DNA of 25,225 nucleotides, taken from the IMG/VR virus record IMGVR_UViG_3300017914_001323, positions 1 to 25,225 of that record; one strand, given 5' to 3'. The notes under the pieces are model-generated. The model was not told the origin of the DNA and did no database searches. It saw only the letters and a program-made list of their open reading frames with translations. A program made the position numbers and the translations under genes. Positions 1-25,225 of this stretch are shown in pieces. Origin of the DNA: a virus (lineage: Duplodnaviria > Caudoviricetes). How positions within the stretch are numbered: the stretch's first letter is position 1; each line of letters begins with the position of its first letter.

Positions 1-1914
1 AGGTTCATCGTACTGTACTCCTTCTGAGTTATGTACATTGAGAATATACCGCTTCTTTGCTGTCCATATACCACGATCTGCAATGACTTCGCGTTCCATG
101 ACCATACGATTTTCGAAACAATTCATTTCTGTACAGAGATCTGTAAGAGTCTTTTCGAGTACCTGTGCGAAATGATTCTTACATGATTCGTCTAGGAATT
201 TTACAGGATCTTTTGGATTGAACTTCTTGACAAACGCTTCGAAGTTTACATAGACTGAATCTGTATCGATAGCGATTACATAATCTTCGTTTGTCTCGAG
301 AAGCTTATTCATCTCATCATTGATGGCCTTCTCGCATGTCTTGATCACATGCTGACCGGTCAGAGTGATACCTTCTGCAACTCGAAGATCGAAATAACGA
401 TACCACTTATTACCGATAGCGCCGAACAGAGAGTTCATCAAGATCTTGACTGCCATCTGTTTGTTATTGAGAGAAGCAATCTGTTTTTCAATCTCTTTTG
501 TAGAACCTTTCTGCTGTTCTTTCTGCCATTCGATCATCTGCTTCTTTACGTCTTTACGTTCAGCATAATACTGTTTAACAAGCAGAGGAAAGACACCTTC
601 ACGACTATTATCAAAGCCGACACCATTGGCTGCTTTCGACATGTTTGTACCATTCATCGTCAGAGTTTCAGGTGACATGTTCCATTGAGCAATGATATTC
701 GGATACAGCGAATTCAAATCAAAGGAAACTACCCAGTCATGAGCACCGACTTGTGGTTCTTTTACGTAACCACCGGCAAACTTAACATTAACACCTTCAC
801 GCTCATTGCGAGGTGGTGGACCAGGTATTGCGATCTTACGTTTAGCTAGTTCGCGAAAAATAATCGAATCCCATATGGCAGTAGTACCAAAGATGTCTGT
901 AAAGTTTACACCAGCTTTGTAAGCCAGAGTAAAGCCAAGACCGATGAGATCAAGCTTTTCATCCATACGATCGATAAGCTCAACGTCTTTAATGTTGTAA
1001 TCAATATAGAGTTGAAAGTTTTCTTTATAGAGATTACGAAGAGAACCATATTCTGCGTACGATAACTTCTTTTCACCGAGTACGACATGTGCAATATGGT
1101 TCAATGCATACGATTCTTGAGGACCATACGAATAACCAAACTTCTGAAACAGATCCATGTAATCGAGTTGAGAGATACCAGAAATCTGTTGAGTCTTCAT
1201 CGTCTTTGTTTTAAGATGAACAGTCTTTTCTCGCACCATACCCCATGGCGAGATAAACTTCTTTGTGGTTTGTTCGCCGAATAATCTTAAAGAACGATTT
1301 ACAATGTACGGAATATCAAACATACGAATATTCCAACCGGTCAGAACTTCAGGAAAGTTTGATTGCCAATATCTTAAGAATCTTTCCATCAACTCATATT
1401 CATCTTCACACTTTGTATACTGAATGCGAATATGAGTATGTGGTGATTTCGACTTTTCGTAGTCACCGCAACCCCATACACGATACACGGATTCTTTACT
1501 TGACTTCAGAGTAATCGCCGTAATCGGATGTAGAGCTTCATCAGGCTCAGGAAAGCCATCTTCTGAATGTACTTCGATATCGAGGTTGACTACATTAATC
1601 AGACCAGGAATAAAGTCGATATCGTTTGGAAACTTTTTCTGAATAAACTGCCATAGCACACGGTCTTGACCGTAGTACTTGAAGTTTTCGACACCTTCAT
1701 ACTTTTGCATGAAGTCTTTCATTTCATTGAAATGAGTAAACTGAACGGGTGCGACGGGTGTACCATCAAGAGCACGCCATTCAGTTTGAGTTTTGGTAGG
1801 GACAAAGAGCTCAGGTTCGAGCTTGTACTTTGTCATGATGGGTTTACCTTGATGGTTATACCCACGATAAAGGACTGAATTACCAAGCCTATCGAAATTA
1901 GTATAAAAAGACAT
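1..1914 (-). CDS. gp43: Family B DNA polymerase (T4 gp43-like), 3' end runs off the window
   Basis: Hand translation from ATG at 1914 (AGGAGG upstream) is open for 638 codons to the edge. Motifs: ExoI DIEV, ExoII GWNIRMFDIPY, ExoIII YIDYNIKDV, motif A SFDLNSLYPNII, motif B KILMNSLFG, motif C IDTDS, then AKKRY. Confidence 0.98.
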   Translation of the reverse strand, partial: MSFYTNFDRLGNSVLYRGYNHQGKPIMTKYKLEPELFVPTKTQTEWRALDGTPVAPVQFTHFNEMKDFMQKYEGVENFKYYGQDRVLWQFIQKKFPNDIDFIPGLINVVNLDIEVHSEDGFPEPDEALHPITAITLKSSKESVYRVWGCGDYEKSKSPHTHIRIQYTKCEDEYELMERFLRYWQSNFPEVLTGWNIRMFDIPYIVNRSLRLFGEQTTKKFISPWGMVREKTVHLKTKTMKTQQISGISQLDYMDLFQKFGYSYGPQESYALNHIAHVVLGEKKLSYAEYGSLRNLYKENFQLYIDYNIKDVELIDRMDEKLDLIGLGFTLAYKAGVNFTDIFGTTAIWDSIIFRELAKRKIAIPGPPPRNEREGVNVKFAGGYVKEPQVGAHDWVVSFDLNSLYPNIIAQWNMSPETLTMNGTNMSKAANGVGFDNSREGVFPLLVKQYYAERKDVKKQMIEWQKEQQKGSTKEIEKQIASLNNKQMAVKILMNSLFGAIGNKWYRYFDLRVAEGITLTGQHVIKTCEKAINDEMNKLLETNEDYVIAIDTDSVYVNFEAFVKKFNPKDPVKFLDESCKNHFAQVLEKTLTDLCTEMNCFENRMVMEREVIADRGIWTAKKRYILNVHNSEGVQYDEP

Positions 1915-1934
1915 ACAACCTCCTATGCATTACT

Positions 1935-1963
1935 ATTATAACACAAATCAAAGAGTTTGTACA
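1935..1963 (-). promoter_or_regulatory. Sigma70-type (early-like) promoter of gp43
   Basis: Minus strand TGTACA-N17-TATAAT, followed by AGGAGG and the ATG. Confidence 0.75.
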
Positions 1964-1968
1964 CAGTT

Positions 1969-2412
1969 TTATGCGATGGCTCTCATTCTTTGTACAAGAC
2001 GCTCTGCTCTATTCGGTACTTGATTGTACCAACGTGAGTCGACCATTTCGTCTGCAGCTCGATTCCAATCTCTTGCATCTACTCCGGCTTTCATTCCTTT
2101 AAACGCAGAAAGCCTTGGGTATCCAAGGTTAAAACACATGTTGGCAATGATGAGTTTGGCTTCATCTGGAAGTTCATGGAAGTCTTCATAAAGTCGCTCA
2201 CAATCCGCAATCGTGATTCGTATGTCTGAATCAAAAGCCTCTGCGACTCGTTCTTCGCTGACAGGCTCGCCAACATCCCATCCATATTCTGGATCTTCTT
2301 CTCGTACCAGATGACCGATCCCAAAAGTAGGATAGCCCAAATGATCCAGGTATATCTCATACATCACTCCTTCATCATCTTCTAGATCTTCACGTAATCT
2401 TTGTAAATCCAT
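1969..2412 (-). CDS. T4-type lysozyme (GH24 muramidase)
   Basis: Catalytic E14-x8-D23-x5-T29 (EGVMYEIYLDHLGYPTFGIG) has the same spacing as T4 lysozyme E11/D20/T26. Also MCFNLG and AADEMVDSRWYNQVPNRAERL. Confidence 0.93.
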   Translation of the reverse strand: MDLQRLREDLEDDEGVMYEIYLDHLGYPTFGIGHLVREEDPEYGWDVGEPVSEERVAEAFDSDIRITIADCERLYEDFHELPDEAKLIIANMCFNLGYPRLSAFKGMKAGVDARDWNRAADEMVDSRWYNQVPNRAERLVQRMRAIA

Positions 2413-2519
2413 TACTCTTCCTCTTTACATTTACATTCTTTGCAATCACAGTCTTCGCATTGTGGCTGATAACAATGACAGTCATGTCCACATCCGCACT
2501 TTCTTTCTTCCCCGTCCAT
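2412..2519 (-). CDS. 35-aa Cys-rich metallothionein-like microprotein (not in ORF track)
   Basis: MDGEERKCGCGHDCHCYQPQCEDCDCKECKCKEEE has 9 Cys and 2 His. GGAGG RBS upstream. The stop overlaps the lysozyme start (TAATG) and the ORF fills the intergenic gap. Confidence 0.8.
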   Translation of the reverse strand: MDGEERKCGCGHDCHCYQPQCEDCDCKECKCKEEE

Positions 2520-2527
2520 AATACCTC

Positions 2528-2761
2528 CTATGGTAGACCTACGTAATATGGATCTTTAACTCCATACCACTTTTTCTTTTCCTCTGCGCTAGGCTCTTCC
2601 CAGTCATGACCGAATCTTGCTTTCCACTGTTCATACTCATCTCTATATCGAGTTTTGCCTATATAACCGGCCTTTAATTTATATATGCGAGTTCCATCTC
2701 CATCATATTCCCAGTCTCTCTCATCCGGATCTAATGATTGTACATGTATGTCTTCTAGCAT
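2528..2761 (-). CDS. Hypothetical protein (77 aa, acidic and aromatic)
   Basis: GAGGAG RBS; fills the gap in the operon. Confidence 0.8.
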   Translation of the reverse strand: MLEDIHVQSLDPDERDWEYDGDGTRIYKLKAGYIGKTRYRDEYEQWKARFGHDWEEPSAEEKKKWYGVKDPYYVGLP

Positions 2762-2779
2762 TTAATCTCCTCTAAGATG

Positions 2780-2807
2780 AAAAGGAGCGCTTACGCGCTC
2801 CCCTTTT
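2780..2807 (-). terminator. Rho-independent terminator, possibly bidirectional
   Basis: Minus strand GGAGCGC-GTAA-GCGCTCC-TTTT (GNRA loop). The plus strand also has a T-run after the stem. Confidence 0.85.
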
Positions 2808-2808
2808 A

Positions 2809-2871
2809 TTATTTTGTTTTAGCAGGTTTATCGAGTAACCATTTTGCTTCTTCGTATGTATAAGGCCACAT
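2809..2871 (-). CDS. 20-aa micro-ORF MWPYTYEEAKWLLDKPAKTK
   Basis: TAATG overlap with the upstream stop; ends immediately before the terminator. Confidence 0.5.
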   Translation of the reverse strand: MWPYTYEEAKWLLDKPAKTK

Positions 2872-2999
2872 TAAATCCAGATCCCTTTGTACTTGAGTTC
2901 TTTCATACGATTCTCCAGATCAACAAGATCTGTAGATTGTGATAGATAGTCCTCAATGGGATCGTGCTTTTTAAAAAGAGATTTGATAAATTTAATCAC
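2871..2999 (-). CDS. 42-aa small protein, DUF3563-like
   Basis: GTG start 6 nt after AGGAGG. MIKFIKSLFKKHDPIEDYLSQSTDLVDLENRMKELKYKGIWI carries a YLSQSxDLxDLExRM pattern recalled from DUF3563 proteins. Confidence 0.7.
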   Translation of the reverse strand: MIKFIKSLFKKHDPIEDYLSQSTDLVDLENRMKELKYKGIWI

Positions 3000-3213
3000 C
3001 ATAAACCTCCTTACGCAAACGGTCGTTTAACATCGCTGCAATCTGTGGAATATCCATATGTGGATATTCATGTTGCAGGTCATATGCAACTTTAAAGTTT
3101 GCTTCTGCACCACGTGCCATGATTATTGCTTTTCCGATTGAATTGAAAAACTCTGTTACTGAGTTAACGATCGCTGCTGCGATTGAAAAACCCTTTATTG
3201 CTATTGCTGTCAT
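2992..3213 (-). CDS. Hypothetical small helical protein (73 aa; start revised to ATG 3213)
   Basis: GAGGAG RBS precedes MTAIAIKGFS. Overlaps the hsp20 3' end by 50 nt. Confidence 0.75.
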   Translation of the reverse strand: MTAIAIKGFSIAAAIVNSVTEFFNSIGKAIIMARGAEANFKVAYDLQHEYPHMDIPQIAAMLNDRLRKEVYGD

Positions 3214-3640
3214 TTTGTGACTCCTCGTTAGTTCCAATTTGAATCTTACGAGGCAACTTCTCTTCAGGCAGGACAACTTCTAAGTCGACAGTCAATATTC
3301 CGTCCTGTAGATCCGCTCCGACGACTTCGGTATATTCCGATAGTCTAAATGACTTTTTCCAGTTTCTTGCACTGATACCTTTATGAACGTATAGATCTTG
3401 GTTGCGACGTTGTGGGCGATTACCAGTAATGGTCATCACGTGGTCTTTTACCTCGATGTCAATATGTTCTTTTTTGAATCCCGCCACAGCAAGTTCAACG
3501 GTAAACAGAAGTTCCTCGTTCTTAACTACATTGTGTGGTGGATAAGTATCCTTCGATTGCTTGTGAATATTCTCAAGTTGATCAAAGATGTGGTCAAAAC
3601 CGATAAACCCATTTCGTGGGTAAACTATGCTTCCAGTCAT
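3164..3640 (-). CDS. hsp20: Small heat shock protein (Hsp20/IbpA family)
   Basis: YPPHNVVK, VELAVAGF and YVHKGISARNWKKSFRL...ADLQDGILTV alpha-crystallin motifs. Usual position between regA and gp43. Confidence 0.95.
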   Translation of the reverse strand: MTGSIVYPRNGFIGFDHIFDQLENIHKQSKDTYPPHNVVKNEELLFTVELAVAGFKKEHIDIEVKDHVMTITGNRPQRRNQDLYVHKGISARNWKKSFRLSEYTEVVGADLQDGILTVDLEVVLPEEKLPRKIQIGTNEESQNDSNSNKGFFNRSSDR

Positions 3641-3694
3641 ATGTACCTCCTATTGGATAGCAAGGTTAAAACGTGACCCCTTATCGGGCATCAC
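3641..3694 (-). promoter_or_regulatory. ROSE-like RNA thermometer in the hsp20 5' UTR
   Basis: RNA reads GUGAUGCCC-GAUAA-GGGGUCAC (hairpin 1), then ACCUUGCUAU-CCA-AUAGGAGGU (hairpin 2). UUGCU pairs with the SD and leaves a bulged G. Confidence 0.75.
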
Positions 3695-3699
3695 AATAA

Positions 3700-3707
3700 T
3701 ATATATA
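3700..3707 (-). promoter_or_regulatory. Possible T4-type late promoter variant (TATATATA) for hsp20
   Basis: One mismatch to TATAAATA, 5 nt upstream of the first UTR hairpin. Confidence 0.45.
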
Positions 3708-4076
3708 TTATTCGTGTTCGCCACCAGGATCACGAGCATCAAGTACAACTTTCTGCCCATTAACCCACATATATTGGCGACTGCGACTTACACTGTGATA
3801 TCCAGAGCGCAACTTAAAAACTTCTGGTTTACGCTTTGCTGTTTCAAATACACCTACCGTGGCAACTATACCCGCAATCAACAAAGCATGAGCAACTGCG
3901 CTGACACCAAAGACGGTAACAGACCCAATGCTCATAGAAAAGATAATACACCACATCCATGCAAGAAATTGCATCACGATGTGTCTAACTTGTAAATCTT
4001 GAATATTACTTAATGGATTCAACCTGTGATCCATAATCAAATTCCATGCATCATATATAAATTTCATTTTATACAA
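3708..4076 (-). CDS. Hypothetical membrane protein (2 predicted TM helices)
   Basis: Hydrophobic segments IVMQFLAWMWCIIFSMSIG and VFGVSAVAHALLIAGIVATVGVF; tightly packed in the operon. Confidence 0.85.
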   Translation of the reverse strand: MYKMKFIYDAWNLIMDHRLNPLSNIQDLQVRHIVMQFLAWMWCIIFSMSIGSVTVFGVSAVAHALLIAGIVATVGVFETAKRKPEVFKLRSGYHSVSRSRQYMWVNGQKVVLDARDPGGEHE

Positions 4077-4638
4077 CCTTCGCTGTCATAGTTTTGTTAA
4101 GTCCTCTTACTTGTTCAAGTAAAAACTCAGGAGTGGTTTGCTCGTAAGGATCTGAGTCTGCACCAACGTCTGATTGACCTTCTTCTACTGTACCAAACTC
4201 AATCCATCCGTCCTTGATAATAAACGCACAACGCCAAGTTCTTTTCCCAAAACCTAGATGTTTCTTATCTACTAATAGACCCATCGCTTCACTGAACTCA
4301 CCGTTACCATCTGGCATCGGTTTTACATTTTTAATCCCAAGTTCTTTGAACCAAGCATTCATAACGAAAGCATCATTTACTGAAAAGCAAATAATATCAT
4401 CTACATGAGATGCTTTAAAACTGTCAAATAATTTATCATATGCTGGTAGCATTTCATCAGAGCAAGTAGGTGTAAAAGCACCAGGAAGTCCGAATAGAAC
4501 TACAGTCTTTCCGGCAAAATAATCCGAGGATCTTTTGATTGCCCATTCACCGAGTTCACGGTCGTGAATAACGACTGAGGGAACTTTTACTTTTCGTGGT
4601 CTATCTTGCATACCACCTAGATCATCCATTCTCATCAT
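4069..4638 (-). CDS. Peroxiredoxin, Prx5/redoxin type
   Basis: Active site PGAFTPTCS; SVNDAFVMNAW; PDGNGEF. Confidence 0.93.
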   Translation of the reverse strand: MMRMDDLGGMQDRPRKVKVPSVVIHDRELGEWAIKRSSDYFAGKTVVLFGLPGAFTPTCSDEMLPAYDKLFDSFKASHVDDIICFSVNDAFVMNAWFKELGIKNVKPMPDGNGEFSEAMGLLVDKKHLGFGKRTWRCAFIIKDGWIEFGTVEEGQSDVGADSDPYEQTTPEFLLEQVRGLNKTMTAKVV

Positions 4639-5042
4639 TTATTTCCTATATTATATTTGGGACATAAATCCCATTCCTGTTTTTCTTTGTAAGGAATAAT
4701 TTTAATTTGTCTCATAGGAGCGAGAGGTTCTGCCTTCGTTCCTTCAATGGTAATTAACCCCCAGTCGCTCATTAGTTGTGCAATAGTATTGCGACGAGCG
4801 ATATCGTTTTCTTCTAAGTTAGACTTTTTACCATCAAGCAAGAATAACTCTTTGAAGTGAACAATAAAGTAACGTCCCTGCTTATGTAAAATATGGCAGG
4901 ACTGGTATAACTTTTTATCTTTACGAGATGCAACACCGATACGAGTCAATGTCTCGCGAACCTTTAGAAAATCATCTGGTTCGTTAAGAGTAACCTCTAA
5001 CATAGAGGAAGGTGTCCACTCTATTAATTTATTTTCTTCCAC
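4635..5042 (-). CDS. regA: Translational repressor RegA
   Basis: DDFLKVRETLTRIGVAS, LYQSCHILHKQGRYFIVHFKELF, RRNTIAQL. Confidence 0.97.
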   Translation of the reverse strand: MEENKLIEWTPSSMLEVTLNEPDDFLKVRETLTRIGVASRKDKKLYQSCHILHKQGRYFIVHFKELFLLDGKKSNLEENDIARRNTIAQLMSDWGLITIEGTKAEPLAPMRQIKIIPYKEKQEWDLCPKYNIGNK

Positions 5043-5406
5043 CTTTAAAAACCTTCTTCTTTAATTCATTAATCTGATCTGATGTGAGAAGGGATAAGGC
5101 AGATTTTGCTTTTTCATTGCTATACCCATAATATTCCTTAACAACTTCCACGTCACTCACGGTCTCAGGTTTTGCCCATTTCGAAAACCGTTTTTTCTTT
5201 CGCACTATATTTATAAGAAAATCAAATTGAAGACGGTTGTCAATATGATGGTTGACATTCATCTCATTTGCCATAAGGACAGTATCAGCAAAATAAGATA
5301 AAGAACGATTGACCATGTATGGAGCATAACCTTTCTCCGCAACATCGTCAACCATAATATTTTGTTTCTTGTAATTAATCGCATTTACATAATCAAAGGG
5401 ATTCAT
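5029..5406 (-). CDS. gp62: Clamp loader small subunit (start revised to ATG 5406)
   Basis: MNPFDYVNAIN, YAPYMVNRSLSYF, RKKKRFSKW, VKEYYGYSNEKA; lies between gp44 and regA. Confidence 0.93.
   Translation of the reverse strand: MNPFDYVNAINYKKQNIMVDDVAEKGYAPYMVNRSLSYFADTVLMANEMNVNHHIDNRLQFDFLINIVRKKKRFSKWAKPETVSDVEVVKEYYGYSNEKAKSALSLLTSDQINELKKKVFKGGRK
5208..5215 (-). promoter_or_regulatory. T4 late promoter consensus inside gp62, upstream of regA
   Basis: Exact TATAAATA on the minus strand. Confidence 0.55.
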
Positions 5407-5573
5407 CAGAACCAACCAATCTTTATACCGTTATGAGCGATGATAAAAAAGCAAGCGACCATATGAGTAACAACCCATATAGTACGGATGATTGCTGCAA
5501 TATCATTTTCACGGTTATCATCTGTTATTTTACTCCCAATCGTCTTGCACCAAATAGTCCAAGCACGCCTCAT
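5406..5573 (-). CDS. 55-aa hypothetical membrane protein (not in ORF track)
   Basis: MRRAWTIWCKTIGSKITDDNRENDIAAIIRTIWVVTHMVACFFIIAHNGIKIGWF. ATGA and TGATG overlaps with both neighbours. Resembles small proteins recalled from marine T4-like phages. Confidence 0.8.
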   Translation of the reverse strand: MRRAWTIWCKTIGSKITDDNRENDIAAIIRTIWVVTHMVACFFIIAHNGIKIGWF

Positions 5574-5848
5574 CCAAACATCTCCACACCACCGTCATTT
5601 TCTATTAACATAAGTTCTAAATGACGTTTAGTGAAATCGTGAGTGTCTATACCTCTATTTAAGTTTACTCCTTCAGAGTATAACTGGGGAACCGTCCTAT
5701 GACCACGCTCTTTCAAGAAGTTTTTAGCAAAGCGATCGTTGCTTACATTTACTTCTTCAAACTCATAACCCCAAGAGGTGAGTTTCTTTTTCATGATTAC
5801 ACAATATGGACAATCGTTTTGAGTGTATAGTTTAATTGAATTCGACAT
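5570..5848 (-). CDS. Glutaredoxin (NrdH/NrdC-like)
   Basis: CPYC active site and TVPQ cis-Pro motif. Confidence 0.92.
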   Translation of the reverse strand: MSNSIKLYTQNDCPYCVIMKKKLTSWGYEFEEVNVSNDRFAKNFLKERGHRTVPQLYSEGVNLNRGIDTHDFTKRHLELMLIENDGGVEMFG

Positions 5849-6767
5849 TCGCCATGACCTCCGTTAAACAAGCGACTACATTTAGTTCATGATCCGCAAC
5901 AAACGCATTCTTATACTGATAGTCAGCAAGAATCAACACGAGTTGAGGAATAGATTGTGGTGCGATTTTATCAGTCATCCGATCGTAAATAGAACGGAAG
6001 ATTGCACTCGCATCAGTATCTATATTGTTTACAACCCATTTTCGCATAGTTTTGAAATCTTTATTTTTTAAAGAAACAAAAAGTTGATCATAGTTTTGAT
6101 CAGATACATTGACCATAATACCTTCGTCAATGGATCCAGTCATACTGTATCGCTGTAGTTCATTAAGCACACGACGCCAGTCGGGGAAGAACTTCATAAT
6201 AACATCAGCGAGAACTTGCGGTTTATGAACCGTTACACCTTCATCAAGTAGGATCTGCTGACAACGAGACATGAACTCACCGCACAGTGTTGCTTTATCT
6301 CCGACGTTAAAGTCATAGACGCCACACCGACTGTGTAGTGGTTCAATGATACGATTCTTGAAGTTACAAGTAAGGATAAACCGACAGTTATTACTGAACT
6401 CTTCGATAAACCCACGAAGCGCAGGTTGAGTTGACTGAGGGTTCAAGTAGTCTGCCTCATCCAGAATGACAACCTTGATGCCACCCTGAAGTGAGACAGT
6501 ACTTGCGAACTGTTTGATCTTGCCACGGAGAGTATCAATATTGCCCTCTTCCGATCCATTGATGACAATATGATCAAGATCAAGTTCATTACAGATTGCC
6601 TTGGCGACCGTAGTCTTACCAAGACCTGCTGATCCAGAGAAAAGCATATTAGGCACTTCTCCGGACTTAATGATTTTATTGAATGTATCTTTCAGTTTAG
6701 GTTCTAAGATACAATCTTCTACTTTGCGGGGACGATACTTTTCGACCCAAAGAAATTCGTTAGACAT
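5832..6767 (-). CDS. gp44: Clamp loader large subunit (AAA+)
   Basis: LWVEKYRP, Walker A GSAGLGKTT, Walker B ILDEAD, SRC motif. Confidence 0.97.
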   Translation of the reverse strand: MSNEFLWVEKYRPRKVEDCILEPKLKDTFNKIIKSGEVPNMLFSGSAGLGKTTVAKAICNELDLDHIVINGSEEGNIDTLRGKIKQFASTVSLQGGIKVVILDEADYLNPQSTQPALRGFIEEFSNNCRFILTCNFKNRIIEPLHSRCGVYDFNVGDKATLCGEFMSRCQQILLDEGVTVHKPQVLADVIMKFFPDWRRVLNELQRYSMTGSIDEGIMVNVSDQNYDQLFVSLKNKDFKTMRKWVVNNIDTDASAIFRSIYDRMTDKIAPQSIPQLVLILADYQYKNAFVADHELNVVACLTEVMANVEFN

Positions 6768-6787
6768 TTACATACTCCCATAATATA

Positions 6788-6816
6788 ATTATAATTCAAA
6801 AGGTGGAGAAAGTAAA
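6788..6816 (-). promoter_or_regulatory. Sigma70-type promoter of gp44
   Basis: TTTACT-N17-TATAAT. Confidence 0.8.
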
Positions 6817-6818
6817 GT

Positions 6819-7022
6819 CTAATCGCCATCTTCCATCGCTGACTCTTGTTCCATCTGCTCTACCAGAGAAATAATCTGGATTGCTTGGTCACGAAGTGTA
6901 CCGATGGTAGAGAGTTCTTCGCCTTTAAATCCACCACGTTGTGTGACGGCATCAATAACGGCGACTGTAGAACGAGAAACTTGATTACCCAGTTTCATAA
7001 GTTCTTTAGTATTATCAGACAT
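6819..7022 (-). CDS. Hypothetical protein (67 aa; start revised to ATG 7022)
   Basis: GGAG precedes MSDNTKELMK; contains IDAVTQRGGFKGEELSTIGTLRD; sits between gp45 and gp44. Confidence 0.8.
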   Translation of the reverse strand: MSDNTKELMKLGNQVSRSTVAVIDAVTQRGGFKGEELSTIGTLRDQAIQIISLVEQMEQESAMEDGD

Positions 7023-7026
7023 GTCT

Positions 7027-7704
7027 TTATACTCCAAATGTTGATGATTTTTCAAGTGCGATCCAATAACGAACATTCATTTCAGTATGCTTAAACTGAG
7101 AGATCAACTTAGATGAAACACTCACCTCGTAATCTCCTGGTAGCACCTTCAGGTTAGGAATGCTCATAATAAAGTTGAACACCGCACCCTCAGGATAGTT
7201 ACCGTCAAGGTCAATAGAATAAACATTTGAAGTTGAGTTCGTACTGTCAACGACTGACAGTTTTAACACGCCATCATTCGCACTAATAGACAACTCGCTA
7301 TGACCCAACGTCGCTGCAGCACGTTTGACCTTGTTCATAGTTTCGTTATCCAATACAAACGAAACGTCTGCATCAGGCATGTTAATATCTTTTGTTGGCG
7401 AGGTCAAAGTTTCTTCAGGTGAGAAGAAGTATTTAATACTTGAGCGACCAGACTCATCGCTGACGGTCACTGATTCTTCACCGAACTTCAGGTTTGGTTT
7501 ATCTACGAGTCCAAGCACACCAATAAACTCATTCAAGTCATAGATGCCGAACCGCTGTGGAAACTCTTCGCCTACAACCGCAGTGGCGACAACGTTCCTC
7601 GCTTCCGAAATAGTTTTAATTGTATTACCTTCGTTGATCAATAGATTTTGATTGATCCCCGCAAAGTTTTTTAACACCGACATGGTGGTTTCATTCAATT
7701 CCAT
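7027..7704 (-). CDS. gp45: Sliding clamp
   Basis: LKNFAGINQNL, FGIYDLNEFIGVL, YWIALE C-terminus; synteny. Confidence 0.96.
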   Translation of the reverse strand: MELNETTMSVLKNFAGINQNLLINEGNTIKTISEARNVVATAVVGEEFPQRFGIYDLNEFIGVLGLVDKPNLKFGEESVTVSDESGRSSIKYFFSPEETLTSPTKDINMPDADVSFVLDNETMNKVKRAAATLGHSELSISANDGVLKLSVVDSTNSTSNVYSIDLDGNYPEGAVFNFIMSIPNLKVLPGDYEVSVSSKLISQFKHTEMNVRYWIALEKSSTFGV

Positions 7705-7733
7705 AGTTTTCTCCGTGTAAAAATATGTATCAT

Positions 7734-7762
7734 ATTATAACTCATTTTGAGACAAAAGTAAA
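7734..7762 (-). promoter_or_regulatory. Sigma70-type promoter of gp45
   Basis: TTTACT-N17-TATAAT. Confidence 0.8.
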
Positions 7763-7765
7763 GCA

Positions 7766-9478
7766 CTAAGCAACCATTTTGCTAAAGTTTTTTTCTTTCT
7801 TGAATTCTATCTTTGATTTAAACTTACCGTCAAGGATCTCACCTTTATGAGAGATGACAAATACATTCGTATCATCGTCGAGTGTATATAATATCTTCAA
7901 TAGATTATCTACACCCTCATGATCCAAAGAAGAATCAAAAGTTTCGTCAAGGATAAGAAGATTAGTAGCAACACTATTTTTCATCTTAGCAATTTGACGC
8001 CATGTGAAAAGCAAGGCAAGATCAATACGTTGCTTTTCACCTTCACTAAACGAGTCATAGGTAAACTCATCACGATGACGTGACCGTATAGTTTCCTGAA
8101 ATGACTCGTCTAGATTAAAGTGTACAAAGAAGTCAAGAACTTGCAAATATTGGTTTACAAGTTTATTGATCGCTGGCATATACTGTTTAATAATTTTTGT
8201 TTTAATTCCAGTATCTTTGAGCATTTCAGCGATAACCGTGTTGTAGTTAAACTGCTCAGACATAGTAATTTTATCTTCGAGCATTTTATCTTTATCACGT
8301 TTCATCTTATCGCGATCATTCTTTGCTTCAGTTAAGTCAGCACCAACCTGATTATTTAAGGCAGACTGGTACTCTTGGATTTGGTTCTGGAGCGCAGAGA
8401 TCTCCCTGTTGTTCTCACCGAGTTGAGATACTTTAGATCGTAGCGTTCGAAGTAACTCGCTGGTCTCGCTAATCGCTTCCTCCACCTTGCTCCCGTCCTC
8501 ACTGATCTTACTGCGTTGGGATTGAAGCGACTTTGCTTCTGACTTCGCTGACTCGAGAATCTCATGTTTATGAGAGTCTGAGATGGTTTGGTCGCATACG
8601 GAACATACCTCATTCTTCTCAAAAAACATGGCACGTTTGGCGACTTCCTTCGACTGCGTTTGAAGATCTTGACCTCTGAGCATAAGGGTCTGGCGTTGAT
8701 CAGATAAAGTCGACATCCTTTCCTCGGTGCTTCGTAGATTTTCTTCGAGACCATCGCTAATGAGAGTATTCTCATTTTGTAAGTCATCGATGTTATTCTT
8801 CGATGCTGATATCCTAGATTCATAGTCCCTCCTTGATTCCTCAGTAACTGCTGCTACATCTTTGATATACTTGTCTTGCGCAGCAATTTTATTATTCTGA
8901 ATATCAATATTGTAATTGAGGTCTTTTAATGAATCTTTAAGTGCATTCGTTTTCTCTTTAAGTAGAACGTTCATTTTACTGAACACATTAATATCAAGCA
9001 GATCTTCAATCACCTCACGTCTATGACTTGATTGTAACTGCATAAAAGGAATAAAAGAAGATGAACCGAGTACAACTACCTGATGAAACGTTTTATGGTT
9101 AAGTTTCAAAATATTTGTTTCGAGTATCTTTTGATATTCTTTAGCATGAGACGACTGATTAATCATAGTACCGTTTTTCCAGATCTCAAAGAGTCCTGGT
9201 TTAATACCACGAATAATTTTAAACTGTGCTTTACCGATTACAAACTCAACTTCTACAACACACCCTTTGTTGTTGATTGAGTTAATAAGTTGATTTTTGT
9301 TTATGCTTCTATGTGCCTTACCGAACAAACCGAACGATATAGCATCAAGCATAGTAGATTTACCTGCCCCATTTTGACCAACGACAAGAGTAGACTTATC
9401 TCTTGATAAATCTATCTCCGTGAAAGTATTACCTGTAGACAGGAAGTTTTTATATCTAACTTTTTTAAATAATATCAT
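7766..9478 (-). CDS. gp46: Recombination endonuclease ATPase subunit (Rad50/SbcC-like)
   Basis: Walker A GQNGAGKST, zinc hook CSVC, signature SFSEGEK, Walker B LILDE, H-loop ISH. Confidence 0.97.
   Translation of the reverse strand: MILFKKVRYKNFLSTGNTFTEIDLSRDKSTLVVGQNGAGKSTMLDAISFGLFGKAHRSINKNQLINSINNKGCVVEVEFVIGKAQFKIIRGIKPGLFEIWKNGTMINQSSHAKEYQKILETNILKLNHKTFHQVVVLGSSSFIPFMQLQSSHRREVIEDLLDINVFSKMNVLLKEKTNALKDSLKDLNYNIDIQNNKIAAQDKYIKDVAAVTEESRRDYESRISASKNNIDDLQNENTLISDGLEENLRSTEERMSTLSDQRQTLMLRGQDLQTQSKEVAKRAMFFEKNEVCSVCDQTISDSHKHEILESAKSEAKSLQSQRSKISEDGSKVEEAISETSELLRTLRSKVSQLGENNREISALQNQIQEYQSALNNQVGADLTEAKNDRDKMKRDKDKMLEDKITMSEQFNYNTVIAEMLKDTGIKTKIIKQYMPAINKLVNQYLQVLDFFVHFNLDESFQETIRSRHRDEFTYDSFSEGEKQRIDLALLFTWRQIAKMKNSVATNLLILDETFDSSLDHEGVDNLLKILYTLDDDTNVFVISHKGEILDGKFKSKIEFKKEKNFSKMVA
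8356..8823 (-). CDS. Candidate overprinted +1-frame gene within gp46 (155 aa, highly basic)
   Basis: AAGGAGG 4 nt before the ATG; ORF coincides with a local GC rise; 39 R+K versus 4 D+E. Confidence 0.4.
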   Translation of the reverse strand: MNLGYQHRRITSMTYKMRILSLAMVSKKIYEAPRKGCRLYLINARPLCSEVKIFKRSRRKSPNVPCFLRRMRYVPYATKPSQTLINMRFSSQRSQKQSRFNPNAVRSVRTGARWRKRLARPASYFERYDLKYLNSVRTTGRSLRSRTKSKSTSLP

Positions 9479-10536
9479 GCAACTTCTAGTGCCTGTGCTT
9501 CCGTCATAAGTTCACGCACCTGCCCTTTGATGCGTTTTTTATCTAAGTCAGTATCCACTGCGTCAATGTAGGTGTCTACAATCTCTGCTGTGTCATCAAA
9601 GTTGATCTCGTTATCATCAACATTTTCACCGATGAACTCACTAAAATTCTCAGCAATTTTCAGTTCATGAATATCACGGTTTTGAATACGATCAATAAAC
9701 CGATCAAATACGAACTGATCCTTTTTATTAATAACAACGACCTTAACAAACTTGTTGTCAAGATGTTCAACGTCCATACTATTATAATCCATTTTCTCAT
9801 CGTCGTAAAGGATTTTTTCAAATAAAGTATGAGGATTGCTAATTTTTTCTATCTCACGAGTTTCTGTATCTATTACATGAAACCCTTTCGGGTCATGAGC
9901 ATCAGACCAGAAAAACTCCATCTGAGTTCCTAGATAAAAAATGTTGTCTATTTTAGATGAGGCATGATAGTGACCGCTCAAGACCATTTCAAATTTATCA
10001 AAGAGTTTATGATCAAGACCGTGTGTACTTTTGACACCACGCATCATTTCAAAACCGTTTAGTTCTAGATGAGCACCCAACCAGTCTGCCTTACACTCTC
10101 GAATAAACTTCATAAAGGGATCAAAGTTTTCTTGATTGATCCATGGGAGCATAGCGATTTTTAAAGACCCATATTCCATCACCGTAGGTTCCATGATAAT
10201 ATGGACTTCGTTCATATAGTAACCGAGCAGTTCTTTCAAACTGTTCAGGTCATTTGTATTTTTGTAAAACGTATCGTGGTTCCCAGGAATAATATCCATA
10301 CGCATTCCAAGTTTGCGCATAGGGTCTAGGAAATTCTTACGATTATGATTCAGTGCTTTAAAGTTAACAAACTTGCGGTGATCATAGTAATCGCCAAGAT
10401 GTACGATCTGTTTAATGTTATGTTCTTCACAGTATGGAAAGAAAACCTTACTGTAAAAGTCTGCAGCATTCCTAAGAAATATTTCAGATGAGTTTCTAAT
10501 GCCGCAGTGAGTATCATTAAGAACTGCGATCTTCAT
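9475..10536 (-). CDS. gp47: Recombination endonuclease nuclease subunit (Mre11/SbcD-like)
   Basis: Phosphoesterase motifs DTH, GDYYD, GNHD, GHYH. Confidence 0.97.
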   Translation of the reverse strand: MKIAVLNDTHCGIRNSSEIFLRNAADFYSKVFFPYCEEHNIKQIVHLGDYYDHRKFVNFKALNHNRKNFLDPMRKLGMRMDIIPGNHDTFYKNTNDLNSLKELLGYYMNEVHIIMEPTVMEYGSLKIAMLPWINQENFDPFMKFIRECKADWLGAHLELNGFEMMRGVKSTHGLDHKLFDKFEMVLSGHYHASSKIDNIFYLGTQMEFFWSDAHDPKGFHVIDTETREIEKISNPHTLFEKILYDDEKMDYNSMDVEHLDNKFVKVVVINKKDQFVFDRFIDRIQNRDIHELKIAENFSEFIGENVDDNEINFDDTAEIVDTYIDAVDTDLDKKRIKGQVRELMTEAQALEVA

Positions 10537-11206
10537 GTTGTTTCAATCTCTCATAATAATTATTTTTTGCTAGAATTTTATTCAACTTTTCGATAGTATC
10601 TTCTTCCAAGTAGTCAACATAACCACCAATTTTACCTTTTCTGACCTTTTGTGCTTCTGGTCCGTTTTTTGAATAAAATTGATAATTTCTTTTAGAGTAT
10701 TGAGGATCTTTATGGAACTTTTTCATTTTATTAAATTCACATTCTTCGACGACTTTTTTAATTTCATCATGAGGAATTACTTTGTTGCAAAAATCTAATA
10801 GAGATTTCATTTCTTCTACGCAATTGCGTTTTAGATTTTCGTATGAAATAAGATGAAAGGATCCGAAAGAATCTTTACTTTCTAAAACTGCTAGATGATG
10901 ATCAATTACCTTTTGGATATTCAACTTACAAAATTGATTTATCTCATTTGGCATTTTATCATCTTTTTTCCTTACAACCATTTGGAAGTACCATGATACG
11001 ACTGTATCTATTGGACATCTAATCATGTATATACACTTCATTTTATGCATTTGCTTTGAATGTTTTTTCAACTTCTTTTCATAAAATGAAAATTTCATTT
11101 CCTTGTTGACTTTACCATGCTCATATTCATATTTGACATTCAACTTGTCTAGCATTACTCTTAACCAAGTCCTACCAGATTTAGGAAATGATACTAACAC
11201 TATCAC
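10517..11206 (-). CDS. PAPS-dependent sulfotransferase
   Basis: 5'-PSB loop SFPKSGRTW, 3'-PB motif IRCPIDTVVSWY, ISYENLK, C-terminal RKGKIGGY. Confidence 0.9.
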   Translation of the reverse strand: MIVLVSFPKSGRTWLRVMLDKLNVKYEYEHGKVNKEMKFSFYEKKLKKHSKQMHKMKCIYMIRCPIDTVVSWYFQMVVRKKDDKMPNEINQFCKLNIQKVIDHHLAVLESKDSFGSFHLISYENLKRNCVEEMKSLLDFCNKVIPHDEIKKVVEECEFNKMKKFHKDPQYSKRNYQFYSKNGPEAQKVRKGKIGGYVDYLEEDTIEKLNKILAKNNYYERLKQHEDRSS

Positions 11207-11799
11207 GTCATAAACTCCTGTAAATCAGAATCAACTGAGCGTGTTCTTTTCTTCGCTTGCTTTTCTGCTTTAGCAAACTCTTTCACCTCAGTGTCAACAC
11301 TTCTTACTTTTTCGATTCTATCACGAAGAGTATCAACGAAAGCACCAACAACCTGTTGAGACATATCATCACCCAACTCATTGTCGATAAAGTTTTCTAC
11401 TCCGCTTCTTGTTAAATATTTTAATTTGATATCCTGTTGCTTTTTCTCTTTAGCAATACGTCTTAAAAACGCATACCATGTAATTTGCGTAAAGTATGCA
11501 AACGCATTAGGTTTCCCTGTACGAGTTGCTGCTTCGATGTTATAATTTTCAACTGCTTTCAAACAGTTTTCAACTGCATCCATGACCATCTCTTCGCGAT
11601 ATGTGTAGCGAATAAAATTAGATTTGTGAGACAAACCCTCAGCGATTCGTAGGAAACACTGAGCAATATAGTCTGGTACTACTGGAAGTTGTTGATTGTT
11701 TTCTTTTGCTGTTCGTACTTCTTTTACATACTCGACGACTGCTTCAGAGAAGTCAGCATTATTCACATAATGGATACTTGCTCTTTTAGTTCGTGCCAT
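11203..11799 (-). CDS. gp55: Late-transcription sigma factor (start revised to ATG 11799)
   Basis: HYVNN, FIRYTYREEMVMDAVENCL, NAFAYFTQI..YAFLRRIAKEKKQ. AAGGAG precedes ATG 11799; the track start at 11817 abuts the -10 box. Confidence 0.96.
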   Translation of the reverse strand: MARTKRASIHYVNNADFSEAVVEYVKEVRTAKENNQQLPVVPDYIAQCFLRIAEGLSHKSNFIRYTYREEMVMDAVENCLKAVENYNIEAATRTGKPNAFAYFTQITWYAFLRRIAKEKKQQDIKLKYLTRSGVENFIDNELGDDMSQQVVGAFVDTLRDRIEKVRSVDTEVKEFAKAEKQAKKRTRSVDSDLQEFMT

Positions 11800-11818
11800 A
11801 ATATTCTCCTTCACCATT

Positions 11819-11847
11819 ATTATACTAAATTTTATGGAAAAGGTAAA
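11819..11847 (-). promoter_or_regulatory. Sigma70-type promoter of gp55
   Basis: TTTACC-N17-TATAAT. Confidence 0.8.
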
Positions 11848-11882
11848 GGAATATCTTTTTCTGCAACAAGAAAAGAAAGTCC

Positions 11883-11911
11883 TTGCCTAAATCGTTTTTT
11901 TATAGTATAAT
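11883..11911 (+). promoter_or_regulatory. Divergent (antisense) sigma70-type promoter
   Basis: TTGCCT-N17-TATAAT on the plus strand, with an A-rich tract upstream. Confidence 0.6.
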
Positions 11912-11942
11912 AGCATATATGCGCCAGAGAGGGGGAATACCC

Positions 11943-12422
11943 TCAATGGAACGTGTCGGTCTTTGGTTTAAAGTGAATTAAGTTCGGGGTCGCCGAATCT
12001 ACTTCATAAGACTGTTTTTCCTTAAACTCTTTTTCACGAAGTTTTTGTTCAATGAACTCTGCTAGATCTTCATCTTCTAATTCATTTGCTTCATTAATAA
12101 TTTCATCAAGTCCGAGTTCTCTCTTTAACTCAGCACTTTGCTCTATCTCTTTCCATGCACCCATCCAGTGTACCTTTAAAACATTAGAAGGATTCGTTTC
12201 AGTAATGATGTGCCCACCATTCAATACTGATATTGCATCCGCATCATCTTGAAAGGAGTTCCAAGGACGAAAAGAATAGTATCTTATATTTTGATCGTAA
12301 TCATCAGCGCAAATTACTCGTAGAATTTTTCTGACGACTAACTCATCAGTCTCCTCGTGATGTTCCATGACTTCACAAACGACCTCTTCGTTGTTCGTAA
12401 GTTTGAGTTGTTTAATTGTCAT
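11943..12422 (-). CDS. Conserved hypothetical protein between uvsW and gp55
   Basis: IKQLKLTNNEEVVCEV N-terminus typical of this T4-like slot; ATGA overlap with uvsW; acidic tail. Confidence 0.88.
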   Translation of the reverse strand: MTIKQLKLTNNEEVVCEVMEHHEETDELVVRKILRVICADDYDQNIRYYSFRPWNSFQDDADAISVLNGGHIITETNPSNVLKVHWMGAWKEIEQSAELKRELGLDEIINEANELEDEDLAEFIEQKLREKEFKEKQSYEVDSATPNLIHFKPKTDTFH

Positions 12423-13891
12423 AATTCTACTTTCGTTGTTTTATAATCGAATTGCTCTTTTTTATACATCTTCAATCGTTCATACGAGTGAAGCAGTGCA
12501 TAGTTTTGCCTTTTTTGCCAACTAAGATCATCCGTGATATCATATAGAGTTGTTATCCTACCGTCATCAGATTTACGAAGACCTCGCCCGATAGATTGTA
12601 AAACCCTAATCTGTGATTTACTTGGTGAAGCAAATATAATATTATGTAGGTTCTTAATATTAATGCCTGTAGAGAAAGTGCCTAGTGAAGCAACAATGAC
12701 CGCTCCTGACAATTTTTCCACAATGCCTCGTATTGCTTCACGGTCGGAGGTATCCGTATCACCAGATACAAAAAAGACTTTACGACCTTCATCTGCTTTA
12801 TCCCTTATCTGATTAAATAGAGGTTTTCCATGCTTGTCAACATAGTTATATAGTACAAGCGTGTTACCCTTTAAATCAAGAGCGAGATTTGAAATTAAAT
12901 TATTTCTTTTTTCGTGTTGGACAATAAAGTCAATTTCGTCTTGGTATTTTTGCTTGCCGAACGTTTTCCTGAGTGTCTGTGGATAAGTAAGAACGAGTCG
13001 CCTGATTGATAATTTTGCCAAAGTGTCGTTATCTTGCAAGGACTTTGTTGTGGTGACCTTGTAGATTTTCCCGAATAAACCTTGTAAGACCAACTCATGA
13101 GTTTGCGCTCCATCTAGTGTACCTGTAGTTCCGAACCTGTACCCTGCTTGTGTACATTTATTCATGATACCAGTTAGGGACTTAGATTTAAACCCATGAA
13201 CCTCATCACCGAACACGCAACCGAACTGCTCAAACCAAACCTTTGGAAGTTTATAGATTGATTGCCAAGTCGTAACAACTACACGTTTTTCTGTAGTTTT
13301 ATCTTTACCTGAATAAATTCTATGAACTTCTCTCTCTACATCATAACCATAGAGTTTGAAGTCAGAATACATTTGCTCAACGAGTGAAGTAGTAGGAACG
13401 ACAACTAAGACGTTATCGTTATGCTCTTCAAGATACCAGCGCATAATGCTGTATATCATAAGAGATTTACCAGACCCTGTAGGTGATAGTAAGATAGCAC
13501 GTTTACGAGTAATCGCCTCACCGATCGCCCCAAACTGATAATCACGCATAGGAAAAGGCAATCCAAGTGACTGCTCAAACTGTTTTAATAGTGCTGGTGT
13601 AATATTATTTTTATCGTCGGGTGAACCGTATTCAGAGTCAACAGTATCACATACATAACCACGTTGCTCGCAGAATCCAACGAGGTGATAAAAAAGTCCT
13701 ACAGGCAAAGTGTTCGTTTGCCGATTAAACAAACGAATTTTACCATCCCACAAACGATTGCGGAACGCTGGCATAAATTTATAACCAGGAACGAAAAAAG
13801 AGAAGAACTCATTTAGTTCTTGAGATGTACCCGAATCGCACTGTACGATTAGATCGCTATGATTTAATTTCCAGACTCGAACTGTTTCCAT
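12419..13891 (-). CDS. uvsW: SF2 DNA/RNA-DNA helicase UvsW
   Basis: WDGKIRLF, SPTGSGKS, DEVH, TGT, QSIGRGLR. Confidence 0.97.
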   Translation of the reverse strand: METVRVWKLNHSDLIVQCDSGTSQELNEFFSFFVPGYKFMPAFRNRLWDGKIRLFNRQTNTLPVGLFYHLVGFCEQRGYVCDTVDSEYGSPDDKNNITPALLKQFEQSLGLPFPMRDYQFGAIGEAITRKRAILLSPTGSGKSLMIYSIMRWYLEEHNDNVLVVVPTTSLVEQMYSDFKLYGYDVEREVHRIYSGKDKTTEKRVVVTTWQSIYKLPKVWFEQFGCVFGDEVHGFKSKSLTGIMNKCTQAGYRFGTTGTLDGAQTHELVLQGLFGKIYKVTTTKSLQDNDTLAKLSIRRLVLTYPQTLRKTFGKQKYQDEIDFIVQHEKRNNLISNLALDLKGNTLVLYNYVDKHGKPLFNQIRDKADEGRKVFFVSGDTDTSDREAIRGIVEKLSGAVIVASLGTFSTGINIKNLHNIIFASPSKSQIRVLQSIGRGLRKSDDGRITTLYDITDDLSWQKRQNYALLHSYERLKMYKKEQFDYKTTKVEL

Positions 13892-14310
13892 TTAATTATA
13901 TTACTTATCGTCTGATGACGCCACTTCAGATTGTCTACAATATCTATAAGTGTTTCTATCACTGTTTTCCAATATTGTATTTTTTCTTCGGACTTTTGTA
14001 TTTCAGGATCAGAATCATAGTAGTATTCCATCTCACCCTTTAATACTTTTAGACCGTTGAAAGGATCAGGTTCCCAACCCTTTTCCATAATATCTTCATG
14101 CGCCATCTTGCCGTTGTAATATAACCACTTGTCTTTCAACAGGGTCTTTTGGGCAAACTCTTGACGTTTGAGTTGAAGTTTAGCAGTAGAGAGAAGTTCT
14201 AGATATTTAGCATGAAGCGCAGGTGTGTTTTTAGATGCTTCATCTAATTTCATATTGTTTATCTGGCAGTCCTGCTGCCACATCTCATGTATATTCTTCA
14301 AATCAATCAT
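13864..14310 (-). CDS. uvsY: Recombination mediator UvsY
   Basis: LHAKYL, KWLYYNGK, LKWRHQTISNIIKW; adjacent to uvsW. Confidence 0.93.
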   Translation of the reverse strand: MIDLKNIHEMWQQDCQINNMKLDEASKNTPALHAKYLELLSTAKLQLKRQEFAQKTLLKDKWLYYNGKMAHEDIMEKGWEPDPFNGLKVLKGEMEYYYDSDPEIQKSEEKIQYWKTVIETLIDIVDNLKWRHQTISNIIKWKQFESGN

Positions 14311-14316
14311 GCTTAT

Positions 14317-14345
14317 ATTATATCATAAAAAAGGTATTTAGTAAA
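14317..14345 (-). promoter_or_regulatory. Sigma70-type promoter of uvsY, predicting a leaderless mRNA
   Basis: TTTACT-N17-TATAAT, then 6 nt to the ATG; no SD. Confidence 0.78.
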
Positions 14346-14353
14346 GTAAAAAG

Positions 14354-16024
14354 TTATGTTTTCTTGTAGATAGTATCACCACTTGAATAATTCGTACCGC
14401 CACTTGATATAGTTATATCTGTTCTGTTATCGCCGACTCTGATAGCAGTTCCTGAACCGAATAAGTCTCCACCGCCAGAATAGTTGACCTGAGTATAGTA
14501 GGTTGTATTTGTAGTCGTTTGACTGTAGTATGTGGTTCTGCTTCCAGTGTTCCATGTACTCAAATTAGGAGTAGCAGAACCAGAGTTTGCTGTTAAAATT
14601 TGAGTTGCGGATTTTGCATTAGCATAATAAATTGTTCCTCCAGTCGCACTAGCAGGTTTATTGTAACCTACATTAAACTCAGGGACAAGAGTTAAAACAG
14701 TTGCAAAACTTGCATTATTAACGTTTGTGATTCTAAAATACTGCCCTCTTGCTCTATCCATATTATCAAATGCTACAAGTTTTCCATTTGATAGATACGT
14801 AGACCAATATTGTTGCGTACCTTTATCAGACCACTCAATCTCCGCAGTTGTTCTAATCCAACCACCGCCAACGACATTCCATGTAAATGATTGACTAGAC
14901 CAACTACCACTAGGGACTTGTCTAGTTGCTGTACTGCTTGTCATCGTGACTGAATTATTGCCATTTGAGTTTTGAGATAATGTTCTACTTACTAATGCTG
15001 ATGTGTTTTGACCAGAAGCGATAACAGGACCTTGATAAGCATTCCATGAAGAAACAGAACTTGGATTTGCAAGAGCAACGATTAGTTCATATGTTCTATT
15101 TCCAGTGCTAGTCCATGATGTCACTTGTGTGTTATAACTGCTATATGTTGCTCCAGTAATAGTTCCATAACTTGCAAAACTTGACGAGTTTGAAATAAGT
15201 CTACCATTAGCAAATGTTGTTCTGTAGTCACCACCTTCTCTTCGTACAGTACCTGAACCATGATTGTTTGAAGCAGAACTTCCTGCACTTGCATTATTAT
15301 CTGGCCAAGTGACTGCAGTTACCGTAACCTCATCAGTTCCGTCTAGTTTCGATATAGTATCAGTGGCAGCAATCTGAGATGTTTTATTACCGCTCACTAT
15401 CATCTGTGTGTTTGTAGGTGCTTGGTATAAAGTACCGATAGATGTAACTTCAAACAGTGAGATTGTAATATCAGCAGAGTCTACACCGATAGCATTACCA
15501 TCACTCTTAGATCCAAACATCTTAAATGAGTATGCACCACTTGCCGATGAATCTACTGATAACGTAACGGTGTTCCCAGTTATAGAATAGTTAAGTGCGC
15601 TATCGGTAATATTTGATGGGTTAAACGAAATTACAAGATCTTTTAAGTTTACCTGATCAAAGTCACTATCTGTTACAGTGACTGTAATTGTATCATCTGC
15701 GCTATCTAAGATATATTGATCTGAATCAAATGTAACACTCGGTGAAGTATTTACAAGTGCAACGTTATACCAACCCGATCCGTTGGAAATATAAAATCGA
15801 GCGTTGTTACTGTCTATTGGAACGAAAGCACGATCACCAGAAGATAATCCTGATATTGGAAGATTCCTTACTTCATTGTGTGATCTAACTTTAAACCCAT
15901 CTACAATATCACTTGCTTTTGCAGAATCTAATGCCTCATCGTTTTTTAAACGAAGTGATCTAGTTTTTATTTGACCGTCTCGTTTAATAAGGTCTACGAT
16001 TGCTCTATTTCTTGACCTTGCCAT
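14354..16024 (-). CDS. Virion/tail-fibre-associated protein (556 aa), paralog of the adjacent gene
   Basis: S/T/G/N-rich. N-terminal GDRAFV...RFYISNGSGWYNVALVNTSP is shared with the 395-aa neighbour. Confidence 0.8.
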   Translation of the reverse strand: MARSRNRAIVDLIKRDGQIKTRSLRLKNDEALDSAKASDIVDGFKVRSHNEVRNLPISGLSSGDRAFVPIDSNNARFYISNGSGWYNVALVNTSPSVTFDSDQYILDSADDTITVTVTDSDFDQVNLKDLVISFNPSNITDSALNYSITGNTVTLSVDSSASGAYSFKMFGSKSDGNAIGVDSADITISLFEVTSIGTLYQAPTNTQMIVSGNKTSQIAATDTISKLDGTDEVTVTAVTWPDNNASAGSSASNNHGSGTVRREGGDYRTTFANGRLISNSSSFASYGTITGATYSSYNTQVTSWTSTGNRTYELIVALANPSSVSSWNAYQGPVIASGQNTSALVSRTLSQNSNGNNSVTMTSSTATRQVPSGSWSSQSFTWNVVGGGWIRTTAEIEWSDKGTQQYWSTYLSNGKLVAFDNMDRARGQYFRITNVNNASFATVLTLVPEFNVGYNKPASATGGTIYYANAKSATQILTANSGSATPNLSTWNTGSRTTYYSQTTTNTTYYTQVNYSGGGDLFGSGTAIRVGDNRTDITISSGGTNYSSGDTIYKKT

Positions 16025-16032
16025 TATACACC

Positions 16033-17220
16033 TTACGAATTATTCGGTGGGAACGGCATGTTATTGTTCCATGTCGCAACATTATCTTTATCCCATCTTG
16101 TACCGTTAATTCCTACAATCGCTGTTACAATGATCCTATTTTCTATGTTTGTTGACCAATCATTTGTTCCATCATATGTACCCCAAGTGATATCAGTGGG
16201 TGAATAGTCACCAGCAGGATCTGTTGTAAATGTAGCAGTGTTGTTATAGAAAGGTGTCTTAATCTTCTTATCACTTTGAACGCCAGCAACACTTCCGTTT
16301 GGAGATCCAACCGTTTGATCCCAAATCCATCCTGGGTTGTAACCTTGCGCAGTATATGTACGACCGTCATTAGCACTACCGCCAGCATTAGAATACATTC
16401 TAAATTTAAAGATGGTGCCGTCCTCAAACTCAAGTCTGTCAATAAAGTCACCTGGGAATGCTGCCAAGGTATTAAACATATTTGTAACACCTGTATTTGT
16501 AAGTTCACCAGATTGTGGATTGGATGCAACATATCTAAATCCGACTTTCGCCTCACTACCCTGATTAATAGGATAGTTTACGTTCATTAGATAAACGCCA
16601 AACTCAGCAGGATCAGGAGCGAGACCAGTGTAACTGATTGTCACTGCTTTATTTGCAAAACTAATTTGATCGGTCGCCTTGAATGTATAGGTAAAATCTC
16701 CACCGTCAGAATCAGTGAGGTTTCCTAGAGTAACATTATTATAAACACTATCTGCTGATAGAGGAGTGAATGTCCAAACGGATGAATCGTTTGTAATGTT
16801 CACGAGATACTGAGCGGAATCTGATGCAACTCCGCTGTAGGTGATAATAGCATCTGGGTTATCTGAATCTGATGCTGGGTTAGTAATGACTAGTGCGGTT
16901 GCAGAATCCGCAATACTGAAAGTAGAATTAAGATCACTATCAAATTGCGGACTCAAGTTTATAAGTGCGACGTTGTACCAACCATTTCCGTTGGATATGT
17001 ACATCCTATTATTGGATTCAACATATGCCTGATCACCAGAAGTTAAGTTGCTAATCGGTAAAGAGTCTAAACTCTGGTAAACCGTTATCGCAGCATCTTG
17101 AGCGATAAGTTCAACCTGAGCAGAATCCAAACCAGGATCTGCATTATCCAATACTTCGGTTCTTACCTCACCATCATCGTTGATGAGTTCCGCCATGAGG
17201 CGGTTGATACTTTTCGCCAT
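16033..17220 (-). CDS. Virion/tail-fibre-associated protein (395 aa)
   Basis: GDQAYV...RMYISNGNGWYNVALINLSP; C-terminal domain unrelated to that of the paralog. Confidence 0.8.
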   Translation of the reverse strand: MAKSINRLMAELINDDGEVRTEVLDNADPGLDSAQVELIAQDAAITVYQSLDSLPISNLTSGDQAYVESNNRMYISNGNGWYNVALINLSPQFDSDLNSTFSIADSATALVITNPASDSDNPDAIITYSGVASDSAQYLVNITNDSSVWTFTPLSADSVYNNVTLGNLTDSDGGDFTYTFKATDQISFANKAVTISYTGLAPDPAEFGVYLMNVNYPINQGSEAKVGFRYVASNPQSGELTNTGVTNMFNTLAAFPGDFIDRLEFEDGTIFKFRMYSNAGGSANDGRTYTAQGYNPGWIWDQTVGSPNGSVAGVQSDKKIKTPFYNNTATFTTDPAGDYSPTDITWGTYDGTNDWSTNIENRIIVTAIVGINGTRWDKDNVATWNNNMPFPPNNS

Positions 17221-17223
17221 ACC

Positions 17224-20200
17224 TTATGCCTGTGATTCTGCCCATGTTATTCTTGATGATGCAGTGAAAGGTTCAGTAGCATTAATCGAAGAAGTATTAA
17301 CAACTTGAACCGCAACCGTTAGGATATCCGGACCATTCGGGAAGATACCATCACCACCCAAGATACTGTTACCCATATCAATCAAATCACCAAGTGAGAA
17401 GTTTGAAGTATTAGAAGAACCGTCGACACCACCTGCCGCACGGAATGAGAATACTTCTGTACCACCAGTAATCTGATCACCCTGATCGTGTTTGATCAAC
17501 TGTGACAACGATGGAGCATCAACGTTTACCCATTTTACAGTACTAATATCACCATTTAGAATCAATTTAACTTCAGAATCGTGAGTCAAAATAAGACCAA
17601 CTTCGTTCAGTTTCAACTGCATTCTATTAATGATATCACGTTCACCTAGATTACCAGTCAGGTTGTTATCAACAGAAGGAGCAAGTCTCAAAGACACAAG
17701 TGGGATAATGTCAGTACCCAAGTTCACGTCATCCCCACCTCCTGCTGGTGTACCAATATTAACTACTGCACCACTTGAAACCGAAGGATAAGATCCTGGT
17801 GTACTCCAACCATCTTGGATAAAGATATGAACACGGAAACTAGAACCACTGTAATCCGTATATGCTACTTCTTCACCATCTAATATTCCATTTAAGAAAA
17901 GTTTCGTACCGTTCGAAAACTTACTTGCATCAGACGTAGGGAATGGGATCCTTACATACCAATCATATGTTCTCTTGGATCTATTATAAATTCTGATCAG
18001 AGAAGATCCACCGTTTGTAGTTGCTGTATTTGCCTGACCGTTTGTAAAGGTCAAGTTTTTAGACGGAGCAGTGAACAGGTATGCCTTATCGTCATCGAAT
18101 GTACCATCCATAATAACCGATGTACCCCAGTGGAATAGAGTCGGTGCATATGTTGGACTTTCATCATTCTCAATTTCATACTTTGCAGGCAAGTTACCTG
18201 AACGCATATATGCTTCATCCAATCTGTTGTTATGGATAAATTCGTGAACGTATCTCACATGACCTTTCCGATCTTTAAATCCGAAACGAATTTTACCAGC
18301 ACCATACCATGAATAATCCATGTATGCCATTTGGATTTTAGTTTTATCAAGTATGAAACCTTCTTTACCAGTTCCATCACACTTATCTAAATTCCAATCC
18401 TCCTGAGAAACTTTAACATCCTCAGTTTTTGTTAAAATGATTCCGTCTGCTGAAACCCCACGATACTGAGGTTGTACATACATTTCTGTTCTATTTACGA
18501 TTTTTACAACTTTGTATGTTTGCCCACGAATAACGATCTTATCATTCTTAACCAACTGACCTGAGAAGTTTGTATTAGTTCCTTCGATAAATCCGCTATT
18601 TTTACTTGCACGAATTGTTCCTGATAACTGAGTAGTTGAAGCACGTCTTACACAATGAAGAACCGTTCCATCCCATTCAAAGAAGAATCCGTTCTGATTA
18701 TCAAACATACCAGCACGAACAGCAGAACCTGAATACCCATTGACAGTATATTGTATGATACCGTTTGGAATAGATTGGTTAGGAGCGTTATCCGCAGTGT
18801 ATGTAAAGTTGTAATCATCAACTACAGATGCAATTTCTTGTTCACCATTAAAGTTTGTATCAGATGCACCAACAACATTAATATTCATACCAACTGTAAG
18901 ACGGTGTGGATATTTTGTCTTACAACGTACAGTAGTTCCACTTGAACTGATTGTTTCAAGAATCACTGGTGGGTTGAAGTTAATCGCCAGTGATGTTTGA
19001 ATACCTTTACCAGACTGATAACGGAAATACTTACGAGTCTGACGAGTAATCTGAGACAACGGAGCAGTGCCAGCGGCAATCTCAACACCACCGTCAAACG
19101 GTCTATGAACTGAGTATCCATCTGGTTTCGTGTATACGTTTGTTACAACGAAGTGATCTTGATCTTCTACAGTTACTGTAGCATCTGAGGTCAGTTCCAT
19201 ATTTTCATCATCTGAAATAGTTCCAACCGTATAATCATAAAGTCTACCAGGATCATCAGTATCGTCTTTAACGAATATTTTATCCCCTGCTTTAAAGAAC
19301 CTCTTAAACAAAGTTTGAGTTCCAGTTACTTTTCTTGAACCTGAGGTTGTACTAACTGTACCTGTTGCTTTAGTTCTACCCGCAATAGACTTAGTTGTAA
19401 TTTTATGAACTGAAGATGCAGAGTCAGCATTTACGTCAATCGGATTTGATCCTACTTCAGCATCTTCAATAGAAGTCATAAGTTGAATATTATTATCATC
19501 AACTGCGAATACATAATAATCATCGCCATCGGTTAGATCATTAAGAGCAGACCCAGTGGTCACTTCATAAGATACTTTTGTACCTGACAAAAATGGATGA
19601 CCACCAACAATCGGAATATTATTATCAGAATCAATATTCACTACATCAAGTGTTTCTGAGTTACCACCTATTTCAAAAGGTGTTTCCAATCTTATGAAAT
19701 TATCCCCTACAGACTCTGCTAAGAATGAACCATCAGCAGCACCTTGAACTTCTTTAAGAGTAAATTTCAAATTATTGGAGTCATTATAACCAGAACCTGA
19801 TGTTGTGATATCAATCGCTGCACCACCTCCAGTTAAAGAAAATCTATCATTGTTGATAACTTGAGTTTGATATGTAGTTCCGTCAACCAACCCTTGCTTA
19901 ACGAACCCAGCATCAATAGCATCAACAATACCGTCCATCAATGTTTGAACTTTTGTGACGTTCATATCAAGTTGGTTTGTTCCCATAAAGAACAAACGAC
20001 CATTTACGTCTTGTTTATTTCTTGAGAAGTTATAATGAATGCTATATGTGCTGTTACCATAGTTATACTGATAGTGGTTAGCAGATGAATTATAATGCCA
20101 CCAGTTTGTTGTATTTACAATAGTGAAGTTAATTTGTACAAATGAATTAACAGATCGTTCACCATAACTGTGAGCGAATTCGTACACGTATGTATCACCA

Positions 20201-22851
20201 GTAGTTGAACCTACTTTTACATGTCTACGATAGCGATCGATGTTTCTAGATGCACTATTCCATCTTATGTAAGAATAGTTATATGCTCTCCAGTAGTTAT
20301 TAGTGCCATTATCATTAACATGCGCAGCACTCGTTGCTCCATCAATTTCCAAATAATATGGAATAGAAGCATTTTGTTGCCACGGAGTAGCAAGTCTCCA
20401 GAAACCATATGGTTTTAGGACACCACCTTGAGTTTCAAAAAGGTTCTTAGCATTAGTTTTATTGAAGTTCCCAAGATACATATCTTGCGCACTTGGGTAA
20501 GCATATCCAACACGTGAATTATTTCTATATATGTCAGTGTATGAGTTCGTGTATCTCATATTAACATATTGTACAGGAGAAGTTCCTGAAGAAATTCCAG
20601 TTGTTATTAATTGTTCAGAATTACCGTTATGGTTTGCAGTTACCATATCTTGGTGGTATGTTAGACTTGGGATATAAGTGTCATTTAAGTAATCATCAAT
20701 GACCTTAAATAGCAGAGGATTGTTACCTCCCTCACCAACTTCCCAGTTAGGATCTGTTTGACCTGAATCTGACGCTGGTAAAGTAGGTGATCCACCAACA
20801 TTAAATTCAATGTCTTGACCACTAATCAACCCATGATTCTGAATAAAGAATGAGTTTGCAGTTGGGTTAGGAATGTTTGCCGTTACTCCATAAGCACCAT
20901 CAGAATCGCCTTTCGCTTCTAAAATTCTTTTACCCTGCAATCTAAATCTATCTTCAGAAGCAACTTCTACATAATATTCACCATCAGAGAGAGTTGAGTT
21001 AGTGTTTGCATTATTGATAGTCGTTGTACCTTCATGGATAACTGGAGCGTTTCCTGACTTCGTTTTCCATTCCACAGTTTGACTATTTTTCATTCCATGA
21101 CCTTCAGAGAAAAAGGTGTCTGCTTCATTATCGTAGATAAACGGAAGAATGAAAATTCTTCTATTACCCCAATAATAACGATAAGAACCATTCCAATAAT
21201 ATTTACGAAGTCTCCAATAAGTCGATCCAGCAAAACCATTATAACCTGCCCAGTTATACGTTCTGAAACGCTCGAAGTCTTCTAATAAATTCCACCTTGA
21301 AGGTTGATTTGTTGCGGCACTTGGATCGTATTCAGGGAATCTCCAGTATGTTGCATTATTTCCATATGCTGTGCCTGAATAGCGATCGTATTGTGGAGTG
21401 TAGTATGAGATGTATCTTGCGGTATATGCTGGCATAGCATAGTTACGAACAAGCACCATGGTTCCGTTCCATGTACCACCAAGACCTCTAGTTCCATCGT
21501 AGGTGAATCTTAAATCATAACCTGAAGCATTTGCTCCATATTGCCACGACCAAACATAGTTGTAAGAATATGAGTCACGATAGTTCGCTTGAGTATAGCG
21601 AATTTCATATACTAGGTGAAGTGAATGTTGTGCATAGGAATCATCACCAGAAGAACTAAAGTTTACTTTTCCACCGTTGTATGATGCTGATAGTTCAATA
21701 GTGTTCTCATCAACAACTCGAACATAATAAAAATCAAGACGTGATAATCCACCAATCGCCGCACCACCAGCAGGTGGGTTATATAAAAGAACATAGTTAG
21801 TTCTCATCTGGTGGTTAGTCCATGTGATTCTACTGTTCGCTTGATCAATAGCATCATTATTAAAATATAACGCATACCTTCCTCTAATTTGAGTTGTATG
21901 TGTTTTGCTTAGATCAAGCGAAAGTTCTTGGTCAATAAAATTTTCAGGATCAACAAAATTTCTATCATCACCAGCAGTTCCGCTATCCTGCATTTTTATA
22001 GATTTTGAAGCAACAGTATTTACAAGATAAAAGTTTGATTTTTCAACGAAACCGTGAACGTCAGGAGTTTGTATAGTAACCCTTGACTGATCCGCTCCAT
22101 CTGTAGTTAAACCTGAATCTAAGTCGTAAGGAATCTGTGAACCAGCGTAAAACGAACCAGGAGTGATAGCAGTGTAAAGTGAACCGATTTCACCAGTTAA
22201 TGTTTGGAACGAATTTGCACGATAGAAGAAGTTATTTGAATCAGCAGAAGTAATTAGGAATTTACCTTCTGCAGTACGGAAGTCCAAACCAGATACATCA
22301 ATAGGTGTACCAACAACAAGATTGTGTGCATCAGTACATTCAACTTTAATGATGTCAGAACCTTCAGTCGCTAAGACTCTATCAACAATATCAAGAGCGG
22401 TATCACCGTCAGCAATATAAAACGAAGGAACGTTATTTGATAATTCTAAAGTTTCCCACTTTGTAGGTTGTAGTCCATATTCAAAGTCTGTGTCAATAAG
22501 GTTTTCGGGAGTTGATACTCTAATTTTATGAACAGGGTCAAGTAACGAATCAGAAACTTCTACTTCGTTTTCTGGGTGGTCAACGATAATTTGTATGTTT
22601 GAGTTTGAGTCGATATTTAAAGCAGAAAGATCGGTCTCAAGTTGAATCGTTGTTTCTTCAGTTACCGTGTCAAACGTAACCCCTTTGTGACCTTTCGTAG
22701 TGTCAGCAAAGTTGTAAAGTATAGTTCCGCCAGTGTCTGGTGTTACATCAGTGATCAGTTGAAACTGTTCTGCTCTGTAAAAACCTTTTACGGTAATCTT
22801 ATCGCTATCGGAATTGATAACGTAATTTGTTCCGAGTATTTTCTTTCCCAT
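17224..22851 (-). CDS. Large virion structural/tail-fibre-like protein (1875 aa)
   Basis: Long beta-rich ORF with repeated H(G/N)(L/F/M)xxG modules. Motifs RVSTPENLIDTDFEYGLQPTKWE and RQTRKYFRYQSGKG are recalled from marine myovirus structural proteins. Downstream of a late promoter. Confidence 0.82.
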   Translation of the reverse strand: MGKKILGTNYVINSDSDKITVKGFYRAEQFQLITDVTPDTGGTILYNFADTTKGHKGVTFDTVTEETTIQLETDLSALNIDSNSNIQIIVDHPENEVEVSDSLLDPVHKIRVSTPENLIDTDFEYGLQPTKWETLELSNNVPSFYIADGDTALDIVDRVLATEGSDIIKVECTDAHNLVVGTPIDVSGLDFRTAEGKFLITSADSNNFFYRANSFQTLTGEIGSLYTAITPGSFYAGSQIPYDLDSGLTTDGADQSRVTIQTPDVHGFVEKSNFYLVNTVASKSIKMQDSGTAGDDRNFVDPENFIDQELSLDLSKTHTTQIRGRYALYFNNDAIDQANSRITWTNHQMRTNYVLLYNPPAGGAAIGGLSRLDFYYVRVVDENTIELSASYNGGKVNFSSSGDDSYAQHSLHLVYEIRYTQANYRDSYSYNYVWSWQYGANASGYDLRFTYDGTRGLGGTWNGTMVLVRNYAMPAYTARYISYYTPQYDRYSGTAYGNNATYWRFPEYDPSAATNQPSRWNLLEDFERFRTYNWAGYNGFAGSTYWRLRKYYWNGSYRYYWGNRRIFILPFIYDNEADTFFSEGHGMKNSQTVEWKTKSGNAPVIHEGTTTINNANTNSTLSDGEYYVEVASEDRFRLQGKRILEAKGDSDGAYGVTANIPNPTANSFFIQNHGLISGQDIEFNVGGSPTLPASDSGQTDPNWEVGEGGNNPLLFKVIDDYLNDTYIPSLTYHQDMVTANHNGNSEQLITTGISSGTSPVQYVNMRYTNSYTDIYRNNSRVGYAYPSAQDMYLGNFNKTNAKNLFETQGGVLKPYGFWRLATPWQQNASIPYYLEIDGATSAAHVNDNGTNNYWRAYNYSYIRWNSASRNIDRYRRHVKVGSTTGDTYVYEFAHSYGERSVNSFVQINFTIVNTTNWWHYNSSANHYQYNYGNSTYSIHYNFSRNKQDVNGRLFFMGTNQLDMNVTKVQTLMDGIVDAIDAGFVKQGLVDGTTYQTQVINNDRFSLTGGGAAIDITTSGSGYNDSNNLKFTLKEVQGAADGSFLAESVGDNFIRLETPFEIGGNSETLDVVNIDSDNNIPIVGGHPFLSGTKVSYEVTTGSALNDLTDGDDYYVFAVDDNNIQLMTSIEDAEVGSNPIDVNADSASSVHKITTKSIAGRTKATGTVSTTSGSRKVTGTQTLFKRFFKAGDKIFVKDDTDDPGRLYDYTVGTISDDENMELTSDATVTVEDQDHFVVTNVYTKPDGYSVHRPFDGGVEIAAGTAPLSQITRQTRKYFRYQSGKGIQTSLAINFNPPVILETISSSGTTVRCKTKYPHRLTVGMNINVVGASDTNFNGEQEIASVVDDYNFTYTADNAPNQSIPNGIIQYTVNGYSGSAVRAGMFDNQNGFFFEWDGTVLHCVRRASTTQLSGTIRASKNSGFIEGTNTNFSGQLVKNDKIVIRGQTYKVVKIVNRTEMYVQPQYRGVSADGIILTKTEDVKVSQEDWNLDKCDGTGKEGFILDKTKIQMAYMDYSWYGAGKIRFGFKDRKGHVRYVHEFIHNNRLDEAYMRSGNLPAKYEIENDESPTYAPTLFHWGTSVIMDGTFDDDKAYLFTAPSKNLTFTNGQANTATTNGGSSLIRIYNRSKRTYDWYVRIPFPTSDASKFSNGTKLFLNGILDGEEVAYTDYSGSSFRVHIFIQDGWSTPGSYPSVSSGAVVNIGTPAGGGDDVNLGTDIIPLVSLRLAPSVDNNLTGNLGERDIINRMQLKLNEVGLILTHDSEVKLILNGDISTVKWVNVDAPSLSQLIKHDQGDQITGGTEVFSFRAAGGVDGSSNTSNFSLGDLIDMGNSILGGDGIFPNGPDILTVAVQVVNTSSINATEPFTASSRITWAESQA

Positions 22852-22855
22852 ATTC

Positions 22856-23113
22856 TTATCCTAATGCAACAGCGAATGCGATAGATTCTGCTTTAGTAAC
22901 GTCACCGCCACCACCGCCTCCTCCTCCAGAGAAGTTTGGTAATGTAACTGAACCAAGTGCTGAAAGATTTCCTTCAACAGCAACCGCACCATCAACGTCT
23001 AAGTCGCCTTCAAAGTAACCATGTCGAAAACGATTATTGTTATGCCCGAAGTCCATAGAATTATGTTCACCAGGAACGATTCCGTTTTCTACTCTAAATG
23101 CTGTAGTTGCCAT
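22856..23113 (-). CDS. Small fibre-associated protein (85 aa) with Gly8 linker and IAFAVALG C-terminus
   Basis: AAGGAG RBS and TATAAATA promoter directly upstream. Confidence 0.85.
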   Translation of the reverse strand: MATTAFRVENGIVPGEHNSMDFGHNNNRFRHGYFEGDLDVDGAVAVEGNLSALGSVTLPNFSGGGGGGGGDVTKAESIAFAVALG

Positions 23114-23131
23114 CTGGGTCTCCTTTGCCCT

Positions 23132-23139
23132 TATTTATA
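23132..23139 (-). promoter_or_regulatory. T4-type late promoter
   Basis: Exact TATAAATA overlapping the upstream stop codon, 18 nt before the next ATG. Confidence 0.85.
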
Positions 23140-23563
23140 CCTTCTTTACATCAACTCTTTCAAACGAGAACTGCAACCTATTTGAAATTTGAGGATCTGC
23201 AGTTAGTGAAACTTGATCGCTAGAATCTATAGAGCAATCATAGTTGACGATAGTATTTGACGAATGTAAAAGTGTTCCGTATGTAACCAATGTAGCAGTA
23301 TCACCATCATGCGTTACATATATTTGTTGTGCCTGATGATCACTATCAGCAGGAGTGTTACAAGAAATATGATAGTGCGCTGCTCTAATCTCAGTTCCAT
23401 CAAAGGTGTCGATAGTTGCCTGATTTGAATCAGTGGTAGATGCAGTGATACGTTGAACTGCTTCTGTGTTCTCTGCTTTCAATACTACCTTTTCTTCACC
23501 ATCTTCAGTTTTTCTTCTGAATAGTTTAGCGATTAGTCTTGCTTTTGTTCTTCTTCTTGCCAT
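23135..23563 (-). CDS. Fibre-associated domain protein (142 aa; start revised to ATG 23563)
   Basis: TAATG coupling. IDTF...RAAHYHI...VTHDGDTATLVTYG resembles a domain recurrent in marine T4-like fibre proteins. Confidence 0.82.
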   Translation of the reverse strand: MARRRTKARLIAKLFRRKTEDGEEKVVLKAENTEAVQRITASTTDSNQATIDTFDGTEIRAAHYHISCNTPADSDHQAQQIYVTHDGDTATLVTYGTLLHSSNTIVNYDCSIDSSDQVSLTADPQISNRLQFSFERVDVKKV

Positions 23564-24111
23564 TATGTTACCCACCTTTGAACTGGTCCCGAAGTACCAG
23601 TATCTGCTTCTGCTGAATCAAGATTAGTACGAAGAGTAGAAATCAGTGTTTCTGCTGAATCAACATCAGACCTTAATGTTACTATTAATCCATTTGCTGA
23701 ATCAAGTTCTGCTTGAGATGCACCACCACCTCCACCGCCACCGCCATTAGTCTGAGCGGAATCTAAGTCTGCTTCAAGAGCAGGTCTCACCATCACGATA
23801 TTTGTACTTAAATCAGACTCTGCAAAAGATGTGCTAAATCCATATCCACCATACCATTGAGAATCAGTGTTTGGTTCGTATAGATGTGGTTCGTACATGA
23901 CAAACTCGTGTGGATCATCACCTCCAGCGAATTGACGATAACTGGTAAAACCACTATCACTTGGTAGAACAGTGATTATACCAGAGTTGTTATCGGATTC
24001 GCCGAACGGTTCAGGTGCTGTGCTGTTAAAGACTGCTGATAAGTCAATGACATAATCAGAATCTGGGACAGCAGTGCCAGTGCCGTGTATGGTACCACTA
24101 CGAGTCGGCAT
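23563..24111 (-). CDS. Virion-associated protein with Gly8 linker and short coiled coil (182 aa)
   Basis: Fills the operon; 14-aa periodic (L/V)DSA repeats. Confidence 0.82.
   Translation of the reverse strand: MPTRSGTIHGTGTAVPDSDYVIDLSAVFNSTAPEPFGESDNNSGIITVLPSDSGFTSYRQFAGGDDPHEFVMYEPHLYEPNTDSQWYGGYGFSTSFAESDLSTNIVMVRPALEADLDSAQTNGGGGGGGGASQAELDSANGLIVTLRSDVDSAETLISTLRTNLDSAEADTGTSGPVQRWVT
23611..23705. repeat. 42-nt periodic coding repeat (3 copies of TGCTGAATCAA)
   Basis: Copies at 23611, 23653 and 23695; they encode the DSA unit of a 14-aa repeat. Confidence 0.85.
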
Positions 24112-24114
24112 TTA

Positions 24115-25224
24115 TCAAGTACCACCCTCAGGGAATAAGTAAGTACCATTCTTTGCCACAGCAATATTATATCCCCAATGGTCAGCATCACCTCCTACTT
24201 TATGGATACGGAATGCACGATATACATTTCCATCAGCATCTGTTACACGTTCTCCTGTATAGAATGAATCATCGTTTGTACGATAGAAGTTCATCATACG
24301 TGCCTTACCTTTATAATCCCAATGTCTAGTCTGTCTTATAGTTGTTCCATAAGAACCTTCATACATCATAGGTTGAATCATGTATGCATTATCACCGTTT
24401 GACATAGGTATTCTTTGTGGCGTTTCATGCCATGCAGGTGGCCAGAAAGAAGTATAATCAGGCATTCGCGTTTGGGTCGAATAATATCCAGTAGAATAAC
24501 CACTATTCAGTGCGATTGCAGTATTTTGACCATTTGTGTGTTCACCAACAACTTGATTTTTGAACACAAGGAATTGTTTTCTATCATTGGTCGCATCAAC
24601 TTGTCCTGATGTGTGATTCTGCTCTAACTTTTTATCCGCTGACCAAACACCCACTGTTGGGCAATAATCAGCATACTGAGAAAATAGATGATCATCTAGA
24701 TTAGGTTGATATTCTTGGTCAATCATAGAAGCGAAAAAATGCCAATCCTGTGTATTACTATTTCTGTTGGATCTTAATACGAATACCTTATCATTAACAA
24801 TCCCTTCCCAAGAATACCATTGAGATCCAAGACCGTGGTTTACCTGATAAATGCCATTAGTTGTATTTGTATAACCATTCCAATCACCGCCTGTGTTACC
24901 AGGAAGACCATTTTGTGAATAGTGAGTGTACATTCTAGGAACCTGACCCCAGTCGTTTACCCATCTAAAATAAAACTCTCTGTATGGTTGGTAACTTGAA
25001 TTTATAGTCATACCATAATGATATTTTCTAAATACAAAATACTGATCATTGTATTGTGCTTGAGAACCAGTATTCGTGTTTCGTGCTGTATAAATTCCAT
25101 TAGTCGGTCTTGCTCCAGTGATTACTGATGCTCCCCTGTTGAATACAGTAGAATTAAGACCAGAGGTGTTTGTGATAGTTCCAGTAATAACACCATAAAG
25201 ACCTGCCATCGCAAGGTAACGCTG
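24115..25224 (-). CDS. Virion/tail-associated protein, probably 5'-truncated by the window edge
   Basis: Frame stays open upstream of ATG 25209 (QRYLA-MAGLY) with no SD; rich in Y/W/N/G. Confidence 0.75.
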   Translation of the reverse strand, partial: QRYLAMAGLYGVITGTITNTSGLNSTVFNRGASVITGARPTNGIYTARNTNTGSQAQYNDQYFVFRKYHYGMTINSSYQPYREFYFRWVNDWGQVPRMYTHYSQNGLPGNTGGDWNGYTNTTNGIYQVNHGLGSQWYSWEGIVNDKVFVLRSNRNSNTQDWHFFASMIDQEYQPNLDDHLFSQYADYCPTVGVWSADKKLEQNHTSGQVDATNDRKQFLVFKNQVVGEHTNGQNTAIALNSGYSTGYYSTQTRMPDYTSFWPPAWHETPQRIPMSNGDNAYMIQPMMYEGSYGTTIRQTRHWDYKGKARMMNFYRTNDDSFYTGERVTDADGNVYRAFRIHKVGGDADHWGYNIAVAKNGTYLFPEGGT

Positions 25225-25225
25225 G

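Follow-up and report, generated by a model that had tools for sequence, protein, structure and literature searches.

Gene 30.3' of bacteriophage T4 is an open reading frame (ORF) nested in the +1 frame of gene 30.3, and its product is basic. Ndd and MotB of T4 are basic accessory proteins of about 150 residues, which bind nucleic acids and take part in host takeover. In phage lambda, the Rz1 gene lies wholly within the +1 frame of Rz, a coiled-coil protein, and was missed by gene callers (PMC6139136). Proteins that arise by overprinting are typically lineage-restricted and disorder-prone (PMC8227390), and overlapping genes in general have been described as rich in Arg, Ser and Pro (PMC6195259). 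Here we describe a nested frame in the coiled-coil arm of the recombination protein gp46 of a marine T4-like phage, which very likely is a gene born de novo by overprinting, as judged from its sequence and that of its relatives.

A reading frame nested in the gp46 gene

The window, which is the whole 25-kb stretch analysed (25,225 nucleotides of a linear virus record), carries a T4-like succession of genes, all on the minus strand: uvsY, uvsW, 55, 47, 46, 45, 44, 62 and regA, where T4 gene names stand for the PHROG functions. The gene for gp46, the SbcC/Rad50-like subunit of 570 residues (7766..9478, minus strand; PHROG 77, E 1.6e-159), is overlapped at its start by the upstream gene for the SbcD/Mre11-like gp47 (9475..10536, minus strand; PHROG 100, E 2.5e-96), and is followed by the gene for the sliding clamp gp45 (7027..7704, minus strand; PHROG 223, E 2.8e-71). 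The nearest named phage is Kyanoviridae phage C48C1, with 53% identity in gp46. A gene of 229 codons between those for gp55 and gp47 (10517-11206, minus strand) has no PHROG match; the start of its product (SFPKSGRTW) is reminiscent of a sulfotransferase motif. Two contigs with a T4-like gp46 were found in genome bins, one bearing the nested ORF (L160, 71%) in a Verrucomicrobiales bin and one (L162, 95% over the C-terminal part) in a Marinimicrobia bin. They could be hints to hosts or cases of misbinning, and were set aside as host evidence because of the latter possibility.

The +1 frame of gp46 codons 219-373 contains an ORF of 155 codons (8356-8823, minus strand), termed type A, the predicted product of which has a pI of 11.75, with 39 Arg and Lys residues against 4 Asp and Glu. 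The ORF is centred on the CSVC sequence of gp46 (codons 292-295; 8594..8605, minus strand), presumably the zinc hook by analogy with Rad50, and there the +1 frame reads a conserved RxVPYA block. Both Cys residues of CSVC are invariant in 38 sequences, and the gp46 frame is intact, without an internal stop. The ATG of type A (8821..8823, minus strand) begins at the second base of the TAT codon for Tyr219, and a Shine-Dalgarno (SD)-like AAGGAGG, formed by the codons AGG AGG, ends 4 nt before it (8828..8834, minus strand). The initial annotation had drawn attention to the GC content of single 60-nt lines (47, 57 and 50% inside, 22 and 27% outside), to gp46 remaining in frame with its hook intact, and to the length, charge and SD-like sequence of the +1 ORF, all of which we reproduced.

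Over the whole overlap the GC content is 45.4%, versus 33.7% in the remainder of the gp46 gene. The excess is located mostly at third positions of gp46 codons (GC3 0.50 versus 0.31; T3 0.24 versus 0.42). As an island it is modest: GC content over 200 nt peaks here at 0.49, but values of 0.45-0.465 are found elsewhere in the window. Synonymous recoding of gp46 codons 219-360 of the window sequence gives an expectation of 4.8 stops in the +1 frame, and a P value of 0.0024 for a frame without any. A further +1 ORF of 137 codons (16143-16556, minus strand), which had been put forward as an example of a long frame arising by chance, shows no GC3 rise and is interrupted by six stops in the sole relative that spans it (L533); it is likely a chance frame.

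Conservation and selection

We compared the best 80 of 515 relatives by gp46 similarity (65-100% identity), one of which (L007) starts within the overlap, where it is open, and lacks the ATG region, leaving 79 testable loci. Of these 79 loci, 66 share the ATG of the window and keep type A open; among them, 62 end at 141-159 residues, the last ~14 codons being variable, and four run off the contig; one locus (L002) is shifted by one codon. The frame contains 5-14 stops in 12 other loci, with a GC3 of 0.20-0.33 in the segment, and one stop only in the last (L067). The carriers examined have zero stops in codons 219-360, where about five are expected per sequence. Their GC3 inside the overlap is 0.40-0.56, with a background GC3 anywhere from 0.19 to 0.47, and the GC island therefore follows the ORF and not the GC content of a donor. 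Two patterns that would speak against overprinting, GC-rich relatives with stops in the +1 frame and a patch acquired from a phage of higher GC content, were looked for and not found: the stop-bearing relatives lack the GC rise, and the rise tracks the ORF at low and high background alike, although recombination of the segment does occur.

A wider set of sequences, from which two loci with stops in gp46 were excluded, places the frame on a scale of relatedness. Codons 219-360 are stop-free in the +1 frame in 10/10 sequences with at least 80% gp46 identity, in 63/76 at 70-80%, 22/30 at 65-70%, 4/30 at 60-65%, 4/37 at 55-60% and 0/32 below 55%; the upper bins are inflated by loci fetched using the ORF itself. 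The type A gene is widespread in marine T4-like phages and almost always unannotated; 162 IMG/VR stretches match it, and four ORF-length type A proteins are present among 5.8 billion predicted proteins.

Synonymous change in gp46 is suppressed where the frames overlap, which, together with the shared ATG and the open +1 frame of relatives, bears out the earlier suggestion of an overprinted gene. Among 39 non-redundant carriers, gp46-synonymous divergence is 0.21 over codons 219-360 and 0.51 in both flanks, whereas six non-carriers diverge by 0.53 over the same codons. Tyr219 is encoded by TAT in 39/39 carriers versus 4/6 ORF-less sequences, and Tyr204 is free in the carriers (TAT in 22, TAC in 17). 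The gp46 codons right after Tyr219 are fixed on rare choices in the 39 carriers (AGG, TCG/GCG and CAG). In the larger set of 61 carriers, changes that are silent in gp46 and alter the ORF occur at 0.132 inside the overlap, versus 0.264 in the flanks.

The residues of the ORF are retained selectively. At least 85% conservation is found at 53 of 142 ORF positions, and 39 of these 53 are positions where free recoding of gp46 gives less than 50%. Pro33, Pro75, Arg8, Arg70 and Arg127 are held while the gp46 residue changes; Pro75 is kept over Ser or Pro in gp46, and Arg127 over Thr, Ser or Ala. Type A is about as well conserved as gp46 over the same codons (identities of 0.58 and 0.60). Such a pattern of selection, as far as it can be read from substitutions, is what a second protein produces and is not expected from an RNA element. 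Judged in this way, selection at the level of the protein preserves the open +1 frame within the coiled coil of gp46, and the GC island results from the double coding of the arm.

A second nested frame on the same arm

A dissimilar +1 ORF, termed type B, covers gp46 codons 213-383 in a clade that is ~55-62% identical to the gp46 of the window. It encodes 171-172 residues (for example L199:3138-3650, plus strand, aligned with 33 other loci in alignment A2), and is open in 60 of 73 full-length loci and in 34 of 39 non-redundant ones. Changes that alter the type B ORF are lowered (0.177 versus 0.238), and doubly silent changes are not. In an AlphaFold2 model, residues 81-170 form four strands and two helices, with block pLDDTs of 65-91, preceded by a Lys-rich tail; a Foldseek search of the PDB and BFVD returned no match at E 0.001 or better.

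Types A and B have 16% identity in the +1 frame, versus 14-17% for ORF-less controls, and are not otherwise more alike than these, except for a few residues in common, including one Trp. Since the identity equals that of the controls, the 52% probability from hhalign can be put down to the gp46 register that both have, and homology between them was rejected. A quick tree also rejects a single clade of A, B and a B-related group, C (p-AU 3.6e-6). Two separate births are likely, and are the simplest reading; a single old birth, followed by many losses and full divergence of A and B, is possible.

Group C comprises 12 sequences (L248, L252, L273, L276, L380, L389, L390, L396, L400, L518, L524 and L527), in which a +1 frame similar to the type B core is open for 122-147 codons, over gp46 codons from about 227 to 381. 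The codon constraint is mild (0.59 versus 0.47), and there is no single common start codon; these could be shortened B forms or a case of frameshifting. In a third, more GC-rich clade, three sequences (L182, L184 and L186) have a +1 frame of 155 codons (gp46 codons 241-395, with an ATG at 242) that is absent from their neighbours and may be a chance frame or a very young ORF. In the L199 group, GC3 is elevated (0.46-0.63) and synonymous divergence reduced over codons 101-160, outside the nested ORF, among carriers and non-carriers alike, possibly from recent exchange.

Among 205 non-redundant gp46 genes, a sample that favoured carriers, each of the 112 +1 frames of at least 120 codons falls between codons 170 and 393, and +2 frames never attain this length. 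We hypothesize, with a modest leaning in its favour, that the gp46/Rad50 arm is a recurring nursery of genes, in which at least two lineages of marine T4-like phages independently overprinted unrelated functional proteins around the zinc hook, one of them (B) with a compact alpha/beta domain as predicted, and the segment is swapped as a module. If so, these phages would display in nature the successive stages at which a gene is born, becomes fixed and is lost again within a core gene.

Predicted product and possible role

The type A protein of the window has no usable match in Pfam, PHROGs or the ESM Atlas, and type A has none among 50,697 phage records. A profile search of 1.84 billion representatives returned two family members and one short chance match, to a repetitive protein of 1040 residues (P0007), which was discarded as a relative because the match covers 28 repeat residues. 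No longer form of type A was found among 8000 candidates scored. Type A has a narrower spread than gp46, being absent from the most distant identity bin, and no stand-alone relative of ORF length or longer in these searches, as an overprinted gene would. An AlphaFold2 model of the chain is poorly ordered and uninformative as to its fold (pLDDT 45, pTM 0.20).

The basic charge of the product had been taken as a possible sign of binding to nucleic acids, an argument that does not hold as such, because the +1 frame of a coil rich in Glu, Lys and Gln yields a basic protein anyway. The codons GAA, GAG, AAA and CAA of the arm would be read as Lys or Arg in the +1 frame, giving a basic product almost for free. 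Arg and Lys make up 23.6% of residues where 21.2% is expected, and 22.4% in the +1 read-through of ORF-less relatives; Asp and Glu account for 3.3%, versus 4.4% expected. Family members have pI values of 10.6-12.0. The composition departs from expectation in the kind of basic residue, with more Arg (14.7% versus 9.0%) and less Lys (8.9% versus 12.2%), and Gly, Ala, Pro and Tyr are above expectation, Leu and Val below. Glu, Lys and Gln codons of gp46 end in G more often only where the +1 frame then gives Arg (0.51 versus 0.38), and less often where it gives Ser (0.31 versus 0.38). The net charge is mostly a default of the frame, and the selected charge trait is the preference for Arg over Lys only. 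As the charge is near this default, and the enrichment in Arg, Ser and Pro is general in overlapping genes, composition is a weak guide to binding.

We nevertheless lean slightly towards an accessory role in nucleic-acid binding, in view of the composition, with 7 Arg and 7 aromatic residues (Tyr, Trp and Phe) among the 39 selected positions of a poorly ordered chain, and of the genomic setting. The product would be made together with gp47, gp46 and gp45, and its target would most plausibly be the DNA processed by gp46/47, or host nucleic acid. Some close relatives (L018/L019, and L067 with its one stop) do without an intact ORF, so that the protein is not essential; it would be a dispensable accessory factor of infection. 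The arm may have been used because substitutions are tolerated there.

The main rival to this role is that the nested gene is real but its product acts on another protein, which could be a host factor, a defence protein or one of the phage's replication proteins, its charge being incidental, which we consider possible but distinctly less probable. The default origin of most of the charge agrees with such a role, as do many of the selected residues, which are Ser, Tyr, Leu, Pro, Thr and Gly in short blocks, an arrangement like that of peptides folding upon contact with a partner. A host-specific factor would fit the patchy presence of the ORF and the swapping of the segment, and de novo proteins often counter host defence, as described for eukaryotic viruses (PMC8227390). 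It accounts less well for the choice of Arg over Lys and for the seven Arg positions held against recoding; furthermore, the 1.5-5 kb flanks of 260 loci, which are of unequal length, contain no partner or co-varying neighbour, and no clear case of a gene that replaces or accompanies the ORF.

Start signal and translation

Type A is in all probability translated as a protein of its own from the ATG at codon 219. The ATG is present in 61/61 carriers, a conservation that is partly forced by the Tyr-Glu of gp46, and also in 10 of 13 broken or ORF-less sequences. The AAGGAGG motif lost its value as a supporting argument, as the exact motif is present in only 3 of 80 sequences. The SD duplex energy is -11.9 kcal/mol in the window, at the short spacing noted above, with a median of -3.4 kcal/mol in type A and values of -5 or better in 25% of 61 sequences, compared to -2.0 kcal/mol for background ATGs and -1.7 kcal/mol for seven non-carriers. 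Ribosomes would initiate internally on the gp46 mRNA and make a separate Arg-rich protein of ~155 residues, guided by a strong SD in this phage and by a weaker, A-rich leader in most relatives.

There is no late promoter (TATAAATA) within the gp46 gene, and sigma-70-like promoter matches are no more frequent than in shuffled sequences. In RNA data from four runs of one study, available as contigs only and unable to show the frame, the summed depth over 8404-8723 is several-fold higher. A separate transcript was rejected as its explanation, because the excess is due to contigs from related strains that align only there; RNA pieces that match this phage almost perfectly have an even depth along the gp46 gene, of about 14-54.

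Ribosomal frameshifting near codons 212-219, which would fuse the N-terminal half of gp46 to a basic tail, is a highly improbable alternative to initiation at the ATG. The weak SD of most type A members would suit it, as would the A-rich leader, with a +1 frame open from codon 212, and the 12 group C sequences that are open from about codon 227-256 without one common start codon. For type A it is unlikely because codons 212-218, just ahead of the ATG, are free to vary and have no slippery word in common, and the constraint starts exactly at the ATG. For type B it is unlikely because a start codon, ATG in 25 and TTG in 9, occupies one position in 34/34 carriers and is accompanied by a conserved SD (-5 kcal/mol or better in 76% of 33 B-group sequences, versus 15% in the background); three type B non-carriers have ACG at this position.

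Origin, loss and exchange

In a FastTree tree of the overlap (132 sequences thinned from the 205), all 29 carriers fall in one clade of 32 with successive ORF-less sisters, a grouping into which shared ORF constraint could itself have drawn the carriers. A quick IQ-TREE tree of 36 sequences places three ORF-less ones (L050, L061 and L454) inside the carrier clade, and some of these may be losses. Agreement of the deeper ORF-less sisters with the 39 selected residues is no better than background, whereas L019 keeps 16 of them, where 8.5 +/- 2.2 are expected, which fits a loss of the ORF. L067, with its stop at ORF codon 24, is identical to the intact L069 in the gp46 flank protein; either the ORF was lost very recently or the assembly is at fault. 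Trees of the flanks and of the overlap disagree, and the ORF status switches at least five times on the flank tree; the overlap segment has therefore also been exchanged by recombination. The nesting of carriers among ORF-less lineages points to a gene that arose de novo, was subsequently lost in places and was passed between phages as the segment was exchanged.

A rival reading has no second protein, and ascribes the GC content and the open frame to chance, to a GC-rich patch acquired by recombination or to an element that acts as RNA or DNA. The recombination of the segment speaks for it, as do doubly silent sites, which are ~24% less variable inside the overlap: in the 61 carriers such changes occur at 0.347 (interval 0.269-0.421) inside and 0.454 (0.427-0.478) in the flanks, the intervals being just apart. 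Some nucleotide-level constraint or a younger age of the segment is possible, and in a smaller set doubly silent transitions do not fall inside the overlap. This drop is smaller than, and stands beside, the purifying selection on the amino acids of the second frame: the constraint bears mainly on changes that alter the +1 product, ORF residues hold while gp46 changes, carriers escape the expected stops, and GC3 rises in carriers only, whatever the background. With no Rfam match in the overlap and no comparably long +2 frame, the probability that no second protein exists is slighter still than that of frameshifting. That type A is an embedded lysis gene, either an o-spanin like Rz1 or one comparable to phiX174 E, is virtually negligible as an explanation. 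The architecture resembles that of Rz1 in the +1 frame of Rz (PMC6139136), but type A lacks a membrane segment (across 61 sequences, the best 19-residue Kyte-Doolittle means are -0.05 to 0.89), a conserved Cys and a hydrophobic N-terminus resembling a signal, and its host gene encodes an SbcC-like recombination ATPase in a replication cluster, not an i-spanin in a lysis cassette.

Comparison with known systems

If it is read correctly, type A shows with unusual clarity how a gene is born de novo in a large DNA phage, with sister lineages that lack the ORF, losses of recent date and probably an independent second birth at the same site. It would permit a test of which regions of host proteins allow overprinting, and of whether new folds arise in that way. 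Third positions of gp46 codons are not neutral in these phages, and the arms of other SMC/Rad50 proteins may merit the same scrutiny. Searches of the openly accessible literature listed no report of a gene nested in gp46.

The nested gene 30.3' of T4 is about half as long as type A and lies in a non-core host gene, and type A has no sequence match in PHROGs or the 50,697 phage records. With Ndd and MotB the analogy is functional only; these genes stand alone, and no similarity was detected. The lambda pair Rz/Rz1 is built alike, Rz1 being wholly embedded in the coiled-coil protein Rz, in +1, and having escaped gene callers (PMC6139136). Type A differs from Rz1 in having no lipobox or membrane segment and no lysis cassette. 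With overprinted viral genes at large, type A shares a lineage-restricted second frame, the lack of outside relatives and a poorly ordered prediction (PMC8227390, PMC6195259), as well as enrichment in Arg, Ser and Pro, in C and CG, and in CGA and TCG (PMC6195259). The curated sets of such genes come from small eukaryotic viruses, that of PMC6195259 excluding phages and genomes over 30 kb. Type A differs in being hosted by a Rad50-like gene that belongs to the core of a large phage; sisters lacking the ORF serve as controls, and a second birth at the same site is likely. Type A behaves as overprinted viral genes do elsewhere; it has the layout of Rz/Rz1 but is not a spanin.
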